Part shown: positions 1 through 64,000 of the stretch, in pieces
How positions within the stretch are numbered: position 1 is the stretch's first letter
Layout: every line of letters begins with the position of its first letter
Origin: an uncultured Chlorobiota bacterium
GTDB lineage: Bacteria; Bacteroidota; Bacteroidia; Bacteroidales; JAADGE01
Assembly (NCBI GenBank): GCA_947311445.1
Contig: CAMZKV010000008.1
Span: forward strand, 5,145 to 69,144
Reading direction: 5' to 3'
Length of the DNA stretch: 64,000 bases
The notes under the pieces: generated by a model
Told to the model about the DNA's origin: nothing
Databases searched by the model: none
Seen by the model: the letters and a program-made list of their open reading frames with translations, nothing else
Made by a program: the position numbers and the translations under genes

Positions 1-1
1 G

Positions 2-640
2 GAAGCAGATGTTGAAGCAATTTCAAATGATATTCTTGCAATTTATGAAATAATGCAAGAAAATAAAAAGAAACTTGGCTATTTAAGATCAAAACTAAAC
101 AGAACTAATTCAAAAAATAAAGAACTAAAAACAACAATTAAATTATTGAATGATAATATTGTGCAAAAAGAACTTGAGTTAGCAGAAATGAGAATGACAC
201 TTGAGCAAAAAAACATAGATATTTCAAGTTTAAACGCTAGAATAGGAGAAATGGATTCTGTCCTTGCAGAAATGTCTTTTGATAATGTTTTGAAAGATTC
301 AACTATTACAAACCAAGACACGAAATTACATATTGCCTATTATATTATTGATTCTAAGAAAAACCTTAAAAATAAAGGAGTTTTAAAAACAGATGGTGGT
401 TTTATAGGAATTGGAGGAAATCAAAAGGTTGCAATGAAAGAGTCTGAATTTAAGCAAATTGATATAAGAGAATTAAAAGAAATTTCTTTAAATAATGCAA
501 AAAAAGTTAAACTTGTAACAGACCATCCTGAGGGAAGTTATAAATTAATAAAATCAGGAAAAAGATATGAAAAACTGGAAATCGTAAACGCTGATGATTT
601 TTGGAAAATGTCTAAATATTTAGTTATATCTGTGAAATAA
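2..640 (+). CDS. hypothetical coiled-coil protein, probably 5'-truncated by the window edge
   Basis: ORF 53..640; the same frame stays open back to nt 2 with no stop. The N-half is K/E/L-rich and coiled-coil-like. No catalytic motif recognised. Confidence 0.5.
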   Translation, partial: EADVEAISNDILAIYEIMQENKKKLGYLRSKLNRTNSKNKELKTTIKLLNDNIVQKELELAEMRMTLEQKNIDISSLNARIGEMDSVLAEMSFDNVLKDSTITNQDTKLHIAYYIIDSKKNLKNKGVLKTDGGFIGIGGNQKVAMKESEFKQIDIRELKEISLNNAKKVKLVTDHPEGSYKLIKSGKRYEKLEIVNADDFWKMSKYLVISVK

Positions 641-667
641 GTAAATATATAAAAAATAATTTTATAT

Positions 668-694
668 AGCCCACAAATATTGTGGGCTTTTTTT
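668..694. terminator. hairpin terminator between convergent genes
   Basis: agcccacaa / ata / ttgtgggct perfect 9-bp stem followed by a T-run, with A/T-rich sequence on the other side. It lies between the stop of the + ORF (640) and the stop of the - ORF (693). Confidence 0.7.
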
Positions 695-1403
695 AAAAAA
701 TACTTGGGTTGTATTGTTTAATTTCTTTATCCAAACCTTTAGCATTTCCCGAAATACTATCAAGTAAAGCCCAAAAATGTTTACCGTGATTTTTTTCAAC
801 AGTATGGCAAAGCTCATGCAAAATAATATAATCAATAAGATGTTCGGGCAAACGCATTAAATGAATATTCAAGCTTATATTATTTTTACCGGAACAACTT
901 CCCCATCGTGTTTTCGCATTTCTTACTGTAACTTTTTCGCATTCGAAACCATATTTAATTGCCAAATATTCCGTCCTTTCCGGAAGATATTCTTTAGCTT
1001 CAAACCTTAATGCTTCAATAATTCCTTTGCGGATATAATCTTGATTTTCAGCAGATAATAAGTTTTCTTCTTTTTCGTATTCTACTGTTATTTTAGTTTT
1101 TGTAATATATATTTTAGTTTGTTCAGACAGTACAAACACCAATTCTCTTTTTTTTGTATAAAATTTTGTTTTGGGAGAAAATAGTGTTCTTTGATTTTCT
1201 GTTTGCAAAATTTTCTTTTGTGCTTTAATAATCCAATCTTTTTTCTCTTTTACAAAAGACTCTGCAACAGAAAAAGGATAAGAATAAGGAATTGTTACAT
1301 TAATACCGCTAAAAGGTTTAATGCTTAGAGTAAGCCTTTTAACAGCTCTTTTTTTTGTAATTTTTACAACTCCTATATCTGGGATGATTATTTTTTTTCT
1401 CAT
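693..1403 (-). CDS. YgjP/DUF45-type (M48-like) metal-dependent hydrolase
   Basis: HELCHTVEKNH zinc-binding HExxH motif preceded by RWGSCS...NISLN, typical of the YgjP/SprT-like family. Confidence 0.75.
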   Translation of the reverse strand: MRKKIIIPDIGVVKITKKRAVKRLTLSIKPFSGINVTIPYSYPFSVAESFVKEKKDWIIKAQKKILQTENQRTLFSPKTKFYTKKRELVFVLSEQTKIYITKTKITVEYEKEENLLSAENQDYIRKGIIEALRFEAKEYLPERTEYLAIKYGFECEKVTVRNAKTRWGSCSGKNNISLNIHLMRLPEHLIDYIILHELCHTVEKNHGKHFWALLDSISGNAKGLDKEIKQYNPSIF

Positions 1404-1518
1404 TTATTTGCAAAAATAAGTTTATTCAGAAATAAAAAAAGATTTTTGTAAATAAAACAAAATTACATTTTATTTGTAAAATCTTTCATTCATTCTTTTT
1501 CGTGTCCGGAAAGTTTGA

Positions 1519-1618
1519 TTTATTAAGAGGAGTGAAGAGAACAGGCTCTGAGAAACTCCGGCAACCCCTTTTCTAAAGAGGAAGGTGCCAATACCTGCCC
1601 GATTTTGGGAATAATAAT
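1519..1618 (+). promoter_or_regulatory. SAM-I (S-box) riboswitch upstream of metH
   Basis: P1 is ttatta (1520-1525) / taataa (1612-1617). P2 is ggagt/actcc with GA-rich K-turn-like internal loop. Conserved ccggcaacc junction, P3 ccuuuu/gaggaagg, conserved ggtgccaatacctgc, and P4 ccc-gatttt-ggg. It sits 16 nt upstream of the metH ATG. Confidence 0.78.
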
Positions 1619-1633
1619 TTAACTTAAAAAATT

Positions 1634-4600
1634 ATGAAAAATTCAAACAAACTATATACAGCCCTAAAAAATAGAGTACTCGTTCTTGATGGTGCAATGG
1701 GAAGCCTTATTCAAACACACAAATTAGATGAAGCAGGTTTTCGTGGAGAAAGATTTAAAAATTGGCAGCTTGATTTAAAAGGCAACAATGACCTTCTTTC
1801 GTTAACTCAGCCACAAATTATAAAATCAATTCACACACAATATCTTGAAGCTGGTGCAGATATTATTGAAACTAACACCTTCAATGCAAACTTAATCTCA
1901 ATGGAAGATTATGATATGCACCAATACAAGCTGGTTTATGAAATGAACCTAAAATCTGCACAAATTGCCCGGGCTGTCTGTGATAAATTTTATGAAAAAA
2001 ATAAAAACAAATTTCGCTTTGTTGCAGGCTCAATTGGCCCAACAAATAAAACAGCATCAATGTCGCCAGATGTTGAAGACCCAGGCAAACGTGCAGTAAC
2101 TTTCGATGATGTTGTTGCAAGTTACACTCCACAAATAAAAGGTTTGCTCGATGGCGGTGCAGATATAATTCTTATTGAAACAGTTTTTGACACACTAATT
2201 GCAAAAGCTGCACTTTTTACAGTGCAAAAAGAAGCAAAAGAACGAAATATAACTATTCCAATTATGGTTTCAGGAACTGTTACCGACAAAAGCGGAAGAA
2301 CACTTTCCGGACAAACCGTAGGAGCATTTATAAGTTCTCTTTCGCATGTAGATTTGCTAACAATTGGGCTAAATTGCTCAACAGGAGCATCGGATATGCT
2401 ACCTCATATTGCCGAAATGTCAGAAAAATCTAACTTTAAAATTTCAGCACACCCAAATGCAGGAATGCCAAACCAGTTTGGAGAATATGATGAAACACCC
2501 AAAAAAATGGCTGTGGAAGTTAAGCAGTTTTTAGATAATTCTTATGTTAATATTATTGGAGGTTGTTGCGGAACCACACCGGAACATATTCACGAAATTG
2601 CAAAAATTGCCGAGAAATCTCATATTCATAAAGTTTCAGAAAAAGAAATAAAAAGTAAACTTAGCGGTTTAGAACTTTTAGAAATTAGTAAAGAAAATAA
2701 TTTTATAAATATTGGTGAACGCACAAATGTTGCAGGCTCATTAAAATTTGCAAGATTAATAAGAGAAAAAAAGTATGAAGAAGCACTAACTATTGCTAGG
2801 CAACAAGTTGAAAATGGTGCTCAAATTATTGATGTTTGCATGGACGATGCAATGCTTGACGCAGAAACTGAAATGATAACATTTCTTAACCTTTTAGTTT
2901 CAGAACCGGATATAGCAAAAGTGCCTATTATGATTGATAGTTCGAAGCATAATGTAATTATTGCAGGACTAAAATGTTTGCAAGGCAAAGCAATTGTAAA
3001 TTCCATAAGTTTAAAAGAAGGTGAAGAAACTTTTATTCAACACGCAAAAGAAATTCGCCAATATGGTGCAGCTGCCGTAGTTATGGCTTTTGACGAAAAT
3101 GGACAAGCAGCAACATATCAAGAAAAAATAGACATCTGTAAACGGGCTTATGACATTCTCACACAGAAAGTTAACTACCCACCACAAGATATTATTTTTG
3201 ACCCGAATATACTTACAATTGCAACAGGAATTGAGGAGCATAATAATTATGCTATTGATTTTATTGAAACAGTAAAATGGATTAAAAAACACTTGCCTTA
3301 TGCAAAAGTAAGTGGAGGAATTAGCAATCTATCTTTCTCATTTAGAGGCAATAATATAATTCGAGAAGCAATGCACTCTGTGTTTTTATATCATGCTGTA
3401 AAAGCAGGTTTAGATATGGGAATTGTAAATGCAGGAATGTTACAAATTTATGATGAAATACCGAAAGATTTATTGCAACTTACAGAGGATGTTATTTTTA
3501 ACAAAAGTAAAGATGCCACAGAAAAATTAATTGAATATGCTGAAACAGTAAAAAGTTCAGGAAAAAAAGAAAAAAAAATTGAAGATTGGCGGAAAAACCC
3601 TGTTGATGAGCGATTAAGCTATGCTTTGGTAAAAGGCATTACAGAATTTATTGATGAAGATGTAGAAGAAGCAAGGAAAAATTACAAACAAGCAATTAAT
3701 GTAATTGAGCAACCTTTAATGGCTGGAATGAATAAAGTAGGAAAACTTTTTGGAGATGGAAAAATGTTTCTTCCGCAAGTTGTAAAAAGCGCAAGAGTTA
3801 TGAAAAAAGCTGTTGCAATTCTTTTGCCATATATTGAAGCCGAAAAAGTTGAGGGAGAAAATAGTTCTGCCGGAAAAATTCTTTTGGCAACCGTTAAAGG
3901 CGATGTTCATGATATTGGGAAAAACATTACAGCTGTAATTTTAGCATGCAACAATTTTGAAATTATTGATTTGGGTGTTATGGTACATACCGAAAAAATA
4001 CTGGAAGAGGCTGAAAAACAAGATGTTGACATAATCGGTTTAAGCGGACTTATTACACCATCTTTGGAAGAAATGGTAAATGTTGCCAAAGAAATGCAAA
4101 AGCGAAAAATGAAAATGCCTCTGCTAATTGGAGGGGCAACAACTTCAAAAATTCACACTGCCGTGAAAATTGCACCGGAATATGATGGTGCTTCGATTTA
4201 TGTTGTAGATGCATCACAATCTGTGGGAATTACACAAAAACTAATTCAAAATAAAGATAATTTTATTGAAAATTTGAATGCAGAATATGAAAAAGTAAGA
4301 GAAAAACACGCTAACAAAAAAACAAAAAAATTAATTTCCTTGTCGGAAGCAAGAGAAAATAAATTTGTTACAAATTATAAAATTTCAAAACCTAACTTTA
4401 TAGGAATAAAAACTTTAAAAAATTTTCCTCTTGAAGAAATTTTACCATATTTCGATTGGACATTCTTTTTTCATGCTTGGGAAATAAAAGGAAGATTTCC
4501 TGAGATAACAGACCCTGCGGGTTTCCAAAACCCGCAGGGTCTGTCAGATGAAGACAGTCAAAACCCGCAGGGTCTTTCCCAAAAAGCAAAAGAAGCAAAA

Positions 4601-5368
4601 AAACTCTACGATGATGCACAAGAGATGCTAAAAAAAATAATTTCTAAAAAATGGCTTCAAGCAAATGCCGTAATAGGATTGTTTCCTGCAAACTCTGTTG
4701 GTGATGATATTGAAGTTTTTAATGAAGAAGGAAAAAAACTTACAACTTTTAGATTTTTAAGACAACAAAACAAAAAACAAAATAATAAACCCAACTTATG
4801 TCTTGCAGATTATATTGCTCCCAAAACAAGCAAAAAGCAAGATTACATAGGCACATTTGCCTTAACAACAGGACTTGGAATTGAGAAAAAGGTAAAAGAA
4901 TTTGAAGATGCAAATGATGATTATTCTGCAATAATGCTAAAAACTTTGGCAGATAGATTTGCAGAGGCTTTTGCCGAATTATTGCATAAAAAAGTTAGGA
5001 ATGAGTTTTGGGCTTATGCAGAAGAAGACCCTGCGGGTTTTAAAAACCCGCAGGGTCTGGCAGACTTATTTAAAGGAAAATATCAAGGAATACGCCCAGC
5101 AATTGGCTATCCTGCTTGTCCGGAGCATTCTGAAAAACGAGTTTTATTTGATTTATTAAATGCCGAAAAAAACACAGGAATGAGCCTAACAGAAAATTTT
5201 TCAATGTATCCGGGAGCATCAGTAAGTGGACTTTATTTAGCAAATTCTGAAGCAAAATATTTTAACTTAGGAAAAATTACAGAAGAACAAATTGAGGATT
5301 ATGCTGAAAGAAAAAAAATTAGCTTTGAACTTGCAGAAAAGTATTTGAGGAGCAATTTAGGATATTAA
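1634..5368 (+). CDS. metH: cobalamin-dependent methionine synthase
   Basis: 1244 aa with full MetH architecture: Hcy-binding (GGCCGTTP), pterin-binding, B12-binding (GDVHDIGKN), and activation domain ([14 protein letters not shown]). Confidence 0.95.
4509..4575. repeat. GC-rich palindromic element inside metH CDS (two arms plus an extra third arm)
   Basis: cagaccctgcgggttt (4509-4524), loop cca, aaacccgcagggtctg (4528-4543). Then a small hairpin ctgtc-agatgaa-gacag (4541-4557), then a repeated arm aaacccgcagggtct (4561-4575). Confidence 0.9.
5026..5058. repeat. second copy of the same palindrome inside metH CDS
   Basis: agaccctgcgggtttt (5026-5041), a, aaaacccgcagggtct (5043-5058). This is a 33-nt near-perfect palindrome in the same codon phase as the first copy. 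Confidence 0.9.
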
Positions 5369-5436
5369 AATTTGAACAGTCATTATTTTTCCAATATAAT
5401 TTACATTTTTGGTTTCGTGATAAAAAAAACAAAAAT

Positions 5437-6393
5437 ATGAAACTAGTTGACAAACTAAAAGATACAAAAAAAACATACTTTTCTTTTGAAATTTTACCGC
5501 CAATGAAGGGCGGAAGTATGGAGGATATATATAGTGTTATTGATCCATTAATGGACTTTGACCCAATGAATATTAATGTAACATATCATCAGCAAGAAGT
5601 TGTTTATAAAAAAAATAAACATGGTGTTATAGAAAGAAAAACAATAAGAAAACGCCCGGGAACAGTTGCTATTTCTGCGGCAATAAAATATCGTTACCAA
5701 AAGCCAATTGTTGTTCCGCATTTAATTTGTGGAGGATTTACAAAAGATGAAACAGAAGATGCATTAATAGATTTAAATTTTCTTGGAATGACAAATATTC
5801 TTGTTTTACGAGGCGACCCTCCGGCAAATCATAAATATTTTAGGGCAGAAACAGACGGGCATGTTCATACAAGTGGACTTATAAAACAAATTATGCACAT
5901 GAACCAAGGGCGTTATTGTGATGAAAGTTTGCACAATATTAGAAAAACAAATTTTTCCGTAGGAGTTGCCGGTTACCCCGAAAAACATAACGAAGCACCA
6001 AATATTAAGTCGGACATAAAATATTTAAAACAAAAAATAGATGCAGGAGCAGAATATATAGTTACGCAAATGTTTTTTGATAATCAAAAATATTATGATT
6101 TTGTAAAACTATGTAGAAACGAGGGAATAGAAGTTCCAGTTATACCGGGAATAAAACCAGTAAGAACAAAAAGAGATTTAGAACTTCTTCCTCAAGTTTT
6201 TAATATTGATTTACCGGAAGAACTCGCTTCTGAAGTAGTAAAAGCAAAAAATAATAAAGAGGTAAATGAAATAGGAATTGAATGGACAATAAAACAGTCT
6301 AAAGAATTAATAAAATTTGGAGTACCAGCAGTTCATTATTATACAATAGGAAAATCCGATAATATAAAAAATATTGCGAAATCAGTTTTTTAG
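5437..6393 (+). CDS. metF: 5,10-methylenetetrahydrofolate reductase
   Basis: 318 aa; FSFEILPP N-terminus and YIVTQMFFD motif typical of MetF. Lies immediately downstream of metH. Confidence 0.88.
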   Translation: MKLVDKLKDTKKTYFSFEILPPMKGGSMEDIYSVIDPLMDFDPMNINVTYHQQEVVYKKNKHGVIERKTIRKRPGTVAISAAIKYRYQKPIVVPHLICGGFTKDETEDALIDLNFLGMTNILVLRGDPPANHKYFRAETDGHVHTSGLIKQIMHMNQGRYCDESLHNIRKTNFSVGVAGYPEKHNEAPNIKSDIKYLKQKIDAGAEYIVTQMFFDNQKYYDFVKLCRNEGIEVPVIPGIKPVRTKRDLELLPQVFNIDLPEELASEVVKAKNNKEVNEIGIEWTIKQSKELIKFGVPAVHYYTIGKSDNIKNIAKSVF

Positions 6394-6665
6394 AAATATA
6401 AAACTCTAAACTTCAACATATTTATTTTGTTGGTGTAACTGTCTGTTTATATGAACAAAGCGTAAAAACATGTATATTGTTTTGCATATTTAAAAAGATA
6501 AGCAATCTAAAAAGAATATAAAGTTATTAACAGATTTAAGCGTTGATATTCAATTTATTCACTATTACAAACAAAGAACTTATTAAAAACCCGACTTTGT
6601 AAAAAACAGGTTTTAATCTATTTTTGTTGAACCATTTTCCACAATACATTAAATTATTATTTAGG

Positions 6666-9239
6666 ATGCAAATTAAAGAACAAATTATTTCTTTTTCGGC
6701 AAAAAGCAAAGCTGTCGGTTATACTTTCGACGAAGCTTATCAAGAAGCAAAAAAGTATTTTAAAGGCGATGAACTTGCCGCAAAAGTTTGGACAACTAAA
6801 TATGCTCTAAAAGATTCTTTTGGGAATATTTATGAAAATAGTCCGGAACAAATGCACAGAAGACTCGCAAAAGAAATTTCTCGGATTGAACAAAAATACC
6901 CGAATCCTCTTTCAGAAGAAAAAATTTATAGTCTTTTAAAAGACTTTAAATACATTGTTCCTGCAGGAAGTCCAATGTCTGGTATTGGAAATAAGTACCA
7001 AACAGTTTCATTATCAAATTGTTTTGTTATTGGAGATGATAATCCTGCGGATTCCTATGGAGGAATTATGAAAACAGATCAAGAGCAAGTTCAGCTTATG
7101 AAAAGAAGGGGTGGGGTAGGACACGACCTTTCACATATTCGTCCCAAAGGAAGCCCTGTTAGTAATAGTGCACTAACTTCAACCGGAGTTGTGCCATTTA
7201 TGGAAAGATATTCAAACTCAACAAGAGAAGTTGCACAAGATGGAAGACGAGGAGCATTAATGCTTTCTATTTCTGTTAAACACCCTGATGCAGAAAGCTT
7301 TATAGATGCAAAATTAGAAGCAGGAAAAATAACGGGTGCAAATATATCAGTAAAAATAGATGATGAATTTATGAATGCTGTTATAGACAATAAACCATAT
7401 CAACAACAATACCCAATAGAGTCAAATAACCCTACGGTAAAAAAAGTAATAAATCCAAGAAATTTATGGAAAAAAATTATAAATAATGCTTGGAAATCTG
7501 CAGAACCCGGAATTTTATTTTGGGATACTGTAATTAATGAATCTGTTGCAGACAGCTATGCAGATCATGGTTTTAAAACAGTTTCAACAAACCCTTGTGG
7601 AGAAATACCCCTATGTCCCTATGATAGTTGCAGGCTGCTTGCTGTAAACTTATATGGATATGTTGATCGGGCATTCACTTCAAAAGCAAAATTTAATTTT
7701 GCAAAATTTAAAGAACATGCTGGTTATGCTCAACGAATTATGGACGATATAATAGATTTGGAGCTTGAAAAAATAGACGGAATTTTAAATAAAATAAACA
7801 AAGACCCGGAAAATGAAGAAATAAAAAGAACAGAAAGAAAACTTTGGGAAAACATAAAAGAAAAAGCAATACAAGGAAGAAGAACGGGAGTTGGAATAAC
7901 TGCAGAGGGAGATATGCTTGCTGCTCTTGGTTTACAGTACGGAAGCGAAAATGCAACAGATTTTTCTGTGCAAGTTCATAAAACATTAGCTGTTGAGGCT
8001 TATCGCTCATCAGTTGAAATGGCCAAAGAAAGAGGAGCATTTAAAATATTTAATGCAGAAAAAGAGAAGAACAATCCTTTTGTGAACAGAATTAAAGATG
8101 CAGACCCCGAATTATTTACAGAAATGCAAGAACATGGAAGAAGAAATATTTCTCTTTTAACCATTGCACCAACAGGTTCTACAAGTATTCTGACACAAAC
8201 AACTTCCGGAATAGAGCCTGTATTTATGCCTTTCTATAAAAGAAGAAGAAAAGTAAATCCAAATGATAAAGATGTAAAAATAAATTTTACAGATGAATCG
8301 GGAGATCATTGGGAAGAATATAATGTTTTTCATCATAATTTTATGACATGGATGAATGCAAATGGAATTGATTCAACAAAAGCAAAAAAGATGAATCAAT
8401 CTGAAATTAATACATTAATACAAGACTCTCCTTATTATAAATCTACATCAAATGACGTAGACTGGATTAATAAAGTAAGATTGCAAGGAGGGGTTCAAAA
8501 ATGGGTTGATCATTCAATAAGTGTAACCGTAAACTTACCCAAAGATGCTTCTGTTAAGCTCGTTGGTGATGTATATTTGGAAGCATGGAAAAGTGGTTGT
8601 AAAGGAGTAACTGTATATAGAGACGGCTCAAGGGACGGAGTGCTTATTTCTGCGGATAATAAAAAAGAAGAAGAGCAAGAACGTCAGAAAAAACATACAA
8701 AAAGACCAAAAGAGCTTCATGCAGATGTTATTCACTTTAGTAATAATGATGAAGAATGGATTGCTTTTATAGGAATAAAAGAAGGAAACCCTTATGAAAT
8801 ATTTTCCGGTCGTTCTGAGGTAGATGCTCTTCCAATTCCAAAATCTGTTAAAAAAGGAACAATTATTAAACATAGATTTGAAGATGGCTCAAAAAGATAT
8901 GACTTTAAGTTTAAAAACAAGTTTGGATTTAATATAATAATTGAAGGATTATCTTATAAGTTTAATCCAGAATATTGGAATTATGCTAAGTTAATTTCAG
9001 GAGTTTTAAGACACGGAATGCCAGTTCAACATACTGTAAATTTAATATCTTCTTTACATTTTGAAACCGATACAATAAATACTTGGAAAAAAGGAATTGA
9101 GAGAGCTTTAAAAAATTACATTCCTGATGGCACAAAGGCTAAAAAAGGTAAGGTTTGCATGGAATGTGGAGCCGATACTCTTTTTTATCAGGAAGGTTGT
9201 TTAACTTGCCAATCTTGTGGATATTCAAAATGTGGCTAA
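6666..9239 (+). CDS. nrdJ: class II (adenosylcobalamin-dependent) ribonucleotide reductase
   Basis: TNPCGEIPL active-site cysteine loop, RRGGVGHDLSHIRP, and a C-terminal CxxC...CxxC zinc ribbon. The ATG at 6666 is preferred over the TTG at 6624 used in the ORF track. Confidence 0.88.
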   Translation: MQIKEQIISFSAKSKAVGYTFDEAYQEAKKYFKGDELAAKVWTTKYALKDSFGNIYENSPEQMHRRLAKEISRIEQKYPNPLSEEKIYSLLKDFKYIVPAGSPMSGIGNKYQTVSLSNCFVIGDDNPADSYGGIMKTDQEQVQLMKRRGGVGHDLSHIRPKGSPVSNSALTSTGVVPFMERYSNSTREVAQDGRRGALMLSISVKHPDAESFIDAKLEAGKITGANISVKIDDEFMNAVIDNKPYQQQYPIESNNPTVKKVINPRNLWKKIINNAWKSAEPGILFWDTVINESVADSYADHGFKTVSTNPCGEIPLCPYDSCRLLAVNLYGYVDRAFTSKAKFNFAKFKEHAGYAQRIMDDIIDLELEKIDGILNKINKDPENEEIKRTERKLWENIKEKAIQGRRTGVGITAEGDMLAALGLQYGSENATDFSVQVHKTLAVEAYRSSVEMAKERGAFKIFNAEKEKNNPFVNRIKDADPELFTEMQEHGRRNISLLTIAPTGSTSILTQTTSGIEPVFMPFYKRRRKVNPNDKDVKINFTDESGDHWEEYNVFHHNFMTWMNANGIDSTKAKKMNQSEINTLIQDSPYYKSTSNDVDWINKVRLQGGVQKWVDHSISVTVNLPKDASVKLVGDVYLEAWKSGCKGVTVYRDGSRDGVLISADNKKEEEQERQKKHTKRPKELHADVIHFSNNDEEWIAFIGIKEGNPYEIFSGRSEVDALPIPKSVKKGTIIKHRFEDGSKRYDFKFKNKFGFNIIIEGLSYKFNPEYWNYAKLISGVLRHGMPVQHTVNLISSLHFETDTINTWKKGIERALKNYIPDGTKAKKGKVCMECGADTLFYQEGCLTCQSCGYSKCG

Positions 9240-9247
9240 GGAAATAC

Positions 9248-9281
9248 AAAAACCGTCTAAATATTTTCAGACGGTTTTTTT
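9248..9281. terminator. bidirectional hairpin terminator
   Basis: accgtct (9252-9258) / agacggt (9269-9275) flanked by an A-run and a T-run, between convergent nrdJ and the MORN-repeat gene. Confidence 0.7.
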
Positions 9282-10077
9282 AATGAATTTCTGTATTTAT
9301 TACTGTACCATTTTTTAAAGTAATTGTTTTTATAAGAATATTCTTATCGTTATAAATATAATGTTTGCCATCGATTAAAATACCGTTTTTAAAAAAACCC
9401 ATTTTTTCAGGAAGTTTATTTCTATTGTATAGGGTGTGTTTTCCGTTTCCAGAGAAAACAATAAGACTATCTTTTTTGTGTATTGTTTCATCTGTAAAAC
9501 TGCCTTCTAAAAACAATTTTGTTTCTTTAGGATTACATTTACCTGATTCAAAAAAACGATGAGATTTTAATAAGCCGGAATTGAAATATTCTTTAATTAA
9601 ACCAGATTCTTTTCCTTCTTCCCATTCTCCTTCTATTTTTACTATACCATTTTCATAGAAATATGCTTGATACCCACAACGAGAACCTTGGTCGTTATAG
9701 TTCCAAAGATATGAAAGTTTTCCGTTTGAGTAATAAGATTTATACATTCCTACCCATTTATCAACAATCCAAGTGCCTTCTTCTGCAATATTTCCATCTT
9801 CATAATATATTCTTGCATAACCTTTCTTTTCTCCGTTGAGGTATGTAATTTCAGACTTAATATTTTTGTTTGCATAATATGCCTTCCAAACACCTTCTTG
9901 TTTGTTGTTTAAAAAATTACCTTCTGTTCTTTTTTCTATATCTATCCAATATCCTTGTTTTAAACCGTTTGAATCTGTTACATTTACGGTATCTCCCTCA
10001 ATAACCTCTATGCTTTGGGCTTTTATGCTCGAAGCAAATAGAAAAAAAAGATATAATATAAATATAAATGATTTCAA
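9280..10077 (-). CDS. secreted MORN-variant repeat protein (YwqK-like family)
   Basis: Signal peptide (FLFASSIKAQ) followed by repeated G-x-W-x-x-YY-x-NG / G-x-x-x-G-x-x-x-x-YYE-xG units. Confidence 0.6.
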   Translation of the reverse strand: MKSFIFILYLFFLFASSIKAQSIEVIEGDTVNVTDSNGLKQGYWIDIEKRTEGNFLNNKQEGVWKAYYANKNIKSEITYLNGEKKGYARIYYEDGNIAEEGTWIVDKWVGMYKSYYSNGKLSYLWNYNDQGSRCGYQAYFYENGIVKIEGEWEEGKESGLIKEYFNSGLLKSHRFFESGKCNPKETKLFLEGSFTDETIHKKDSLIVFSGNGKHTLYNRNKLPEKMGFFKNGILIDGKHYIYNDKNILIKTITLKNGTVINTEIH

Positions 10078-10269
10078 AATATAAAATTGTTTTTATTAGC
10101 TTATACGAAAAAACTATGCCATAGGTTTCACGTTTTGCAACTTATTAATAACTTTTTCAAAACCTATATATTTTCAGTACTTTGCAACAACGAAAAACGT
10201 TATAAATTTTTATTTTAAAACAAATTATTACTTTTACACAATATTAATAAAGTTCTCAAATTATAGATT

Positions 10270-10770
10270 ATGAAAAAATTCCTATTTATATCATTGACAG
10301 TTATAATTTTAGCTTTTGCAGGCTACTACGCGTTTATTTATTATGTTCCTTTTAGCGAGGGGTTTAGAGCCGGAGAATTAGTGAAATTCAGCAAAAAAGG
10401 AGTTGGTTTTAAAACTTGGGAAGGACAAATAAGTCAGGGAGTTTCTGAAGCACAAGTTTTTTATTTTTCTGTTCAAGATAATGAAGAAGAAGTTATAGAA
10501 CAATTAAAACAATTACAAGGAAAAAATGTAAAACTAACATATACAGAAAGATATAAAACATTTCCTTGGCTGGGAGAAACAAAATATTTTGTAACAGAAG
10601 TTGAAAAAACAATTTATCGGGAGAACCAAAATGTTTCTGAAGACGTTTCAGAAAAAGAAAATAATAATTTGGAATTAGAGATGTTAAAAAAAGAAAATAA
10701 GATGTTAAAAGTTCGGATTAAAGATTTGGAAACAACAATTAATATTTTAAAAAACACATCAAATAATTAA
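10270..10770 (+). CDS. hypothetical membrane-anchored protein with C-terminal coiled coil
   Basis: N-terminal TM helix and a C-terminal LEMLKKENKMLKVRIKDLE heptads. No known motif recognised. Confidence 0.45.
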   Translation: MKKFLFISLTVIILAFAGYYAFIYYVPFSEGFRAGELVKFSKKGVGFKTWEGQISQGVSEAQVFYFSVQDNEEEVIEQLKQLQGKNVKLTYTERYKTFPWLGETKYFVTEVEKTIYRENQNVSEDVSEKENNNLELEMLKKENKMLKVRIKDLETTINILKNTSNN

Positions 10771-10771
10771 A

Positions 10772-12922
10772 TTATTTACAATAATTAAGTATCAAAGCAT
10801 CGGCATTTAAATCTCCAAGTTTTTTAGCCGATTTAAAATCAGAACAAGCATCAAAACTTTTTCCTAAAGATTTTAACAAAAGACCTCTTGATATATATAT
10901 GTTTGCCATATTTGGATTTAATTTTATTGCCATATTAAAATCCTGTAAGGCACCGTTAAAGTCTTTATTTCTTTGTTTAGCACTAGCTCTGTTTAAATAT
11001 GCAGAAAAACTTTTTGGGTCTAACTTAATACTTTTATCTAATAAAGATATTGCTTTTTTTATGTTTCCTTTTAATAAATATGCTCTTCCTAAATTTGAAA
11101 AAACAGACGGCTCTTGAGGATTATATTTAAGAGCAGATTCAAAGTCTTTTATTGCACCTTTAAAATCTTTAGACTTTCCTTTTGCAACGCCTCTATTTGA
11201 ATAATATGTTTCTAGTTCATTGAGCAAGTTGCGAGAAAGTTTTATCTCTATTGCAATATTATAGTCTTTTATTGCAGACTCTAATTGCCAAAGTTCAGCC
11301 TTTGCATTTCCTCGACTGTGGTATGCGTCTGCAAATTGTCCGTCTTGTGCAAGGGCAAAATCAAAATCTTTAATTGATTTTTTTAAAAGAGGAGTGTCAT
11401 TTTTAATTTTTCCTAATTCTAGCTCAGAAATACCTCTATTATAAAAAGCATTTCTATAGTCTGGTTTTCCTTTTATAGCTTTTGAAAAACAAGCAATTGC
11501 CTCAGTTCTTAATACTATAGAATGTTCAATTTTCGATTGTTCTATTGATATTTTTGCTTGTTTGTCTTTATAACTTCCAAGATTGTTCCATGCAACAACT
11601 GACTTTGGAGACTTCTCGGTTGTATCTGTCCATAATGTTTCACTATTTTTCCAAATATCACATCTTTGAAAACTTAAAACATTCAAAAGAACAATATAAA
11701 TTCCTGTTATTATAAAAACAACATTTTTAGCTTTAGGTTTTTCTTGTAAAATTTTTACTATAAATGCAGAAAGCAAAATAAAAAATCCAATTGACGGGAT
11801 ATATGCGTATCTATCTGCATGTGTTGCACTTCCAACAGGTATAAATTGAAGTAGTAAGAAAATGTTTATTATAAAAAAAGCAATTCCAAAAAATAAAACT
11901 TTTTTCTTTTTTTTTAAAAGCCAAATAAAAACAGCTAAAATTCCAAGAGTAGGTAAAATCATTAAATAATAGAAACTTGGGATTTTTTGATTAATTATAT
12001 CTGGATAGGGATAAATTGCCGATAAATTAACCGGTAAAATTAATTTAAGAATATATTGTATAAAAGCATAAGATGCAATACCTGTTCTTTGAATAAGGCT
12101 GTATGCTTGTTCGTCAATTAAAGCATCGCTTTCTTTTTGAGCACCAATTGCAATAAGCCCGAAAAAAATGGCAAGAGCAAAAAAAGGAATTTTTTCTGCA
12201 ATAAGTTTAATATCTATAAGTTTTCTGCTTTTGAACCAATCAATCAGAATTATTGTTATTGCCAAAGAAACAGCCTGCCCTTTTGAAAATAATGAAAGCA
12301 AAAATAAAATCAACGCAAGACTATATAAAAAAATATTTTTCTTTTCTGTGTATTTTACATAAGAAACCAAAGAAGCCATAAAAAAGAAAGAATATAATAC
12401 ATCTTTTCTTTCAGAAATCCATGCAACCGACTCAACATGTATTGTATGAACACCAAATAGAAGACCAACAATTAGAGCAAGATTAAAGTTTTTAAATAAG
12501 AGTAAAACAAACCAAAAAACTAAAAGACTTATTAAAATGTGCAGAAAAAGGTTTGTAAAATGAAAAATAAAAGGGTTAATTTCACCATTTTCATCCTCTC
12601 CTGAAATAGCATAGTCTATTGATAAAGAAATCATTGACAAGGGGTGGTAGTTCCCCATATAAAATGTTTCGGTATTAAATAGTTTTGCAATATTTTCGGA
12701 GTTTAAGGTTTTTAAATAAGGATTGTTTGTAATGTAAAATTCATCATCCCAAGAAGTGATTTCATTGTTAAGAGAAGGGTAGTATGAGAAAAAGGACAAA
12801 GCAGAAATAATAATAATAGCAAAGAAAGTAGTTTTTTTAGAAGATAGAGAAATTTTATTATCAGAAATCTTTACGTTTTGTTTTTTGAAACTTGATTTTG
12901 TTGCTTTTTTTACTCTTTTCAT
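10772..12922 (-). CDS. polytopic membrane protein with C-terminal TPR repeats (PMT/TMTC-like GT-C fold candidate)
   Basis: About 10 predicted TM helices in the N-terminal 420 aa (YHPLSMISL..., HVESVAWISERKD). Multiple TPR units (A-x-x-x-Y/F-x-x-A-I/L-x-x-x-P) in the C-terminal 280 aa. Confidence 0.55.
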   Translation of the reverse strand: MKRVKKATKSSFKKQNVKISDNKISLSSKKTTFFAIIIISALSFFSYYPSLNNEITSWDDEFYITNNPYLKTLNSENIAKLFNTETFYMGNYHPLSMISLSIDYAISGEDENGEINPFIFHFTNLFLHILISLLVFWFVLLLFKNFNLALIVGLLFGVHTIHVESVAWISERKDVLYSFFFMASLVSYVKYTEKKNIFLYSLALILFLLSLFSKGQAVSLAITIILIDWFKSRKLIDIKLIAEKIPFFALAIFFGLIAIGAQKESDALIDEQAYSLIQRTGIASYAFIQYILKLILPVNLSAIYPYPDIINQKIPSFYYLMILPTLGILAVFIWLLKKKKKVLFFGIAFFIINIFLLLQFIPVGSATHADRYAYIPSIGFFILLSAFIVKILQEKPKAKNVVFIITGIYIVLLNVLSFQRCDIWKNSETLWTDTTEKSPKSVVAWNNLGSYKDKQAKISIEQSKIEHSIVLRTEAIACFSKAIKGKPDYRNAFYNRGISELELGKIKNDTPLLKKSIKDFDFALAQDGQFADAYHSRGNAKAELWQLESAIKDYNIAIEIKLSRNLLNELETYYSNRGVAKGKSKDFKGAIKDFESALKYNPQEPSVFSNLGRAYLLKGNIKKAISLLDKSIKLDPKSFSAYLNRASAKQRNKDFNGALQDFNMAIKLNPNMANIYISRGLLLKSLGKSFDACSDFKSAKKLGDLNADALILNYCK

Positions 12923-12939
12923 TTTTCAGGAGTATTAAA

Positions 12940-13371
12940 TTAAGTTTTGTAAACCATTTTAAAATGATCAATACCTGCTTCTTTAAATATTTTTCCTTTT
13001 TTTTCAAAACCAAACTTGGCGTAAAATTTTTCAGCAGAAACTTGAGAGTTTAAATATATTTTTTTTCTACTAGGCAATATATCATTCAACATTGCTTCTA
13101 ATAATTTTGCTCCAAATTGTTTCCCTCTGTATTGTTTACAAACGGCAAATCTTTCCAGTTTATGACCTTCGCTTGTAATTCTTCGCCGTCCTGTACAAAC
13201 GGCATTTTCATTGTCAAAAATCAAGTATTGAATAGAAATACCATCTAAACCGTCAAACTCTTCTTCTTTACTAACTTTTTGTTCTTCAACAAAAACAGCG
13301 AATCTTATAGCTTTAGCTTTTTCAAAGAGCACTTTTTCTTTGGTGTTGAATATAAAAATTTTAACAGACAC
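12940..13371 (-). CDS. GNAT family N-acetyltransferase
   Basis: 143 aa; acetyl-CoA motif QYRGKQFGAKLLE and C-terminal FYAKFGF. Confidence 0.75.
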   Translation of the reverse strand: MSVKIFIFNTKEKVLFEKAKAIRFAVFVEEQKVSKEEEFDGLDGISIQYLIFDNENAVCTGRRRITSEGHKLERFAVCKQYRGKQFGAKLLEAMLNDILPSRKKIYLNSQVSAEKFYAKFGFEKKGKIFKEAGIDHFKMVYKT

Positions 13372-13445
13372 ATTAATAAATTTATAAATTTTATTTTTTA
13401 AATAACAGGAATAAATATTTTTCTTGTATTCTAACGATAAAAATA

Positions 13446-14261
13446 TTACTTTAAAAAAACGTTTGTCAGTTTTTTACTAAGTTCCCAAAGTTTGTTTTGC
13501 ACGTCTTTATCATAAGAAATAGGATTGCTTTGCATAGGTCTTCTGTTTTCTAAATATAAGCCACTCATTTGCTCTGTTACCTTACTTTCTGCAGAATACA
13601 ACATTGTTTCTGCACCCTCATTAACAGGCATTCCTCCGCTCCATGCGGCATTTAAAAGTTTTGTTTCAATTACTCCCGGATGTAAACAATTTGCTTTTAC
13701 AGATGTGTTTTCCAATAAGTCTGCTAATTTATATGTATGAAGTATGTTTAAAAGTTTTGATAAAGAATAAGCATCACTTCCGGAATAAGATTTTTCTCCT
13801 TGTAAATTGTTAAAATCAATAGTTGAAGAATGAATCATTGATGTAACATTTAAAATTTTTGACATCTTACTGTTTTGCAATAAGGGAAAAAGTAATTCTG
13901 TTAACAAAAAATGTGAAAGATAATTTACCTGAAAAGTTTTTTCAAAACCATCTTTTGTTAAACTCCGAGTTTTAATAAATTCTGCGGCATTGTTAAAAAG
14001 AATATCAATAACAGAAAAATTTTCTTTTATTTCGTTACCCATACTAAAAACCTCTTTTAAACTTTCAAAATCTGCTGTTACGCCAAAAACATCAATATTG
14101 GTATTAACCTGAGAAACCATATTTACAACCTCATTCACTCTTTTTTTATTTCTTCCATGAACTATAATATTTGCACCAAGTTTTCCGGCATTTATTGCAG
14201 TTTGTTTTCCAATCCCGTCTGTTGCTCCGGTTATAAGAATTGTTTTATTTTTTAAATCCAT
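13446..14261 (-). CDS. short-chain dehydrogenase/reductase (SDR)
   Basis: TGATDGIGK Rossmann motif, NNAA, YSLSK catalytic YxxxK. Confidence 0.85.
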   Translation of the reverse strand: MDLKNKTILITGATDGIGKQTAINAGKLGANIIVHGRNKKRVNEVVNMVSQVNTNIDVFGVTADFESLKEVFSMGNEIKENFSVIDILFNNAAEFIKTRSLTKDGFEKTFQVNYLSHFLLTELLFPLLQNSKMSKILNVTSMIHSSTIDFNNLQGEKSYSGSDAYSLSKLLNILHTYKLADLLENTSVKANCLHPGVIETKLLNAAWSGGMPVNEGAETMLYSAESKVTEQMSGLYLENRRPMQSNPISYDKDVQNKLWELSKKLTNVFLK

Positions 14262-14294
14262 TTATTGCTATTTTATTGTTAATAAGCACAATAG

Positions 14295-14834
14295 TTATAT
14301 AATCATTCTTGTTTTTTTCATATAATCTTCATATTCTTTGCCATATGCTTTAAGACACATTTTTTCTTCTTCTTTCATTATAAAATATGTAGAAATAAAA
14401 TGCAAAAATACAATAATTATTAAAATAACAGAAGCCCCTATAAGAGAAATTCCAATACCGATTATAAAAAAAGATAAATATACAGGATGTCTTGAAAATT
14501 TATATATTTTTTCAGTTACCGGTTTATCGTATTCTGAAATTGCGAAATAAAAAAATGAAATTATATATAAAATCATTCCAAATATAAACACAACAAAACC
14601 TATAATAAAAAACAAAGAACACTGTTTAAACGAAATAAAAACTGTAAGCAATAAAAACGCATAATACAAAATATAATTAATTGTTGTTACAAACTTAATT
14701 TTTGGAGTTTTAACAAATTTTGAAAGATTATATTTAGGAATTATAAATAAGAGACCAACACTTACTACAAAATAGACAGAAGAAAACAACCAAAGGTTAT
14801 AAAAATTAAGAGAAAAGTCGGGCAAAAAAGACAT
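14295..14834 (-). CDS. membrane methyltransferase-like protein (ICMT/PEMT family)
   Basis: Five hydrophobic helices and a SRHPVYLSFFIIGIG motif resembling the isoprenylcysteine carboxyl / phospholipid methyltransferase family. Confidence 0.5.
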   Translation of the reverse strand: MSFLPDFSLNFYNLWLFSSVYFVVSVGLLFIIPKYNLSKFVKTPKIKFVTTINYILYYAFLLLTVFISFKQCSLFFIIGFVVFIFGMILYIISFFYFAISEYDKPVTEKIYKFSRHPVYLSFFIIGIGISLIGASVILIIIVFLHFISTYFIMKEEEKMCLKAYGKEYEDYMKKTRMII

Positions 14835-14934
14835 ACAATTTTTCTGTAAAAATATAAAATTCTTTTTTACATTGTTATTTCTTTTTCTTTTTTATATTTG
14901 AAGGAAAATCTAAGGACAAACAATATAAAAAAAA

Positions 14935-15327
14935 ATGAACAAATATCTTATATTAAATTTATTGATAATTGCTTTTTTTTCTAATTGTAATGAAACCAAA
15001 AAAGAAAAAAAGGATAAACTTGACATAGAAAAATCTCTTGAAGATAAGGTTTTAGAAGCAGTAATTTTTTTGCCGGAATACAAAGAGGCAGACCAAATAG
15101 TTCGGGCAATGACATCAAACAAACAGCAACTTACATGTATTATTAACGAACCGGAAGGCAAAGATAATCGGTATCATATTGAGGCTGGTTACAATAAAGA
15201 AACGTGGTTTGAACCGTATTATCATTTTTATGTTGATACAAAAACATTAAAAGTCTCAATTTTGGATAAAAAAGAGGGAGACATTGTTCCTATTGAAATT
15301 TGGAGAGAAAGAGAAGATAAAAGATGA
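14935..15327 (+). CDS. hypothetical lipoprotein
   Basis: Lipobox-like LIIAFFSNC. Its stop overlaps the start of the next gene (ATGA). Confidence 0.45.
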   Translation: MNKYLILNLLIIAFFSNCNETKKEKKDKLDIEKSLEDKVLEAVIFLPEYKEADQIVRAMTSNKQQLTCIINEPEGKDNRYHIEAGYNKETWFEPYYHFYVDTKTLKVSILDKKEGDIVPIEIWREREDKR

Positions 15328-17081
15328 AAAAAAAAATAATACTATTATTTTTAATTGTTATAATTTCTTCCTGTTTTAAAGAGACAAGAAACAAAGAGCT
15401 TTTGAGTTCAGACAGTAAGTATATTCAAAAACACGCATCAGATCCTGTTAATTGGAATGTTTGGTCAGAAAAAATATGGAAAAATGCAAAAAAAGAAAAT
15501 AAACTAATTCTAATAAGTATAGGATATTTTGCTTGTCATTGGTGCCATGTAATGCAAAACGAAAGTTTTAAAAACAAAGAAACAGCAGAAATAATGAACA
15601 AATATTTTTATAATGTTAAAATTGATAGAGAACAATTCCCGGATGTTGACGCTCATTTTTCAAACATACAAAAAAAACTTACCGGTTGGGCGGGCTGGCC
15701 AATGCACTTTATTTTAAAACCAGATAAAACAGTTGTTTGGACAGGAATATATATGAAACCTAAAAAATGGCAAGAACATTTAATGTTTATTGCAAAACAA
15801 ATTGAAAAAAACCCTAACTATATTTACACCGAAAATTACATTTCTCCAAAAAATAAAAATAAAATAAAAAAAATAGATTTTAATATTATTAACCGAACAT
15901 TACAAAAGCAGTTTGATACAATTAACGGAGGATTAATTCCGACACATTACAGAAGAAAATACCCAATGCCCTACTTCTTATCATATGTCTTAAATGAATA
16001 TAAAATATTCCAAAATAAAAAATTTGAAAAATTTTTAAAGCTTAGTGCTGATAAAATGTACCAAGGAGGACTTTATGATCAGGTTGAAGGTGGTTTTTTC
16101 AGGTTTTCAATGGATAAAAAATGGCACATTCCGCATTTTGAGAAAATGTTATATACAAATGCAAGTATGATTTCTTTTTATTCAGAAATGTATAAGACCT
16201 TCAACGACGAAAACTATAAAAATTGTGCAATAAAAACTGCAAATTTTTTGTTTTCTGAAATGTCTTCAGAAACACCTTTATTTGTTAGCTCACTAGATGC
16301 AGACCAATATTCTGAGGGAAGTTATTATGTTTATTCTTTACAAGAATTAAAACAAGCATTTGAAAATAACAATATGTTTTTCAAATATTTTAATATTAAT
16401 AATGAAAATGTTTGGCGAGACACAAGCTATCATTTGTTTTGCTCAGAAAAAGAAAATGTTTTTGCAAAAAAGAATCATATTTCAGAAGAAAAGTTTATTC
16501 ATAAACTTAAAATAACAAAACAAAAACTATTAAAAATTAGAAAAACAAAACAAAATCCGGAAAGAGGAATAAAATTAATTAGTTCTTGGAACGCATTATT
16601 AATTAGTTCATTTATTGAACTTTATGATGTAACAAAAGATAAAGAATACATAGAAAGGGCACAAAAAATGGTTTTGTTTTTTGAAAAAAAATATTCTAAA
16701 GAACAAAAAATAAAACATTATTATCTTGAAAATAAAATTTCTAATTCAAAAACATTTCCAGAAGATAATTTGTATTTAGCAAAAGCATTAATTCAATTGT
16801 ATAAGTATAGCAAAGAGAAAAAGCATATAGATTTTGCCCAAAAATTATTTATAGATTTTCAAAACAAGACAAAAGAAGGGAAACAGTTTCCCGAAAATGA
16901 TACTTCTCTTCCTTCAATTGCTGCAGTTCAAAATGTAGTTTCTCAGGAATTAAATAAATATTATAAAACAACAAAATTCGAAAGAGTAAAAAGAGACTTA
17001 ACAAAGATTTCTATACATCCGGAAGAATACGGATTAGTTTTAAAAGGTCTAAGAGAAGATGGTATAAAAAAAAACGAATAA
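15324..17081 (+). CDS. thioredoxin-domain protein, DUF255/YyaL family
   Basis: GYFACHWCHVMQNESF thioredoxin-like motif followed by a long alpha/alpha-toroid-like region, as in the DUF255 family. Confidence 0.7.
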   Translation: MKKKIILLFLIVIISSCFKETRNKELLSSDSKYIQKHASDPVNWNVWSEKIWKNAKKENKLILISIGYFACHWCHVMQNESFKNKETAEIMNKYFYNVKIDREQFPDVDAHFSNIQKKLTGWAGWPMHFILKPDKTVVWTGIYMKPKKWQEHLMFIAKQIEKNPNYIYTENYISPKNKNKIKKIDFNIINRTLQKQFDTINGGLIPTHYRRKYPMPYFLSYVLNEYKIFQNKKFEKFLKLSADKMYQGGLYDQVEGGFFRFSMDKKWHIPHFEKMLYTNASMISFYSEMYKTFNDENYKNCAIKTANFLFSEMSSETPLFVSSLDADQYSEGSYYVYSLQELKQAFENNNMFFKYFNINNENVWRDTSYHLFCSEKENVFAKKNHISEEKFIHKLKITKQKLLKIRKTKQNPERGIKLISSWNALLISSFIELYDVTKDKEYIERAQKMVLFFEKKYSKEQKIKHYYLENKISNSKTFPEDNLYLAKALIQLYKYSKEKKHIDFAQKLFIDFQNKTKEGKQFPENDTSLPSIAAVQNVVSQELNKYYKTTKFERVKRDLTKISIHPEEYGLVLKGLREDGIKKNE

Positions 17082-17104
17082 CTTTTATTTGTTATTCGTT
17101 TTTG
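17073..17104 (+). terminator. rho-independent terminator overlapping the stop codon
   Basis: aacgaataac (17073-17082) / gttattcgtt (17091-17100) followed by a T-run. Confidence 0.65.
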
Positions 17105-17175
17105 AGGTCACGAGCGGATTCGAACCGCTGTAGACGGTGTTGCAGACCGCTGCCTAACCACTTGGCTACGTGACC
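17105..17175 (-). tRNA. tRNA-Cys (GCA)
   Basis: Reverse complement folds as a cloverleaf: acceptor ggtcacg/cgtgacc, anticodon stem gcggt/accgt with loop cuGCAac, T-arm agcgg-ttcgaat-ccgct, and U73 discriminator typical of tRNA-Cys. Confidence 0.9.
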
Positions 17176-17194
17176 GTTTTTATTGTTCGGATTG

Positions 17195-17202
17195 CAAAGA
17201 TA
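17195..17202 (-). promoter_or_regulatory. candidate Bacteroidota -7 promoter box for tRNA-Cys
   Basis: The minus strand reads TATCTTTG (TAnnTTTG consensus), ending 19 nt upstream of the tRNA 5' end. No clean -33 TTTG seen. Confidence 0.4.
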
Positions 17203-17232
17203 AAAGATATATTTTTTATAAAAAATACTTTT

Positions 17233-17673
17233 TTAATCTTTTGCAACATCTTTTTTCCAAATTAACTTTTTCCCAAAACCTAAGCGGTTGTCTGTCTGCT
17301 TAATAAACTCAAGTTCCAATATCCACAGTTGTGTTTTCATAAGTTTAGCAAAAGGAAATTTTTTCATATATTTTTTATTAGCTGTTTTTTTTATACTCCC
17401 TTCAGGCAAAAACATTTTCCCTTGAAATTGAACGCCTTGTATTTTTCCAACAATAGACGTTTCCAAAACAACAGAACCTGCTACGGTATTGTTTTGTATG
17501 GCATCTTGAACGTGTTTTGTTTCATTATCAGAAGTAAAAACAAATATATTTTCCTCTTTAAGGTAAACATAAAAACAGTTTGCACAATAAGGAATATTGT
17601 TTTTTGATGTTGCCAAGGTAAGAACATGGTGCTCTTTTATAAAGTCTATTATTTTTTTTGGGGGAATTTTCAT
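17233..17673 (-). CDS. pyridoxamine 5'-phosphate oxidase-like (YhbP/UPF0306-type) protein
   Basis: 146 aa; pattern IDFIKEHHVLTLAT...PYCANCFY resembles the PNPOx-like split-barrel family. Confidence 0.6.
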   Translation of the reverse strand: MKIPPKKIIDFIKEHHVLTLATSKNNIPYCANCFYVYLKEENIFVFTSDNETKHVQDAIQNNTVAGSVVLETSIVGKIQGVQFQGKMFLPEGSIKKTANKKYMKKFPFAKLMKTQLWILELEFIKQTDNRLGFGKKLIWKKDVAKD

Positions 17674-17736
17674 AAATTTGTGAATTATTGTAAATTAGAT
17701 GCAACGATACGAATAATTTTTAATCTGTTAAAAACA

Positions 17737-18525
17737 ATGAATAAAAATATAATAATAACATTCTTACTTTTTATTTTTTCTTTGGTATTAATTTCTGGAA
17801 AAATTTTAAAAAAAGAAGAAACAGCTTTTAAATATAAAATAAATGATTCAACAGAAATTGTTGTTAATAAAGTTCTTGATTTAAAATCAGAAGTTTCTTT
17901 GTATTATTACAGTAAAATGAATATACCTGCCTGTAACACAGGAGAATGTATGTTGATGAACATAACAATGTATTGGGATGCATATGGAAATTATTTCAAA
18001 TATGAAGTTCCTCAAAACTTTCCTTTAACAAAATGCAACCATAAAAAATTTAAGAAAAAAGATTATGTTAAATTACATAAAATATTGAATAATCCTAACT
18101 CAAAATACAGTAAATTCACAATAGAAAATTTAACAGAAAAACAGGCACAAAACAAATATAAGACAGATGCAACATCTGGCTCTACAATTAAATTGGTTTT
18201 TGATTCAGAAAGGATTAAAGGTGCAGTTAAAACAACACATACATTGTGGCATATTGCTAATGGAAGGATAAATAAAATATTGAAAAATAAAACAGGAGAA
18301 GTAAAAGTTTCAGACTTTACAAATAAAGAGTTTTTTATTTCTTATGAAATAAACAAAAAAGAAACGAATATTTTTGATACAGATTTTATAAATAAAATTG
18401 AAAAACAAATATCAAAGAAGAACATGAATAAATCAATATTAATTAGCAATTATCTAATTAGAAATAATATAAAATCAAAAAAGAGCAATAAATTTTTAAA
18501 ACAAATTAAATTTTTAAAAAAATAA
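17737..18525 (+). CDS. hypothetical secreted protein
   Basis: The ATG at 17737 gives signal peptide MNKNIIITFLLFIFSLVLISG. The longer track ORF (17626) overlaps the convergent-start neighbour and is rejected. Confidence 0.45.
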   Translation: MNKNIIITFLLFIFSLVLISGKILKKEETAFKYKINDSTEIVVNKVLDLKSEVSLYYYSKMNIPACNTGECMLMNITMYWDAYGNYFKYEVPQNFPLTKCNHKKFKKKDYVKLHKILNNPNSKYSKFTIENLTEKQAQNKYKTDATSGSTIKLVFDSERIKGAVKTTHTLWHIANGRINKILKNKTGEVKVSDFTNKEFFISYEINKKETNIFDTDFINKIEKQISKKNMNKSILISNYLIRNNIKSKKSNKFLKQIKFLKK

Positions 18526-18526
18526 A

Positions 18527-18686
18527 AAGAAGAAACATTCTTGACAACTAGGAACATGACTATAAACTTGCACACAGGTAATTTGCAGAACAAAACAATA
18601 TTTGTAAATATAAAAACACAATAAACTTATAAATATAAATTAACTTTTAACTTTACATTTTCAAACTTTTAACTATTTTTAGACAC
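18527..18686 (+). repeat. conserved upstream module, copy E (most diverged)
   Basis: aggaacatgactataaacttgcacacaggtaatttgcagaacaaaacaa (from 18550) aligns with copies A-D. The 3' part aaattaacttttaactttacattttcaaacttttaactatttttagacacATG aligns with copy A. Confidence 0.7.
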
Positions 18687-20642
18687 ATGAAAAAATTATA
18701 TATTTTTGCACTTATATTATTTGCAGTAAGCACTGTAAATGCTCAAAAACACCTTCACAATAAATGTTTAGAAGGAAAAATATCATTGAATAAAGATCTT
18801 TTTTCTTTTGACGAGTCAAAATATCAAGAAAAATCAAGTTTTTCCTATGACGTAAAATATTATAGATTAAACCTATTATTTGAAGACATAGATAATAAAT
18901 ACGTTGCAGGAGAAGTTACAACATATTTTGAAACAAAAACTACAGGGTTTAATCAAATAAGTTTTGACTTAGCAGGTAATATAAATGTAGATTCAGTTAT
19001 TTTTAGACAAAATAAAATACCCATGTCTTCAATAACTCACATATCTGACGAATTAACAATTAATCTTCCGACAACAATAGCAAATGGAACCATAGATTCA
19101 ATATCTGTTTTTTATCAAGGTATTCCTGATCCTTCCGGGGGTTTTGGTTCTTTTATTCAAGACTCTCATAACGAAACTCCAATTATTTGGACTCTTTCAG
19201 AGCCATATGGAGCAAAAGATTGGTGGCCATGCAAACAAAGTCTAAATGACAAAGCAGACTCAATAGATGTTTATGTTACAAACGAAGATGTGTATAAAGC
19301 TGCAAGTAACGGACTATTAATTTCTGAAACAACACAAAGCGGTATGAAAACTGCACATTGGAAACATAAGCACCCGATTACAGCATATCTTGTTGCTGTT
19401 GCAGTAACAAACTATTCAACATATTCTGATAATGTTACATTAACAACAGGGCAAAATGTTGAAGTTTTAAACTATGTTTATCCGGAAGATTTGTCTTATG
19501 CACAAAATAATACACCCAATGTCTTAGATGTTATTCAATTATACAGCGACCTTTTTATACCCTATCCTTTTTATAATGAAAAATATGGACATGCCCAATT
19601 TGGATGGGGTGGAGGAATGGAACATCAAACAATGAGTTTTATGGTAAGTTTTGGACATGGTTTAATGGCTCATGAACTTGCACACCAATGGTTTGGTGAT
19701 TTTGTTACATGCGGATCTTGGGCTCATATATGGCTAAACGAAGGGTTTGCAACATATCTTGACGGAATGACACATGAGCATAACTTAAGCGGAGGTGACG
19801 ATTTTGACTCATGGAAATCAGACAGAATAAACTATGTTGTATCACAGCCAGGAGGGTCTGTTTGGGTTGATGACACAACAAGTGTAAATAGAATTTTTAA
19901 CGGAAGACTTTCGTATTATAAAGGAGCATTAGTTCTTCATATGTTAAGAAAAACTGTAGGAGATGACGCATTTTTTCAAGGTCTTCAAAATTATTTAACA
20001 GATCCAAATATTGCAAATGGATATGCAATGACATCTGACTTACAAGCACACATTGAAGCAACATACGGAAGTTCTCTCGAGTATTATTTTGATGATTGGT
20101 TTTATGGAGAAGGTTATCCAATTTATAATATAGCATACTCGCAAAACACACCCGGAAATATTAATATTAAAATTAATCAGTCTCAGTCTGATAGTTCGGT
20201 AGATTTTTTTGAAATGAAGGTGCCTGTAAAATTTCATGGAGCAACGCAAGATTCCGTTATATGGTTTGATAACACATCAAATGGGCAACAATATATTGTA
20301 AATCTTGGGTTTACGGTAACATCTGTCGAGTTTGACCCAAATAATGACATTGTTTCTACAGGAACAACGGTTTTAAAAGTTGGTACATTAAAAGACGGAA
20401 TAAGGTCTTTTATAAGTCCAAATCCCGCAAACGAAGAAATAAAAGTGAATTTCATTGAAAAAATTAAACCTGAAAAGGTGAATATAATTGACTATACCGG
20501 AAGAATTATTAAATCTTTTGAAGAAGAAAATAACGCATCATATATCTTTAAATATGATATAAAAGATTTACCGCGAGGACTATATTTTATTTCTTTTAAA
20601 CAAGAAGGAAAAACAGTTAGTAAAAAGTTTATAAAAAACTAA
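18687..20642 (+). CDS. M1 family zinc aminopeptidase with T9SS C-terminal sorting domain
   Basis: HELAHQWFGD plus WLNEGFATY (HExxH-18-E), a signal peptide, and a C-terminal approx. 80 aa Por-tail pattern (SPNPANEEIKV...GLYFISF...KKFIKN). Confidence 0.85.
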   Translation: MKKLYIFALILFAVSTVNAQKHLHNKCLEGKISLNKDLFSFDESKYQEKSSFSYDVKYYRLNLLFEDIDNKYVAGEVTTYFETKTTGFNQISFDLAGNINVDSVIFRQNKIPMSSITHISDELTINLPTTIANGTIDSISVFYQGIPDPSGGFGSFIQDSHNETPIIWTLSEPYGAKDWWPCKQSLNDKADSIDVYVTNEDVYKAASNGLLISETTQSGMKTAHWKHKHPITAYLVAVAVTNYSTYSDNVTLTTGQNVEVLNYVYPEDLSYAQNNTPNVLDVIQLYSDLFIPYPFYNEKYGHAQFGWGGGMEHQTMSFMVSFGHGLMAHELAHQWFGDFVTCGSWAHIWLNEGFATYLDGMTHEHNLSGGDDFDSWKSDRINYVVSQPGGSVWVDDTTSVNRIFNGRLSYYKGALVLHMLRKTVGDDAFFQGLQNYLTDPNIANGYAMTSDLQAHIEATYGSSLEYYFDDWFYGEGYPIYNIAYSQNTPGNINIKINQSQSDSSVDFFEMKVPVKFHGATQDSVIWFDNTSNGQQYIVNLGFTVTSVEFDPNNDIVSTGTTVLKVGTLKDGIRSFISPNPANEEIKVNFIEKIKPEKVNIIDYTGRIIKSFEEENNASYIFKYDIKDLPRGLYFISFKQEGKTVSKKFIKN

Positions 20643-20680
20643 GTTTTTAAATTGATTTTATATTTTTGTAAAAAAAAAAG

Positions 20681-21277
20681 ATGTTTTCAGGAATAGTAGA
20701 AGAAATTGGAATAGTTAAAAGCATTAGAAAAGAAGGAGAAAATGTTCATTTTTCATTAACGTGCAGTTTTGTTAATGAATTAAAAATTGACCAAAGTCTT
20801 TCACATAATGGAGTTTGTTTAACTGTTGTTGAATTAACAGATAACAGCTATACTGTTACGGCAGTTCAAGAAACCTTAATAAAATCAAACTTAGGCTTAT
20901 TAAAAATAGGAGATAAAGTAAACCTTGAAAGAAGCATGAAACCAGATAGTTTGCTTGACGGACATATTGTGCAAGGACATGTTGACCAAACAGCAATATG
21001 CACAAAAGTAGAAGAAGCAGACGGAAGTTGGTATTATACATTTGAATACGAGCCTCAAAAAGAAAATGTTACAGTTGAAAAAGGTTCGGTTTCTGTAAAC
21101 GGAGTAAGTCTAACTGTAGTAAATTCAAAAGACAATTCTTTCCAAGTTGCAATTATTCCTTTTACACATGAAATAACAAATTTTCATACAATAGAAAAAG
21201 GAACAGTAGTGAACATTGAATTTGATATTATTGGAAAATATATAACAAAGATTGTTAGGCAATATATGGAGAAATAA
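20681..21277 (+). CDS. ribE: riboflavin synthase alpha chain
   Basis: MFSGIVEEIG N-terminus and two lumazine-binding repeats (SLSHNGVCLTV / SVSVNGVSLTV). Confidence 0.9.
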   Translation: MFSGIVEEIGIVKSIRKEGENVHFSLTCSFVNELKIDQSLSHNGVCLTVVELTDNSYTVTAVQETLIKSNLGLLKIGDKVNLERSMKPDSLLDGHIVQGHVDQTAICTKVEEADGSWYYTFEYEPQKENVTVEKGSVSVNGVSLTVVNSKDNSFQVAIIPFTHEITNFHTIEKGTVVNIEFDIIGKYITKIVRQYMEK

Positions 21278-21291
21278 AAGTTTTACGATAA

Positions 21292-21335
21292 AAAAAAACA
21301 GGCAAAACCTTCTTTTTTACCTGTTTTTTGTTTTT
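21292..21335. terminator. hairpin terminator between convergent ribE and gldA
   Basis: aacagg (21297-21302) ... cctgtt (21320-21325) with an A-run before and a T-run after. Confidence 0.55.
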
Positions 21336-21342
21336 AGAAATG

Positions 21343-22254
21343 TTATTTTGTTAGTTCTCTAAAAACATCCTCCATACTTTTTTCTTTTTTGTATAAAGAA
21401 AGCAGAGTTAAATTATTTTTAACAGAAAAGCTAAATATTTGTGCCCTAATATCATCATTTTTTGATGTTTCCAATATAAAATTTCTTTTATCAATTTCAA
21501 CAATATTTTCTATTTTGCTTATTGTTTTTAATAGATTAACATCTATACTATTTGCAAACTCAACAACTATTGCATTTTTTGTTTGCAATGATAGCTCATG
21601 AATTTTTGACACAGAATTATTTGCAATTATTTTTCCCTTATCAATTATTATAACACGATTACATATTGCTTCAACCTCTTGCATTATATGAGTTGAAAGC
21701 ATAACAGTTTTTTCTTTGCCTATTGTAGAAATTAAATCTCTTATTTCAACAATTTGATTTGGGTCAAGTCCTGTTGTAGGCTCATCAAGAATTAAAACAT
21801 CCGGGTCATGAATTAAAGCTGCAGCAAGACCTGTTCTTTGTCTATATCCTTTTGAGAGAGCTCCAATTTTTTTATGTTTTTCACGTGAAAGACCAGTTAA
21901 ATTTAAAATATCATTAAGGTTTTCATTTATATTTCCTTTTATTTGGTACGTTTTAGAAACAAAATTTAAATATTCTTTAACGTACATATCAAGATAAAGA
22001 GGATTGTGTTCCGGAAGATAACCAATTTGGTTTTTAATACTTTTTATATCTTTTTTTGTATTAATTCCATTAACAACCACATCTCCCGAATTTTGAGAAA
22101 TATATCCGGTTATAATTTTCATCATTGTAGATTTTCCCGCACCGTTTGGACCTAAAAACCCAACAATATCACCTGTTTTTATTTCAAAACTAACAGAATC
22201 TAATGCTTTCTGATTTCCGTATATTTTTGTAATATTTTTTGCAGATAAAGACAT
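21343..22254 (-). CDS. gldA: ABC transporter ATP-binding protein, gliding-motility GldA-like
   Basis: Walker A GPNGAGKST and signature LSKGYRQR. Strong resemblance to GldA blocks (IGYLPEHNPLYLDMYV, LDEPTTGLDPNQ, GKEKTV.LSTHIMQEVEA.C.RVIII). Confidence 0.72.
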   Translation of the reverse strand: MSLSAKNITKIYGNQKALDSVSFEIKTGDIVGFLGPNGAGKSTMMKIITGYISQNSGDVVVNGINTKKDIKSIKNQIGYLPEHNPLYLDMYVKEYLNFVSKTYQIKGNINENLNDILNLTGLSREKHKKIGALSKGYRQRTGLAAALIHDPDVLILDEPTTGLDPNQIVEIRDLISTIGKEKTVMLSTHIMQEVEAICNRVIIIDKGKIIANNSVSKIHELSLQTKNAIVVEFANSIDVNLLKTISKIENIVEIDKRNFILETSKNDDIRAQIFSFSVKNNLTLLSLYKKEKSMEDVFRELTK

Positions 22255-22485
22255 TGTAAAATAATTCTATATATTAAAAACATTCAAAACTAATATAAAA
22301 CTACAAGTTTTACAAAACTTCATGCTTTTATCAAATTTAAATATACAAAAAGCATTGGAATTCTAATATACTGTGCTGATAAACAGGAAAATAAAAAAAA
22401 CATTGTCGCATATATTGTTTTGTAACATAAATTTTTCTATTTTAGCAAATTATTCAAAACTTATAAAAAATAAACATATAAAAAG

Positions 22486-23616
22486 ATGAAATTTATTGTT
22501 TCCAGTTCAGAATTATTATCACATCTTCAAAGCGTAAGTAAAGCAATTAGTGGAAAATCAACAATTCCAATTTTAGATAGCTTTTTATTTGATTTACAGA
22601 GAGGAGAATTAACTATTACAGCATCAGATTTAGAATCCACACTAATTTCAAAGCTAACACTAGAAAATAGTGATGGGGATGGAAAAATTGCTTTGGAAGC
22701 AAAAAGATTGTTAGATATTTTAAAAGAATTTCCGGAACAACCTCTTACTTTTGAGATTGATTTAGAATCTCTTTCAACAACAATATTATCTGAAAATGGG
22801 AAATTTAATGTTGTTGGTTCACCTGCAAATGATTATCCTCAATTTCCGGAATTAAAACAAGGTGAGGCTACAAGTTTTGCAATAAATACTGCTGTTTTAG
22901 AACAGGGGATAAGTAAAACAATTTTTGCAACTGCAAATGATGAGTTAAGACCAGTAATGAATGGTGTTTATTTTGCAATGTCAGAAGAAAACATAACATT
23001 TGTTGCCTCAGATTCACACAAGCTAGTAAGATACAAAAGATTAGATGTAAAAGCAGGTAAAGAATCTTCTTTTATTTTACCAAAAAAACCAGCTAACTTG
23101 TTGAAAAATCTTTTATCTGGAGCAGATGAAGATGTTGTTGTTGGCTTTGATGATAAAAATGCAGTTTTTACATTTTTTGGATTTAAACTTATCTGTAGAT
23201 TAACAGAAGGAAAATTTCCAAACTATGAAACTGTAATACCTACTGAGAATCCAAATAAATTAATAATAAACAGAATAGACTTATACAATACAGTAAAAAG
23301 AGTATCAGTATTTTCTAATCAAGCAAGTAATTTAATTAAACTTCAATTAACAGCAAATGAAATAACTGTATCTGCTCAAGATATTGATTTTTCAATATCT
23401 GCTCATGAACGTCTTTCTTGTCGTTACGAAGGAGATGAAATGGAAATAGGATTTAAATCGGTGTTTTTATCAGAAATACTTCAAAATATAGGCTCCGAAG
23501 AGATTGTTCTTGAAATGTCAGACCCATCAAAAGCCGGAATTGTTTTACCTTTTGAGTCTAACTCAGAAAGTGAAGACGTTTTAATGTTATTAATGCCTAT
23601 GATGGTTAATGGCTAA
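22486..23616 (+). CDS. dnaN: DNA polymerase III beta sliding clamp
   Basis: 376 aa with a three-domain clamp pattern: MKFIVSSSELL...ILDSFLF...LTITASDLE, and the C-terminal MLLMPM. Confidence 0.9.
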   Translation: MKFIVSSSELLSHLQSVSKAISGKSTIPILDSFLFDLQRGELTITASDLESTLISKLTLENSDGDGKIALEAKRLLDILKEFPEQPLTFEIDLESLSTTILSENGKFNVVGSPANDYPQFPELKQGEATSFAINTAVLEQGISKTIFATANDELRPVMNGVYFAMSEENITFVASDSHKLVRYKRLDVKAGKESSFILPKKPANLLKNLLSGADEDVVVGFDDKNAVFTFFGFKLICRLTEGKFPNYETVIPTENPNKLIINRIDLYNTVKRVSVFSNQASNLIKLQLTANEITVSAQDIDFSISAHERLSCRYEGDEMEIGFKSVFLSEILQNIGSEEIVLEMSDPSKAGIVLPFESNSESEDVLMLLMPMMVNG

Positions 23617-23630
23617 TTGAAAAAAATAAT

Positions 23631-23672
23631 AAAAACCCGGCAGGAAAAGTTTTTTTGTCGGGTTTTTATTTT
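23631..23672. terminator. hairpin terminator between convergent dnaN and the PD40 gene
   Basis: aaaaacccggcagg ... gtcgggttttt imperfect stem followed by a T-run. Confidence 0.6.
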
Positions 23673-23683
23673 TAAAATAACAA

Positions 23684-25273
23684 TTATTTGCAATTTGAAT
23701 CCGGATCCAATCGGATAGATTTATATTCTAATTTTTTAGGAGCATTATCTACCGGAATTGTTAATTTATCAAAGAAAACAAATTCATTATTAACCTTTGC
23801 CGAAATTTTATATGTTCGTCCCCATTTTGCAATAAAAATAAACTTTGAATTTTTAGAGTTTGGTCTAATTTTATATGAATCTTGTGTTTCTGTATCTTTA
23901 ATTGTAATTAAAACATTTGGAATTTCTTTAGAACACTTAGAATAAACAGAACCAACCATAACAGTAATGTCTGACCTAACGACAGAATCAAGAGCTATTG
24001 TAAAAATGTCTGTTTCACTTACATCTGGGCTTTTTTGCGAAGCATAATATGCTCTTTTTTTGTCTGCTGTGGGCATATAAAAAACATCATCTCCAACAGT
24101 ATTAATTGGATATCCAATATTCACCGCTTTTGACCAAGTGCCAAAATCTGTTTTTGTGGATTTGAAAATATCATAACCCCCTAAATTTTGATGTCCTTTT
24201 GAACTAAAATATAAAGTTTTTCCGTCAGGATGAATATATGGTCCCTCTTCGTTATACTTTGTATTAACTGCATCGCCTAAGTTTCTTGCCGGTCCCCATG
24301 CACCATTTCTTAATTTTTCAGAAACATAAATATCTAAACCTCCAAATCCTCCAGGTCGTCCACTTGTAAAATATAAAAAATTCCCGTCTGCAGAAAGAGA
24401 GGCATGAGTTTCTTTTTCTTCCGTATTAATGTTTGGTCCTAATTTTACAGGAACCCCCCATTCTCCTTTTTCAAAAGAACTCATAAAAATACTTCCGTAA
24501 TCTTCACCTTTGTATATAAATAATTTTTGTCCATCTACCGACAAACCAATTGAAGCTTCGTGTTTTGGGGTATTAATGTTCATTCCAATACTCTTGGGTT
24601 TTGTCCACTTTCCGTTTTCTTTTTCACAAATAAAAATATCTTCATTATAATTTCCATCTTCATCAATATCTTCGTCCCATCCATTTGGGCGACGAGAAGT
24701 AAAAATTAAAATTGATTCATCTGCAGAAACAACCGGGCTATGGTCATTGTATTTTGAGTTTATTGAATCTCCAAGATTTCTAACTTTAATTTTAATTTTA
24801 TTTTCAAACAATCTTTGTGCGTGTTCACATTTTATAATTTCTCTATCAATAATACTAGAAATAAGTTCGTTTTTTTGAACTTTTTCTTTTAGCATAGAGA
24901 GTTCTTCTAAAGCAGCTATAAAAAGGTAAGAGGCTTTATAGGCTCTTGCAAGCTGAAAAGAAGACTCAACATAACGAGGTTTAGTTGAAGGTTTATTAAA
25001 GTTTGCTTTTGCAGTTTTAAAATATTTTATTGATTCTTTTTCCCTTGTTTTCGTATTTAGTAATGCAAACCCCATTTTATAATTAAAATCCGCATCATTT
25101 GGGTTGTCATACAAAAATCTCTCGTAGAAGTCGATACTTTCGGCAAAAATATCACCATCAATAAAATCTTCTATTAACTGAACATTGTCCAACTTGTTGC
25201 CCTGTAAAATTACGCAACCCTCTGTAAATATTAGAGAGATAATAAGAAAAATAAAAATTTTTAACTTCATCAT
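23684..25273 (-). CDS. secreted TPR plus PD40 (TolB-like beta-propeller repeat) protein
   Basis: Signal peptide and N-terminal TPR-like helices. Four PD40-like units follow (SPVVSADESILIFTSRR, LSVDGQKLFI, LSADGNFLYFTSGRPGGFGGLDIY, IHPDGKTLYFSS...GGYDIF). No OmpA domain seen at the C-terminus. Confidence 0.65.
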   Translation of the reverse strand: MMKLKIFIFLIISLIFTEGCVILQGNKLDNVQLIEDFIDGDIFAESIDFYERFLYDNPNDADFNYKMGFALLNTKTREKESIKYFKTAKANFNKPSTKPRYVESSFQLARAYKASYLFIAALEELSMLKEKVQKNELISSIIDREIIKCEHAQRLFENKIKIKVRNLGDSINSKYNDHSPVVSADESILIFTSRRPNGWDEDIDEDGNYNEDIFICEKENGKWTKPKSIGMNINTPKHEASIGLSVDGQKLFIYKGEDYGSIFMSSFEKGEWGVPVKLGPNINTEEKETHASLSADGNFLYFTSGRPGGFGGLDIYVSEKLRNGAWGPARNLGDAVNTKYNEEGPYIHPDGKTLYFSSKGHQNLGGYDIFKSTKTDFGTWSKAVNIGYPINTVGDDVFYMPTADKKRAYYASQKSPDVSETDIFTIALDSVVRSDITVMVGSVYSKCSKEIPNVLITIKDTETQDSYKIRPNSKNSKFIFIAKWGRTYKISAKVNNEFVFFDKLTIPVDNAPKKLEYKSIRLDPDSNCK

Positions 25274-25288
25274 TTTCAGATTTTGTTA

Positions 25289-26671
25289 CTATTTGTCAGA
25301 ACTAAACATTGGATCCCATGGCGGTAATAAAATAGGTTTTTGATTTAAAAAATTTAATGTTTTAGCATCTATAAATTTTTTCAAAACTACAAGGCGAAAC
25401 ATATATTCATCAAACCAAGCATCCGTCATTGTCAGATAACCATTGTGTCCGGAAGATTTACCCCAACTATTTTCAAGTAACCATTTGGTAATTTCTCCTT
25501 TTTCATTAACATCTGCACCAACTAAAGCCATTCCATGTGTTGAACCACTTTCACGAGATAAAATGCGTTCTCTCTTTGTCATATCAAATTTAACGCCAAA
25601 AAGTGATTCGTAGTCATAATTATTAATATCTAACAAACCTTCTTTACTGTTTAGTTGTTTTCCAACATCGCAAGAAAAATACATTGCTTCATTATTTTTG
25701 ATAGACTTGAGAGCAAATTTTTTGATTTCTTTTGCAGGTAAATTAATATACTGCCAGTTTCTTCCCTCCATTACATTTCTATCTTTATTGATTTCATACA
25801 GTTTATAATATTCTCTTGTCGGGTCATCCATTAACATGATATAATCATTGAAATTTATTTCTCCTATTGATTCTTTCATAAAAGATTTTGGGGTGTATTT
25901 TTTAAGAGAACTTATACTGTCTTTTTTGTCTTTATATCTCCATTCAAACTCTGTTGGGGGAACACCAAGATTGATTACTAATATTTTATATATTTCTCCC
26001 AACATTTTTATTTTATGTTTTCTTAAAACGGCATCTGTGCCTTTTATAGAACGTAATTCAAGAGCATCTTCTCTCAATTTTTTTCTAATAAGACGAACCA
26101 TCATTCCAGTGTTTTCGCTAGAATGAGTTTCGGGCATAATATCTTTCGGAACAATTCCATATTTGTTTGCTAAATTTATGAAAGAGTTCCATACGCCACC
26201 ATCCCCAATAGTGTTTTGGAACAACCAAGAAACATTTCTGTCTTCAATTTTTAAATTTCTAGTTTCAATAATTCCTTCAAGAAACATGTTTGATTTTTCA
26301 AAAATATCAAAGAAATATAAATAGTTTGTAGAATATTCAAAAGATGAAACATTGAAGTTTGAAATAGCTTTTGGTCTAAGAACGTTGAGGCTTGTAAACA
26401 TCCAACATCTGCCGGAAGACTTTTGGTTGGTTATTCCCTTTACTGATACTTTGTATTTGAATTCGTGGTCGTATTTACCAATATTATTTCTATTAAGAGC
26501 CAGGTTTTTTATGTTGTTATTTGAAACAGCATTTATAACTGCTCTTAGTTGTGAATCATTATTGTCAAAAGAATTTTTTATTTGAACGAATTCTCTTTTG
26601 CCTATTCCTTTTTGTCCTGTTACAGAAAGAGAAAAAAGAATTATAATCAAAATTACTATTATTTTGTTCAT
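25289..26671 (-). CDS. pepC: C1B family cysteine aminopeptidase (PepC/bleomycin hydrolase-like), exported
   Basis: QKSSGRCWMFTSLN catalytic Cys block, THGMALVG His block, ENSWG Asn block. The start is set at the ATG at 26671, which begins a signal peptide (MNKIIVILIIILFSLSVTGQ). Confidence 0.82.
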   Translation of the reverse strand: MNKIIVILIIILFSLSVTGQKGIGKREFVQIKNSFDNNDSQLRAVINAVSNNNIKNLALNRNNIGKYDHEFKYKVSVKGITNQKSSGRCWMFTSLNVLRPKAISNFNVSSFEYSTNYLYFFDIFEKSNMFLEGIIETRNLKIEDRNVSWLFQNTIGDGGVWNSFINLANKYGIVPKDIMPETHSSENTGMMVRLIRKKLREDALELRSIKGTDAVLRKHKIKMLGEIYKILVINLGVPPTEFEWRYKDKKDSISSLKKYTPKSFMKESIGEINFNDYIMLMDDPTREYYKLYEINKDRNVMEGRNWQYINLPAKEIKKFALKSIKNNEAMYFSCDVGKQLNSKEGLLDINNYDYESLFGVKFDMTKRERILSRESGSTHGMALVGADVNEKGEITKWLLENSWGKSSGHNGYLTMTDAWFDEYMFRLVVLKKFIDAKTLNFLNQKPILLPPWDPMFSSDK

Positions 26672-26843
26672 ATGTCTAAAGTTGTATATTTGATTGATAT
26701 TTAATGAGTTGACAGAATATTTATATTTGCAAAAGTTGTTTTGCTTAGTACATAGTAACACCACTTTGTCTTGCAAGTAATCTGTATGTTCTGTTATGGT
26801 TAAGCTCAAGGCTGTTAAAATTTTTGTCTTGTTTGTTTCATAG
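26672..26843 (-). repeat. conserved upstream module, copy B
   Basis: The minus strand reads ctatgaaacaaacaagacaaaaatttt...ccataacagaacatacagattacttgcaagacaaagtggtgttactatgtactaag...actttagacatATG, which aligns with copies A, C, D and E. Confidence 0.7.
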
Positions 26844-26952
26844 AAAGAATCTTTTAGTTTAAAAAAATTTAAATTATATGTGTGTTTAAAAATATTAAAG
26901 CTGTTCTTAAAAACGAACAGCTCTAATACTTGGTTTTATATAATGTTAAAAA

Positions 26953-27801
26953 TTAATTAAACCCCGTAAGCTTTGTTAAGTCTGTTCGAGGATTGATTGT
27001 CATAACAGGTATTTTTTGCACATTGGCAATAACTTTTTGTTCAGATGCACCAAGCATATAATCGTGCATACTGATATTTTTTGTTGTTGTTATCATTATT
27101 AAATCAGCTTTAATTTCTTCTGCATATTTTAAAGATTCGTCAGAAATGTTTTTGCCATCTAATTTAACAATGTCAAAATCAATACCTTTATCTGTTAGGA
27201 AATTTTTAGCAATCATCATGTTCGAAACGATTTTCTTTTTAAAGATTTGATCATTTGTATCAATATAACACAGATAAAATTTTGCACCAAAATAGTTGTG
27301 AATAAATTCTGCCCAAATAAGTTTTTCTTTTTCAGCAAACTTAAAATCAACAGGAAAAACTACTTTTTTAACATCTTCGTTTTGAGGATTGTCTTGAACA
27401 ACAATAAAAGGGGCATCAGAACCAATAATAACTTTTAAAGCCCAACTTCCGGTAAACTTTTGCATTCCTTTTATGCCATGTGTTCCCATTATTGCAAAAA
27501 TAGCATTTTCATTTTTAATCAAACGATTAATGTCTGAAAAAATACTACCTTCTTTTACCGTATATTTTGGTTTAACTCCATATTCTTTTTCGAAAGAGTT
27601 AACAGCGGTTTCCATTTTTTCAGAAGCTGTCTTAATTTCAGAACTTTTTTTTACAATATGTAGTAAAACTATATCGCAGTTCATTTTTATTGACATTTTT
27701 GCAGCATGTTTTAAGGCATACTCCGATAATTCAGAAAAATCCCAAGGAACAATAATTGGTCTGTTGTTTGCCATTTTATTTTTTTTAAAATTAAAACTCA
27801 A
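26953..27801 (-). CDS. tandem universal stress protein (two USP domains)
   Basis: 282 aa with two repeats of the USP pattern (IVPWDFSE...LLHIV...MGTHG; VVFPVDF...IMITT...SEQKVIANVQ.PV). An alternative start is at 27774. Confidence 0.78.
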   Translation of the reverse strand: MSFNFKKNKMANNRPIIVPWDFSELSEYALKHAAKMSIKMNCDIVLLHIVKKSSEIKTASEKMETAVNSFEKEYGVKPKYTVKEGSIFSDINRLIKNENAIFAIMGTHGIKGMQKFTGSWALKVIIGSDAPFIVVQDNPQNEDVKKVVFPVDFKFAEKEKLIWAEFIHNYFGAKFYLCYIDTNDQIFKKKIVSNMMIAKNFLTDKGIDFDIVKLDGKNISDESLKYAEEIKADLIMITTTKNISMHDYMLGASEQKVIANVQKIPVMTINPRTDLTKLTGFN

Positions 27802-27936
27802 AAATATGAATAATTTATATTAATATCAAGAAAATTAGGTCTTAATAAAAATAAATGTGTAGTCTTTAAAAAAATATTGATTGTTTTCTGATATTTTATT
27901 AATTTTACACTCAATATTATTTGAAATTATTTAATA

Positions 27937-29337
27937 ATGAGCAATACAAAATCTAACAAAGAAATTCAAGTTCTAAAAGAAAGGATTGAAGCTCTTGAGC
28001 AGTTAAATAATGAGCTTGCACTCCACAATAAAGAGCTGAGGGAAGAAAATGACAAACACGCGGAAATGCTAGCTTTTCTTCCCGCAAATGCTAAAAAGCA
28101 AATGCAAAAAAAATCAAAAACTTCCGCATCGCTAAGATATAAAATGGTAACAGTTTTATACTCTGATGTTAAGGGGTTCACTGAACTTTTACAAGAACAA
28201 GATGCAGAAGCACTAATTGATGAATTAGATAATTTCTTTTTTGAGTTTGATAATATAGTAGAAAAAAACAATATTCAAAAGGTAAAATCTTTAGGAGATA
28301 CTTTTATGTGTGCCGGCGGAATTCCTAAAAAAAACAGAACAAATCCAGTAGAAGTTATTGTTGCCGCATTAGAAATGCAAGCATATTTAAAAAAAATACA
28401 AGAGGAGTCTAAGAAAAATGACAGAAATATATGGAGTCTTACTTTTGGTGTTCATACAGGGCCTGTTACAGCAACAGTATCCGGCAAAAAGAAAATTTCA
28501 TATGATATTAAAGGAGATACAGCCAATATTGCAAGTAGGATTGAGTCTGCAAGTAAGCCAACAGAAATTAGTATTTCCGGAATGACTTACGAATTTATAA
28601 AAGAGTTTTTTGCTTGCGAGTTTAGGTCAAAAATGCCTGTAAAATATAAAGGAGACATACCTGTTTATGTAATTAAAGGATATAGACCGGACTTGTCAAT
28701 AGATGGAAAAGGAAAAATTCCCAATAAAGCTTTTAGAATAAAATTTCAAACAATAAAATTTGAAGACCTAAATGATTATGTTCTCGATAGACTAGAAAGA
28801 GAGCTTCCAAAACACCTTTATTATCATAATTATAAACATACTATTGATGTTACTATTGGAGTAGAGATTATTGGATATGGCGAAGGGGTTGGAGAAGAAG
28901 ACATGTTACTTTTAAAAACAGCAGCGTTATTTCATGATTTTGGGCAGGTTGCAGGGGCATTAGACCATGAAGAAAGAGGATGCAAAATTGCAGAAGAAAT
29001 TCTTCCGGGTTTCGGTTATGATAAAGAACAAATAAAAATAATAAAAGGAATTATAATGGCAACAAAGCTTCCACCACAACCTAAAACAAAATTGGAAGAA
29101 ATTATTGCAGATGCTGATTTAGATTACTTAGGAAGAAGAGATATGGTTCCGGTTTCAGACACTTTATACCAAGAACTAAAAGTACAAGGAATTATAGGGT
29201 CTTTTAATGATTGGAATAAACTTCAAGTGAAATTTTTAAGTGCCCATCAATATTTTACAGAAACAGCAAGAACAATGAGAAAAGTAAACAAAGAAGAACA
29301 AATTGAACGAATTAAGGAGTTGATTACAGAAGATTAA
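27937..29337 (+). CDS. class III adenylate cyclase fused to a C-terminal HD-domain phosphohydrolase, with N-terminal coiled coil
   Basis: Cyclase blocks VTVLYSDVKGFT (metal Asp), VKSLGDTFMCAGG (Lys plus Asp) and YDIKGDTANIASRIES (Asn/Arg). HD blocks YHNYKHT, ALFHDFGQ and ADADLDYLGRRD. Confidence 0.8.
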   Translation: MSNTKSNKEIQVLKERIEALEQLNNELALHNKELREENDKHAEMLAFLPANAKKQMQKKSKTSASLRYKMVTVLYSDVKGFTELLQEQDAEALIDELDNFFFEFDNIVEKNNIQKVKSLGDTFMCAGGIPKKNRTNPVEVIVAALEMQAYLKKIQEESKKNDRNIWSLTFGVHTGPVTATVSGKKKISYDIKGDTANIASRIESASKPTEISISGMTYEFIKEFFACEFRSKMPVKYKGDIPVYVIKGYRPDLSIDGKGKIPNKAFRIKFQTIKFEDLNDYVLDRLERELPKHLYYHNYKHTIDVTIGVEIIGYGEGVGEEDMLLLKTAALFHDFGQVAGALDHEERGCKIAEEILPGFGYDKEQIKIIKGIIMATKLPPQPKTKLEEIIADADLDYLGRRDMVPVSDTLYQELKVQGIIGSFNDWNKLQVKFLSAHQYFTETARTMRKVNKEEQIERIKELITED

Positions 29338-29346
29338 TAGAAAAAT

Positions 29347-29376
29347 GGGGTTTTGCTAACAAGTAAAACCTTTTTA
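29347..29376 (+). terminator. weak hairpin terminator
   Basis: ggtttt (29349-29354) / aaaacc (29365-29370) followed by a T-run. The stem is A/U-rich, so support is modest. Confidence 0.4.
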
Positions 29377-29417
29377 TTTAAAAAATATATAAAAAATTAT
29401 TAAAATTAATACAGAAT

Positions 29418-30431
29418 ATGGAAAATATAAATTGGGAAAAATTACCTTTCGGTTACATAAAAACAGATTATAATGTAAGGTGTTATTATAAAAATGGAAG
29501 ATGGGGGCAAATAGAAGTATCTTCATCTGAACATATACCGTTACATATGGCAGCAACATCCTTGCATTATGGGCAACAAGCGTTTGAAGGTATGAAAGCT
29601 TTTACAGGAAAAGATGGCAAGATTAGACTCTTTAGATGGGAAGAGAATGCCAAAAGAATGCAAAATTCTGCCAAAGGTATAATGATGGCAGTACCACCTA
29701 TTGAGTTATTCAAAAAAATGCTTACAAAAGTTATAAGAAAAAACAAAAAATATGTACCACCATATGGAAAAGGAGCGTCGCTATATATTAGACCATTATT
29801 AATTGGAACAGGTCCACAAGTAGGAGTAAGACCTGCTGATGAGTATCTTCTTGTTATGTTTGTTAGCCCGGTAGGACCTTATTTTAAAAAAGGATTTAGT
29901 CCGGTTTCAATGCTTATAACCAGAGAGTTTGATAGAGCAGCACCACAAGGAACAGGAAAATATAAAGTTGGAGGAAATTATGCTGCAAGTTTAACATCAA
30001 TGAAAAAAGCCCACGATGCCGGATATGCAAATGTTTTATACCTTGATGCAAAAGAAAAAAAATATATTGATGAGTGTGGACCGGCAAATTTCTTTGGAAT
30101 AAAAAACAACACATACATTACTCCAATGTCCGATTCAATTTTACCTTCTATAACGAATATGAGTTTAATTACATTAGCAGAACTCTTAGGTTTAAAAACA
30201 GAAAGAAGACCGGTTTTATTAGACGAACTATCTTCATTTGACGAGGTTGGTGCATGTGGAACCGCTGCTGTTATAAGTCCAATAAACAAAATAACAGATA
30301 GTGAAACCGGAATAGATTACACTTATGGGAATGAACCAGGTAAAATATCGACAATGTTGTATAATAAGTTAATTTCAATTCAAACAGGAGACGAAGAAGA
30401 TCTGTTTGGTTGGGTTGAGATAATAGAATAA
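29418..30431 (+). CDS. ilvE: branched-chain amino acid aminotransferase
   Basis: Class IV aminotransferase blocks: YGQQAFEGMKAF, LYIRPLLIG, GTGKYKVGGNYAAS, GTAAVISPI. Confidence 0.85.
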   Translation: MENINWEKLPFGYIKTDYNVRCYYKNGRWGQIEVSSSEHIPLHMAATSLHYGQQAFEGMKAFTGKDGKIRLFRWEENAKRMQNSAKGIMMAVPPIELFKKMLTKVIRKNKKYVPPYGKGASLYIRPLLIGTGPQVGVRPADEYLLVMFVSPVGPYFKKGFSPVSMLITREFDRAAPQGTGKYKVGGNYAASLTSMKKAHDAGYANVLYLDAKEKKYIDECGPANFFGIKNNTYITPMSDSILPSITNMSLITLAELLGLKTERRPVLLDELSSFDEVGACGTAAVISPINKITDSETGIDYTYGNEPGKISTMLYNKLISIQTGDEEDLFGWVEIIE

Positions 30432-30468
30432 AAACACCGATATAATATGGTTTTTATGATGCAAGAAT

Positions 30469-31197
30469 TTAAAAATTTAAATTTCGAATATCTAATAAAA
30501 CATCTCTGAAACTATCATAATTTTGGATTATTTTTAAAAGATTAATTGCAGTTTCTTCCGGACTTGAAAGTTTGTTGTTTTTCTTTAAATCAACAAACTT
30601 TTTAAGTTCAGAAAAATCATTAACAGAAGATGTTCTAATTTGATTCTGCATAGCCGTATCAACAACACCTGGAGCAACAGAAAATATGTTAATTCTATTC
30701 AATTTAGGGTAAAAAGATTGTTCAAGATTTATATTTTCACTAAACATATCTAATGCAGATTTGGATGCACAATAAACACTCCACGCATCAATAGTATGCC
30801 TTCCTGCTCCGGAACTAACATTTAATATTATTCGTTTGTTTGTGTAAGGTTGATATTTTTTAATAAAATTATTTATTAAAATACTTGGAGAAAGAATATT
30901 CACATTATAATCATTAATTATTTCTGTGGTTTTTAACTTTCCAACTCTTTTTATTTTAGAAATAACTCCCGAATTATTGATTAAAATAATATCACTTGCA
31001 TTTTCAATGTTAGGAAAAAATATACTTTCAGTATCTTCTAAATTAGATAAGTCTGTTGTTATATGATTATAGTTTTTATGATTTAATGTGTTTTTTCTGG
31101 AAATGCCAATAACTTTATTGTTTTCGTCTTTAAGAAGTTCTTCTGCCAAAGATTTTCCAATTCCTTTGCTTGTGCCTGTAATAAAATAATGTTTCAT
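30469..31197 (-). CDS. short-chain dehydrogenase/reductase (SDR)
   Basis: TGTSKGIGK, NNSG, YCASKSAL (YxxxK), APGVVDT. Confidence 0.8.
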   Translation of the reverse strand: MKHYFITGTSKGIGKSLAEELLKDENNKVIGISRKNTLNHKNYNHITTDLSNLEDTESIFFPNIENASDIILINNSGVISKIKRVGKLKTTEIINDYNVNILSPSILINNFIKKYQPYTNKRIILNVSSGAGRHTIDAWSVYCASKSALDMFSENINLEQSFYPKLNRINIFSVAPGVVDTAMQNQIRTSSVNDFSELKKFVDLKKNNKLSSPEETAINLLKIIQNYDSFRDVLLDIRNLNF

Positions 31198-31367
31198 GTT
31201 TCTAAAAAAGTTAAAAATTTGAAAGTGAAAAGTGAAAAGTTAATTTACACTTGTAATTTTTTAAGCACTGCACATAGGAACACTTGTTTTTTCTGCAAGT
31301 AATATGTGCGCAGGCTGATAGTCATGTCCTTGGGTGTAAAAATATTTGTTGTGGGAGTTTTGCATAG
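31198..31367 (-). repeat. conserved upstream module, copy A
   Basis: The minus strand reads ctatgcaaaactcccacaacaaatatttttacacccaaggacatgactatcagcctgcgcacatattacttgcagaaaaaacaagtgttcctatgtgcag...aaattaacttttcacttttcactttcaaatttttaacttttttagaaacATG. Confidence 0.75.
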
Positions 31368-31567
31368 CTGAGCCTTTGGGTTCAAGAGTCTAATTTGTTG
31401 GGCTTAATTTGTTGCCGAAATGTTTGACTTTATAATAGCTGGGTTTTGGTTTTAAAAAAACGACAAATATAACACAATTTATAGGGCAATTTAATATTTT
31501 TACAAAAAGGATTGCTTGGTTAAATAGTTTTTGCGAATCTATGAGACAAATACTATTTAGTTTTTAT

Positions 31568-32632
31568 CTAAAATTTGTCTCTAATCCATTTAGGGCCAAT
31601 GATTGCTCCGGCAATTAGATATGGATAGTATGTGAAAAGTCGCCAAACAAACGCTGTTATAATTGCAATACCGGCAACTTTGGGCATAAAATCATTTAAA
31701 TATTCTGAAAAAACATATTCAGAAAAACCACTCCCGCCCGGAGTTGGACTTACAAGCATCATAACCCACATAACCAATTGCTTTGCAAAAAGCAGAAAGT
31801 GGCTGTTTTTCATTGCAAAAAAAGCAACAAACATTGCATTTACAACCCAGTATCTTGATGTCCACGAAATAAATGTTGCACCAATAGCTTTTGCCCAAAA
31901 TCCAAAAGATTTCTTTTTAAATTCTTTTGAGTTATTTATTATATCTAACCCTGCTCTTCTTGCGGCTTTTCGCCAACGCCTTAGAAATTTTATTCCAAAA
32001 ATTGCAAGAATTGTTTTTTTTATAATAACAGGGTTTATAAATAAACCGTAGCTCAAAAAAAGATTGTATGCAAGTTTAATAATGTATCCAATAACAGCAA
32101 AATAAAAGAATTGGTTTGCAAAGTTAAGTCCTGTTGTATCGCCTATTGTAAAAAGAGTTTCCGGGCCCACGGCAAAAACCATTAACGGAAACATAATAAT
32201 AAAATAAAGTTCATCTAAAAAAGATGTTGCCATAACTATTGCAGCACTTTTTCCTACACTTATTCCTTCTTTATGAACAAATATAACAGCAACACTTGTT
32301 CCTCCAATTGCAGAAGGGGAAACTGCAGAAGCAAACTCCCAAAGCATTATTATTTTGAATGCTTGTTTCCATGATATTTTGTTTTCACTCAACACTTTAA
32401 GCCGGGTGATGTAGCCAAAGTCTCGTAATAACATAAATACAGTAGCGAAAAACAAAAAAAGAACAGTTATTGCAGAAAAGTTAATTGCATTAAACGAAAT
32501 GTCTTTATTTCTAATCTGAAAGTAAAGCATTGCAAACACAACAATTAATCCTAAAGCAACCGGAATTATGATTTTTCTAGGACTAATTTGTTTTTGGAGA
32601 TTTTCCTTTTTTTTTAGTTCTGTTTTCGACAT
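31568..32632 (-). CDS. polytopic membrane protein, flippase-like (UPF0104 / lysyl-PG synthase TM-region family)
   Basis: About 8 TM helices with a PTPGGSGFSEY motif typical of the flippase-like domain family. Adjacent to polysaccharide genes. Confidence 0.55.
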   Translation of the reverse strand: MSKTELKKKENLQKQISPRKIIIPVALGLIVVFAMLYFQIRNKDISFNAINFSAITVLFLFFATVFMLLRDFGYITRLKVLSENKISWKQAFKIIMLWEFASAVSPSAIGGTSVAVIFVHKEGISVGKSAAIVMATSFLDELYFIIMFPLMVFAVGPETLFTIGDTTGLNFANQFFYFAVIGYIIKLAYNLFLSYGLFINPVIIKKTILAIFGIKFLRRWRKAARRAGLDIINNSKEFKKKSFGFWAKAIGATFISWTSRYWVVNAMFVAFFAMKNSHFLLFAKQLVMWVMMLVSPTPGGSGFSEYVFSEYLNDFMPKVAGIAIITAFVWRLFTYYPYLIAGAIIGPKWIRDKF

Positions 32633-32637
32633 AGGTT

Positions 32638-34512
32638 TTATTTGTCAATGCTTTCGTATATTGAATTTTTGCTAAGAAATTCCGGAATAAAAGCTTTCAT
32701 TAGTTTAACTATCTCAAAATTGTCTGAATTTTTCATAACAGAAATGATTTTTTCTGTTTGTTTTATTACCTCGTCTTTTTTGTACACTCTAGTTTGGGCA
32801 ATCATAATTTTTTTATGTGTTGTAGGTTTCGTGTTTTCCATATCGGCAAGCAGTTCTTCGTATAGTTTTTCTCCGGGACGCAAACCTGTAAATTTTAGAT
32901 TTATGTCTTTTCCAAGTTTTAAGCCGGAAAGTTTAACCATTTTTTTAGCAAGATCCACAATTTTAACTGATTTTCCCATGTCAAAAATATATATTTCACC
33001 ACCTTTTCCAATTGCACCTGCCTGTAGAACAAGTTGACATGCTTCGGGAATTGTCATAAAAAACCTTGTAATTTCCGGGTGTGTAATTGTTACAGGACCC
33101 CCTTCTTCTATTTGTTGTTTGAAACGAGGAATTACAGAACCGTTTGAGCCTAAAACATTTCCAAAGCGAGTTGTAATAAAAGTTGTGTGGTTATTTTGAA
33201 GAGTCTGAATGTATATTTCTGCAATTCTTTTGGACGCACCCATGATATTTGTAGGGTTTACGGCTTTATCAGTGGAAATCATAACAAATTTTTTAACTTT
33301 AAATTCTACTGACTTATTTGCAATAATTTTTGTTCCAAGTATATTTGTTCTTACAGCTTCCGAAGGGTTATTTTCCATCATTGGAACGTGTTTATATGCT
33401 GCTGCATGGTATACAATATCAGGTTTAAAAGTTTTAAAAGTTTTATGAACCCTAATTTCATTTGTAATGTCTCCTATAACAATTTCAAAGTTTGGAAAGT
33501 TCATTTTTTCTTTTAAACTAAGTTCTAAGTTATACAATGGAGATTCTGCTTGGTCGAAAATAATAATTTTTTTAGGTCTAAATTTTGTGAGCTGAAAAAC
33601 AATTTCACTTCCTATTGAACCGGCAGCACCTGTAACTAAAACTACTTTATTAAGAACATCTTTTTTAATTTTATCTTCGTCAAGTTTTATTGGAGTTCTT
33701 TCCAGTAGGTCTTCAATATTTATTTTTCTTATTTGCTTATAACTTAATTCTCCGTTTATCCAGTTTTGTACGTCAGGAAGTGTAAGAACATTTATATCTT
33801 CGTTAAAACAAATATCAATTATTTCTTGTTTTTTTGTTGGCGAAATATTTTTGTCGGCAATTATCATTTCTGATATGTCATTTTTTTTTAGAAAAGCTTT
33901 TAAATTACTGGAATTGTGAAACTTAATACCATCTATTCTTTTTTTATTGCCAGTGTCAAAAGGGTCTATAAATGCAACTACATTATAATTTATTTCTTCG
34001 TCTTGCATTAAAACTCTTTTGGTTGTAATTGCATTTTCATTTGTGCCAAGAATAAGGATGTTTTTTTCTTCTTTAAGAATATTATTTGCTTCTGCATAAG
34101 CCGTTTTAACAAAAAACCGGAAACTTGTCATTAAGAATATACTTACAAAATAATCTATAAGAATAATTGAAAATGGAATGATGTAGTTTATATTAAAAAA
34201 ATAATAAACAATATAATTTATTGTAATATAAATGATTGTTGAGTAGGTAATAACAAGAATAATTCTAATAGCATCTTTTGTTCCTGTGTAGCGTATAATT
34301 CCTGTGTATGAGCGAGTTATGAGAAATAGAGAAAGACGAATAAAAAGAACATATAAAATAACATATTGTATTGTTCTAAAATATTCATCATTTAAATTAA
34401 AATTAAAACGTAATAAAAAAGCAAAAACAATAGATGCAACAGAAATTATTAAGTCAATACTTAAGATTATCCATCTTGGAGTGTTCTTGGGAAGAGAAAG
34501 ATGTTTTAACAT
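32638..34512 (-). CDS. membrane-anchored nucleotide-sugar 4,6-dehydratase (CapD/PglF/WbpM family)
   Basis: Four N-terminal TM helices, VTGAAGSIGSE Rossmann motif, HAAAYKHVP, STDKAVNPTN.MGASKR. Confidence 0.85.
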   Translation of the reverse strand: MLKHLSLPKNTPRWIILSIDLIISVASIVFAFLLRFNFNLNDEYFRTIQYVILYVLFIRLSLFLITRSYTGIIRYTGTKDAIRIILVITYSTIIYITINYIVYYFFNINYIIPFSIILIDYFVSIFLMTSFRFFVKTAYAEANNILKEEKNILILGTNENAITTKRVLMQDEEINYNVVAFIDPFDTGNKKRIDGIKFHNSSNLKAFLKKNDISEMIIADKNISPTKKQEIIDICFNEDINVLTLPDVQNWINGELSYKQIRKINIEDLLERTPIKLDEDKIKKDVLNKVVLVTGAAGSIGSEIVFQLTKFRPKKIIIFDQAESPLYNLELSLKEKMNFPNFEIVIGDITNEIRVHKTFKTFKPDIVYHAAAYKHVPMMENNPSEAVRTNILGTKIIANKSVEFKVKKFVMISTDKAVNPTNIMGASKRIAEIYIQTLQNNHTTFITTRFGNVLGSNGSVIPRFKQQIEEGGPVTITHPEITRFFMTIPEACQLVLQAGAIGKGGEIYIFDMGKSVKIVDLAKKMVKLSGLKLGKDINLKFTGLRPGEKLYEELLADMENTKPTTHKKIMIAQTRVYKKDEVIKQTEKIISVMKNSDNFEIVKLMKAFIPEFLSKNSIYESIDK

Positions 34513-34522
34513 TTCTGTTTTT

Positions 34523-35086
34523 TTAATTTCTAATAATTTGTACCTCTCCGTTTATGCCAATTTTTATTATGCTAGACGGCTTTGGTAAATTTGTTTTTTC
34601 TTGATTGAAATTTACGATATAATCAACATTTTTTTTAATTTCTTCTGAAATTTGTGAAAATATTAGAGGAGTTTGTTCTCCTGAAATATTTGCTGAAGTT
34701 GAAACAATTGGTTTTTTAAATTTTTGAAGTAGTTTTGAGCTAAATTCTTCTTTTGTTATTCTTATTCCAATGCTTCCGTCTTCTGCAATTAAATTATCTG
34801 GTAAATTTTTAGCATTGGGGAATATTATTGTAGTTGGTTTATCTGAAATTTCGGCAATTTCTATTGCAACATCCGGCACATTTTCAACATAAGAATATAT
34901 TCTTCCGGTATTGTTGAGTAAAATAAGCATACTTTTACTATTCTTACTTTTTTTTATTTTAAGAACTTTTTTTATTGCTTCTTTATTTGTTGCATCGCAA
35001 CCGATTCCCCAAATAGTATCAGTAGGGTAGAGAATAATACCTCCTTTTTGGAGAATTTCTATTGCTTTGTTTATGTCTTCTTGCAT
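34523..35086 (-). CDS. tsaC: L-threonylcarbamoyladenylate synthase (YrdC/TsaC family)
   Basis: 187 aa; YPTDTIWGIGCDA, SMLI, STSANISG blocks. Confidence 0.8.
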   Translation of the reverse strand: MQEDINKAIEILQKGGIILYPTDTIWGIGCDATNKEAIKKVLKIKKSKNSKSMLILLNNTGRIYSYVENVPDVAIEIAEISDKPTTIIFPNAKNLPDNLIAEDGSIGIRITKEEFSSKLLQKFKKPIVSTSANISGEQTPLIFSQISEEIKKNVDYIVNFNQEKTNLPKPSSIIKIGINGEVQIIRN

Positions 35087-35087
35087 T

Positions 35088-36203
35088 TTATTTTAAATAA
35101 GTATTCATTAAATTAGTTGCAATTTTTTCTTCATTAAATTTTTGAACAAATTCAAATCCTTCTGAAATCATTTTATCTTTTAATTTTTTATCAGAAAGAA
35201 TGCTTTTTATTGCCTTACTTAATTCTTCAACATTGTTTGGTTCAACATAAATTGACGAAAACCCCCCTGTTTCACTAAAAACACCACCTTTTGTTGTTAT
35301 TACAGGAACTTTTGAGTATAGAGCTTCAATTATTGGTATTCCAAAGCCCTCAAAAACAGATGGATATATAAATATTTCTGCTTGTTGGTATATTCCCGGC
35401 AAATCTTCAAAAGGAATGTTGTTGTAGATAAAAAGCATATCTTCTAAATTGTTTTCAGAAGCAAAACTTGTTAGTTTTTCTTGATATTCTGTTTGTTTTC
35501 CAATAACAATAAGGGGAGTTTTTATTTTTCCGTGTTTAATTGCTTTTAAAATAAAAAGACTGTTTTTTCTTTCCTCAATTGTTCCAACATTGAGAATAAA
35601 ATTTTCAGGAAGATTATATTTTTGGGCTAATTCAATTTTCTTTTTTGTATTAACATCTTTTTGAAACTTGGAATTGCACCCCTGGTATACAACTTCAATT
35701 TTTGTTTCATCAATTTCAAGAAAGTTTATAATGTCTGTTTTTGTTTGTTCGCTAATGGCTATAACTGTGTCGGCAATTTCACAGGCATATTTTGCTTTTT
35801 GATAATATATTTTTCGGTCAACAGAATTGTATAGTTTTGGGAATCTTAAAAATATTAAATCATGAATTGTAACAATAAGTTTCGCATTTGATTTTTTGTG
35901 TGCATTGTTGGGAAGCTCACCACTTAAGCCATGATAAATGTCTAATTTTTGTTCATTAATTTTATTGGCAATTCTAAATGTTCGCCAATAAGATTTAAAA
36001 AGTTTACTTAAAAAGCGTTTTGGTTCGTATATTTTTACTTTTTCCGGGATATTAAATTTTATCGAATCTTTGGTTGACGGTGTGTACAAAAGATACTTGT
36101 GTGCCGGATAATATTTAGTTAGAAGTTCTATTGTGCTTCTACTATAGTTACCTAAACCGCTTGAATTAAAAAAAGCTCGTTTTGCATCAAATCCTATCTT
36201 CAT
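35088..36203 (-). CDS. glycosyltransferase family 4 (GT-B)
   Basis: C-terminal EGFGIPIIEAL (E-x7-E region) and the overall 370-aa GT1/GT4 layout. Confidence 0.8.
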   Translation of the reverse strand: MKIGFDAKRAFFNSSGLGNYSRSTIELLTKYYPAHKYLLYTPSTKDSIKFNIPEKVKIYEPKRFLSKLFKSYWRTFRIANKINEQKLDIYHGLSGELPNNAHKKSNAKLIVTIHDLIFLRFPKLYNSVDRKIYYQKAKYACEIADTVIAISEQTKTDIINFLEIDETKIEVVYQGCNSKFQKDVNTKKKIELAQKYNLPENFILNVGTIEERKNSLFILKAIKHGKIKTPLIVIGKQTEYQEKLTSFASENNLEDMLFIYNNIPFEDLPGIYQQAEIFIYPSVFEGFGIPIIEALYSKVPVITTKGGVFSETGGFSSIYVEPNNVEELSKAIKSILSDKKLKDKMISEGFEFVQKFNEEKIATNLMNTYLK

Positions 36204-36240
36204 TTATTTATTTTTACTTAACAAAAGGTTTTGGACATTT

Positions 36241-37059
36241 TTATGCTGTAACATTATATTCTCTAAGAGCATCGTTTAAAGATGTTTTTAAATCTGTTGA
36301 TGCTTTTCTTTTTCCAATAATTAATGCTGCCGGTACTTGGAATTTTCCTGCAGGAAATTCTTTTGTATATGACCCGGGAATTACGACAGAACGTTCCGGG
36401 ACTTTTCCTCTGTATATAGTTGGTTTGCTTTCTGTTACGTCAATAATTTTTGTTGATTTTGTAATTGAAACACCAGCTCCAAGAACAGCTTCTTTTTGGA
36501 TTCTAACGCCTTCTACAACTATGCAACGAGAACCAATAAAACAACCATCTTCTATAATAACCGGAGCAGCTTGAACCGGTTCTAAAACACCTCCGATACC
36601 AACCCCTCCGCTTAAATGTACGTTTTTTCCAATTTGTGCACAAGAACCAACAGTTGCCCATGTGTCAACCATTGTGCCTTCGTCTATATAGGCTCCAATG
36701 TTCACATAAGAAGGCATTAAAATAACACCTTTCGAAATGTATGCACCATATCTGGCAACTGCATGGGGAACAACTCTTATCCCAAGTTTTTCATAACCGC
36801 TTTTTAAGGGTATTTTATCATGAAATTCTAACTCTCCTGCTTTTAGAGTTTCCATTTTTTGAATTGGGAAATATAACAAAACTGCTTTTTTTACAGAATT
36901 ATTTACTGTCCAAATATTATTGTTTTTTTCTGCAACTCTAAGTTTGCCTTTGTCAATTGCTTCAATAACTTCTCTTATTGCTTCTTTTGTTTTTGATTCT
37001 TGAAGAAGCTCTTTGTTCTCCCAAGCCTTGTCAATTATTTTAAATATATCTTCGTACAT
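36241..37059 (-). CDS. dapD: 2,3,4,5-tetrahydropyridine-2,6-dicarboxylate N-succinyltransferase
   Basis: 272 aa with a DapD-type N-terminal helical domain (KGKLRVAEK) and left-handed hexapeptide repeats (GAYIDEGTMVDTWATVGSCAQIGKNVHLSGGVGIGG). Confidence 0.85.
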   Translation of the reverse strand: MYEDIFKIIDKAWENKELLQESKTKEAIREVIEAIDKGKLRVAEKNNNIWTVNNSVKKAVLLYFPIQKMETLKAGELEFHDKIPLKSGYEKLGIRVVPHAVARYGAYISKGVILMPSYVNIGAYIDEGTMVDTWATVGSCAQIGKNVHLSGGVGIGGVLEPVQAAPVIIEDGCFIGSRCIVVEGVRIQKEAVLGAGVSITKSTKIIDVTESKPTIYRGKVPERSVVIPGSYTKEFPAGKFQVPAALIIGKRKASTDLKTSLNDALREYNVTA

Positions 37060-37098
37060 TAAATTATTTTTTGTAAAAATATAAAAGTTTTTTAATAA

Positions 37099-38865
37099 TT
37101 AGTCTTTGCTTGATTTAATTACTTTTATAACTTTATTGTTCTCATATTTAGCTTTGTATATTAGTTTTCCTTCCTTATCATATCTTTTCAATAAACCATT
37201 TATTTTTCCGTTTTTGTATTCTGCTTCTTTTTGTATTGTTCCGTATGGATACCAAGATTTAGATTTTCCGTTTCTTTTGCCGCCTTTAAAAACATCTTCT
37301 TTAATTTTTACTTGCCTGGGAGAGTATACAGACCAGACACCATCTTTTCTTCCCATATTATAATTGCCGGAGATGCTTATTTTCCCATTAGGGTGGTAAG
37401 TTTCATATTTTCCGTGATATATTCCTTCTTTAAAAGATTCTGTTTTTTCTTTTGTTCCGCCAGGATTCCAATATATGCAAGTTCCGGACTTTATGTTTTT
37501 TGAATAATTTAATGAATATTTTTGATTGCCGTTAGGGTAGTAAGCAACCCAATTACCGTGCATTTTTCCGTTGAGAAAATTTCCTGTCATTTCGGTTTTT
37601 CCATTTTCAAAATATGAAGTCCAAGGTCCTTCTTCTTTTCCGTTTTTATAGTTTCCAGAATAATAAATCTGTCCATTTTCATAATAAACTTCCCATTTTC
37701 CATCTTTTTTATCATTTGAAAAATTGCCTTTTTTCCAAATAGACTTATCTGGATACCAATATGTCCATAAGCCTGTCATTTTTCCTTCCTTGTAATTTCC
37801 TTCATTCCCTTTTATTGTTACTTTGTTGTTTGTTTGAAAATAAGTCCACAGCCCGTGCATTTTATTATTGTGAAATGTTCCGAAAATGTCTTTGGTTTTA
37901 TCTTTGTTATACCATTTTGCAATTCCTTCTTTTTGTCCTTTTTTGTAGTTTATTTCTGATTTTAGGTTCTTGTTTTTGTAATAAGACAGGTGCTTTCCTT
38001 CTTTCTTATCGTTTTTATACTTTCCTTTTGTTTTTATATTACCGTTAGGGTACCAATATGTCCATACACCTTCTTTTTTAGAGTTTTTCACTTTTCCAAG
38101 CATTTGTTTTTGCCCAGTTCTGTAGTAAGAAATATTTTCCCCGTTTTCATAATTAATTTCGCTTTCTAATTGGCTGTTTTTATACCATGAAAGCCATTTA
38201 TTTATTTTTTTACCGACTTTATATTCTCCTTTTGTATATATTTTACCATCATCAAAATATTCAAGCCAAATTGAGTCTTTATAACCGGACAAGTACTTTC
38301 CTTCTTCTTTTTTTGTTTTATTCTCGTAAAAAGACACTAAATATCCGTTTCCATTTTCAACAAGAGTGTCTTCTTTCTGATTTTTAAAAACTAAAAGTTT
38401 AGAAGATTTATTTTTATACAGTTTTTTTGATTTTAATTTGCCGTTTATATAGAAAGAGTCCCAAATACTGTCTTTTTCTCCTTTGTTATATTTTCCGGTG
38501 ATCTTTAATGCTCCATCTCTGAACCACTCTTTATATATTCCAGAACTTACACCTTTGTATATGCAGCCTTCATTTTGTTTTTTTCCATTATCATAAAAAT
38601 ATGTTACAATACCATTTATTTCGCCATTATGAAAATTTGTTTCTCGTATTAACTTCCCTTTTTTATCCCAAAACTTCCATATTCCTTCTTCTTTTTCAAA
38701 TTTCCAAGCACCTTCACTTTGTTTTTTGTCTTTTTTTTCATCCCAATAAAAAGTTTTTATTTCTTGTGCAAATGCAGTATAATCAACGAAAATAAAAGTT
38801 GCGAGTAAAACTATTTTAAAATATTTCATTTTTATAAAGATTTTTGTTTTAATTTTAGATGTCAA
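37099..38865 (-). CDS. large secreted MORN-variant repeat protein (YwqK-like family)
   Basis: About 20 repeats of G-x-W-x-x-(W/Y)Y-x-NG-x-K pattern. The signal peptide starts at the internal ATG at 38829 (MKYFKIVLLATFIF), which may be the true start. Confidence 0.6.
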   Translation of the reverse strand: MTSKIKTKIFIKMKYFKIVLLATFIFVDYTAFAQEIKTFYWDEKKDKKQSEGAWKFEKEEGIWKFWDKKGKLIRETNFHNGEINGIVTYFYDNGKKQNEGCIYKGVSSGIYKEWFRDGALKITGKYNKGEKDSIWDSFYINGKLKSKKLYKNKSSKLLVFKNQKEDTLVENGNGYLVSFYENKTKKEEGKYLSGYKDSIWLEYFDDGKIYTKGEYKVGKKINKWLSWYKNSQLESEINYENGENISYYRTGQKQMLGKVKNSKKEGVWTYWYPNGNIKTKGKYKNDKKEGKHLSYYKNKNLKSEINYKKGQKEGIAKWYNKDKTKDIFGTFHNNKMHGLWTYFQTNNKVTIKGNEGNYKEGKMTGLWTYWYPDKSIWKKGNFSNDKKDGKWEVYYENGQIYYSGNYKNGKEEGPWTSYFENGKTEMTGNFLNGKMHGNWVAYYPNGNQKYSLNYSKNIKSGTCIYWNPGGTKEKTESFKEGIYHGKYETYHPNGKISISGNYNMGRKDGVWSVYSPRQVKIKEDVFKGGKRNGKSKSWYPYGTIQKEAEYKNGKINGLLKRYDKEGKLIYKAKYENNKVIKVIKSSKD

Positions 38866-38920
38866 ATTTAGTTTGATTTTTTTAATTTATTATTAATTTT
38901 TTTATATCTCTTTTATTTGA

Positions 38921-39469
38921 ATGCAAAAACAAACAAAAAAATATTGGATAAGATTTATAATCAGTGGGACTCTTGCATTTATTGTAATATATTTATTTTA
39001 TACCGTTGCCCGTGAAAATGAAGCTATTGATAAATGGTATAATGACATATCTGATGAATTTGCAAAAATTCTATTGGCAGGCTCAAAGTTTATAACTGAA
39101 CTTTTTGGTTTTGAGGTTACAACTTTTGGGAAATCTATACGTATTGTTGATGATTTTAAGGCTTCCAACATATTCTTAGACAGAGGTTGTATGGGAAGAA
39201 ATGTAATATTAGGATATATTGTTTTAATTTTGGTTTTTCCTGGAAAATTTATTCACAAATTATGGTATATTCCTCTGGGAGCATTAATTATAATTTTTGT
39301 AAATATGCTTAGAATTTCCGGTTTAGCAATTACTTCGTATTGTTGCCCTGAATATAGTGATATAAACCACTATGTAATTTTTCAAATAGCAGCTTATATT
39401 GTAATATTTATTCTTTGGATAATTTGGTTTAATAGATTTAGCCCTTTTGTAAAAAATAAAAATGATTAG
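38921..39469 (+). CDS. xrtF: exosortase family protein, XrtF-like
   Basis: 182 aa with about 5 TM helices. Candidate Cys/Arg/His triad in DRGCMGRNV, NMLRISGLA and NHYVIFQ. The C-terminal ILWIIWFNRFS resembles my recollection of XrtF sequences. Confidence 0.5.
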   Translation: MQKQTKKYWIRFIISGTLAFIVIYLFYTVARENEAIDKWYNDISDEFAKILLAGSKFITELFGFEVTTFGKSIRIVDDFKASNIFLDRGCMGRNVILGYIVLILVFPGKFIHKLWYIPLGALIIIFVNMLRISGLAITSYCCPEYSDINHYVIFQIAAYIVIFILWIIWFNRFSPFVKNKND

Positions 39470-40272
39470 GTTTTGTAGGTTAAAGAAATACTATATCCGC
39501 CATATTTTCTAACATTTATAACGTGCCCGTCGTCAAAAATTAAATATTGTCCTTTTATTCCAACAAGTTTTCCGGAAAAAGATTTTAACTTTTCAAGATT
39601 TATGCTTTTTACTTTTGTTGGATACTTTTTAATAGGATATTTTATTTCTTGGATTTTATTATCCTCTATAATGTATTTATTTAGGTCACTTCGCAATAAA
39701 CTTTTAGTGTTTGCTTTTTCAGTTTTTAAATCTATATTAAAATCTATATCATTTTTTAACATTTTTTGCCAACTTGTTCTATCCGAAATATGTTTTTTTA
39801 GATTAATTTCAATTAATCCTGCAAGATGTCTGTTTGGAGTTTCTGCAAATTTAATTGCCTTTATTGCTCCTTGGTCAATCCATCTGGTTGGAATTTGACT
39901 TGCTCTTGTTACTCCAACTTTTACATTACTTGAAAGAGCTAAATAAACAATATGATTTGTTAAGCAATTATTTTTAGACCATTCCATATCTCTTGCATTT
40001 CCAAGATGTGCTTCGCAAAGTTCCGGCTTTAAAATACAGGGAGCTGTTTCGGGAGAATCTGCAAAACACGGAAAACAAAAACCTTGAGCAAATGACTTTA
40101 TAGTTTTATTGCCACATTTAATACAGTTTATATCATTTTTCCAATGAATAGTTAAATTTTTTCCAATAAGACAATTCATTTCAATTTTATTTCCTGATAA
40201 AACTAATGAATAATTAACCAAACTGTTTGAAAGTTTAGTTGTCATTTTTCTTAAATTTCCTTCATGTTTCAT
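39466..40272 (-). CDS. hypothetical zinc-ribbon protein (DUF2797-like)
   Basis: CIKCGNKT...CFPCF cysteine pairs near the N-terminus. The stop codon overlaps the xrtF stop (TTAG). Confidence 0.45.
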   Translation of the reverse strand: MKHEGNLRKMTTKLSNSLVNYSLVLSGNKIEMNCLIGKNLTIHWKNDINCIKCGNKTIKSFAQGFCFPCFADSPETAPCILKPELCEAHLGNARDMEWSKNNCLTNHIVYLALSSNVKVGVTRASQIPTRWIDQGAIKAIKFAETPNRHLAGLIEINLKKHISDRTSWQKMLKNDIDFNIDLKTEKANTKSLLRSDLNKYIIEDNKIQEIKYPIKKYPTKVKSINLEKLKSFSGKLVGIKGQYLIFDDGHVINVRKYGGYSISLTYKT

Positions 40273-40428
40273 AGTTTACAAAAATAATTAAAAAATCTCG
40301 GAAAAATAATTCAACTAAACATTCAACAAAACTTATTTTTAAGTATTTGAATATTAGTTAATTATAGCATTAGAATTGTTTTTAGGATTTGCAACTATAT
40401 TAAATATTAAAAAAAAACAGTACTTTGT

Positions 40429-40461
40429 TTTGCATAGTACTTAACGTTTTTCATATCTTTG
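40429..40461 (+). promoter_or_regulatory. Bacteroidota-type promoter (-33 TTTG / -7 TAnnTTTG)
   Basis: TTTG at 40429-40432 and TATCTTTG at 40454-40461 with 21-nt spacing; 30 nt upstream of the ATG at 40492. Confidence 0.5.
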
Positions 40462-40491
40462 TATTGTTAAATATTATATAAAACTTAAAAA

Positions 40492-41007
40492 ATGGAAAAA
40501 ATAACAACACTAAGCATCAACCATACAGAATATAAATTTATGGAATCTGCCCACCAAATGCTCTCAGATTATAATAGTTTTCTTAAAAGGACAATAAAGG
40601 ATAAAAACAGATTAAATGATATTGAAATTCAAATTTCTGTTCTGTTAGATTTAGAAATTGAAAACAAAGGAGGTGATAAGATTGTAACAGAAGAAGTTTT
40701 AATAGAGGTTATTTCAGTTTTAAAAGATAATCAGAAAATTTATTATCGACCACAAAAAAGAAGAAAACCTGTTTCTGAACAATATAAAAAACAGAATAAA
40801 AAGAAAAGAAAAAACAGAACTTTTAAGCTGAGAAGAGATTCTGAAAACAATATTCTCGGGGGTGTTTGTTCTGGAATTGAAAAAAGAATAGGCATTAATA
40901 CTGTATTACTTCGGGTTTTATTTATAGCAGGAGCATTTTTTAAAGGTTTTATGATTCCGGCATATATAGTTTTATGGATAATAATACCTTCTGATAAAAA
41001 TAATTAA
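40492..41007 (+). CDS. PspC domain-containing membrane protein
   Basis: C-terminal NNILGGVCSGIEKRIGINTVLLRVLFI...IVLWIIIP is the PspC motif, preceded by a K/R-rich linker. Confidence 0.7.
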   Translation: MEKITTLSINHTEYKFMESAHQMLSDYNSFLKRTIKDKNRLNDIEIQISVLLDLEIENKGGDKIVTEEVLIEVISVLKDNQKIYYRPQKRRKPVSEQYKKQNKKKRKNRTFKLRRDSENNILGGVCSGIEKRIGINTVLLRVLFIAGAFFKGFMIPAYIVLWIIIPSDKNN

Positions 41008-41050
41008 GCCACAATAATTAAACTTGAGAAAAAAAATAAAATTTATACAA

Positions 41051-41211
41051 ATGAAACACCCACGACAAATATCTTACACCAAAGATAACCCTGTATACCG
41101 TTGCCTTGCAGAAAAAAGCAAGTGTTCCTATGTGCAGAATAACACATTTATTATAAATACAAAAATTAAAGTAACTAACTCAATGTAAATTAATTAGAAA
41201 ATTTTAGACAC
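41051..41211 (+). repeat. conserved upstream module, copy C
   Basis: atgaaacacccacgacaaatatcttacaccaaagataaccctgtataccgttgccttgcagaaaaaagcaagtgttcctatgtgcag...gtaaattaattagaaaattttagacacATG. Differs from copy A by a single 1-nt indel across the cttgcag...tgtgcag block. Confidence 0.75.
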
Positions 41212-41547
41212 ATGAAAACAGAAAATGTAAAAGCTCAAATGAGAAAAGGTGTTCTTGAATTTTGCACACTATCAATACTATCCGGAGGATATGCATATAC
41301 TTCTGACATTATTAAAGAACTTAAAGAAGCAGAGTTGATTATAGTTGAAGGAACACTTTACCCACTACTAACGAGACAAAAAAATGCAGGTCTTTTAAGT
41401 TATAAATGGGAAGAATCAACACAAGGACCTCCTCGAAAATATTATATTTTAACAGAAAAAGGAGAGTCTGTTTTAAAAGAGTTAGATAATTCTTGGAATA
41501 ATTTAACCCATTCTGTTGAAAAGATAAGAAAAACAAAACGAGGATAA
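41212..41547 (+). CDS. PadR family transcriptional regulator
   Basis: 111 aa; winged-helix blocks LEFCTLSIL, GTLYPLLTRQKNAGLL, PRKYYILTEKG. Confidence 0.85.
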   Translation: MKTENVKAQMRKGVLEFCTLSILSGGYAYTSDIIKELKEAELIIVEGTLYPLLTRQKNAGLLSYKWEESTQGPPRKYYILTEKGESVLKELDNSWNNLTHSVEKIRKTKRG

Positions 41548-41588
41548 AGTCTTTAAAGTATATAAATTTTAAAAAAATAGTATATAAA

Positions 41589-42233
41589 ATGAAAAAAGCA
41601 ATAAGAATTCACATTACAGGATATATTTTTAACATTGAAGAAGATGCATATGTTCTTCTTGAAAAATGGCTTGATGATGTTTTAAATCAATATGAAGAAG
41701 AAGAAGACGGAGAAGAAATTTTTAAAGATATTGAAATGCGTGTTGCAGAATTATTTCATGCAAAAGTTGGAAAAGAAGGAGTTGTTTCTTTGGCAGAAGT
41801 TAATGGAGTTATTAAAACAATGGGACAACCCGAAGAATTTGAAGATATAGAAAATGCGAAACAAAAACCGTCAAAACAAGAGAGAAATTTTTCTGAAAAA
41901 AACAGAAAAAGCAAAAGACTGAGACGTTTTTATCGAGACGAAGAAAACAATATACTAGGGGGTGTTTGTATTGGTGCCGGACATTATCTTGGAATTGATC
42001 CGGTTTTAATAAGGTTGGGGTTTATTTTGGCAACAGTTCTTGCCGGATTTGGTCCAATAGTATATCTTGTTCTTTGGATTGTTACTCCAAAAGCCAAAAC
42101 AGTATCGCAAAAATTGGAAATGAAAGGAGAACCTGTAAACATAAACAATATTGAAAAAGCCATAAAAGAGGAAATAGAGTATGTTAAGGAAAAATTTATT
42201 AGACAAAAAAAACATGAAAATAAACGACATTAA
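41589..42233 (+). CDS. PspC domain-containing membrane protein
   Basis: ENNILGGVCIGAGHYLGIDPVLIRLGFIL...LVLWIVTPKA. The N-terminal domain is paralogous to that of 40492..41007. Confidence 0.75.
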   Translation: MKKAIRIHITGYIFNIEEDAYVLLEKWLDDVLNQYEEEEDGEEIFKDIEMRVAELFHAKVGKEGVVSLAEVNGVIKTMGQPEEFEDIENAKQKPSKQERNFSEKNRKSKRLRRFYRDEENNILGGVCIGAGHYLGIDPVLIRLGFILATVLAGFGPIVYLVLWIVTPKAKTVSQKLEMKGEPVNINNIEKAIKEEIEYVKEKFIRQKKHENKRH

Positions 42234-42488
42234 TTTTTAGAAATCTCCCTTTAATAAAAAAACAATTTTAATATTTGGGTTTTAAAACAAGTTTCTATCA
42301 AAAAAACAAACAATAAAATTTTTTAAATACTAAACTTTATATATTTTTGAAAAAAAGACATATATTGTTAAATGAGAGCATAAAAAGTTATTCAGTTGAT
42401 TTGATTTCATATAAAAACTATATGTTTATAAGGGGAAGACACGAAAATTAACCCGATTAAAATCATATAATTATAAAATTTAACTTAC

Positions 42489-43913
42489 GTGAAAATATCT
42501 GTAAAAAAAGCTATAATAAAACTTCTCGATAGACCGGAAATAAAAAATATAGAACAATTAGCAGAAGAGGTTAAAAAACTTTCTGGTTCTAAGTGGAACA
42601 CAAAACAAATAAAAAACTTCATTGAAAAACTTCTTATAGAAAATTATGATTATTCAGATTATTTGATAAAAGAAAACGGGAAACTATGTAGAAAAGCATT
42701 TCTATTTGCAAAAACAAAGTTTAAAATTAAACTTACTGAAAAAGAAATAGAGGAAAAACAACTTGTAATCGGACATAGATTTATACCCTTTATTTCAAAT
42801 AATACTTTGCTAAAAGATATTATACTCTTTGATTCAAATGGAAAAAAAATAAAAAAAATAAAACAAAACATAAATTTTGCTGATGTCGAGACATATCTTT
42901 CTTTTTATGATTTAGCACAAATTACATATTTGCAAGATGTTGAAGGTGAAACTGTAATCGCAAGTTGTTTTGATTTAAATCAATGGTTTGACGAAAACGA
43001 ATTTACTCCATACGATTATATTCAAATACAAGTTCTTGACTTTTACAAAAGTGAATTTAAAATTGAAAAAATAGAAAGTAGAGATTATAATACTAAAAAA
43101 TTAGTTTTTGACAAGAGAGATACAGAACTGGAAAATGCAATTTTAGAAATAATACAAACAGAAGACATGCCATCTGTTGTTTATCAATTGCTTTTTTATG
43201 CCTATGCAGAACTAAACATGGAAACAATAAAGGAAACTGGCTCTCCGTTGTCAATTTTTATAAATACAAGCGAAAAATTTAACTTGGAAAATATTTCAGG
43301 AATACCTTTTTTAGTTAAAGAAGGAACAACATTACATGAAAGATTTGCAGAGGTGGAATTGCCGGAACCAGGCAAAGCAAAAAATTTAAATGGGATTTTT
43401 AGAGAATTGGGCTATAGTTTTTCTGAAAATTTTGTTATAGCATTAATAATTCAGCAAATAAAAACAAAAGGAAAAATTAATATTGATAAAATAATATCAA
43501 TAATTTTGAAAACAGAATATGATTTTATTAACCAAAAACAAGCCAAAAATTTTGAAAAAGCATTCAATAAAGTTTTAAAAACTACAATAAAAAAATGGAC
43601 AAATATTAGAATTAATAAGTATGTACTTTGGCTTCTTGAAATAAGTATAGATATTCAAAAAAACACAAATAAATTGCTTCGAGCAACTGATAAATTTTTA
43701 AATACGAACCCGCATTTAGTTGAAAGTTTCGATTATTCTATTCTTGACACATACAGACCAATTGAATTGTCGGCAGAAGAAATGATAACTTTTATTGTAG
43801 AAAGCAAGGCAAAAATACCCGCAAAAGAAGCGAAAAAAATTGCAGAACAACTTGCAGATGTTTTAGAAGACATAAAGTTTGAAATTAAAGAAATTATTGA
43901 AAGTTATTCATAA
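42489..43913 (+). CDS. hypothetical protein (GTG start)
   Basis: Long uninterrupted ORF of 474 aa with no internal Met for the first approx. 230 residues. No motif recognised. Confidence 0.4.
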   Translation: MKISVKKAIIKLLDRPEIKNIEQLAEEVKKLSGSKWNTKQIKNFIEKLLIENYDYSDYLIKENGKLCRKAFLFAKTKFKIKLTEKEIEEKQLVIGHRFIPFISNNTLLKDIILFDSNGKKIKKIKQNINFADVETYLSFYDLAQITYLQDVEGETVIASCFDLNQWFDENEFTPYDYIQIQVLDFYKSEFKIEKIESRDYNTKKLVFDKRDTELENAILEIIQTEDMPSVVYQLLFYAYAELNMETIKETGSPLSIFINTSEKFNLENISGIPFLVKEGTTLHERFAEVELPEPGKAKNLNGIFRELGYSFSENFVIALIIQQIKTKGKINIDKIISIILKTEYDFINQKQAKNFEKAFNKVLKTTIKKWTNIRINKYVLWLLEISIDIQKNTNKLLRATDKFLNTNPHLVESFDYSILDTYRPIELSAEEMITFIVESKAKIPAKEAKKIAEQLADVLEDIKFEIKEIIESYS

Positions 43914-43937
43914 ATAAACATTTTAACATACAATATT

Positions 43938-44867
43938 ATGGCAACAACTCAACAAATTTTCAAAACCAAAGATAATAAAGATATAACTTATTTTAAATAT
44001 GTTCCTGAAGGTGATAAAAAAGCTATAATAATAATAACACACGGAATGGCAGAACATGCTAAACGTTATGATACCTTTGCTAAATTTCTTAATAAAAATG
44101 GTTATATTGTTTATGCTCACGACCAAAGAGGACATGGAAAAACTGCAGGAAGTGTTGATAAACTAGGTTTTTTTGCAGAAAAAGGAGGATGGCAAAAAGT
44201 AACAGACGATTTAGCTACACTTGTTGAAATTGCAAAAAAAGATTATCCTGAATATCCTGTGTTTTTATTTGGACACAGTATGGGCTCTTTTATAACACGA
44301 ACCTATCTGATTGAAAATTCTAATAAAGTTAAAGGAGCAATCCTTTCGGGCACTGCCGGAAGTGCAGGTCTTCTGGGAAAAATTGGTTTGTTATTAACTC
44401 GAATAATAATGTTATTTCATAAAAAAAACACACCGAGTCCGCTAATGGACAAACTTTCTTTTGGAGATTTTAACAAAGCCTTTAAACCAAATAGGACTGC
44501 TTTTGATTGGTTAAGTAGAGATAATGCACAGGTTGATAAATACATTAACGATGAATATTGCGGAACAGTTTTTTCTGTTGGTTTTTTTAATGATATGATG
44601 AAAGGACTTGAACTAGTAAACAGAAAAGACACAGCAAAAAAATTAAGGAACAATCTTGCTGTTTACTTATTCTCTGGCGATAAAGACCCTGTTAGTAAGA
44701 ACGGTAAACAAGTAAAAGACGTTTTTGAAATGTATAAAACTGCCGGAATATCTAATATTCAACTAAAACTATATGAAAATGCAAGGCATGAAACTTTAAA
44801 CGAAACAAATAAAGATGAGGTTTTTAATGATGTTTTGTCTTGGTTGGATTCAAACTTAGCCTTATAA
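43938..44867 (+). CDS. alpha/beta hydrolase (lysophospholipase / monoacylglycerol lipase-like)
   Basis: HGMAEH, nucleophile elbow GHSMGS, and C-terminal ARHE block. Confidence 0.8.
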   Translation: MATTQQIFKTKDNKDITYFKYVPEGDKKAIIIITHGMAEHAKRYDTFAKFLNKNGYIVYAHDQRGHGKTAGSVDKLGFFAEKGGWQKVTDDLATLVEIAKKDYPEYPVFLFGHSMGSFITRTYLIENSNKVKGAILSGTAGSAGLLGKIGLLLTRIIMLFHKKNTPSPLMDKLSFGDFNKAFKPNRTAFDWLSRDNAQVDKYINDEYCGTVFSVGFFNDMMKGLELVNRKDTAKKLRNNLAVYLFSGDKDPVSKNGKQVKDVFEMYKTAGISNIQLKLYENARHETLNETNKDEVFNDVLSWLDSNLAL

Positions 44868-44870
44868 AAT

Positions 44871-46580
44871 TTAAATATCTTTTTCTTTTAATATTTTAGA
44901 AATCTTAGCCTTTAATTCTTCGTTTTCTTTTTTTATAGATTCAATGTCCCCAATTGTGTCATTGAGTTTTTTAAGTTCAAGAATGTTTTTTCTTATTTCA
45001 AACTCTTGATTTTCAATTTGTTTTTCATAATCCTGTGATTTTTCAAGCCTCCCTTTAATACGGATGTTAATTGCTGTATTTGCCAAAGAAGAAGCAATAC
45101 TTTCTGCAATTTTTTCAATCATATCAATTTCATATTTTTCAATTTCGTTAAAAGAAGCTAATTCTATAACACCAAGAACTTCGTCTTCAACTTTTAAAGG
45201 AACAATAAGAATTGATTTTGGATTTGCACTACCGGTTCCGGATTCAATTTCAATATATTCATTGGGAACATCTGTCATATAAACAATATGCTTTTCAAGA
45301 ACAACCGCACCAACAAGACCTTCTCCGGGTTTAATGTGTTTGTGTAAATGTTTTTTTCTATTGTAAGCATAGGCTCCAAGTAATTCATATATAACATTTT
45401 CCTTGTCTTCTTCATTTAAGAAAAACAAAGCTCCTTGGTTTGCTCCAATAAGTTTAACCATTGCAGAAATTATCTCATCTGCAAAATCATTAATGTTCCC
45501 AGATTGTTGTCGCATTATTTCATTAAACAAAGTTAAACCTTCGTTCGTTCTATTTCTTTGAGAATCTTCTTCTTTTCTTTTTTTCTCTTCCACTTGTGTT
45601 AAAATCAGATTGTCTCTTAAAGATAATAAGGAAGTTCCCAAAGCATCTTCTTCTCCTAGCAAACTGTATTTAGCATCAAAATTTCCTTTTCCTATTTCTG
45701 TTGAAAAAGCTACTAGTTTTTTTAATCCGTCAACTAATTTATTAATATATTTTACTACTAGGTTTAGTTCTTCTGTTTTTACTTCACTAAGGCTTTTGGG
45801 AAGGTTACCTTTTGTTATAGAACTTAAGTGGTCTTGAATTTTGTATATGGGCTTATTAACTAACTCGAAAAGAAAGCGAAAAATTAAAAACAATAGAAAA
45901 AAAAGGAAAACAAAAAATATTGCAATTGAGTTTTGAGATTTATTAATTTTTGTTGTGTTCTCTTTTTCTAAAAACAAAGCAGATGTCTTATATTTAATAT
46001 GGGCATTTTCTAGCTTTGTGTTAATTTCTTCGTATAGTTTTTGAAGTTGTGTTTTTAAATTCTTAATTTCCAAAAGCAAATTTGTCTTTACTTTTGTTTT
46101 TATGTTATCATTTTCCAAGCCGTATTTTTCAATAAAATAAATGTCAAAGTCTAATTTTTTTTGAGATTTACTTACAATTTTTTTTGCAATAGATATGTAT
46201 TCTTTTGAATATAATGAGCTTGTTTTTTTTAAACCAATGTTTGTTATTTTATTTTCTTTTAAAATAGTATCTGTGTTATTAATTAGAATTTTTTTAAAAT
46301 TATTAATAATAAGATACTTGTTTTTAAAATGTTCAGACACCAAACTATTATATTCTTTTTTATTTACAGAAGATAATATTTTTAAAAGATTATTGTCGTG
46401 CGAAACTGTTGAAATTGTTTCTTTTAAAACAGCTTCTATTTTTGAAATTTTTGAAGTTTTTGCCTTTAAAGACTTAATGTTTTCCAAAATAAGTATTTCT
46501 CGAACTCCCCATACTATAACAAGCAGGGTAATAACACTAAAGCTAATCAGGAATATTGTATATAAATTTAATTTCTTCAT
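44871..46580 (-). CDS. membrane sensor-like protein: TM - extracytoplasmic region - TM - HAMP - GAF, flanked by coiled coils
   Basis: Two TM helices (res 5-30 and approx. 215-240), HAMP-like PIYKIQDHL...LVDGLKKL, and a GAF block GEGLVGAVVLEKHIVYMTDV...LIVPLKVEDEVLGVIELASF. No kinase, cyclase or DNA-binding output seen. Confidence 0.6.
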   Translation of the reverse strand: MKKLNLYTIFLISFSVITLLVIVWGVREILILENIKSLKAKTSKISKIEAVLKETISTVSHDNNLLKILSSVNKKEYNSLVSEHFKNKYLIINNFKKILINNTDTILKENKITNIGLKKTSSLYSKEYISIAKKIVSKSQKKLDFDIYFIEKYGLENDNIKTKVKTNLLLEIKNLKTQLQKLYEEINTKLENAHIKYKTSALFLEKENTTKINKSQNSIAIFFVFLFFLLFLIFRFLFELVNKPIYKIQDHLSSITKGNLPKSLSEVKTEELNLVVKYINKLVDGLKKLVAFSTEIGKGNFDAKYSLLGEEDALGTSLLSLRDNLILTQVEEKKRKEEDSQRNRTNEGLTLFNEIMRQQSGNINDFADEIISAMVKLIGANQGALFFLNEEDKENVIYELLGAYAYNRKKHLHKHIKPGEGLVGAVVLEKHIVYMTDVPNEYIEIESGTGSANPKSILIVPLKVEDEVLGVIELASFNEIEKYEIDMIEKIAESIASSLANTAINIRIKGRLEKSQDYEKQIENQEFEIRKNILELKKLNDTIGDIESIKKENEELKAKISKILKEKDI

Positions 46581-46704
46581 TAGATTATTGTTTTATAGAC
46601 TAAAGAATCTAAATCGAACATGTAGCAAAATTACAATTACAGAATTCGGCTTAAAGTTATAAAATTAAAATAACTTAATAAAAAAATGAATATAAAATAT
46701 AAAT

Positions 46705-47340
46705 TTATTGTATTTCTTTTATAAGAAAAGATTTTTTAAAAAAGATTATTAAAACAACTCCAATAGTTATTGTTGCATCGGCAAAATTAAAAATGTATGG
46801 GAAAAATGAAATTGTTTGACCCGGTTTCCAAGGCCACCATGACCATACGGGAAACCATGTAGGTGCAGAAATGTCAAAAAATGGAAAATAAAACATATCT
46901 ACGACATGACCATACAAAAAAGGTGCATAACCACCGTTTTCAGGGAAAATAGTTGCAACAGAGTGTACAGAGCTACTAAATATTTGACCATAAAAAGCAC
47001 TATCAATCATATTTCCGGTTGCTCCTGTTAGTATTAAAGCAACACTTAGTCTTGCAACCCAATTTATTTTTTGTTTAGATATTTTATAAAGATACCACGT
47101 TATTGCAATTATTGCAACAATCCTAAATAAACTTAAAATTAGTTTTCCTGCATCTCCTCCAAAAAGAATACCAAATGCAGCCCCTTTATTTTCTGTAAAG
47201 TTAAGTCTTGCCCATTTAATTCCGGGAATAATTGGTCCAATATCGCCAAGATTATATGTTGTTTTTATCCAAATTTTTAACGCTTGGTCAATGAAAAGAA
47301 GAAAAAAAACAAGTAAAAGTGATTTTTTAAATAACGACAT
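46705..47340 (-). CDS. lspA: lipoprotein signal peptidase II
   Basis: NKGAAFG and FNFADATITIGV catalytic Asp blocks; 4 TM helices. Confidence 0.85.
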   Translation of the reverse strand: MSLFKKSLLLVFFLLFIDQALKIWIKTTYNLGDIGPIIPGIKWARLNFTENKGAAFGILFGGDAGKLILSLFRIVAIIAITWYLYKISKQKINWVARLSVALILTGATGNMIDSAFYGQIFSSSVHSVATIFPENGGYAPFLYGHVVDMFYFPFFDISAPTWFPVWSWWPWKPGQTISFFPYIFNFADATITIGVVLIIFFKKSFLIKEIQ

Positions 47341-47414
47341 AAAAAGTGTTTTATTAATAAGACTTGCAGATAATAATATAAGTCCACAAGTCTTTCAGCT
47401 ATATATTAACAATT

Positions 47415-47804
47415 CTATTGGTTCTTTTTTGCTTCAATACAAAGGGTTGCATGTGGAACTGCTTTTAAGCGTTCTTTTTGAATTAGTTTTCCTGTTTGTC
47501 TGCATATTCCATATGTTTTATTTTCAACACGAACCAATGCTGCTTTAAGGTGAGAAATGAATTTTAATTGCCTTTGTGCCATTCTTCCATTGTGTTCTCG
47601 AGACAAAGTGTTTGCTCCCTCTTCCAAAACTTTAAAAGTGGGAGAAGTGTCTTGTGTATCGTTTGAATCTTCATGGGAAATTGTACTTTTTAAAAGCTGA
47701 AAATCTTTTTCTGCACGCTCCAATTTTTCTAAAATAATTTCTTTAAACTCTTGTAATTCTTCATCAGAATAATGATTTTTTTCGGGTTTTTTGTTTTCAG
47801 ACAT
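47415..47804 (-). CDS. DksA/TraR-like protein
   Basis: 129 aa with a coiled-coil N-half and the C-terminal YGICRQTGKLI...RLKAVPHATLCIEAK pattern. Only two Cys, so the zinc finger is degenerate. Confidence 0.7.
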   Translation of the reverse strand: MSENKKPEKNHYSDEELQEFKEIILEKLERAEKDFQLLKSTISHEDSNDTQDTSPTFKVLEEGANTLSREHNGRMAQRQLKFISHLKAALVRVENKTYGICRQTGKLIQKERLKAVPHATLCIEAKKNQ

Positions 47805-47815
47805 AATGAGTTATT

Positions 47816-49066
47816 TTAAAGTTTGTTAATTTTTATAAATTTTTTTGACAAATTAATATCTTTTCCTGAAATACGCATTATATACATTCCCTGCTTAAGA
47901 AAACTAAGGTCTATTGGATTTTCAAATTTATTAAAAATTTGCCTTGTATTAAAAATAAGTTTTCCTCGAATTGAAAATATTTGCAAATTTAATATTTTAT
48001 TTGAGTTTATTGTAAGGACTAATTTGTTTAATACCGGATTATTATATTTAACTTCTAAATTTGAAAGTTTATTAACAGAAGAAGTGTTTTGGTCAACTTC
48101 CATTTCCATTGTAACAGGAAGATGGTCAGACATATTATAAATTGCATTTATTACATTTTCTGGAACGCCACTATTATTTGTTCCAAAATTTATAGCATCA
48201 TTATAATGATTGCCGTCTTGGGCAACAGTTGTATATGAATTTAAAACATATTGATAATGATTTGTTCCGTTTTTTATGTATTCGGACATCATTATAAAAT
48301 CAAACCTGTCGTCAAGTCCTCCTCCAACAGCACAATTTGTTGAAGAGTGTGATGATTGGGTGTGGTAATATCTTGAATTATAATTGTTATGCCAATTTCC
48401 GCTATGATTAACAGGATCATAAAGTTTATAGGGGCTGTTTGATGGATTTATTATGTTTTGATATGCCTCTTCATTTGAAGTATAAAGGTTAAAATCTCCA
48501 AGAAAAATATAATTTCCTGTTCCGGAATTAACCATATAACTCATTACATTTGCGGTTGCATTTGCTCTTTTGGTCTCATTATCTGCTCCTTCAGAAGCCT
48601 TAAGGTGTCCGGAAACAAAAGTTATTTCGGCATTGCCAAGATTTCCTGCATCTTTAAAGTGCATTTTGTAGGCATTTATTCTTCTTGGATCTGCCCAAAT
48701 GTTATCTTCACCGTCCAAAACAAATTTACGAGAATCATAATAAATCATATTTATTGTATATCCATTGCCATTTACATTTGCTCTTTGGTAATAATTTCTA
48801 CCATCTTGGTTTAGTGCGTTATCTAGCAAATAATCTGCATAATACGCATTGTTTTCTAATTCGTTTACACAAATAATGTCAGGTTCAAGGTATGAAATTA
48901 TTGTTTTCATGTACTCATTTTTATTGTCAACATTATTGTTTGAACTTGTGCAATCACCATAATAATTTCCGTAATTAAGCAAATTAAATTGCATAACTTT
49001 AAATGTTGTTTGCGAATTTGCAAATACAAAACTAAATATTAATATAATTAATAATTTTATCTTCAT
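47816..49066 (-). CDS. endonuclease/exonuclease/phosphatase (EEP) family protein with T9SS C-terminal sorting domain
   Basis: Signal peptide; EEP blocks VMQFNLLNYG, ICVNELEN, GDFNLY, SDHLPV. The C-terminal approx. 85 aa has the Por-tail pattern (YNNPV...LQIFSIRGK...QGMYIMRI...KKFIKINK). Confidence 0.72.
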   Translation of the reverse strand: MKIKLLIILIFSFVFANSQTTFKVMQFNLLNYGNYYGDCTSSNNNVDNKNEYMKTIISYLEPDIICVNELENNAYYADYLLDNALNQDGRNYYQRANVNGNGYTINMIYYDSRKFVLDGEDNIWADPRRINAYKMHFKDAGNLGNAEITFVSGHLKASEGADNETKRANATANVMSYMVNSGTGNYIFLGDFNLYTSNEEAYQNIINPSNSPYKLYDPVNHSGNWHNNYNSRYYHTQSSHSSTNCAVGGGLDDRFDFIMMSEYIKNGTNHYQYVLNSYTTVAQDGNHYNDAINFGTNNSGVPENVINAIYNMSDHLPVTMEMEVDQNTSSVNKLSNLEVKYNNPVLNKLVLTINSNKILNLQIFSIRGKLIFNTRQIFNKFENPIDLSFLKQGMYIMRISGKDINLSKKFIKINKL

Positions 49067-49067
49067 T

Positions 49068-52000
49068 TTAAGTTTTTTTTACTGAAATTCTTGATTTTAT
49101 TTCTTCTTCAATTTCAAGTTCACTTATATTTTCGCTTCTTAACTCTTCAACAATATTTATTTCTGTTGCCAAAACTTGTGATTTAATATATTCTTTATGA
49201 ATGTTTACTGCATCATTTATTTTTTCGTTATTTTTAATATCAATAATAATAGTGTCAGTAACTTCAAAACCGGAATCTTTTCTTATGTTTTGAACTTTGT
49301 TTACAATTTCTCTTGCAATTCCTTCAAGTTTTAGTTCTTCTGTAACAGTTGTATCCAAAGCAACAGTTAGCTGTCCTTTATTTACAGCTAATAAACCGGG
49401 AATATCTTCTGTTGTAATTTGAACTTCATCAATTGATAGTTCTACATCTTCACCTTCAAGATTTATAGTATATTTTCCATCTTTTTCAAAAGTTGAAATA
49501 TTTTCTTGTGTAAATCCCGAAAGTTCTTTTGCAATATTTTTGACTAATTTACCATATTTTTTCCCCATTACACGGAAATCTGGCTTTAAGTTTTTAACAA
49601 TTATTCCTTCTGCATCTTTTAGGTACTCAATTTCCTTAACGTTAATTTCTGATAATATTATGTCTTTAACTGCTTCAACTTTATTTTGGAAAGTGTTATC
49701 CAAAATAGGAATCATTATTTTTTGAAGTGGTTGCCTAACTTTCAACTTACTTTTTCTTCTTAAACTTAATGATAATGAAGAAATTTGTTGAGCAAGTTCC
49801 ATTCTTTCTTCTAATTCTTTATTTACCAAAGTGTTATCGTATTTTGGAAAACTTGAAATATGAACAGAATTTTTATCTTTTCCACTTACACTATTTAGGT
49901 CGGAATATAGTTGCTCTGCATAAAATGGTGCGATTGGTGACATAAGTTTTGCCACAGTTTCAAGGCAAGTATATAAAGTTTGATATGCGGAAATTTTATC
50001 ATTGTCATAATCTTGCCCCCAAAAACGTTTTCTGTTAAGACGAACATACCAGTTGCTTAGGTTGTCTCCCACAAAAGTTTGGATTAATCGCCCTGCATTT
50101 GTTGGCTCATAGCTATCCAACTCTGCCTCAACATCTTTTATAAGAGTATTTAATAATGAAATTATCCATTTATCAATTTCCAGTTTTTCATTATTAGGAA
50201 TTTCTTTTTCTTGAAAAGCAAAGCCGTCAAGATTTGCATAAAGAGCAAAAAATGAATATGTGTTATAAAGTGTACCAAAAAATTTGCGTTTTACTTCTTC
50301 AACTCCGGCAATATCAAAACGTAAATTATCCCAAGGTCTGGCATTTGTAATCATATACCACCGAATTGGGTCTGAACCGAATTTTTCAATGCTATCAAAT
50401 GGGTCAATTAATGTTTCCGGTTTTGATTTTGACATTTTATCTCCATTTTTGTCAAGAACCAAACCTGTTGATATAACATTTTTATATGCAACAGAATCAA
50501 AAAGCATTACAGCAATTGCGTGAAGTGTAAAAAACCAACCTCTTGTTTGGTCAACCCCTTCTGCAATAAAATCGGCAGGGTAAACTTTATTAAAATTTTC
50601 TTTATTTTCAAATGGGTAATGAACTTGTGCATAGGGCATTGCTCCCGAATCGAACCAAACATCAATAAGGTCATTTTCGCGTGTCATTTTTTTGCCTGAT
50701 GTCGAAACCAAAAATATTTTATCTACCCAATGTTTATGCAAATCAAATTTGTTGTAATTTTCTCTTGAAAAATCGCCGGGAATAAAATCTTTTAAAGGAT
50801 TTTCTTTCATAAAGCCGGCTTGCACAGCTTTTTCTGCTTCGTTTTTAAGTTCTTCCACAGAGCCTATACAAATTTCTTCTTTGCCATCATCAGTTCTCCA
50901 AATTGGAAGAGGTGTTCCCCAATATCGCGAACGTGATAAGTTCCAATCAATTAAGTTTTCTAACCATTTTCCAAAACGTCCTTCGCCAGTTGATTTTGGT
51001 TGCCAGTTTATAGTTTTATTTAGTTCTACCATTCTATCTTTCAGAGCGGTAGATTTTATAAACCAAGAATCCAAAGGGTAATAAAGTATTGGTTTATTTG
51101 TTCTCCAACAATGTGGGTATGAATGTTCGTGTTTTTCTGCTTTAAATAATAAGTTTTCTTGTTTTAATTTCACAACAATATCAACATCAATACTTGGTGT
51201 TTTTTCGTCAATTGTTTTATCGTATGAATTTTTCACAACTCTACCACTAAATTCACCTACGCCTTCAACAAATCTTCCTCTTTTATCAACCAAAGTTAAT
51301 GAACCAATTCCGTTTTGTTTTGCAACACGAAAATCGTCTGCTCCAAAACTTGGTGCTATATGAACTATTCCTGTACCATCAGTTGTTGTTACAAAGTCGC
51401 CTATAATTACCCGAAAAGCATCGCCATCTTTTGGTTGTTTATATGGCAGAAGTTGTTCATATCTTAGCCCTTCAATATCACTTCCTTTAAAAAAATCTCC
51501 TAATACTTTAAAAGGTATTTTCTTATCTCCTTTTTTATAATCAGAAAAATTTAATTCTGCATTTTTTTCAGGAAATAAAGATGACATTAAGTCTTTTGCC
51601 ATTATAAGCGTAACGGGTATTCCTGTGTAAGGATTGAAAGTTTTTATTTTAACATATTTAATGCCTTTCCCAACAGCAAGAGCTGTATTTGATAGCAATG
51701 TCCATGGGGTTGTTGTCCATGCAAGTATGTATAAATCAGTATCAACATCTTCAAATAAAAATTCGGATTTTTCGTTTTTTATTAATTTGAACTGTGCAAT
51801 ACCTGTTGTGTCTTTAACATCTTTGTATGCTCCGGGCATATTAAGTTCATGAGAGCTTAGTCCTGTTCCTGCTGCTGGTGAATATGGTTGAATTGTATAG
51901 CCTTTATAGAGCAAACCTTTGTTGTAGAATTGCTTAATTAACCACCAAAGCGTTTCCATATATTTGGTGTCATAGGTAATATAGGGGTTTTCCATATCTA

Positions 52001-52430
52001 CCCAATATCCCATTTTTTTTGTAATATCTTGCCAAGCATCGGTATAACGCATAACTTCTTTTTTGCAAGTTGCATTATATTCGTCTTCTGAAATTGTTTT
52101 TCCAATATCTTCTTTTGTAATTTCAAGAAGTTTTTCAACACCAAGTTCAACAGGTAAGCCATGTGTGTCCCAACCTGCTTTTCGTTCAACTTTATATCCT
52201 TGCAGGGTTTTATAACGGCAAAAAGTATCTTTTAAAGTTCTTGAAATAACGTGATGAATACCGGGCATTCCGTTTGCAGAGGGAGGTCCTTCATAAAAAA
52301 CATATTCTGTCTGACCTTCTCTTTCTGTTAAACTTTTTTCAAAAGTGTTTTCATTTTCCCATTTTTCAAGAATATCTTTATTTATTTTTGATAAATCTAA
52401 ACCTTTGTATATTGGAAATTTTTTGCTCAT
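49068..52430 (-). CDS. ileS: isoleucyl-tRNA synthetase (type 2)
   Basis: 1120 aa; HIGH-type PSANGMPGIHHV, KMSKS present, CP1 editing domain blocks. Confidence 0.95.
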   Translation of the reverse strand: MSKKFPIYKGLDLSKINKDILEKWENENTFEKSLTEREGQTEYVFYEGPPSANGMPGIHHVISRTLKDTFCRYKTLQGYKVERKAGWDTHGLPVELGVEKLLEITKEDIGKTISEDEYNATCKKEVMRYTDAWQDITKKMGYWVDMENPYITYDTKYMETLWWLIKQFYNKGLLYKGYTIQPYSPAAGTGLSSHELNMPGAYKDVKDTTGIAQFKLIKNEKSEFLFEDVDTDLYILAWTTTPWTLLSNTALAVGKGIKYVKIKTFNPYTGIPVTLIMAKDLMSSLFPEKNAELNFSDYKKGDKKIPFKVLGDFFKGSDIEGLRYEQLLPYKQPKDGDAFRVIIGDFVTTTDGTGIVHIAPSFGADDFRVAKQNGIGSLTLVDKRGRFVEGVGEFSGRVVKNSYDKTIDEKTPSIDVDIVVKLKQENLLFKAEKHEHSYPHCWRTNKPILYYPLDSWFIKSTALKDRMVELNKTINWQPKSTGEGRFGKWLENLIDWNLSRSRYWGTPLPIWRTDDGKEEICIGSVEELKNEAEKAVQAGFMKENPLKDFIPGDFSRENYNKFDLHKHWVDKIFLVSTSGKKMTRENDLIDVWFDSGAMPYAQVHYPFENKENFNKVYPADFIAEGVDQTRGWFFTLHAIAVMLFDSVAYKNVISTGLVLDKNGDKMSKSKPETLIDPFDSIEKFGSDPIRWYMITNARPWDNLRFDIAGVEEVKRKFFGTLYNTYSFFALYANLDGFAFQEKEIPNNEKLEIDKWIISLLNTLIKDVEAELDSYEPTNAGRLIQTFVGDNLSNWYVRLNRKRFWGQDYDNDKISAYQTLYTCLETVAKLMSPIAPFYAEQLYSDLNSVSGKDKNSVHISSFPKYDNTLVNKELEERMELAQQISSLSLSLRRKSKLKVRQPLQKIMIPILDNTFQNKVEAVKDIILSEINVKEIEYLKDAEGIIVKNLKPDFRVMGKKYGKLVKNIAKELSGFTQENISTFEKDGKYTINLEGEDVELSIDEVQITTEDIPGLLAVNKGQLTVALDTTVTEELKLEGIAREIVNKVQNIRKDSGFEVTDTIIIDIKNNEKINDAVNIHKEYIKSQVLATEINIVEELRSENISELEIEEEIKSRISVKKT

Positions 52431-52631
52431 ATAATAATATTTTTTTCTTATCTCAAAATTTTGAATTTTGCAAATATAATTTTTTTTTAGGATATATTAT
52501 TCTGCTGTAAAAAAAATAGATAAGTGTTGTGGTGTTTGCAAAAAAAACTAATAAGTTTTAGATAAAAGAAAAAAAGAGTTTTAACTCCAAATAATTAAAA
52601 TATGTATATATTTGGGGTTTTAAATGGAAAT

Positions 52632-53075
52632 ATGATATCAAATACTTGTAAATACGGAATACGTGCAATTTTATATATTGCTGTAAACTCTGACGGAGAA
52701 AAGAAAATTGGAATAAAAAAAATTTCAGAAGACTTAAACTTACCGGGACCATTTTTAGGAAAAATAATGCAAACTCTTGCTAAGAATAAAATATTAAATT
52801 CTGTTAAAGGACCTCATGGGGGGTTTAGTTTGGCAAAAGCACCGGAAAAAATTTCCTTGTATGATATTGTTAAGATAATTGATGGAGATGATGTTTTTCA
52901 TGAGTGTCTTATTGGTGTTAAAATTTGTGAAAACAATCCAGAATATACTAACCTATGTCCTTTTATGGAAAAATCTCATAAAGTAAGAGAGATGTTGGAA
53001 AAAACATTTAAAGAGCAAACAATAGGGGAGTTTGCAAAAGGGATTAATAGTCTTGATGAGTTTTTACAAATTTAG
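52632..53075 (+). CDS. Rrf2 family transcriptional regulator
   Basis: MISNTCKYGIRAILYIA... wHTH start typical of Rrf2; Cys residues (HECLIGVKICE...LCPF) may ligate a cluster. The start is set at 52632 rather than 52602. Confidence 0.78.
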   Translation: MISNTCKYGIRAILYIAVNSDGEKKIGIKKISEDLNLPGPFLGKIMQTLAKNKILNSVKGPHGGFSLAKAPEKISLYDIVKIIDGDDVFHECLIGVKICENNPEYTNLCPFMEKSHKVREMLEKTFKEQTIGEFAKGINSLDEFLQI

Positions 53076-53454
53076 ATATTCTATAAAATAAAAAAGTTCC
53101 AAATATAACACCAAGAATATTGGCAAGTAAATCAAACCAACTGCCAGAACGACCCAAAATAAAAAATTCTTGAATAATTTCTAGAAAACCACTCCAAACT
53201 ATTAATAAGATAACTACCCGAAAGATAAATGGTCTTGTCGGGTTTTTTATTTTAATTTTGATGTCGAGAAACAAAACAAATGTTAACGAAAAATACATTA
53301 AAAAATGAATAACTTTATCAAAATATGGTAGATTGAGAAAGTGAATTTTTGCTGTTGAGTTAGCAGGCAAAAGACTTAATAATAAAACTAGAATAAAAAT
53401 AATTGTTGATTTATAATATTTTAAAAAAACCATATGTCCGGAATTTATATTCAT
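53044..53454 (-). CDS. VanZ family membrane protein
   Basis: Four TM helices; FDKVIHFLMYF and SWFDLLANILGVIFG blocks. The alternative start at 53433 would abut the hemW ATG. Confidence 0.62.
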   Translation of the reverse strand: MNINSGHMVFLKYYKSTIIFILVLLLSLLPANSTAKIHFLNLPYFDKVIHFLMYFSLTFVLFLDIKIKIKNPTRPFIFRVVILLIVWSGFLEIIQEFFILGRSGSWFDLLANILGVIFGTFLFYRISKFVKTHQDY

Positions 53455-54561
53455 ATTCCATTTTGTGCAAAGAAATGTTTTTACTGCGATTTCTATACAA
53501 CTTTATCTTTAAAACATAAAAAAGATTATTTAATTGCATTAAGCCAAGAGATAAAATTAAGACAAAATTATATTGAAAATAAAGAAATTGAAACAATATA
53601 TTTTGGAGGAGGAACACCTAGCCTAATTAAGCCTTCAGAAATACAAAGCCTCATTTATGAAATTATAAAAACATTTAATGTAAAAAACAATGCAGAAATA
53701 ACCCTCGAAGTTAACCCTGATGATATTAATTTAGAGTATGTAAAAGCATTAAAAAACACAGACATAAATAGGATAAGCATTGGCTTACAATCTTTTTCAA
53801 ATGAAGATTTAAAGTTAATGAACCGAAGGCATCAATCAGAAGAAAATAACAAAGCCGTAAAATTGCTTCAAAATCAAGGATATACAAATTTAAGTGGAGA
53901 CTTAATTTACGGTTTGCCAAAGATGAATATTGAAAATTGGAAAAATAATCTTGAAAAATTCTTTGATTTAAACATTCCTCATTTATCTGCCTATCACTTA
54001 ACATATGAATCCAATACGGCTTTTAGTAAATTTCTTAAAAAAGGAAAAATAAAAGAAGTTTCGGAAGATGAAAGTATTCAACAATTTGAATTATTAATTT
54101 CAGAAGCAGAAAAACATAATTTTGTTCATTACGAAACATCAAATTTTGCGAAAGAAGGACAGTATTCAAAACATAATTCAGCATATTGGAAACAAACACA
54201 CTACATTGGAATAGGGGCTTCTGCACATTCATACAATGGAAATTCAAGACAGTTTAATTTTTCAAACATTTCTGACTATATTAAAAAGGTAAGGGAAGGT
54301 AAATGCTATTTTGAAAAAGAAAATTTAAGTATAACAGACCAATATAATGATTATATAATTACATCATTAAGAACAATGTGGGGGCTTGATTTAATATATT
54401 TAAAAGAAAAATTCCCAAGAAAATATTATGATTTTATAATTGAAAAGTTGGAGAAATTAGTATTCCGAAAATTAGTAATTAAAGAAAATGAAATTCTTAA
54501 AATTACAGCAAATGGAAAGTTTATTGAAGACAGTATTTTATTGGAATTGTTTTTTGAATAG
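53434..54561 (+). CDS. hemW: radical SAM heme chaperone HemW (HemN-like)
   Basis: IYIHIPFCAKKCFYCDF CxxxCxxC motif, GGGTPS, and HemN C-terminal domain. Confidence 0.85.
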   Translation: MSGIYIHIPFCAKKCFYCDFYTTLSLKHKKDYLIALSQEIKLRQNYIENKEIETIYFGGGTPSLIKPSEIQSLIYEIIKTFNVKNNAEITLEVNPDDINLEYVKALKNTDINRISIGLQSFSNEDLKLMNRRHQSEENNKAVKLLQNQGYTNLSGDLIYGLPKMNIENWKNNLEKFFDLNIPHLSAYHLTYESNTAFSKFLKKGKIKEVSEDESIQQFELLISEAEKHNFVHYETSNFAKEGQYSKHNSAYWKQTHYIGIGASAHSYNGNSRQFNFSNISDYIKKVREGKCYFEKENLSITDQYNDYIITSLRTMWGLDLIYLKEKFPRKYYDFIIEKLEKLVFRKLVIKENEILKITANGKFIEDSILLELFFE

Positions 54562-54627
54562 AAAAATATTAAAAAAAGACCTTTATAATTATTCTTTACG
54601 TTATTTTTGCATTTTTAAAATTAAATA

Positions 54628-56406
54628 ATGTCAAATTTAAAAAGAACAATAAACTTTTACATTTTAAAAACAAGCCGATTATCCAGTAGAAACCTTTTGC
54701 TAATACTTAGCCTGCTTACCGGTTTAGTTTCTGGAAGTTTGGCCTTGCTATTAAAAAACGGAGTATATTTTTTGCGGAATATATTAGTTGACGAAAGCAA
54801 GTTCGATATAAAAAATTATTTTTTTTTAATTTATCCGATTATTGGAATAACATTAACTGTACTTTTGAAAAAATATGTCATAAAAGATATGACAAATCAC
54901 AATATTACTGCCATTTTGGATGCAATAGCAAAAAGAGGCAGCAAAATGAAAGCACATAAAATATTTTCTTCCTTAACCGGAGGAATGTTAACAGCAGGGT
55001 TTGGAGGATCAATTGGTTTAGAGTCTCCAATTATTTCAACAGGAGCAGCACTAGGCTCTCGTTTGGGTGTTTTGTTTAAAGCTGACTATAAAACGGTAAC
55101 ACTACTTATTGCCTGTGGTTCGGCAGGAGCAATAGCTGCAATTTTTAATACGCCCATTGCCGGAGTAATATTTGCTCTTGAAGTTTTGCTTATAGATTTT
55201 AGCAGATTTTCATTAATTCCTTTACTTGTTGCATCTGTTAGCGGAGCAATAATTCCTCGTGTTTTTTCAAATCCTGAAGTATTATTTAATATTGATGTTC
55301 TTGATAAGTTTAACTTGTCAGATATACCTTTTTTTATATTATTTGGAATAATTTCAGGAGCTCTATCATATTATTTCACAGACATTTTCTTTTTCATAAA
55401 AAAAAGATTTCTTAAAATAAAAAAAAACAAAAACCGACTATTGGTCGGAAGTGTTTTGTTAGGAGTTTTAATTTTTATTTTCCCTCCTTTATTTGGTGAG
55501 GGTTTTAATACCATACGACTAATACTTTCAGGAAATGTTTATAGAATTATAGATAATTCAATCTTTCATTCTATTGATAGAAATGCTTTCGTTTTGATTG
55601 TTTTTTTTCTTTTTTTGGTTATAACTAAAGTTTTTGCCGTAGGAATAACTATAGGTTCAGGTGGAGTAGGAGGGATTTTTGCTCCATCATTATTTATGGG
55701 AGCTGCTTTCGGCTTTATTTTTGCCCATACAATAAATGTTTTTGATATCGGAATACATCTTTCGGAAAGAAACTTTGCTTTTGTTGGTATGGCTGCAATG
55801 TTGGGAGGAATATTACAAGCACCACTAACAGGAATTTTTATGATTATAGAAATAACGGTTGGTTATGAGCTTATTGTTCCTCTTATGTTAACAACTACTG
55901 TTAGTTATATAATATCAAAATCTTTGGAGCCAAATTCAATCTTCACAAAAGAATTAGCGATGGAGGGAAGTTTAATAACACATAATAAAGATGATGCTGT
56001 TCTGAATTTTATGGAACTTAACAATATTATAGAAAGTGATTTTGTTGAAATTCATCCGGAAGATAGTTTGCGTGAAATTATAAAAGCTGTTTCTAAATCT
56101 AAAAGAAATATTTTCCCTGTAATTGATAGTGAAAAAAAACTTTTTGGGATTTTGCTTTTAGACGATATTAGAGAAATTATGTTCAATAAAGAGTATTATG
56201 ACAACACTTATGCACATGATTTAATGCAAATACCGCCAGCAGTTATAAAGAAAACAGATAAAATGAAATCTGTTATAAATAAGTTTAATAAAACAAATTC
56301 TTGGAATTTACCTGTAATAGAATACGGAAAATATATAGGTTTTGTATCAAAATCAAGAATGTTTAATGAGTACAGAAAACATTTAGTAAATATTTCACAT
56401 GAATAA
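54628..56406 (+). CDS. ClC family chloride channel/antiporter with C-terminal CBS pair
   Basis: GFGGSIGLESP (gating Glu present), GVIFALE, GGIFAPS, then two CBS-like repeats. Confidence 0.85.
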   Translation: MSNLKRTINFYILKTSRLSSRNLLLILSLLTGLVSGSLALLLKNGVYFLRNILVDESKFDIKNYFFLIYPIIGITLTVLLKKYVIKDMTNHNITAILDAIAKRGSKMKAHKIFSSLTGGMLTAGFGGSIGLESPIISTGAALGSRLGVLFKADYKTVTLLIACGSAGAIAAIFNTPIAGVIFALEVLLIDFSRFSLIPLLVASVSGAIIPRVFSNPEVLFNIDVLDKFNLSDIPFFILFGIISGALSYYFTDIFFFIKKRFLKIKKNKNRLLVGSVLLGVLIFIFPPLFGEGFNTIRLILSGNVYRIIDNSIFHSIDRNAFVLIVFFLFLVITKVFAVGITIGSGGVGGIFAPSLFMGAAFGFIFAHTINVFDIGIHLSERNFAFVGMAAMLGGILQAPLTGIFMIIEITVGYELIVPLMLTTTVSYIISKSLEPNSIFTKELAMEGSLITHNKDDAVLNFMELNNIIESDFVEIHPEDSLREIIKAVSKSKRNIFPVIDSEKKLFGILLLDDIREIMFNKEYYDNTYAHDLMQIPPAVIKKTDKMKSVINKFNKTNSWNLPVIEYGKYIGFVSKSRMFNEYRKHLVNISHE

Positions 56407-58222
56407 ATTAAATATAAAAATAGAAGTATCTAATCTGTTTTCTAAAAGAAAGTTGCATTATTATTCATTTAAATTACTAAAATGGAGAATTAAACATTTA
56501 CCAGATAAACAATTTATTATGATTTTGTCGGTAGTTGTTGGATTGTTATCCGGAATAACTGCATTTTTAATTAAGGGAGCAGTACATTTAATTCAATTAC
56601 TTTTAAAGAGTCCTTTTTTTGAAGACACACGTTATTTTCTCTACATTATTTTTCCTGCCATAGGAATTTTTTTAACAGTAATTTTTATTAAATATCTTAT
56701 TAAAAAGAAAGTTGAACATGGCATTCCCGGAGTGCTTTATGCTATTTCAAAAAAACATGGTTTTATAAAAACTCACAATCTTTTTTCATCAATTATTACA
56801 AGTGCTTTTACTGTTGGATTTGGTGGCTCTGTTGGACTAGAAGGTCCTACGGTTGCAACAGGAGCGGCATACGGTTCCGGGCTTGGCAAAATATTCCATT
56901 TAAGTTACAAACAAAGAATTTTATTGCTTGGAGCAGCTGCGGCAGGAGCAATGTCTGCAATTTTTAAGGCTCCATTGGCAGGTGTTGTTTTCGCATTGGA
57001 AGTGATAATGATTGATCTTACTATATACACAGTAACACCTATTTTAATTTCCTCTGTAACAGGAGCTTTAACATCTTATTTTCTTTTTGGCTTGGGAGTA
57101 ATATATCCTTTTGAGTTAAAAACTGCTTTTATAATGAGTGATTTGCCTTATTATATAATTTTGGGTATTTTAACAGGTCTAATTGCTGCATATTTTACAA
57201 AAATATACATATTTATAGAAAAACAATTTTCCAAAATTAAAAGAAACTATTTAAAATTATTTGTAGGAGCAATTATGCTTGGTGTCTTAATTTACTTTTT
57301 CCCGTTTTTTTATGGCGAAGGTTACGAAGTAACGAATACTGCATTGCATGGTAGCTATTCCTATCTTCACGACAATCATATTTTTGGCAGCTTTTCAGAT
57401 AGCCAATTTGTTATATTAATTTTATTTCTTGTAATTATTTTTTTTAAGGTTGTTGCGACATCAATAACATTTGGAGCCGGAGGTATTGGCGGCATTTTTG
57501 CACCAACACTTTTTACGGGTGCAAACATAGGTTTGTTTTTTACTTTTCTAATGAGCATGATTGGAGTTAATTCTCTATCAAAAGAAAATTTTGCAATGGT
57601 TGGTATGGCAGGAATGATTGCCGGAGTTTTACACGCTCCTCTTACAGCAATTTTTTTAATTGGGGATTTAACAGGCGGATACGGGCTTTTTATTCCGCTT
57701 ATGGTTGTTTCTACAATATCTTTTGCAACTGTTAGAATATTTCATAAAAACTCTGTTTACACGATACAACTTGCAAAAAGAGGAGAATTAATGACTCATC
57801 ACAAAGACAAAAATGTTCTGTCTATGATGAAAATTAATAAACTTATTGAAAAAAACTTTTACATTTTACAACCGGAGAGTACTTTAAAGGAAATAAAAGA
57901 CGCGTTTATAAAATCTGAAAGAAATATTTTTCCAGTTGTTGATGAAGATACTAATTTTTTGGGAATAATAACTATTGCAAACCTTAAAGATGTTATTTTT
58001 AATGAAGAAAAATATGAAACTATTTTTGCGAGTAATTTAATGTTTAAACCTTTAACTCATATTGAATTGTCTGACAATATGGAGGATATTGCACAAAAAA
58101 TTCAAAAAAGCGGATTATTTAATGTTGTTGTTTTAAATAAAGGGAAGTATGTAGGCTTTGTATCAAGAGCAAATGTGTTTTCTTCATACAGACGTTTGTT
58201 AAAACGTTTTTCCGATTACTAA
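56399..58222 (+). CDS. ClC family chloride channel/antiporter with C-terminal CBS pair (tandem paralogue)
   Basis: GFGGSVGLEGP, GVVFALE, GGIFAPT, then a CBS pair. The start overlaps the upstream stop (ATGAATAA). Confidence 0.85.
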   Translation: MNKLNIKIEVSNLFSKRKLHYYSFKLLKWRIKHLPDKQFIMILSVVVGLLSGITAFLIKGAVHLIQLLLKSPFFEDTRYFLYIIFPAIGIFLTVIFIKYLIKKKVEHGIPGVLYAISKKHGFIKTHNLFSSIITSAFTVGFGGSVGLEGPTVATGAAYGSGLGKIFHLSYKQRILLLGAAAAGAMSAIFKAPLAGVVFALEVIMIDLTIYTVTPILISSVTGALTSYFLFGLGVIYPFELKTAFIMSDLPYYIILGILTGLIAAYFTKIYIFIEKQFSKIKRNYLKLFVGAIMLGVLIYFFPFFYGEGYEVTNTALHGSYSYLHDNHIFGSFSDSQFVILILFLVIIFFKVVATSITFGAGGIGGIFAPTLFTGANIGLFFTFLMSMIGVNSLSKENFAMVGMAGMIAGVLHAPLTAIFLIGDLTGGYGLFIPLMVVSTISFATVRIFHKNSVYTIQLAKRGELMTHHKDKNVLSMMKINKLIEKNFYILQPESTLKEIKDAFIKSERNIFPVVDEDTNFLGIITIANLKDVIFNEEKYETIFASNLMFKPLTHIELSDNMEDIAQKIQKSGLFNVVVLNKGKYVGFVSRANVFSSYRRLLKRFSDY

Positions 58223-58240
58223 ACCCAATATAAAATATGT

Positions 58241-58756
58241 TTAGCTTTTTTTTAATTCATTTAAAATCTTAATTAATTCAATCATATGATTTTTAGATAA
58301 GAGAGTAATACTTAAAGGAGGATACATAAAAATACCTTTTGGAGTTTTAACTTTAAACTGAATAGTTTTTTGGAAACCAAAAAATAATTTTTTAATTTCA
58401 TAATCATAAAAATAATTTTTTGGAATTTCAAAAGCTTTAAACTTTCTAAAAATAGGATGTGCCGTATAATATCTTACCGTAAGTTTGTTGCCTAAATATT
58501 CAACAAATAAATAATTAGATTTTCTTAAAAGAAAAATAATATAAGTTAAAACTACTCCTCCAATAAAAAACAATAAAATTTCAGAACTTCTAAGCTCAAA
58601 AAGATACAATGAAGTTAGTGCAAACAAAACACCTAACATTAACATATAACTTATTTTTAAAATTGCCGTATTTGATTTGTTGTCAACTATCATAAAATTG
58701 TTATTAATATTTACAAAATCGTTTATAGTAAAAACATTGTCTTTTGTCAAATACAA
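58241..58756 (-). CDS. hypothetical membrane protein
   Basis: 171 aa with two central TM helices. No motif recognised. Confidence 0.4.
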   Translation of the reverse strand: MYLTKDNVFTINDFVNINNNFMIVDNKSNTAILKISYMLMLGVLFALTSLYLFELRSSEILLFFIGGVVLTYIIFLLRKSNYLFVEYLGNKLTVRYYTAHPIFRKFKAFEIPKNYFYDYEIKKLFFGFQKTIQFKVKTPKGIFMYPPLSITLLSKNHMIELIKILNELKKS

Positions 58757-58847
58757 AACTTTGTTTGTGTATATGATTATTTTTCTAAAAACATTTTTCT
58801 ATATTTGTAAAAATAAAATAAATAAAACAATTTCAAAAATTAATATT

Positions 58848-61025
58848 ATGATTAAAAAGTTTTTTTCTGTATTAATTGTGTTCACAATTATACTAAATAC
58901 CAATGCAAAAGCAGATGGAGATGACGAGGGAATGTGGTTGCCAATGCTTGTTCAAAAATTGAACATGAAAAAAATGCAAGCAATGGGGCTTAAATTAACT
59001 GCCGAAGATATATATAGTGTAAATCAAGGAAGTTTAAAAGATGCTGTTATTGCTCTAGACCACGGTTCTTGTTCAGGAGAACTTGTATCGGCGGAAGGTT
59101 TGTTTTTAACTAACCATCACTGCGGATATGGTGAAATACAAGCCCACAGTACTGTTGAACACGATTATTTAACAGATGGGTTTTGGGCAATGTCAAGAAA
59201 AGAAGAACTTCCGAATCCTGGAAAAACTGTGTCTTTTTTAATTAATGTTAAAGATGTAACAGACAAAATAAATGCTGTTGTTACAGATGAAATGTCAGAA
59301 AAAGAAAGAGAAGCTGCAATACACAAACTTTCTCAAAAACTTGAAAAAGAAGCAATTGATAATTCAAAAGAATGGTACGAAGCAAGGGTTCAATCTTTTT
59401 TTGAAGGCAACAATTACTATTTGTTTGTTTATGAAACTTTTATGGATGTTCGTTTAGTTGGAGCACCACCATCTTCAATAGGAAAATATGGAGCAGATAC
59501 AGATAATTGGATGTGGCCACGCCATACCGGAGATTTTTCTATGTTTAGAATTTATTGTGCACCAGATGGAAAACCAGCAGAATACTCAGAAGATAATGTG
59601 CCATATAAACCAAAAAAATTCTTTCCTGTTTCTATAAAAGGTGTTAAAAAAAATGATTTTGCAATGGTAATGGGATATCCCGGAGGGACAACAAGATATA
59701 TGACCTCTTGGGGTGTTGAAAACGAAATGGATGTTACTAATAAAATTAGGATTAAACTAAGAGGCATCAAACAAGAAATAATGAAAAAAGAAATGGATGA
59801 CAGCGATAAGGTAAGAATTCAATATGCTTCAAAATATTCTCGATCAACAAATTACTACAAATATTCAATTGGTCAAAATAATGGATTAAAAGCATTGGAT
59901 GTTATTGGAAAAAAAGAAAAAGAAGAGGCTGAAATAGAATCTTGGATTAATAAAAAAAATAAAAGAAAAGAAAAATATGCAAAAGCACTTCCAACAATTA
60001 AAAAATCAATTAAAGAATTAAAAAATTCAAATATTGCTAAAAATTATTGGATAGAAGCATTTTGGTTGGGACCAGAATTTATAAAAACAGCTTTAAGAGG
60101 ATATTATGGTTTACAAAAAGCTGTTGGGAACGAAGACGCAATGAAAGAATTTAAAGAAAAAAGTAAAAAGTTTTTCAAAGATTATTATCAACCTATTGAC
60201 AAAGCAATTTTTATTGCAATGTGTAATGCCTACAAAGAAGACATTCAAGAGTCTGATTATCCTACATTTTTTGAAACAGTAAAAAATGACTATGAAGGAG
60301 ATTTTTCAAAATATGCAGATTACTTATATTCCACGTCAATATTTGTAGACGAAGAAAAATATAATAAGTTTCTTGACTCTCCTGATTTAAAAGTTTTAGG
60401 AGAAGACCCTGCTGTTGTGGTTGCAAATTCTGTTTATAGTTTATATATGGGAGCATCTGCAAAAACGGAAGATATTGCAATGGAATATGGAAAAGGAAAA
60501 AGACAATATCTTGCCGCAAAATTAGAAAAAGAAAAAAATATTCCACATTATCCAGATGCAAATTCAACTATGAGATTTACTTATGGTAGTGTAGGAGATT
60601 ATTCTCCAAAAGATGCTGTTTTATATAAACACTATACTACACTTAAAGGATACATGGAAAAAGAAAATGTTGGAAGTCCTAAAACTGATGAGTTTTATGT
60701 TCCGCAAAGGTTAAAAGATATGTATGCTAAAAAAGATTATGGACAGTATGGTATTAAAAAAGCCGATGGAAGTAAAGAAATGAGAGTTTGTTTTACTACC
60801 AATAATGATATAACAGGAGGAAACTCCGGCAGTCCTGTTCTTAATGGGAACGGTGAACTAATTGGAATTGCTTTTGATGGAAATTGGGAAGCAATGAGTG
60901 GAGATATTGCTTTTGAAACAGAACTTCAAAAATGTATAAATGTTGACATTCGGTTTGTTTTGTTTATTATTGATAAATATGCAGGAGCATCTCATTTGGT
61001 TAAAGAAATGAAAATTATTAAATAA
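58848..61025 (+). CDS. S46 family dipeptidyl-peptidase (DPP7/DPP11-like)
   Basis: Signal peptide from the ATG at 58848; LTNHHCGYG (His), TGGNSGSPVLNGNGELIGIAFDGNWE (Ser). Confidence 0.85.
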   Translation: MIKKFFSVLIVFTIILNTNAKADGDDEGMWLPMLVQKLNMKKMQAMGLKLTAEDIYSVNQGSLKDAVIALDHGSCSGELVSAEGLFLTNHHCGYGEIQAHSTVEHDYLTDGFWAMSRKEELPNPGKTVSFLINVKDVTDKINAVVTDEMSEKEREAAIHKLSQKLEKEAIDNSKEWYEARVQSFFEGNNYYLFVYETFMDVRLVGAPPSSIGKYGADTDNWMWPRHTGDFSMFRIYCAPDGKPAEYSEDNVPYKPKKFFPVSIKGVKKNDFAMVMGYPGGTTRYMTSWGVENEMDVTNKIRIKLRGIKQEIMKKEMDDSDKVRIQYASKYSRSTNYYKYSIGQNNGLKALDVIGKKEKEEAEIESWINKKNKRKEKYAKALPTIKKSIKELKNSNIAKNYWIEAFWLGPEFIKTALRGYYGLQKAVGNEDAMKEFKEKSKKFFKDYYQPIDKAIFIAMCNAYKEDIQESDYPTFFETVKNDYEGDFSKYADYLYSTSIFVDEEKYNKFLDSPDLKVLGEDPAVVVANSVYSLYMGASAKTEDIAMEYGKGKRQYLAAKLEKEKNIPHYPDANSTMRFTYGSVGDYSPKDAVLYKHYTTLKGYMEKENVGSPKTDEFYVPQRLKDMYAKKDYGQYGIKKADGSKEMRVCFTTNNDITGGNSGSPVLNGNGELIGIAFDGNWEAMSGDIAFETELQKCINVDIRFVLFIIDKYAGASHLVKEMKIIK

Positions 61026-61042
61026 AGTATTTGTTATTTTAT

Positions 61043-61076
61043 AAAAAAGGTTGTCTTTTAAGACAACCTTTTTTTG
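61043..61076. terminator. hairpin terminator between convergent genes
   Basis: aaggttgtc / ttttaa / gacaacctt flanked by an A-run and a T-run. Confidence 0.7.
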
Positions 61077-61285
61077 TATAATACCGGTTAATTTTGTGAT
61101 TTATACAATAAAAACTGTTTTTTAGGGAAAACTAATCATTTTGTTTTCTGACTCAGTTTTAAAATTTGGAATATAAATGTTGATATAACTAAAAATTTAA
61201 TTGAAGGTGTTCAATTTTTGGATTTTAAATGAGTAAATTCAAAAAAGGCTGTGTTGCAGTTTTGTTAATAGAAAAGACTAACTAT

Positions 61286-62560
61286 TTATTCTGCATAAAA
61301 AAACAGCATTTCTAAAACAGTTTTATAACAAACAGGGCAAAACTCATCTGTACTGTTTGAACGCATTTTACAATCATGAGTTGGTCTGTATATTTTTTCT
61401 TTTACATAACCAGCTCCTTCAAAAGCACCAATTTTTTTTTCGTAAATTATTGTATCCGGTGTAGGAACCGGGGTGTATTTTCCAACTAAATTTTTCCACT
61501 TTGAATCAAAACCAACAAGATTTGTTATATTTACTTGCCAGGGTTCAACAGACATATTATAAATGTTTTCTGCTTTATCATATCCGTATTGATATTCATC
61601 TGCCAGAGCAGCAAATGCGTGTCCGAATTCGTGTGTAAAAACACGTCCAGAATATTCATTATCTGCGGAGCACAAATTATAATAATTATAAACCCCGCCT
61701 CCTCCATATTTTGAAGTGTTTACAAGAATATAAATTTGGTCGTATGGAACATAAGCCGCAATATTTCTTAGTTCTTCAATATCTTGAGTAGTTAGATAGC
61801 GTTCCCAACCAAATGTGTAAAAGTGAGTATTAATAACAGTATTTTTCCATATACTATCTCCTGGAATATCTGTCCCGGTTTCTTCAGAAATCGCATCTAC
61901 TGCCCAGAAGTTAACTTTGTTTTTATGGATTTTAAATGGCTTAACATCAAAAAAGTATTTTATAAACCGTTTACAATCATTATGGAATTTGGTCATTTCG
62001 TTTTCTGTATATCCGTCGGGAATAATAACAATATCAAGCTTTTTATTGTGATTTCCGGAATAATGTAATTTCTGAGTTTTATATTTTGTTTGTTTGTCTT
62101 TTATTATTGAAATTGAGTTTGGGTCAATTTTAGTTTGAAACAAAGTTTTAAAAACTAGGTTTTTGTTTCTCATTTCTATTTTCAAAATTATTGTGTCTTT
62201 TGGAAAAGGACATATAACAGATTCATAGAAACTTCTTGATGTTGTTTTTGCTTCTTCGGTATTAATCCATTCATAAAAAAGAGAAGAGTAGCCCCTTGAA
62301 TAAATTAATTTTTGACTTTTTGCGTCATAAATTAATACCCTAAAATCACCAAAATTAAATTTGTCAATTAAATTAATTTTTGAGCCTCCCCAAAATGGTT
62401 CTTGTTTGGTTTTGTTATAGAAAACCTTTGTTTCTTTATTGTTTCCTCCAATGTTGTAGTCAAAGCGTAATGATTTGTTAATAAAGAACTTGTCGAACTC
62501 AGTTTGGGCATTAAGTGTGCAGCTGAAAATTACTAATATTATTGAGATGACAGTTTTCAT
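61286..62560 (-). CDS. M64 family (IgA peptidase-like) zinc metallopeptidase, exported
   Basis: Signal peptide; HEFGHAFAALADEY zinc motif. Confidence 0.8.
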   Translation of the reverse strand: MKTVISIILVIFSCTLNAQTEFDKFFINKSLRFDYNIGGNNKETKVFYNKTKQEPFWGGSKINLIDKFNFGDFRVLIYDAKSQKLIYSRGYSSLFYEWINTEEAKTTSRSFYESVICPFPKDTIILKIEMRNKNLVFKTLFQTKIDPNSISIIKDKQTKYKTQKLHYSGNHNKKLDIVIIPDGYTENEMTKFHNDCKRFIKYFFDVKPFKIHKNKVNFWAVDAISEETGTDIPGDSIWKNTVINTHFYTFGWERYLTTQDIEELRNIAAYVPYDQIYILVNTSKYGGGGVYNYYNLCSADNEYSGRVFTHEFGHAFAALADEYQYGYDKAENIYNMSVEPWQVNITNLVGFDSKWKNLVGKYTPVPTPDTIIYEKKIGAFEGAGYVKEKIYRPTHDCKMRSNSTDEFCPVCYKTVLEMLFFYAE

Positions 62561-62725
62561 ATTTATAAAACTTCTAATTATCTTGTAATGAGCAGATTGC
62601 TTTAATGTTTGTGTTTAAAATAATTATGTTGTTCTGCACATATAAAACCTTACTTTGTTCTGAAAGTAATTGGTTTGTGATAATATAGTTATGCCTTAAA
62701 ATGTAATTTTTTTGTTTCTTTTATG
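62561..62725 (-). repeat. conserved upstream module, copy D
   Basis: The minus strand reads cataaaagaaacaaaaaaattacattttaaggcataactatattatcacaaaccaattactttcagaacaaagtaaggttttatatgtgcagaac...gataattagaagttttataaatATG. Confidence 0.7.
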
Positions 62726-62754
62726 CCTAAATTCAAGTATTAAAAAAAATGATT

Positions 62755-63231
62755 TTATTTATTTGGTGTTATTTCTAGTAATTCAACTTCAAAAACTAAA
62801 GTAGAATAGCCGGGTATTGTTCCTCTTCCATTAACTCCATATGCTAAATTACTAGGAATAATTAAAGTTGCTTTTCCTCCTTTTTTCATGTAAGCTATTC
62901 CTTCATCCCAACCTCTAATAACTTGTCCAATTCCAAGAGTAAAGGTAAAAGGGTCTTTTCCAATTGAAGAATCAAAAACTTCTCCATCAATAAACATTCC
63001 CTTATAATGAACTGTTACTCTGTCTCCTGTTTTTGGATTGTTTCCTGTGCCGGCTTTTGTTTCTATGTAATACATTCCACTGTCTGTCGGGCTTTCTGAA
63101 ATATCATTGTCTGCAATATATGCTTCTAATAACTTTTTTTCTTTTTTTTCTTTTCTGTTACAGGCAGAAAAAAGAACAGCTGTTCCAATTATTATAAATA
63201 AAATTGGTTTAATTTTCTTTTTTAAGTTCAT
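62755..63231 (-). CDS. FKBP-type peptidyl-prolyl cis-trans isomerase lipoprotein
   Basis: Lipobox LFSAC; VHYKGMFIDGEVFDSS and GQVIRGWDEG blocks. Confidence 0.9.
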   Translation of the reverse strand: MNLKKKIKPILFIIIGTAVLFSACNRKEKKEKKLLEAYIADNDISESPTDSGMYYIETKAGTGNNPKTGDRVTVHYKGMFIDGEVFDSSIGKDPFTFTLGIGQVIRGWDEGIAYMKKGGKATLIIPSNLAYGVNGRGTIPGYSTLVFEVELLEITPNK

Positions 63232-63241
63232 TGTTTTGTTT

Positions 63242-64000
63242 TTACTTTATAATATCAAAGTTAAGAAATTTTTGTAATGCTTTCGGAATTTTAATACCTT
63301 CTTCGGAATAATTGTTTTCTAAAATAGCTGCAAGAATTCTTGGTAATGCTAATGCACTTCCATTAAGTGTGTGAGCAAGTTTTGTTTGTTTTTTTCCTTT
63401 TTCTTTGTAGCGGAGCTTTAATCTGTTTGCTTGAAAACTTTCAAAATTTGATACAGAGCTTACTTCTAACCATTTATCTTGTCCGGCAGAATAAACTTCA
63501 AAATCATAAGTTAATGCAGAAGTAAAACCTAAATCTCCTCCACAAAGTCTAACTATTCTGTATGGTAGTTCTAGTTTTTGGACTAATGTTTCAACATAAG
63601 CAACCATTTTTTCGAGAGTTTCGTATGATTTATCGGGATGCTCTATATGAACAATTTCAATTTTGTCAAATTGGTGTAAACGGTTTAATCCTCTTACGTC
63701 TTTTCCGTATGAGCCAGCCTCTCTTCTGAAACAAGAAGAATATGCTGTCATTTTTATTGGAAAATCTTCTGCGTTTAAAATAACATCTCTGTAAATGTTT
63801 GTAACAGGAACTTCTGCTGTTGGAATCATAAACAAATTATCTTCGTTCATGTGGTACATTTGCCCTTCTTTGTCTGGTAATTGCCCTGTTCCAATACCAG
63901 AGGCTTCGTTTATCATTAAAGGGGGCATAATTTCAGTATATCCGGCCTTATCAGCTTCGTCAAGAAAAAATGCTATTAGTGCTCTTTGTATTTTTGCACC
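63242..64000 (-). CDS. serS: seryl-tRNA synthetase, 5'-partial (runs off the window)
   Basis: Class II motifs FRREAGS and TLNGSALALPR. The frame stays open upstream of the track ORF through nt 64000 (GAKIQRALIAFFLDEADKAGYTEIMPP). Confidence 0.9.
   Translation of the reverse strand, partial: GAKIQRALIAFFLDEADKAGYTEIMPPLMINEASGIGTGQLPDKEGQMYHMNEDNLFMIPTAEVPVTNIYRDVILNAEDFPIKMTAYSSCFRREAGSYGKDVRGLNRLHQFDKIEIVHIEHPDKSYETLEKMVAYVETLVQKLELPYRIVRLCGGDLGFTSALTYDFEVYSAGQDKWLEVSSVSNFESFQANRLKLRYKEKGKKQTKLAHTLNGSALALPRILAAILENNYSEEGIKIPKALQKFLNFDIIK

Follow-up and report, generated by a model that had tools for sequence, protein, structure and literature searches.

The closest described systems are REPtrons, in which short, GC-rich hairpin repeats (REPs) are dispersed over the genome, mostly between genes, and flank a single HuH-Y1 transposase gene (RAYT or tnpA_REP). 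Classical REPs carry a GT[AG]G foot. REPINs were reportedly defined by Bertels and Rainey in 2011 as two inverted near-palindromic units that together make up a single long hairpin, while units on their own are regarded as immobile and prone to decay. Rickettsia palindromic elements (RPEs), originally described, it is said, by Ogata et al. in 2000, lie in frame in functional ORFs at positions compatible with folding and also occur between genes. According to Di Nocera et al. (2013, PMC3733652), RPEs are marked by a CGTC tag, and no transposase dedicated to them is known. In the same work, REPs were described in frame in genes, sometimes two per ORF, with cases in conserved housekeeping genes (uvrA of Opitutus terrae, and Thauera); they added ~10-30 residues that were proposed to form loops, and the stress was on genes of DNA repair and replication. 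In TnpA_REP subclass 2.4, which ranges over Bacteroidetes, Chlorobia, Caldilineae and Cyanobacteria (Quentin et al., 2018, PMC6006769) and equals RAYT group 4 (Bertels et al., 2017, PMC5581495), a REP lies in frame inside the tnpA_REP gene itself, between the HuH and Tyr motifs.

In the window, i.e. the whole 64-kb stretch of DNA that was analysed, two palindromes lie within the gene for cobalamin-dependent methionine synthase (metH, 1634-5368, forward strand). This ORF encodes a full-length protein of 1244 aa with all five MetH Pfam domains (PF02574, PF00809, PF02607, PF02310, and PF02965), and matched 1K7Y among PDB sequences with E = 2e-87. The SAM riboswitch leader of the metH-metF operon (1517-1620, forward strand; Rfam RF00162, 84.5 bits, E = 1.6e-18) lies outside the repeat, and the ORF 3' of metH (5437-6393) encodes MTHFR.

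REP copy 1 (4510-4542, unstranded) reads AGACCCTGCGGGTTT-cca-AAACCCGCAGGGTCT, follows a T residue in frame and occupies MetH residues ~960-970. REP copy 2 (5026-5058, unstranded), a full palindrome 516 bp 3' of copy 1 in the same ORF and frame, reads AGACCCTGCGGGTTT-taa-AAACCCGCAGGGTCT, follows an E residue and occupies residues ~1132-1142; this second palindrome was absent from the earlier note, which had been made from the sequence alone. The unit of the element measures 33 bp, or 11 codons, has the form AGACCCTGCGGGTTT-NNN-AAACCCGCAGGGTCT with sharp edges, and encodes DPAGF[Q/K]NPQGL in both metH copies. Copy 1 is followed by an extra 33-bp block (4543-4575, forward strand) that consists of gtcagatgaagacagtc and a solo right arm, AAACCCGCAGGGTCT (4561-4575), and encodes 11 residues. 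The block represents either a duplicate or part of a second REP, and together with positions 4541-4542 it provides a small hairpin, ctgtc-agatgaa-gacag (4541-4557). Compared by eye, the 16-nt spacer gtcagatgaagacagt, which separates the solo arm from REP 1, showed no convincing similarity to the left arm or to downstream sequence.

The coordinates and bases that the earlier note had given for 4509-4575 were all correct, and its claim that the block is read through in frame agrees with the position inside the 1244-aa ORF. The perfect 16-bp inverted repeat is present, but its arms are actually 17 bp each (4508-4524 and 4528-4544) and perfect pairing around the cca loop reaches across 4508-4544. 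The estimate of ~20 extra residues also stood, with a spacing between the conserved I and EA of 28 residues in the window versus 7 in typical MetH. The proposed position at the boundary of the cobalamin and activation domains had to be given up: both REPs lie inside the C-terminal AdoMet-binding activation domain, since PF02965 spans residues 932-1228, with insert starts at 960 and 1132.

The arm matches in the window are not due to chance. The window contains five exact 15-nt arms, while 0.43 matches would be expected even with three mismatches allowed, and none of 100 shuffled windows equalled the real count. Folded as RNA, one hairpin reached -31.8 kcal/mol (z = -10 versus shuffles) and the other -27.5 kcal/mol (z = -8); the element as single-stranded DNA reached -18.4 kcal/mol, and the hairpin of a single arm was weak (-2.2 kcal/mol as DNA). 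The composition of the elements is foreign to metH: their GC content is 61% and 55% versus 33.5% for the gene, and their GC3 is 0.57 versus 0.20 elsewhere in metH. The Ala codon GCG is confined to the two elements and is used for 0 of the 102 remaining Ala codons.

Both inserts were missing from all 57 proteins of the MetH comparison set (obtained by BLASTP, 49-54% identity), and the only carriers were four close orthologues: the window, L006, L023, and P0001/L057. The orthologue comparison that the earlier note had called for came out in its favour, as the long loop was always accompanied by palindromic DNA while the 57 other proteins had neither. Site 1 is also filled in L006 and L023, and site 2 in L006, L023, and L057. 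The extra 33-bp block at site 1 is present in the window and in L006 and missing in L023; the unpaired arm of L006 carries two substitutions (AACCCGCACGGACTT), whereas its paired arms carry none. The third arm joined later, as a 33-bp addition that L023 lacks and that is already decaying in L006.

The stems have been retained while the gene around them diverged. Although some 30-35% of third codon positions differ among the orthologues, both stems are perfectly paired. At site 2, the four orthologues agree at 30/30 arm nucleotides, although their identity to the window at third codon positions is only 65-83%. At site 1 of L023, a G-to-A change in one arm is compensated by a C-to-T change in the other. 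The residues flanking site 2 have been freely gained and lost among the orthologues.

An AlphaFold model of the activation domain had a mean pLDDT of 90.5 and was matched by Foldseek to 1MSK with a TM-score of 0.92, normalised by target length. The 10-residue blocks with the lowest pLDDT, at model residues 91-110 (59 and 69) and 261-270 (60), are the two inserts, which are the only two low-confidence segments of the domain; the surface-loop placement raised in the earlier note is in line with this. The model predicts that the activation-domain fold is otherwise intact and that the inserts form two flexible loops. No closely related metH with an empty site was found, and no fetched locus was homologous to the window outside metH, so that neither the exact target nor an insertion footprint is visible. 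The sole candidate empty site, in a comparison of L002 with L008 (both Anaerolineae), lacks ~60 nt including flanks, so that a deletion may account for it instead of a target that was never occupied.

A scan for both 13-nt arm cores across 185,579 species genomes returned 25 loci, and a metagenome scan returned 31 further loci. Related low-GC MAGs of Chlorobiota and Bacteroidales hold identical copies. Chlorobi RB_MAG_00012, which shares 93% identity with the window across 7.5 kb in the metH region, carries 7 strict copies on 6 contigs, Chlorobiota L_MetaBat.177 carries copies on 4 contigs, and more are found in M_MetaBat.100 and in Bacteroidales bin10061. The in-frame insertion of a mobile-repeat palindrome, as proposed in the earlier note, and the search of relatives that it had suggested were both borne out by these many further copies, about three quarters of which are intergenic (32 of the 43 full copies in low-GC loci lie between genes or at gene edges). 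Some intergenic copies at other loci are followed by T runs. All 11 coding copies in the low-GC loci are read in the DPAGFxNPQGL frame and occupy four host sites, namely metH twice, the RAYT gene, and a gene for a PrmC-like methyltransferase. Within the 64 kb of the window, element copies occur in metH only, and no intergenic copies were found there. A match in Mycobacterium tilburgii (L022) showed only the 13-nt cores demanded by the pattern and was treated as a chance terminator-like hairpin.

The ends of the element are fully symmetric (AGAC...GTCT). Position -1 is A in 66 of 68 flanks and C is enriched at position -2, with no conservation beyond that; no GTAG, GTGG, or CGTC tetranucleotide was present in the flanks. 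Spread of variants is indicated by L007, where a compensated form, AGTCCC...GGGACT, is found with one and the same loop at two distinct loci. The 15-nt arms are also found in Anaerolineae of 60-66% GC, where they are identical to the arms of the low-GC Chlorobiota and Bacteroidales. The MAGs JBAQCH01, CAZVGR01, UETR01, and JAAEKA01 are among the Anaerolineae with these arms. Long ORFs across the element in Anaerolineae use other frames (e.g. QTLRVSENPQGL and DPAGFRKPAGS); possible in-frame hosts are an R-M methyltransferase and an FtsK-like protein, although long-ORF calls are unreliable in DNA of such high GC content. Viral contigs scanned for the palindrome gave 0 matches and hence no sign of a phage vector, and a search of proteins with a 53-aa tandem REP-peptide query gave no matches.

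A protein of ~220 aa that is encoded in L007, L012, L031, L041, and L063 links the repeat to a transposase. It matched NCBIfam NF047646 (REP-associated tyrosine transposase) with E = 5e-17 and 62 bits, under the curated cut-off of 80, and Pfam Y1_Tnp with 17-18 bits, under the cut-off of 23. E. coli TnpA_REP (4ER8, E = 3.8e-4) was its only significant match in the PDB (E <= 0.001), and several homologues are labelled 'REP element-mobilizing transposase RayT' by JGI. The HuH motif reads MPNHFHFL and the Tyr motif YLHYNPV. The RAYT gene is preceded by a palindrome at a distance of 12-28 nt and followed by one at 7-29 nt, and it also contains a copy in frame. In L007, L012, and L031 all three positions are occupied; in L041 an array lies upstream and a left arm inside the gene is degenerate, after which the locus ends; L063 has an upstream copy. 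Homology among the RAYT loci begins exactly at the upstream REP and stops at the downstream REP, and the neighbouring genes differ. Inside the protein, DPAGFxNPQGL sits between MPNHFHFL and the Tyr motif; the internal palindrome was confirmed in the DNA of L007, L012, L031, L058, L059, L060, and L061, and residue pairs of the x-x type covary among RAYT homologues as palindromic DNA dictates. L007, with its RAYT gene, and L023, with both metH inserts, belong to one MAG. Searches by tblastn and with an HMM built from 120 homologues found no RAYT in the 64-kb window and none in the fetched Anaerolineae loci. As the window holds neither a RAYT gene nor an intergenic copy, the family and its transposase were seen only in relatives.

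Compared with the described systems, the element shares with REPtrons, and especially with those of TnpA_REP subclass 2.4, the short GC-rich hairpin, the dispersed and mostly intergenic distribution, the copies on either side of a single HuH-Y1 gene, and the in-frame copy between its HuH and Tyr motifs. NHFH fits the NH[IFV]H motif of this subclass and the Chlorobiota/Bacteroidales and Anaerolineae hosts fit its range, while Y[LI]H[YN]NP corresponds loosely to YIxNNP, and FE, FI, or FR stands at the position of WQ. Unlike these systems, the element has no GT[AG]G foot, has fully symmetric ends and is only 33 bp long. As with the intragenic REPs of Di Nocera et al. (2013, PMC3733652), it lies in frame in a conserved housekeeping gene and adds loops, but the host is MetH, the phylum and the REP sequence class differ (neither a GTAG nor a CGTC tag), and retention across four diverged orthologues is documented here. 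The 15-nt arm, AGACCC-TGC-GGGTTT, is itself near-palindromic and the solo arm is decaying, as in REPINs, which at about 70-110 bp are far longer than the 33 bp found here; the analogy is structural only. The likeness to RPEs drawn in the earlier note applied to the in-frame behaviour and not to the identity, which is that of a REP with a cognate RAYT: the element has no CGTC tag, resides in another host, is linked to a RAYT gene, and is shorter than RPE-1 (about 100-150 bp); it works similarly but belongs to a separate family. The earlier note knew of no such elements from Bacteroidota, but REPs and RAYTs, including in-frame copies, have been described from Bacteroidetes and Chlorobi (PMC6006769, PMC3733652, PMC5581495).

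I therefore consider it probable (roughly 85%) that the metH palindromes are copies of the REP family of a RAYT/TnpA_REP system in a low-GC Chlorobiota/Bacteroidota lineage. The 33-nt unit would fold as a hairpin on single-stranded DNA, e.g. at a replication fork, and RAYT would recognise this hairpin, cut beside it and rejoin the strand, so that copies spread through the genome. This scheme follows by analogy from IS200/IS605-type HuH-Y1 enzymes, IS608 TnpA, and E. coli TnpA_REP; direct transposition of a REP in vivo is not known to have been demonstrated for any family. A few copies would survive within genes because the unit is exactly 11 codons long, because one of its three frames gives a harmless loop-forming peptide (D-P-A-G-F-x-N-P-Q-G-L), and because they landed in surface loops. 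The activation domain of MetH would have received two copies in an ancestor that at least four sampled lineages share; these copies would now be translated as flexible loop extensions, with a further half copy joining site 1 later. The inserts in metH are most likely tolerated and presumably neutral passengers. A purely neutral passenger does not, however, predict perfect stems in the face of third-position divergence: as the stems are perfect at an orthologous position while third positions have diverged, some force keeps the pairing.

One such force would be domestication, i.e. the same REP origin but with stems that are now selected for a putative function in metH, either through an mRNA structure with a pausing effect on ribosomes or a protective one on the transcript, or through a site on DNA or RNA that RAYT binds. 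The stem pattern would fit such selection on an intragenic RNA or DNA structure (such as a translational pause within the activation domain or a RAYT docking site), given the invariant site 2 arms, the compensatory change at site 1 of L023, the high stability of the hairpins, the retention of the rare codons GCG, CCG, CAG, and CTG in a gene of GC3 0.20, and the fact that the sole unpaired arm is also the sole arm that has drifted. However, intergenic copies keep perfect arms too, even across phyla, and retention is therefore a property of the family and not of metH. Conversion between copies or hairpin-templated repair could also explain it, and the free turnover of residues around site 2 speaks against domestication. 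The hairpins have no U-tract and so are not terminators (a terminator scan found no terminator-like site in 4300-5500), and the low-GC in-frame hosts, MetH, RAYT, and a PrmC-like protein, are functionally unrelated, with the Anaerolineae ORFs hinting at more hosts as far as their unreliable classification allows. Domestication on its own was consequently judged quite unlikely. A related proposal joins it to a separate event: the identical arms in Chlorobiota/Bacteroidales and Anaerolineae could mean that an entire REP-RAYT unit was recently transferred from one phylum to another; this, too, is an unlikely account.

A palindromic element without a dedicated transposase (CGTC or RPE type), or a MITE mobilised by a DDE enzyme, would make the proximity to RAYT coincidental. 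The missing GTAG foot and the presence of CGTC-type repeats in Chlorobi and Bacteroidetes (PMC3733652) point in this direction, but the element has no CGTC tag either, copies lie beside the RAYT gene in all five RAYT loci, which come from different genomes, and homology stops at the REPs, which leaves this explanation very improbable. A MITE (70-300 bp with terminal inverted repeats and target-site duplications) is also far longer than an element that forms one continuous palindrome. CRISPR repeats were rejected as well: the only array is that of L041, where the whole 131-bp unit repeats, including the sequence between the palindromes, and the CRISPR repeats known beside flavobacterial RAYTs are unrelated in sequence to the element. 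At the palindromes, Rfam returned only noise-level matches to miRNA-type hairpins, both with a cut-off of E <= 10 over 4300-5300 and with the gathering score over the whole window.

Similarly, DPAGFxNPQGL could have been selected as a protein-level innovation with a role in MetH reactivation, the palindrome being incidental. The peptide is indeed kept in four orthologues and always in one frame, but the same DNA is mainly intergenic, spanning ORFs in Anaerolineae read it in other frames, the x-x pairs of RAYT homologues follow the palindrome, and in the AlphaFold model both inserts have low confidence and neither takes up a regular fold, so that this is a remote prospect. Finally, faulty assembly or binning, or a chimeric read, can practically be dismissed as the source of the palindromes: the window and all of its close relatives are metagenome assemblies, and palindromes can mislead assembly, but four independent assemblies, which come from different projects, have inserts at both sites, amid normal sequence divergence and in an intact reading frame.

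An in-frame REP in metH is an event of an already documented kind (Di Nocera et al., 2013; Quentin et al., 2018). The locus provides a natural case in which a transposase-linked palindrome was inserted twice into an essential, highly conserved enzyme and has long been carried there, and it reveals at which loops of the MetH activation domain 11-28 additional residues are tolerated. It adds a REP family without the canonical GTAG foot from an uncultured low-GC Chlorobiota/Bacteroidota lineage, and serves as a warning for genome annotation that a GC-rich block of 33 bp within a low-GC coding sequence can be a REP and not an error. Two questions can now be tested: whether perfect stems at orthologous sites are kept by selection, by conversion between copies or by hairpin-templated repair, and whether REP-RAYT units cross phylum boundaries.

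The metH open reading frame (1634-5368, forward strand) encodes 1244 residues with the five Pfam domains of cobalamin-dependent methionine synthase. The perfect inverted repeat formed by 4509-4524 and 4528-4543 within it had exactly the bases claimed in the earlier note, and its arms extend to 17 bp (4508-4524 and 4528-4544). The small hairpin at 4541-4557 and the third copy of the right arm at 4561-4575 were likewise present as described, and the whole palindromic block is read through in frame. A search of the window with the 15-nt arm returned five exact copies, a number not attained in any of 100 shuffles; by chance, 0.43 matches are expected even at three mismatches. Two of these arms make up a second complete palindrome at 5026-5058, absent from the earlier note, in the same ORF and reading frame as the first, so that the protein carries two 11-residue peptides, the second 172 residues after the first.

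As RNA hairpins the two palindromes had stabilities of -31.8 and -27.5 kcal/mol (z = -10 and -8), and neither is followed by a U tract. Both elements are compositionally foreign to their host gene, with 55-61% GC versus 33.5% for metH, a GC3 of 0.57 versus 0.20 elsewhere in the gene, and the codon GCG, which is used at none of the other 102 alanine codons. Each 15-nt arm (4510-4524 and 4528-4542) is itself a near-palindrome, AGACCC-TGC-GGGTTT, so that the 33-bp element consists of two small units in inverted orientation, each able to form a hairpin, nested in a REPIN-like manner; a hairpin made by one arm alone is weak (-2.2 kcal/mol for DNA). A SAM riboswitch (RF00162, 84.5 bits; 1517-1620, forward strand) lies 14 nt ahead of the start codon of metH and the MTHFR gene metF (5437-6393) is next after metH, so the palindrome-bearing metH opens a methionine operon under SAM control. 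Elsewhere in the window, 61043-61074 is an unrelated perfect 15-bp palindrome (AAAAAAGGTTGTCTT-aa-AAGACAACCTTTTTT) flanked on either side by runs of A and T, probably serving as a bidirectional terminator.

Alignment with 57 MetH proteins of about 50-54% identity bore out the suggestion of some 20 extra residues at site 1 (4510-4575): the conserved I to EA interval is 28 residues in the window and 7 in typical MetH. At site 2 (5026-5058), 21 residues separate two conserved tyrosines, compared with 15 in typical enzymes. Against these 57 proteins, the extra segments were found in four sequences only, namely the window, L006 (Chlorobi RB_MAG_00012, DNA 93% identical to the window over 7.5 kb), L023 (Chlorobiota L_MetaBat.177, 82% identical) and the metagenomic fragment P0001/L057 (77% identical in DNA, 78% in protein). 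The long loop never occurred without palindromic DNA, and in all four carriers the palindrome encodes the extra peptide. Site 1 of L023 has one palindrome and lacks the 33-bp block (4543-4575) holding the small hairpin and third arm, so this block was added later, in the lineage of the window and L006.

The insert had been placed at the boundary of the cobalamin and activation domains, which proved incorrect, as both inserts lie within the activation domain, which Pfam places at residues 932-1228. The C-terminal 372 residues of MetH were modelled with AlphaFold from a 54-sequence alignment. The model had a mean pLDDT of 90.5, and its superposition on 1MSK, the activation domain of the E. coli enzyme, gave a TM-score of 0.92 (target-length normalised) and an rmsd of 2.4 Å. 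Among 10-residue blocks, pLDDT was lowest in 91-100 and 101-110 (59 and 69; insert 1 spans model residues 87-114) and was also low, at 60, in 261-270 (insert 2, residues 260-270), while every remaining block reached at least 76.

Genomes and metagenomes were then scanned for two 13-nt arm cores separated by a loop of 1-9 nt, and the palindrome was found repeatedly in relatives, mostly between genes. One genome per species (185,579 species) yielded 25 loci, to which the metagenome collection added 31. Low-GC genomes (27-39% GC) had a unit of 33 bp in every case, AGACCCTGCGGGTTT-NNN-AAACCCGCAGGGTCT, with variation limited to the central three bases and a sharp edge: 66 of 68 flanks had A at -1, C was preferred at -2, and there was no conservation farther out. 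Intergenic or gene-edge positions accounted for 32 of the 43 full copies in low-GC loci, and 11 were clearly coding. The latter represent four host sites (two in metH, one in a ~220-aa transposase gene and one in a PrmC-like methyltransferase gene), and all 11 use the frame DPAGFxNPQGL; read in either of the remaining two frames, the unit would yield peptides rich in Arg/Val or containing Cys, and certain loop sequences would introduce a stop codon.

The ~220-aa gene carries its in-frame copy at L007, L012, L031, L041 (where the gene is truncated) and L063, and its product is a HuH-Y1 protein with the motifs MPNHFHFL and YLHYNPV. It matched the NCBIfam family of REP-associated tyrosine transposases (RAYTs; NF047646) at E = 5e-17, under the curated cut-off, and Pfam Y1_Tnp weakly. 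Its one significant PDB match (E <= 0.001) was E. coli TnpA_REP 4ER8, and several homologues are named 'REP element-mobilizing transposase RayT' by JGI. Palindromes lie 12-28 nt before the start codon and 7-29 nt past the stop codon, and DNA homology among the loci starts with the upstream palindrome's first base and stops at the downstream palindrome, the neighbouring genes being dissimilar. This arrangement equals the published 'REPtron'. L007 and L023 come from one MAG; a single genome thus contains the RAYT between its REPs, further REPs in intergenic DNA (L017, L021) and the doubly inserted metH. At two separate places in L007 the stem is the compensated variant AGTCCC...GGGACT around the same loop sequence, a pattern that would be expected from a variant copy spreading. 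I found that nearly all of 45 aligned RAYT homologues have the peptide [DN]xxGF[QK]NxxGL at the internal REP position, with xx pairs that covary as a DNA palindrome demands, and the internal palindrome was confirmed in DNA of Psychroflexus, Formosa, Fodinibius and Salegentibacter.

The earlier note had likened the metH block to in-frame palindromic mobile elements such as Rickettsia palindromic elements. The substance of this claim stood and the identity did not: the evidence supports a RAYT-linked REP, although one without the GTAG/GTGG foot of classical REPs and also without CGTC.

Directly upstream of the L041 RAYT gene (start ~1922), 941-1894 is a tandem array of at least eight palindrome copies with a 131-bp period; a CRISPR-like array was rejected because the entire 131-bp unit repeats. 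RAYT homologues also lie between cas9 and cas1-cas2 of type II-C CRISPR loci in Psychroflexus torquis ATCC 700755 (L058, 4537-11925), Formosa sp. A9 (L059, 5613-12039) and Salegentibacter sp. HM20 (L061, 2677-8917), with CRISPR repeats of 46-47 nt (76-bp period) unrelated in sequence to the REP. No cas genes adjoin the homologue at three other loci (Fodinibius L060, L062 and L063). The literature searched, including a paper on the Flavobacterium psychrophilum type II-C system, held no mention of this synteny. In P. torquis, 9292-9731 and 9876-10316 are tandem duplicates (80-92% identical) between cas9 and the intact RAYT, comprising the RAYT 5' portion, its upstream region and the internal palindrome.

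Identical 15-nt arms were also present in DNA of 52-66% GC, usually with one extra base in the loop and hence a unit of 34 bp. Most hosts were Anaerolineae MAGs, recovered from sludge, groundwater and sediment, alongside other mid-GC contigs (loci above 0.5 GC: L001, L002, L008, L009, L013-L015, L018-L020, L025 and metagenome ones among L028-L056). Many Anaerolineae loci are mutually orthologous and hence represent few independent sites. Some copies are spanned by long ORFs, the calling of which is unreliable in high-GC DNA, resembling a large restriction-modification methyltransferase (L013, L020, L036) or an FtsK-like protein (L040, L052). No RAYT occurred near high-GC copies in the stretches fetched. 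A horizontally shared REP-RAYT unit would be the likeliest reading.

Two Anaerolineae contigs, L008 and L039, are 99.2% identical over 8 kb, yet several positions and one indel distinguish them within this one REP and its immediate flanks (L008 5798-5831, L039 4229-4261), which points to turnover or conversion confined to the repeat. The ~2-kb segment between two REP copies in L008 (3746-5831) holds a small ORF with no function assigned and, at 4995-5576, an HNH endonuclease-like ORF; the gene that follows downstream begins MCGRFT and by eye resembles a SOS-response-associated peptidase.

Third codon positions were identical to the window at 83% in L006, 71% in L023 and 65% in L057, while 30 of 30 site 2 arm bases were identical in all four sequences, differences being confined to the loop centre. 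By a rough hand estimate allowing for shared ancestry, the chance of one third position remaining unchanged across the four metH is ~0.46, and of ten ~4e-4; the G/C-ending codons of the elements should be especially unstable in a gene of such low GC3. At site 1 of L023, a G to A change in one arm is matched by C to T in the other, keeping the pairing, while the partnerless solo arm has two substitutions in L006. Taken together, the identical arms, the compensated change and the drifting solo arm indicate that pairing in the metH stems is maintained. That a metH-specific role maintains it is unlikely, since intergenic copies, and even those in other phyla, have identical arms; stem retention looks like a property of the REP family. 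Inter-copy conversion, hairpin-templated repair and constraint from RAYT recognition are possible causes. Decay was seen in some orthologous Anaerolineae copies.

In-frame intragenic REPs are known from several species, sometimes two per ORF (Di Nocera et al., 2013, PMC3733652). The hallmark of TnpA_REP subclass 2.4 (Bertels' group 4) is a tnpA_REP gene that is flanked by REPs and also carries them in frame, in the stretch from the HuH to the Y motif (Quentin et al., 2018, PMC6006769); the homologues aligned here show the same hallmark, and the REP inside the RAYT gene is therefore a known feature. Group 4 RAYTs are common in Cyanobacteria, Chlorobia and Caldilineae, with a patchy distribution across many classes (Bertels et al., 2017, PMC5581495). 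The metH case is thus a fresh example of a known phenomenon, of modest novelty, in which the REP family and the host gene are new within a described kind of event. Its main interest lies in the long-term retention of the stems in an essential gene and in the identity of the element across phyla.

Follow-up and report, generated by a model that had tools for sequence, protein, structure and literature searches.

RPE-1, a palindromic repeat confined to Rickettsia, is roughly 100–150 nt long and encodes about 30–50 aa, and we know of no cognate transposase for the RPEs. Among the REP-associated tyrosine transposases (RAYTs, or TnpA_REP), subclass 2.4 corresponds to group 4 in the RAYT scheme of Bertels et al. 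Members of subclass 2.4 occur in Cyanobacteria, Bacteroidetes and scattered phyla, bear the HuH signature NH[IFV]H and have a REP inserted in-frame in the tnpA_REP gene itself, between the HuH and Tyr motifs, in what the authors consider to be probably peripheral loops (Quentin 2018, PMC6006769). Intragenic REPs have also been reported in several species, sometimes two per gene, and have been linked to the RPEs of Rickettsia (Di Nocera 2013, BMC Genomics 14:522, PMC3733652). In-frame REPs in genes, as well as REPs inside tnpA_REP of subclass 2.4, are already published, and the methionine synthase gene described here is a further example. The palindrome that it harbours is very probably one copy of a family of 33-nt REP-type hairpins which serve as the cargo and recognition element of a RAYT (TnpA_REP, an HUH/Y1 transposase acting on single-stranded DNA).

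The gene lies in a 64-kb stretch of DNA, hereafter the window. The features that matter for the argument are the following.

1517–1620, plus strand: metH leader, a SAM riboswitch (RF00162; 84.5 bits, gathering score 44.4), given as context and outside the element
1634–5368, plus strand: metH, cobalamin-dependent methionine synthase, 1244 aa, intact, host of both inserts
4508–4544, no strand assigned: copy 1 of the REP-type palindrome (site 1), 17+3+17 with a 33-nt core at 4510–4542, in metH and in the same phase as site 2
4545–4574, no strand assigned: spacer and orphan right arm, the arm AAAACCCGCAGGGTCT lying unpaired at 4559–4574
5026–5058, no strand assigned: copy 2 of the REP-type palindrome (site 2), a perfect 16+1+16 palindrome of 33 nt or 11 codons, in metH

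The palindrome at 5026–5058 reads AGACCCTGCGGGTTTT-A-AAAACCCGCAGGGTCT, i.e., a pair of 16-nt arms with 100% complementarity, separated by 1 nt. A preliminary description of this DNA had called it near-perfect; it is in fact perfect (16+1+16), and in frame within an intact metH. The same description had pointed to a second copy with the same arms and codon phase, which is indeed present at 4508–4544, whereas the spacing of 450 nt that it gave holds only as an approximation of the 516 nt measured from start to start. Both copies are read as GAC CCT GCG GGT TTx xAA AAC CCG CAG GGT CTG, giving DPAGF-x-NPQGL, and their GAC codons at 4511 and 5027 each lie a multiple of 3 nt from the start of metH at 1634, hence in its frame. 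An antisense ORF at 4398–4619 does contain the palindrome peptide, as had been remarked, but this is a trivial and automatic consequence of the palindrome.

The 14-nt half-site GACCCTGCGGGTTT is matched five times in the 64 kb examined of the source organism, each time within metH, against an expectation of 0.06 matches; five or more were obtained in none of 100 dinucleotide-preserving shuffles. Since the GC content of the window is only about 29%, the hairpin stands out as a GC-rich island. Folded as RNA it reaches a predicted -28.6 kcal/mol, with z = -6.2 versus shuffles. Its 33 nt and 16-nt perfect arms place it among the short stable palindromes of 20–40 nt that are typical of REPs, while the extragenic location by which REPs are also recognised does not apply to the site 2 copy, which lies inside metH.

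A search for terminator-like sites between 4300 and 5500 returned none, the hairpin being followed by GGCAGACUUAUUU rather than by a U tract. A reading of this GC-rich hairpin as an intrinsic terminator or a promoter is thus unsupported. At gathering score, the Rfam models applied to the window and 11 loci matched nothing at the element, their sole detections being the SAM riboswitch and one tRNA, and a permissive scan of 4300–5300 gave only sub-threshold matches to eukaryotic microRNA-like hairpins. The palindrome had zero exact matches in viral contigs and therefore shows no sign of phage origin.

The host gene is intact. All five domains of the product were found with Pfam, and its activation domain, in which both inserts lie, matches the E. 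coli MetH structures with E = 1e-82. At site 2, which adjoins a conserved block of MetH, the interval from WAY to YQGIRPA comprises 21 residues as compared to 15 in E. coli MetH, in line with the longer loop that had been proposed (about 20 versus about 14 residues). Site 1 accounts for about 20 extra residues relative to the E. coli enzyme. The activation domain as modelled by AlphaFold2 has a mean pLDDT of 90.5 and a pTM of 0.89, and its sole dips in confidence, 57–75 at residues 51–80 and 55 at residues 231–240, correspond to the two inserts. The model shows nothing but coil at site 2 and mostly coil at site 1, which is consistent with both inserts occupying exposed coil loops at the surface of the activation domain.

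Both DPAGF..NPQGL segments are missing from 30 MetH orthologues (about 55–61% identity) and from E. coli MetH, so that distant enzymes do not share the 11 residues, as had been anticipated. Judged by this comparison, both metH segments are insertions. Since a search of the close relatives at hand turned up no empty-site metH allele, we infer insertion from orthologues that are at most 61% identical. Apart from the window, the inserts are carried only by L005 (uncultured Chlorobi RB_MAG_00012), L020 (Chlorobiota L_MetaBat.177, assembly JAADEE) and L088 (metagenome fragment P0001), whose MetH proteins are, respectively, 94%, 86% and 81% identical to that of the window. Taking 11 codons out of the L020 sequence gives back the normal loop length; a later loss of four codons upstream affected the window and L005, and L088 gained codons downstream. 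Both insertions are older than the split of at least three lineages, and the one at site 2 is common to all four.

Positions 4545–4574 are part of a 33-nt in-frame addition which is present in the window and L005 only and corresponds to an 11-codon gap in L020. The metH length polymorphism that had been suspected from the sequence is thus real with respect to this addition, whereas the presence/absence polymorphism of the palindrome itself lacks its empty-site allele among close relatives. The half-site core of the orphan arm is matched at 4561–4574 on the minus strand. The orphan arm has two substitutions between L005 and the window, as against none in the paired arms. A degenerate second REP was considered as the source of the orphan arm, but the sequence to its left bears no recognisable likeness to a REP arm, fitting it, by eye, at only 5 of 17 positions.

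The paired arms are conserved despite the divergence of their hosts. Third-codon positions of the four lineages are 62–80% identical in pairwise comparisons, and 35% of the other codons of the conserved domain are identical in all four. At site 2, all four lineages agree at 10 of the 11 codons and differ in the loop base alone (binomial P ~2e-4); inspection of the alignments shows that the last codon is CTG in each of them. At site 1, the L020 sequence has AAACCC...GGGTTT, in which G>A in one arm is matched by C>T in the other and complementarity is retained. Because all synonymous positions are conserved too, conservation is at the level of the nucleotides rather than of the peptide, and the alignments indicate that the palindrome is maintained as such. 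This maintenance could possibly proceed via selection, gene conversion from other copies or hairpin-templated correction. In any event, the conservation of site 2 across four lineages exceeds what would be expected for a purely neutral passenger.

The palindrome is by no means restricted to metH. As had been predicted, the element has other genomic copies: exact matches, searched for in a single genome per species, were located at 21 loci with GC contents of 27–66%, and a relaxed-core scan of metagenomes added 61 further loci. The 21 loci belong to low-GC Chlorobi/Chlorobiota, to a Bacteroidales assembly and, unexpectedly, to Chloroflexi/Anaerolineae assemblies of 60–66% GC. The 15-nt arms are identical between the low-GC Chlorobi/Bacteroidales and genomes of 57–66% GC, several of them labelled Chloroflexi/Anaerolineae. 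RB_MAG_00012 has seven perfect copies on six contigs and JAADEE has four. In low-GC genomes, the intergenic copies lie 10–140 nt past stop codons and gene 3' ends, or between genes.

All 43 low-GC copies measure exactly 33 nt, so that in low-GC hosts the element preserves the frame by its very make-up; its length of 33 nt is fixed rather than selected afresh with each insertion. The 27 high-GC copies are of two lengths, 34 nt in 17 cases and 33 nt in 10. No direct repeat of more than 3 nt flanks any of the 43 low-GC copies, and most have none at all, so that there is no target-site duplication; the high-GC copies likewise show none of any significance. Profiles of the flanks of the 43 low-GC and 27 high-GC copies contain no GTAG/CGTC foot, the tetranucleotide by which the classical REP super-families are defined, and only a weak preference for C at -1, and neither a conserved target motif in the flanks of the copies nor terminal inverted repeats outside the hairpin could be discerned. 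These features do not fit a MITE of the DDE type, which would have terminal inverted repeats with a target-site duplication around them.

Six independent insertions in the middle of genes of low-GC genomes are available for comparison: the two metH sites, the RAYT gene, the linker of PrmC/HemK, a giant SprB/PKD adhesin of 4006 aa and an RHS-like protein. The preliminary description had asked whether copies in other genes share the DPAGF/NPQGL phase, and those in the RAYT, PrmC/HemK, adhesin and RHS-like genes do. The PAGF/NPQG phase is accordingly used in 6/6 cases (P ~0.004 under equal phase use), a figure that comes from a small sample counted as DNA loci and in which one of the other phases is to some extent barred by stop codons in the loop. 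In the 34-nt form found in high-GC genomes the phase switches between the arms, so that, for instance, a DNA-methylase protein has TLRV..NPQGL and FtsK has DPAGFRKPAGS. Since the high-GC copies and the internal copy of the L089 RAYT (see below) are read differently, the phase preference depends on the host. Taken together, the copies elsewhere, the absence from orthologues and the common phase support the earlier proposal of repeated insertion filtered for read-through.

The candidate for the mobilising enzyme is encoded by 226-aa ORFs at L011 (5829–6509) and L006 (1008–1688), with the HUH motif PNHFHFL and the Tyr motif YIHYNP. The protein matches NCBIfam REP_Tyr_transpos with E = 1.9e-15 and 57 bits, below the 80-bit cut-off, and Pfam Y1_Tnp weakly with 17.4 bits, below 23. 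A profile of the family searched against the PDB yielded a single match, E. coli TnpA_REP (4ER8, E = 1.8e-6), and several homologues carry the JGI label 'REP element-mobilizing transposase RayT'. On these similarities, which favour TnpA_REP over IS200 TnpA, the 226-aa protein is probably a RAYT.

In L006, L011, L029, L086 and L087, the RAYT gene has the palindrome on both sides and an in-frame copy inside, the latter being read as DPAGF-x-NPQGL in L006 and L011. An internal REP in a RAYT ORF is not a novelty, having already been described for subclass 2.4 (Quentin 2018, PMC6006769). Upstream of the RAYT gene in L046 there are 131-nt units arrayed in tandem, with one hairpin each. More divergent RAYTs have hairpins of their own, the upstream one being the same as the internal one: CCTGCAAGGTTTT in L083 and AGACCAGACAGGTTTT in Psychroflexus torquis (L085). 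On the 63% GC contig L089, the hairpin AGACCCTAAGGGTTT lies upstream, inside and downstream of the RAYT gene. Such co-variation of hairpin and RAYT in L083, L085 and L089 is as expected if each transposase is paired with a REP of its own. Moreover, 63/120 RAYT homologues have a G[FL]xN peptide at the position of the internal REP.

Because L006 and L020 share the assembly JAADEE, element and transposase reside together in a relative that has the metH inserts. This relative is where co-residence is seen; the 64-kb window was searched for a RAYT gene and has none. A weak tblastn match to RAYT at 22141–22314 was dismissed since it lies partly inside the ORF of an ABC-transporter ATPase. In the flanks examined of high-GC copies, neither HMMs nor a motif regular expression detected a RAYT. 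The RAYT gene of L086 lies between those for urocanase and an amidohydrolase, that of L006 likewise has urocanase upstream, and in L011 and L087 the gene comes after carbonic anhydrase. As a separate observation, the RAYT on the 63% GC contig (L089) is of the same clade and its REP is a sister REP.

A plausible scenario would have the RAYT bind the hairpin on single-stranded DNA and paste copies into metH on two occasions, on the model of IS200/IS605 and of the TnpA_REP of E. coli. To our knowledge, the action of a RAYT on REPs has been demonstrated only in vitro, as cleavage and rejoining, and for E. coli TnpA_REP. In the DPAGF-x-NPQGL phase, the element would add a stop-free peptide, rich in Pro, Gly and Asn and prone to form turns. 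Being 11 codons long and coding for such a peptide, the unit presumably did not disable the enzyme when it entered exposed loops, and these insertions were retained; insertions at other places or in less benign phases would have been purged.

It is conceivable, though in our view unlikely, that in addition to their REP origin the metH hairpins are kept by a function exerted at the level of DNA or RNA, for instance as RAYT or gyrase sites or as ribosome-pausing or mRNA-processing structures at loop boundaries. The strong fold of the hairpin, the invariance of site 2 save for its loop base in four lineages whose third positions have diverged (P ~2e-4), the compensated change at site 1 of L020 and the drift of the unpaired orphan arm beside unchanged paired arms all speak in favour of such a role. 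However, intrastrand mismatch correction, gene conversion or RAYT activity could homogenise the arms without any function in metH, the comparison involves just four lineages and one compensatory event, and no terminator-like tail follows the hairpin. A role specific to the gene is also argued against because the hosts (MetH, PrmC, adhesin, RHS-like, FtsK, DNA methylase) are unrelated. A related proposal, which we hold to be doubtful, is that the REP family, being always 33 nt in low-GC hosts and both stop-free and turn-forming in the phase used within their RAYT genes, is 'coding-competent' by design and that perfect intragenic hairpins are actively maintained, by selection or by RAYT-linked hairpin-dependent correction, instead of being merely tolerated. 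If it were true, the identity of the arms between genomes of 27–33% GC and of 57–66% GC would reflect either a strong sequence constraint imposed by the transposase or a recent transfer of REP and RAYT together between phyla.

The origin as a RAYT-linked REP can itself be questioned. Spread by another miniature transposon or by recombination, with the adjacency to RAYT being secondary, would account for the missing GTAG/CGTC foot and for the high-GC copies without RAYT in their examined flanks, and it has a precedent in the CGTC-type REPs, which Di Nocera et al. (PMC3733652) describe as unlinked to transposase genes. We nevertheless consider it improbable, given that the hairpin is found on both sides of and inside RAYT at five independent loci and changes along with the diverged RAYTs of L083, L085 and L089, and that the element, unlike those of the DDE type, has no terminal inverted repeats past the hairpin and makes no target-site duplication. 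There is next to no chance that the segment is native MetH coding sequence which happens to be self-complementary, or a selected peptide motif DPAGFxNPQGL. It is in frame and beside a conserved block, but it is missing in the 30 orthologues and in E. coli MetH, the same 33 nt recur in intergenic DNA and in unrelated genes, the synonymous positions are all conserved and 0.06 half-sites would be expected per window. An artefact of assembly or library preparation would be just as extraordinary: hairpin adapters or foldback chimeras can yield perfect palindromes, but hardly in metH of four assemblies that were obtained independently in different projects (window, CAMZKL, JAADEE and Ga0438694), each time at one and the same codon, with varying loop bases, the frame kept and more than 80 other loci across many studies. 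A mobile hairpin of the REP type, served by a RAYT, thus remains by far the preferred explanation for the inserts in metH.

The maintenance of the palindrome within a coding region, the uniform phase of intragenic copies in low-GC genomes and the identity of the arms in low- and high-GC genomes are mildly surprising. The locus is a clean case from nature of a mobile hairpin reshaping an enzyme that is highly conserved and of the essential type, yet leaving it intact, and here, in contrast to the classic Rickettsia elements, a probable transposase partner is identified. For annotation, the consequences are practical: the element yields spurious antisense ORFs and lengthens loops in alignments, and the recurrence of DPAGFxNPQGL across unrelated proteins can seed false homology. 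The family also constitutes a tractable system for weighing selection against self-correction in the maintenance of REPs, and for following the movement of REPs and RAYTs between phyla.

With respect to described systems, a literature search with the arm sequence gave as its sole match an unrelated cloning primer. IS200/IS605 provides the model for movement, as it has an HUH/Y1 transposase that recognises hairpins and inserts without target-site duplication; since the element leaves no such duplication and has no target motif, 'peel-and-paste' HUH/Y1 chemistry would fit and DDE-type chemistry would not. The two differ in that the hairpins of IS200/IS605 end an element carrying the transposase, whereas here the hairpin alone disperses and the RAYT gene holds the same neighbourhood in different assemblies.

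The closest resemblance is to the REPtrons of subclass 2.4. They share with the present family a dispersed short stable palindrome, mostly located 3' of genes, an HUH/Y1 gene flanked by hairpins and an in-frame copy inside the transposase gene, and the NHFH found here fits NH[IFV]H. The Y motif, YIHYNP or YIHNNP, fits subclass 2.4 as well but is also near 2.6, so that this is a placement by motifs alone. Unlike in subclass 2.4, there is no 5' GT[AG]G foot, the palindrome is a perfect one of 33 nt and not bulged and imperfect, and copy number looks low, with about seven perfect copies in the closest species-representative assembly.

The intragenic REPs of Di Nocera are similar in that units within genes for known proteins add short peptides and leave the ORF intact (PMC3733652). 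They are GTAG/CGTC-tagged, often form dimers encoding 20–30 aa, and come from Opitutus, Thauera, Rickettsia and others; the metH element is untagged, consists of single 11-codon units and belongs to a low-GC Chlorobi-type genome, and as far as the available text goes MetH is not one of their hosts. Rickettsia RPEs, finally, are palindromic repeats inserted in-frame in conserved genes at tolerant regions, as are the metH copies (Ogata et al. 2000, as cited in PMC3733652). Compared with them, the element described here is much more compact, at 33 nt, is found in genomes that carry the labels Chlorobi, Bacteroidales, Chloroflexi and Anaerolineae, and comes with an identifiable RAYT partner.

The RAYT gene, which encodes the probable partner enzyme of the REP hairpin, looks like a resident, single-copy and vertically inherited gene rather than a hopping insertion sequence, because its neighbourhoods are conserved in different assemblies (L006 25-1688, L086 389-4464, L011 5093-6509 and L087 2283-3663). 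It is flanked by urocanase and amidohydrolase genes in L086, and urocanase likewise lies upstream in L006, the RAYT locus of the assembly that also contains the hairpin-bearing metH of L020. In L011 and L087 the RAYT gene follows a beta-carbonic anhydrase gene. At a further locus, L046, an array of at least six tandem, non-coding 131-nt units (1080-1890), each containing one 33-nt REP hairpin, is found directly 5' of the RAYT gene, which starts at 1922; this array may be a REP cluster or may serve some function.

Two more divergent RAYTs are associated with hairpins of their own:

L085 9672-10639: RAYT homologue P0170, Psychroflexus torquis ATCC 700755 (CP003879)
L089 700-1515: RAYT of the same clade with a sister REP, on a metagenome contig of 63% GC

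The gene for P0170 is preceded by its cognate hairpin (AGACCAGACAGGTTTT...) and also carries this hairpin in-frame. This homologue is hosted by a type II CRISPR-Cas locus, with cas9 on one side and cas1/cas2 on the other. The sister REP of L089 (AGACCCT[AT]AGGGTTT...) flanks the RAYT gene and is also present within it, where it is read as 11 residues in a phase that differs from that of the low-GC RAYTs.

In low-GC hosts, in-frame copies of the REP seen in metH are also found in genes encoding unrelated proteins:

L078 1307-2260: PrmC/HemK gene, REP in the linker that joins PrmC_N to the methyltransferase domain
L072 1-12018: SprB/PKD/Ig adhesin of 4006 aa
L063 903-1553: RHS-like protein

All three copies are read in the PAGF/NPQG phase. 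Identical 15-nt REP arms occur in genomes of 57-66% GC, several of which are labelled Chloroflexi or Anaerolineae (L001, L007, L008, L012, L013, L016, L017, L018 and high-GC metagenome loci), where the REP is mostly 34 nt long. No RAYT was found within the retrieved flanks of these high-GC loci. Their intergenic copies include ones just 5' of the ribosome-binding sites that precede ackA and a yedK-like SRAP gene, and in-frame copies are carried by FtsK and a DNA-methylase protein.

At the metH locus of the window, two features adjoin a hairpin or the start codon:

Window 4545-4574: 33-nt in-frame addition to metH, encoding 11 residues
Window 1517-1620, + strand: SAM riboswitch RF00162, 84.5 bits

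The addition is shared by the window and its relative L005 (RB_MAG_00012) and is absent from L020. It ends in an orphan right REP arm, and no REP arm is recognisable in the stretch to the left of this arm; the addition may have originated by partial duplication or as a second insertion that has since decayed. As the metH start (1634) is located directly 3' of the SAM riboswitch, the hairpin-bearing metH of the window is under S-box control.

Follow-up and report, generated by a model that had tools for sequence, protein, structure and literature searches.

A small, lineage-restricted repeat that probably inserts at ATGAAA start codons in uncultured Bacteroidota

Introduction

Why do unrelated genes of one bacterium carry the same stretch of non-coding DNA directly before their start codons? 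The question arises from a region of 64,000 nt with a G+C content of 29% (contig CAMZKV010000008.1 of assembly GCA_947311445.1, from an uncultured Chlorobiota bacterium), which we call the window; its genome is designated W. An earlier note, made from the letters of the window, described five intergenic copies of a 160-170-nt module, each in the sense of the gene downstream and ending at its ATG. It read them as a shared promoter followed by a structured 5' leader, and named a small-RNA gene family or a promoter-carrying miniature element as alternatives.

Here, we compared the copies with each other and with two closely related genomes, M (CAMZKL01, 'uncultured Chlorobi bacterium RB_MAG_00012'), which shares synteny and 92-96% nucleotide identity with the window, and J (JBPMQK01). 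About 240 kb of W, M, and J was read, much of it located via the motif itself, and copies in other positions are possible. As an outer comparison, we used 64 kb from four related organisms, including O (locus L044), L045, and a relative compared at pntA.

Results

The copies form one family at 12 gene loci

The five copies (A to E, Table 1) were homologous over their full length, with a mean column identity of 71% in a MAFFT alignment. An HMM built from them retrieved exactly those five in 64 kb (E 9e-37 to 2.5e-28; next match, E 0.7). When each copy was left out in turn, the remaining four recovered it with E values of 2e-8 to 2e-17, whereas the best non-family match had an E value of at least 0.18. 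An independent repeat search found the C/D pair (100 nt, 75%) and A/E pairs of 57 nt at 84% and 54 nt at 74%. The earlier note was right that the five copies form one family, that their similarity exceeds that of ordinary AT-rich intergenic DNA, and that each copy lies in the sense of the downstream gene and ends at its ATG, as the sequence of all five confirms. Of the ordered blocks that it listed, copy E has no recognizable block 5, and the 5' end of copy D is degenerate.

According to Pfam, the five genes downstream encode an SDR protein, a C1 peptidase (pepC), a PadR regulator, an M64 peptidase, and an M1 peptidase with a T9SS sorting domain. A sixth unit of W, copy F, precedes a gene for a T9SS CHU_C protein. 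Genome M adds units before gcvT, pntA, the genes for a secreted AhpC/TSA protein, a Peripla_BP_2 lipoprotein, and a 446-aa signal-peptide protein with no Pfam match, and one gene without assigned identity. The family thus amounts to 12 gene loci in W, M, and J within the ~240 kb read, and at all 12 the unit is in gene sense and its 3' end coincides with the start codon. The cores at loci L008, L007, and L018 share 78-80% mutual identity across about 100 columns. The co-directional neighbors pointed out for the five window copies are not found throughout the family: the gene upstream of pntA is divergent, and L018 has two modules before divergent genes. At the locus of copy F, M has a 2.4-kb deletion.

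A unit is about 120-175 nt long. It consists of a moderately G+C-richer core, in which a nested hairpin is possible, and an A/T-rich, poorly structured tail that ends in ...TTTAGACAC. Its edges read ATGAAA-CACCCACGAC... on the 5' side and ...TTTAGACAC-ATGAAA on the 3' side.

The family is restricted to one lineage and narrowly distributed. No copy turned up in the 64 kb from four related organisms, either with nhmmer or with a covariance model of the core, a search that the earlier note had proposed; the covariance model added nothing to the copies found by nhmmer. In a pattern scan of one genome per species, genuine copies were present in CAMZKL01 only. A metagenome pattern scan returned 17 stretches, all of which were chance matches by HMM; a pattern scan of viral contigs and a BLAST search of one unit against plasmids and phages gave no match. 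The comparison with Rfam, which covered Flavo-1 and other Bacteroidota motifs, gave no family at the gathering score for the whole window, at E <= 10 for copy A, or at E <= 1 for the L008 dimer. Elsewhere in the searched sequence, Rfam matched a SAM riboswitch and tRNA only.

Table 1. Units, partial units, and associated features in the window.
Feature	Position	Strand	Basis or remark
Copy A, newer unit, before the SDR gene	31198..31367	-	Alignment, HMM, leave-one-out
Relic start of copy A, ATGCAA	31360-31365	-	
E-type A/T-rich tail of copy A, ending in TTTTAGAAAC		-	Abuts the ATG at 31195-31197
5' extension of copy A, CCCAAAGGCTCAG	31368..31380	-	Subfamily-specific, common to the L018 copy of M
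Predicted nested hairpin of copy A	31268..31313	-	MFE folds; P1 CUGCGCA/UGUGCAG around P2 ACUUG/CAAGU
Older solo tail at the SDR locus	31381..31449	-	Weak HMM matches, locus comparison; homologous to the tail of the single module of M there
Mutated relic start of the solo tail, TTGAAC	31380-31385	-	
Perfect Bacteroidota -7 box, TATATTTG	31464..31471	-	Upstream of both SDR-locus units, kept in M and J
Copy B, before pepC (peptidase C1)	26672..26841	-	3' end TTTAGACAT; ATGAAC start at 26669-26671
Relic ATGAAA of copy B	26836-26841	-	Opens an 8-codon upstream ORF, MKQTRQKF and stop
Copy C, before the PadR gene	41051..41211	+	Relic ATGAAA 41051-41056; ends in TTTAGACAC; ATG at 41212
Copy D, before the peptidase M64 gene	62561..62725	-	
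Degenerate remnant upstream of copy D (...TTGAATTTAGGCAT)	62726..62750	-	By eye; looks like an older tail end
Copy E, before the peptidase M1 / T9SS-sorted gene	18527..18686	+	Block 5 degenerate
Possible solo tail before the GTG-start ORF 42489-43913	42430..42488	+	Weak: tail HMM E = 0.04; orthologous L013 3730-3780

Filled and empty sites place the unit at the start codon

Three genes allowed filled sites to be compared with empty ones. Upstream of gcvT in M, the stop codon of gap and a terminator hairpin are followed by ...AAAAAAAAC-ATGAAA-CACTCACGAC...unit...TTTAGACAC-ATGAAATACACA; written out a second time, the junction at the gcvT start after the unit reads ...TTTAGACAC ATGAAATACACAAAA. 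The same gap-terminator-gcvT layout is found in L045 (82% nucleotide identity) and O (87% GcvT identity) with no module, an A-rich leader being joined directly to the start as ...ACAAACA-ATGAAATACAC and ...AAACTA-ATGAAATACAC, respectively. At pntA, W has a perfect -7 box, TAATTTTG, a single tail of ~70 nt, and ATGAAAGTT, while M and J have the same box, the tail, ATGAAA, the core, a second tail, and ATGAAAGTT. In M and J, the two tails agree in all of their last 42 nt. Tail and core are both missing from a relative whose PntA is 85% identical. Finally, pepC of O, whose product is 78% identical in amino acids to the window orthologue, is preceded by a terminator and a promoter-like box, with no module. 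Comparison of these sites indicates that the unit was inserted precisely at the start codon and is bordered by ATGAAA on either side, and we infer that the exact point of insertion is an ATGAA(A) start codon, entered in gene sense.

ATGAAA marks both edges of the unit

The sequence TTTAGAMAYATG occurs in the window solely at the start codons of four of the five copies. ATGAAA flanks seven units on both sides, and the empty sites at gcvT and pntA have a single ATGAAA. At the 5' edge, the relic ATGAAA is intact in seven units, mutated in three (ATGCAA, ATGAAT, ATGACG), degenerate in D and E, and absent in L003. Starts with ATGAA were found in 11/12 target genes compared with 21/50 window ORFs (p ~7e-5). 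ATGAAA occurs in the window 12 times as a start codon, 8 times at other intergenic positions, and 112 times within genes; units occupy 4/12, 0/8, and 0/112 of these sites, respectively. This edge pattern fits the insertion, after ATGAA(A), of an element that itself ends in ATGAAA, and a 6-bp target duplication fits equally well. Instead of a target duplication, ATGAAA at the two edges could also be microhomology used in template switching. A Met-Lys start is typical of signal peptides, and the enrichment of peptidases and secreted proteins among the targets may reflect this.

Units have turned over since the split of W and M

The orthologues of copies B, C, and D in M are 94-97% identical in the core and 87-96% in the tail (94-96% for copy C against the orthologous M copy), about as conserved as their flanks, which leaves room for constraint on the sequence. 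At the two other loci, W and M carry different units between flanks of 92-96% identity: the cores share 65% and the tails 35% at the SDR locus, and the cores 49% and the tails 56% at the M1 locus, where M and J have a different, short-form unit. The core of copy A is 80% identical to the L018 (ahpC) copy of M, the CCAAAGGCTCAG 5' extension being common to both. The tail of copy A matches that of copy E of W itself at 69%, compared with 35% for the SDR copy of M. Upstream of copy A lies a solo tail (31386-31449) that was absent from the earlier description. It is 68% identical to the tail of M at this locus (shuffles, 53 +/- 3%). The SDR locus of W is made up of an old solo tail and a new unit. 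Block 5 is missing from the M1 copies of M and J and from the L018b copy, apparently lost between the two TGCAGA direct repeats on either side.

That turnover is recent, with activity since the W/M split, is shown by tandem states, solo tails, and unit swaps between genomes of 92-96% identity. All of this is consistent with several rounds of insertion at one ATGAAA and later recombination of tail with tail. Substitutions among the copies are mostly from G/C to A/T with no excess at adenines, which looks like neutral decay in an A/T-rich genome. Mutagenesis of the kind seen with DGRs was considered and rejected, because A sites, with 0.156 substitutions per site per sequence, change less than G or C sites, with 0.222-0.273.

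The unit is most likely a transcribed leader with a native promoter upstream

In ordinary genes of the window, a TAnnTTTG box precedes the ATG by 15-40 nt. The earlier note had placed a box of this kind in block 1 and proposed a shared promoter there. Among the five window copies, the box is within one mismatch in A and D only; it comes that close in few copies of the family and is variable almost everywhere. Perfect boxes lie instead upstream of the units at the SDR, L003, and pntA loci, and the one at the SDR locus (31464-31471) is likely the native promoter. A shared promoter in block 1 is thus not upheld, and the boxes upstream of three loci suggest that the module is probably a transcribed leader. 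No TAnnTTTG box was seen upstream of the module at gcvT of M; where this is so, the unit possibly carries a promoter. Sigma-70-type matches were no more common than in shuffles, under a scan model that excludes Bacteroidota-type promoters. Readings of the conserved blocks as Sigma-54, ECF-type, or PadR-operator sites were dropped by eye, their spacings being unsuitable.

No intrinsic-terminator-like site was found in or after any of the five copies, which argues that the unit is part of the leader of the downstream gene and not a separate small-RNA gene. We consider a transcribed leader the most likely role. The tail and start region folds weakly, with a mean MFE of about -3.1 kcal/mol compared with -5.8 kcal/mol in control genes, and in most copies it is less stable than its own shuffles.

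No covariation in the predicted hairpin of the core

Most copies can be folded into the same nested hairpin, in which P1 (approximately GCAYA/UGUGC) surrounds P2 (CUUGC/GCAAG), with z scores of -0.8 to -2.5. In an alignment of 15 related copies, a set of low power, the hairpin positions paired in 79.2% of cells compared with 78.1 +/- 1.3% in shuffles, and the covariation score was 0.179 compared with 0.180. RNAalifold predicted no structure on the raw MAFFT alignment, and changes in the 3' strand of the hairpin in copy A of M, B, and F are uncompensated. Of the structured 5' leader proposed earlier, the leader is therefore supported, there being no terminator, and a conserved structure is not: shuffles pair equally, compensatory changes are absent, and block 5 is lost in two copies. 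An alternative pairing seen in L014 (AGCAUUA/UAAUGCU) was rejected because other copies lack it.

The relic ATG opens an upstream ORF that reaches a stop after 4-8 codons in most intact units; in the B, F, and gcvT units, codon 9, within block 1, is the stop (TGA or TAA). The possibility that the unit is a small protein gene was discarded, since the frames from the relic ATG and from an ATG in block 2 are broken by indels and end at different stops.

The loci read hold no recognizable mobility features

In four units, the 5' 40 nt matched the reverse complement of the 3' 40 nt no better than shuffles did, giving no terminal inverted repeats. Subterminal DNA hairpins were likewise not found (5' 60 nt, z = +0.23; 3' 79 nt, z = +1.60), the sole hairpin being central. 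Pfam searches of nearly all window ORFs revealed no transposase, integrase, or reverse transcriptase, and no transposase, recombinase, reverse transcriptase, or autonomous partner was located near any copy in the loci read (~240 kb). Lacking both terminal inverted repeats and subterminal hairpins, the unit cannot be assigned to a known transposition chemistry.

Discussion

An element that would insert at start codons and restore them

Our preferred reading, to which we give a probability of roughly 0.6, treats the module as a non-autonomous repeat, confined to one lineage and lacking terminal inverted repeats, which integrates at ATGAA(A) starts and regenerates the start codon. The alternative of a miniature element, mentioned last in the earlier note, thus fits best, on the strength of the filled and empty sites at ATGAAA starts. 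Judged by the comparison with related genomes, the unit looks like a small mobile 5'-leader cassette and not an ancient regulatory RNA, and the process that integrates it would be enzymatic, site-specific, and orientation-specific.

Such an element would enter in gene sense exactly at an ATGAA(A) start codon. The old ATGAAA would end up at the 5' edge of the unit and a new ATGAAA start would be regenerated at its 3' edge, so that the unit would become the proximal 5' leader of the gene. The native promoter or the upstream gene would account for at least part of the transcription. A ribosome starting at the relic ATG would, in most intact copies, meet a stop after 4-8 codons, and the tail may serve as an open initiation region for the real ATG. 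The restored start codon, the closed old frame, and the open leader may together explain why the insertion is tolerated. Re-insertion at an occupied site would give the order tail-ATGAAA-core-tail-ATGAAA, from which recombination between tails would produce solo tails or exchange of units.

We tentatively suggest, with less confidence than in the reading itself, that a miniature element without terminal inverted repeats that homes to ATGAAA starts in gene sense represents a new targeting class of bacterial mobile DNA. For such an element, the gene start would be a safe harbor, made so by the duplicated or regenerated start codon, a built-in stop, and a ready-made unstructured leader.

Other explanations

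A different account holds that the module is a cis-regulatory cassette, comprising a block-1 promoter and a structured leader of ~120-130 nt, that has spread through a regulon for peptide and amino-acid catabolism and is kept for its function. We regard this as unlikely. Its targets would suit such a regulon, as they include three peptidases, GcvT, PntA, a PadR regulator, and secreted or T9SS proteins, but the bias toward secreted proteins may be explained by the ATGAAA (Met-Lys) target alone. The nested hairpin can be folded in most copies, yet it shows no covariation beyond shuffles, the changes in copy A of M, B, and F are uncompensated, and block 5 is gone from two copies and degenerate in E. 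At gcvT in M, where no box was found upstream, the promoter may come from the unit, but the block-1 box differs in nearly all copies, coming within one mismatch in few, and perfect boxes stand upstream of three units. The 94-97% conservation of B, C, and D between W and M and the open tail and start (about -3.1 against -5.8 kcal/mol) also speak for function; against it, the relatives lack the family, and their orthologous genes have ordinary promoters.

Somewhat less probable still is an origin in errors of the host, in which template switching or gene conversion, using ATGAAA as microhomology and the tails as homology, would have produced many insertions, with selection retaining those at start codons. 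The junctions share just 6 nt of identity and neither terminal inverted repeats nor a transposase was seen, as this account would have it; however, 12 independent loci with identical sharp borders are many for illegitimate events. The run of 42 identical nt in the two pntA tails of M and the likeness of tails within a genome suggest conversion, but naive sites (gcvT, pepC, PadR, F, and L014) offer no tail homology for recombination. Selection would have had a head start, as about 60% of the insertion-tolerant ATGAAA sites of the window (12/20) are start codons already. If selection among tolerated sites acted alone, 12/12 units at start codons would nevertheless have a probability of about 0.002 (0.6^12), which implies further specificity or a positive benefit.

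It is very improbable that the leader is ancestral in the clade and that the relatives lost their copies by precise deletion between ATGAAA repeats. Direct repeats of 6 nt, 170 nt apart, could give such a deletion and a clean empty site, and the solo tails are evidence that deletions happen, but separate clean losses would be needed at gcvT (in two relatives), pepC, and pntA, as well as the disappearance of all copies from the 64 kb of four related organisms, and both W and M gained units after their split. Hardly credible at all is the earlier proposal of a small-RNA gene family, with the position upstream of genes incidental, since conserved sequence, a possible hairpin, and a single orientation would suit it but five copies have no terminator-like site and an A/T-rich tail that runs into the ATG, neither an Rfam match nor covariation was found, and exact abutment on the start codon would be unneeded.

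Comparison with known elements

The closest known class is that of putative mobile promoters, homologous non-coding stretches before non-homologous genes of one genome, which are mostly unlinked to known IS, whose mode of movement is unexplained, and which may include regulatory RNA (Matus-Garcia, Nijveen and van Passel, 2012; PMC3575422). Their definition is operational (at least 80% identity over at least 50 nt, between -150 and -50) and specifies no insertion site (PMC3575422). With the -150 to -50 frame left aside, our family has at least 80% identity over at least 50 nt before non-homologous genes of one genome. It seems to differ in its exact borders, marked by the relic ATGAAA and the regenerated start, in its documented empty sites, and in the mostly native promoter.

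MITEs and comparable intergenic elements that can affect regulation as a side effect (Correia, ERIC, RUP, and REPIN, listed in PMC3575422) are small, non-coding, multicopy repeats that are lineage-restricted, often co-transcribed with adjacent genes, and bounded by short direct repeats. MITEs use short, frequent targets such as TA and insert in both orientations. Like MITEs, the unit is small and multicopy with a flanking direct repeat, ATGAAA; unlike them, it has no terminal inverted repeats, a single orientation relative to the gene, and a fixed place at the start codon.

Elements of the IS200/IS605 family and their palindrome-associated derivatives, as well as those of the IS110/IS1111 family, have no classical terminal inverted repeats, a short target, and one orientation; for IS200/IS605 derivatives, insertion is 3' of a fixed target of 4-5 nt. 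The IS110/IS1111 elements are guided by a seekRNA or bridge RNA (PMC11187229). The unit recalls both groups in its one orientation, its short target, and the formation of tandems where an end recreates the target, although it is not assigned to either. It differs from IS200/IS605 in having no subterminal hairpins and no TnpA or TnpB gene in the loci read. IS110-type targets span ~11-14 nt, whereas the targets of the unit share ATGAAA only, and no DEDD transposase gene was present in the loci read.

Group IIC introns home just after intrinsic terminators or into attC sites. The unit follows a similar safe-harbor logic, with one orientation at a landmark of the transcription unit, a spared host gene, and a transcribed element, but it has no intron structure, no Rfam match, and a length of ~170 nt, and its landmark is the start codon and not the terminator. 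Riboswitches, T-boxes, and Flavo-1-type leaders are conserved across genera and covary. They share with the unit the sense orientation, the location in a 5' leader near the start codon, and the presence before unrelated genes; the unit, by contrast, is found in three close genomes, with no covariation and no Rfam family. In our literature search, we came across no bacterial repeat described as targeting start codons.

Implications

In practice, units of this kind mislead gene callers into extending ORFs into the module, and the repeats can be mistaken for riboswitch-like leaders. If homing to start codons is real, it points to an enzyme that recognizes ATGAAA at gene starts only, and it bears on how selfish DNA locates safe sites. 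Translation initiation in Bacteroidota is not led by Shine-Dalgarno sequences. Genes that start with Met-Lys, many of them for secreted proteins, would have their 5' UTRs rewritten by the element. It would then be a natural device that swaps the 5' UTRs of many genes while leaving the genes intact, with a bearing on the fast rewiring of post-transcriptional control in Bacteroidota.

Gene starts at the repeat unit, and a terminator-promoter overlap

In ORF lists and gene-caller output, two genes are extended too far at the 5' end and run into the repeat unit, the module of about 120-175 nt, made up of core and A/T-rich tail, that abuts start codons in gene sense: pepC and, at its own locus in the window's genome (W), the T9SS CHU_C gene (see table). 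The true starts of both genes are the ATGs abutted by their repeat units. Directly upstream of another ORF, which begins with GTGAAA and has no Pfam match, lies a tail-like sequence, and the tail HMM gave E = 0.04 on its orthologue in the closely related genome M; this sequence may be a further solo tail, that is, a tail without the core, whose ATG has since mutated to GTG. In relative O, which has no repeat unit at gcvT, the hairpin of the gap terminator, immediately 5' of gcvT, carries a perfect -7 box in its loop, and terminator and promoter overlap at gap-gcvT. The corresponding gap terminator hairpins of M and of another relative (L045) lack this box.

Features and their coordinates
Feature	Locus	Position	Strand	Remarks
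pepC ORF running into repeat unit	window	25289-26809	-	506 aa, TTG start
CHU_C gene running into repeat unit	L041 (W)	5210-8344	-	called at 1044 aa
Tail-like sequence (…ATAATTATAAAATTTAACTTAC)	window	42430-42488	+	directly 5' of GTGAAA start
Perfect -7 box TATATTTG	L044 (relative O)	about 9940-9975		loop of gap terminator hairpin
SAM riboswitch, Rfam RF00162	window	1517-1620	+	84.5 bits
G+C-rich perfect palindromes in metH frame	window	4509-4542 and 5026-5059	+	
Half copy of metH palindrome	window	about 4562-4577	+	
Two tandem paralogous CLC chloride-channel/CBS genes	window	54628-58222	+	

Palindromes, tandem genes and local plasticity

The metH gene (window 1634-5368) directly follows a SAM riboswitch, and its activation domain contains, within the reading frame, palindromes of the sequence AGACCCTGCGGGTTTyMAAAACCCGCAGGGTCT, G+C-rich in a genome of 29% G+C. 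They have the appearance of palindromes inserted in frame, similar to the Rickettsia palindromic elements. Direct repeat D1 of the window (130 nt, 71% identical) is due to the tandem CLC/CBS paralogues.

Between the LPG-synthase and SDR genes, M and a second close genome, J, have about 1 kb, containing pieces of a Por_Secre_tail ORF, that W lacks (L039 4120-5300 versus window 31450-31567). M in turn lacks a 2.4-kb stretch of W that spans unit F, the sixth repeat unit of W, together with the 5' portion of the CHU_C gene (L041 6091-8468 versus L046 19316-19366), and has three additional genes after pntB, namely LysR, Sulf_transp and Cons_hypoth698 (L046 13583-16562). These last two differences between W and M show that local plasticity is high between genomes that are 90-97% identical.

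Follow-up and report, generated by a model that had tools for sequence, protein, structure and literature searches.

A lineage-restricted family of modules fused to start codons, read as putative mobile promoter-plus-leader cassettes, in an uncultured Chlorobiota bacterium

The intergenic region between pspC1 and padR in the window (the whole 64-kb stretch of contig CAMZKV010000008.1 analysed here, from an uncultured Chlorobiota bacterium whose genome has about 29% G+C and contains T9SS sorting domains) holds one copy of a family of short sequence modules, each of them fused exactly to the start codon of a different gene. Our best reading of this copy, designated copy C, to which we assign a probability of about 0.6 on the strength of sequence comparisons, is that it belongs to a dispersed and recombining family of promoter-plus-leader cassettes. 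These would be of the kind known as putative mobile promoters (PMPs), a category reportedly introduced by Matus-Garcia, Nijveen and van Passel in NAR in 2012. Each cassette would have been inserted directly before the ATG of a gene unrelated to the others, in that gene's orientation, and would carry its own promoter followed by an AT-rich, unstructured leader of about 75 nt and a fixed start context, TTTAGACAC directly followed by ATGAAA.

Five copies of the module, A to E, were located in the window with a profile HMM built from the copies themselves. They are about 165-175 nt long (about 161 nt in copy C), all are co-oriented with the downstream gene and their 3' end falls exactly at the ATG of that gene. 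Copy A (31198-31363, minus strand, E=9e-33) precedes an SDR gene (30469-31197, minus strand) and its likeness to m10, one of the paralogues described below, reaches to about position 31385. Copy B (18523-18686, plus strand, E=2.8e-23), the most diverged one, serves a gene coding for an M1 peptidase with a T9SS tail (18687-20642). Copies D (26672-26842, minus strand, E=1.8e-36) and E (62561-62727, minus strand, E=8.5e-30) precede the genes of a C1-family peptidase (25289-26671) and an M64 peptidase (61286-62560), respectively, and copies E and C share a 100-nt inverted match. Copy C is located on the plus strand between pspC1 (40492-41007; PspC, Pfam PF04024) and padR (41212-41547; Pfam PF03551, E=4.8e-16), the latter being followed by a second PspC gene by Pfam, pspC2 (41589-42233). 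Both pspC1 and padR are on the plus strand. The HMM match (41052-41214, E=1.5e-36) agrees with the span 41051-41211 that a preliminary description of this DNA, made from the sequence alone, had given for this copy. Copy C starts with ATGAAAC and ends with TTTTAGACAC immediately 5' of the padR ATG. Within it, positions 41105-41137 form the core, the most conserved block of the family, and the remaining AT-rich stretch of about 74 nt (41138-41211) is a putative 5' leader, at the end of which is found the start context conserved in the family, TTTTAGACAC directly followed by ATGAAA.

The closest MAG, uncultured Chlorobi bacterium RB_MAG_00012 (GCA_947311255.1), adds at least four paralogues: m10, upstream of a small lipoprotein gene, m13, upstream of a PntA gene, m11b, upstream of a GcvT gene, and m05, upstream of a further gene. 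The resulting total of at least nine paralogues is a lower bound that corresponds to about 100 kb of the MAG read. According to Pfam the genes served are non-homologous (SDR, M1, C1 and M64 peptidases, PadR, lipoprotein, PntA and GcvT). Nevertheless, all 13 module sequences collected, from nine loci with orthologous copies included, have one orientation and the exact ATG junction. For the distribution of the family we used a three-block pattern that matched the five window copies and gave 0 matches in shuffled sequences. When one genome per GTDB species was scanned (185,579 species genomes) the pattern was found at 12 loci, only six of which matched the profile, all belonging to RB_MAG_00012, and the remainder were chance matches. 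The same pattern matched 21 loci in the JGI metagenomes, all by chance and none a true copy. The module family is restricted to this lineage.

The copies are also clustered. Five are found within 44 kb of the window (18.5-62.7 kb), m11b lies about 5 kb past the window end, and a single contig of the MAG (CAMZKL010000006.1, 149 kb) carries three of the six pattern matches in that genome. Three Logan contigs (L003, L004 and L038) stop in module leaders, at 24-100 nt before the ATG of padR or of the SDR gene, an assembly break that is expected at a dispersed repeat. Annotators should be aware that the module breaks short-read assemblies and also imitates a small ORF (41024-41188). This ORF of 45-54 codons in copy C is the product of an indel and is not conserved. 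Another small ORF, at the 5' end of the module (MKH-x-RQRF-stop), was rejected as a conserved feature given that it is present in only four to five of the nine copies.

The preliminary description had called attention to the near-identity between the core of copy C and the reverse complement of the core of copy A, upstream of unrelated genes. Direct reading bears this out. Positions 41105-41137 of the plus strand read cttgcagaaaaaaGcaagtgttcctatgtgcag and the reverse complement of 31268-31299 reads cttgcagaaaaaacaagtgttcctatgtgcag; 32 of the 33 positions are the same and one inserted G is the sole difference. A 19-mer common to both, CAAGTGTTCCTATGTGCAG, occurs exactly twice in the window versus 0.01 times expected from shuffles, and Pfam confirms that the genes that follow (SDR and PadR) are unrelated. 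The likeness actually extends beyond these 33 nt since it is part of the module of about 170 nt. The three explanations put forward for it, recent duplication or mobility, gene conversion and strong constraint, are all supported, the first by empty sites in related genomes at loci C, A and D, the second by the mosaic nature of copy A and the wholesale differences between strains at loci A and B, and the third by the conservation of the core and of module C as a whole (see below). As six paralogues have the core at 86-100% identity, the resemblance of A and C is a property of the family, mainly due to constraint acting across all of it. Gene conversion as the only cause was rejected because the same core is present in four other paralogues. 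Purifying selection on the family core, together with ongoing recombination or cassette exchange, would account for the near-identity, rather than RNA base-pairing. The window has GAAAAAAGCAAGTGTTCC in copy C and the sister MAGs have GAACAAAGCAAGTTTTCC at the same place, so that two core positions differ, and with respect to the family consensus GAACAAAGCAAGTGTTCC the window and the MAG versions each deviate, at different sites.

The older gene arrangements could be recovered from relatives at 74-85% protein identity, sampled at three loci. At locus C, relatives with a PadR 81-85% identical have pspC and padR overlapping by 4 nt (ATGA) in six of six contigs versus a gap of 204 nt here, and those contigs keep the same neighbourhood (MORN protein, EpsH-like, DUF2797, PspC, PadR and PspC). 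The PspC1 protein ends here in IPSDKNN, versus IPSDESNIKFRKTASL with the overlapping ATGA in the relatives. The PadR protein was found identical in four contigs. At locus A, the gap between the LPG-synthase and SDR genes is 6-23 nt in relatives with an SDR 74-78% identical, versus 370 nt here and 1355 nt in the MAG. For locus D, the C1-peptidase orthologues of two relatives are without module and one of them has instead a canonical promoter, TTTG-N20-TATGTTTG. No module-like sequence was found at the compared loci of these relatives, and the modules at loci C, A and D are insertions. The statement in the preliminary description that copy C splits a PspC-PadR-PspC cluster is thus literally true, because pspC and padR are coupled in the relatives and the module is absent there; Pfam confirms the identity of the genes. 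The exact 5' junction at locus C could not be defined by alignment to the empty sites, the pspC tail being too diverged. The insertion at this locus would have broken a translationally coupled pspC-padR-pspC operon, and padR-pspC2 would thereby have been given a transcription and translation start of its own.

Some further rearrangement is seen around locus A. The 1355-nt gap of the MAG GCA_947311255.1 (contig L053, 4120-5474) holds two short minus-strand ORFs, one of them with a match to a T9SS sorting domain. They appear to be remnants of a degraded gene, and the LPG-synthase/SDR junction would therefore be an insertion hot spot. The relatives are colinear for the genes coding for an FHA protein, LPG-synthase, SDR, alpha/beta-hydrolase, a GAF protein and signal peptidase II. 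Here 12.7 kb separate the SDR gene and the hydrolase gene (43938-44867, plus strand), whose relative orientation is inverted, and flipping a segment of about 13.5 kb with ends at about 30440-30468 and 43914-43937, which holds copies A and C, would restore their adjacency.

Conservation within the module is uneven. Averaged over all pairs of the nine paralogues, the core is 77% identical, the leader 65% and the upstream part 55%, and column conservation goes from 0.53-0.80 in the upstream part to 0.87-0.90 in the core and 0.94 at the ATG junction. Comparing the window with the MAGs, module C is 96-97% identical and gap-free, whereas the two neighbouring intergenic regions are only 77-79% identical with many gaps, which indicates that constraint acts on the module over its full length. 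Loci C, D and E have remained stable, most of their segments being 94-97% identical (88% in the leader of E). Loci A and B differ wholesale between strains that are otherwise about 95-98% identical. The copy at locus A in both MAGs is 57%, 63% and 39% identical to that of the window over its three segments, the SDR proteins being 95% identical. At locus B the flanks are about 95-97% identical on both sides, as far as the module boundary on one and from CACATGAAAAAA on in the other, and the module between these conserved flanks has been rebuilt, the MAG version being without the -7-like part of the core. Moreover, copy A is itself a mosaic, with a core 100% identical to that of m05, a leader 74% identical to that of B (45-56% to those of the other paralogues) and an upstream part nearest to m10. 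From this strain-level replacement and the mosaic copy, recombination or cassette exchange among the copies appears to be ongoing. Upstream of module A, a 28-nt island (CCCTATAAATTgTgTTATATTTGTCGT, 31455-31482, minus strand; contig L039, about 570-597) with a canonical TATATTTG -7 box is kept between window and MAGs, the rest of that intergenic region being unalignable. This island is likely an independent canonical promoter that feeds through module A.

Several lines of evidence point to a promoter inside the module. Copies D and m11b begin about 10-55 nt past terminator-like hairpins; the one that copy D directly follows, agagctgttc...gaacagcttt, is at about 26896-26923 of the minus strand. 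Paralogue m13 is located in a divergent intergenic region. Furthermore, at four of the five window copies no canonical TAnnTTTG box was detected on the forward strand in or just before the module; such boxes are found 5-53 nt before many other genes of the window and also before a tRNA and pspC1. Together with the T9SS domains, this usage is in keeping with a Bacteroidota or Chlorobi-group organism. We therefore infer that the module must hold a promoter. Both by its geometry and by its conservation, the best candidate would be the conserved core, TTG-N19/20-TATGTGCA. In copy C it has a promoter-like -33/-7 arrangement, with TTG at 41106-41108, a 20-nt spacer and TATGTGCA at 41129-41136. The distance from TTG to the box is N19 in A and N20 in C, within the criterion of 17-23 nt, TTG is present in seven of the nine paralogues, and the core is located about 75 nt 5' of the ATG. 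Decayed or altered cores are those of A in the MAGs and of B, and both loci have other possible sources of transcription (the conserved TATATTTG island upstream of A and a close co-directional upstream gene at B), which fits the promoter role.

The core does not look like a standard promoter, though. Bacteroidota sigma-A promoters have a -33 TTG and a -7 TAnnTTTG (PMC6847099, PMC9723704), and six positions of this box are near-invariant and, in F. johnsoniae, G is almost never found at the n positions (PMC6847099). The core is similar to them in having TTG, 19-20 nt and TAnnT, but TATGTGCA has only three of the six near-invariant positions, lacks the TTTG half and has a G at a disfavoured n position, so it is not a standard housekeeping promoter. 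This suggests that it would be used via an alternative sigma factor or would depend on a regulator bound over the core. In addition, the spacer is as conserved as the hexamer-like parts, something that a plain promoter does not need and that counts against this assignment. Most copies have in their 5' half a second promoter-like element, TTG-N17-TATAA(C), that fits the looser variant described for Chlorobaculum, TTG-N17-23-TA[ATC][ATC][AT]T (bioRxiv 10.1101/172254). It could be an alternative start point and, if real, would place the core within the transcript, where it could act as RNA. As for the leader, A/T-rich unstructured sequences favour initiation without a Shine-Dalgarno in Bacteroidota (PMC6847099), and the predicted module leader, A/T-rich, unstructured and with a fixed junction, matches this description, although with about 75 nt it is longer than the Bacteroidota medians of 24-32 nt (PMC9723704). 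Other promoter types were rejected: the GG-N10-GC spacing of sigma-54 fits neither strand, the GAAC of the ECF-type GAAC-N16-(C/T)GT is not conserved among copies, and an E. coli-type scan gave chance-level matches only, none of them within the module.

The conservation of the core spacer beyond the requirements of a simple promoter would also be accounted for if the module were transcribed and regulated its gene in cis as an RNA, be it a riboswitch-like leader or the alternative-pairing switch suggested in the preliminary description, with the core acting as RNA. Transcription would then begin no further downstream than the 5' half, and the ATGTG of the core could, for example, pair with CACAT and mask the start codon. 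The TTG-N17-TATAA(C) element and the canonical island upstream of A would either of them put the core in a 5' UTR, and the pairings noted do exist, with TATGTGCAG facing an upstream GCACATA (A) or CTGTATA (C) and ATGTG facing the CACAT at the start codon, complementarities that are seen in several copies. However, those of A and C are short and within chance or consensus conservation, and the structural analyses gave no signal, which makes this alternative improbable. RNAalifold found 0 consensus pairs in 12 sequences, and folding energy was not different from that of shuffles (z = -1.10 for copy C and +0.68 for m13). Compensatory changes were counted in four helices (TATGTGCAG with the upstream arm in two registers, ATGTG/CACAT and a CTTGC/GCAAG hairpin), and three of them had zero double changes; the single one, in the copy-A register, is no more than shuffles give, and no measure rose above the shuffle controls. 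In six of the 12 sequences one position of the ATGTG/CACAT helix does not pair. Rfam at the gathering threshold gave for the whole window only a SAM riboswitch and a tRNA, elsewhere than the module, and at E<=10 the region 40950-41300 matched only a snoRNA, by chance. The genes served have no common ligand logic either. The proposed switch is thus not supported, and the covariation expected for one or the other pairing in further copies (12 sequences, nine paralogues) did not appear beyond shuffle level, although with about nine paralogues some weak RNA structure may be present. The same excess conservation could be attributed to protein binding. PadR-family operators have the consensus ATGT-N8-ACAT, and the main role of the core could be to serve a single regulator as its operator, perhaps the PadR whose gene follows copy C, in which case the modules would make up a regulon and the promoter would be incidental. 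This palindrome starts in the core of E (TATGTGCAGAACAACATA) and of m10, and nearly in that of C, and peptide and amino-acid catabolism is represented among the module genes (three peptidases, GcvT and PntA). We consider it highly improbable, given that only about three of the nine paralogues have the complete palindrome and that A, D, m05 and m11b lack it, that the homology extends over 170 nt, more than a site, and that the conserved block before the ancestral pspC-padR promoter (ACTACTTTGTTATGCATAGT...) is unlike the core. A PadR operator derived from that ancestral pspC promoter was also sought in the core and no resemblance was found. The pspC1 promoter region itself (40420-40470; about 1925-1975 in contigs L044-L048) has ACTACTTTGTTATGCATAGTTCT and then TATCTTTG, kept in all relatives, and this block beside a canonical -7 box is a candidate operator of the neighbouring PadR.

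A family of several copies confined to one lineage, relatives with empty sites and short-read assemblies that break within the module would equally be expected of a selfish miniature mobile element or passive repeat with no regulatory role, whose position at gene starts would reflect only an insertion-site preference. The ends of the module could be taken in the same sense. ATGAA(A/C) is found as a direct repeat, a possible trace of target-site duplication, at both ends in four to six of the nine copies (the 5' ATGAAAC belongs to the shared module sequence), m13 has a 77-nt partial older copy exactly 171 nt upstream, a tandem partial duplication, and an ATGAAA start is present in eight of the nine module genes versus nine of 47 other genes (p about 1e-5). 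A longer terminal direct repeat is significant in m13 only, and the ancestral padR and SDR genes had the ATGAAA start already, before the module. Against a passive repeat, no terminal inverted repeats were found around the modules at C, A and m13, and the 13 sequences keep without exception their orientation and the exact ATG junction. In three cases the copy comes after a terminator or within a divergent intergenic region, positions at which the downstream gene requires a promoter. Between strains the complete module has changed much less than the intergenic DNA beside it, and the decaying copies are those with an alternative source of transcription. Altogether, we regard a selfish element or passive repeat with no regulatory role as quite improbable.

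If the modules are promoter-plus-leader cassettes, they might have spread by repeated gene conversion, by site-specific recombination or through microhomology at ATGAA(A). The 64-kb window was found to contain no gene for a transposase, an integrase or a sigma factor. A more specific possibility, which we put forward only tentatively, is that they represent an undescribed protein-less mobile promoter-plus-leader cassette that docks at ATGAA(A) starts without inverted termini, enters coupled operons, stacks in tandem at the same ATG (as in m13) and is exchanged between loci as a unit. Such docking would imply either a dedicated recombinase acting in trans or a microhomology or template-switch process centred on the start codon. 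Provided that the cassette is an active promoter, locus C would illustrate cleanly how regulation can be rewired in nature when a promoter is reused: an operon coupled in all relatives compared would have been cut by an insertion of about 200 nt and its regulator gene placed under a new, shared control, the same control region that heads peptidase, glycine-cleavage and transhydrogenase genes. The start-codon fusion, the empty sites and the replacement at the strain level make the mechanism of spread, which is the main question about mobile promoters, experimentally approachable.

Other elements were observed in the window. A full-length SAM riboswitch (1517-1620, plus strand, 84.5 bits) is located directly upstream of metH (1634-5368, plus strand) and metF (MTHFR, 5437-6393). 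The metH gene contains two GC-rich near-perfect palindromes, AGACCCTGCGGGTTT(CC/TA)AAAACCCGCAGGGTCT, at 4509-4548 and 5026-5064, plus a half copy near 4561-4576, in a genome of 29% G+C. Both keep the reading frame and fall within the part coding for the B12-dependent methionine synthase activation domain. Their appearance is that of a palindromic repeat element that has entered the coding sequence, and they recall the Rickettsia palindromic elements.

Some known systems are comparable to the modules. The invertons of Bacteroides are promoter-carrying invertible segments of about 200 bp bounded by inverted repeats. The modules resemble them in size and putative promoter content and in that one conserved sequence recurs before diverse loci, in the same phylum-level group, but we rejected this identity because they have no flanking inverted repeats and are found in one orientation in three genomes, the window and two MAGs coinciding at all five loci. 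Promoter-bearing MITEs have defined target duplications (TA for Correia elements) and are found in both orientations, whereas the module has a single orientation and abuts the ATG. Such MITEs, among them the Neisseria Correia elements, ERIC and REPIN (as cited in PMC3575422), which can supply promoters and rewire neighbouring genes, are short, non-coding, multi-copy and lineage-restricted like the modules. They have, however, terminal inverted repeats or palindromic structure, and the module has neither inverted termini nor a stable hairpin.

The closest parallel is with PMPs. According to PMC3575422 they are recognised by a stretch of 50 nt or more, located within -150 to -50 of the start codons of different genes of one genome, with an identity of at least 80%. 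Six pairs of paralogues pass this threshold, for example copy C of the window with m10 (58 nt at 90%) and m13 with m05 (70 nt at 91%); the pair A-C by itself has 33 nt at 97%. As in PMPs, similar upstream sequences are found before non-homologous genes with no known IS or Rfam link. PMPs are a computational category, mostly pairs, without defined boundaries or mechanism. The module family, on the contrary, has at least nine copies with defined ends, each fused exactly to a start codon, and shows empty sites at three loci, a split operon and cassette-like replacement between close strains. By this operational definition the family belongs with the PMPs, and what is unusual in it is the strict fusion to the start codon and the insertion into operons.
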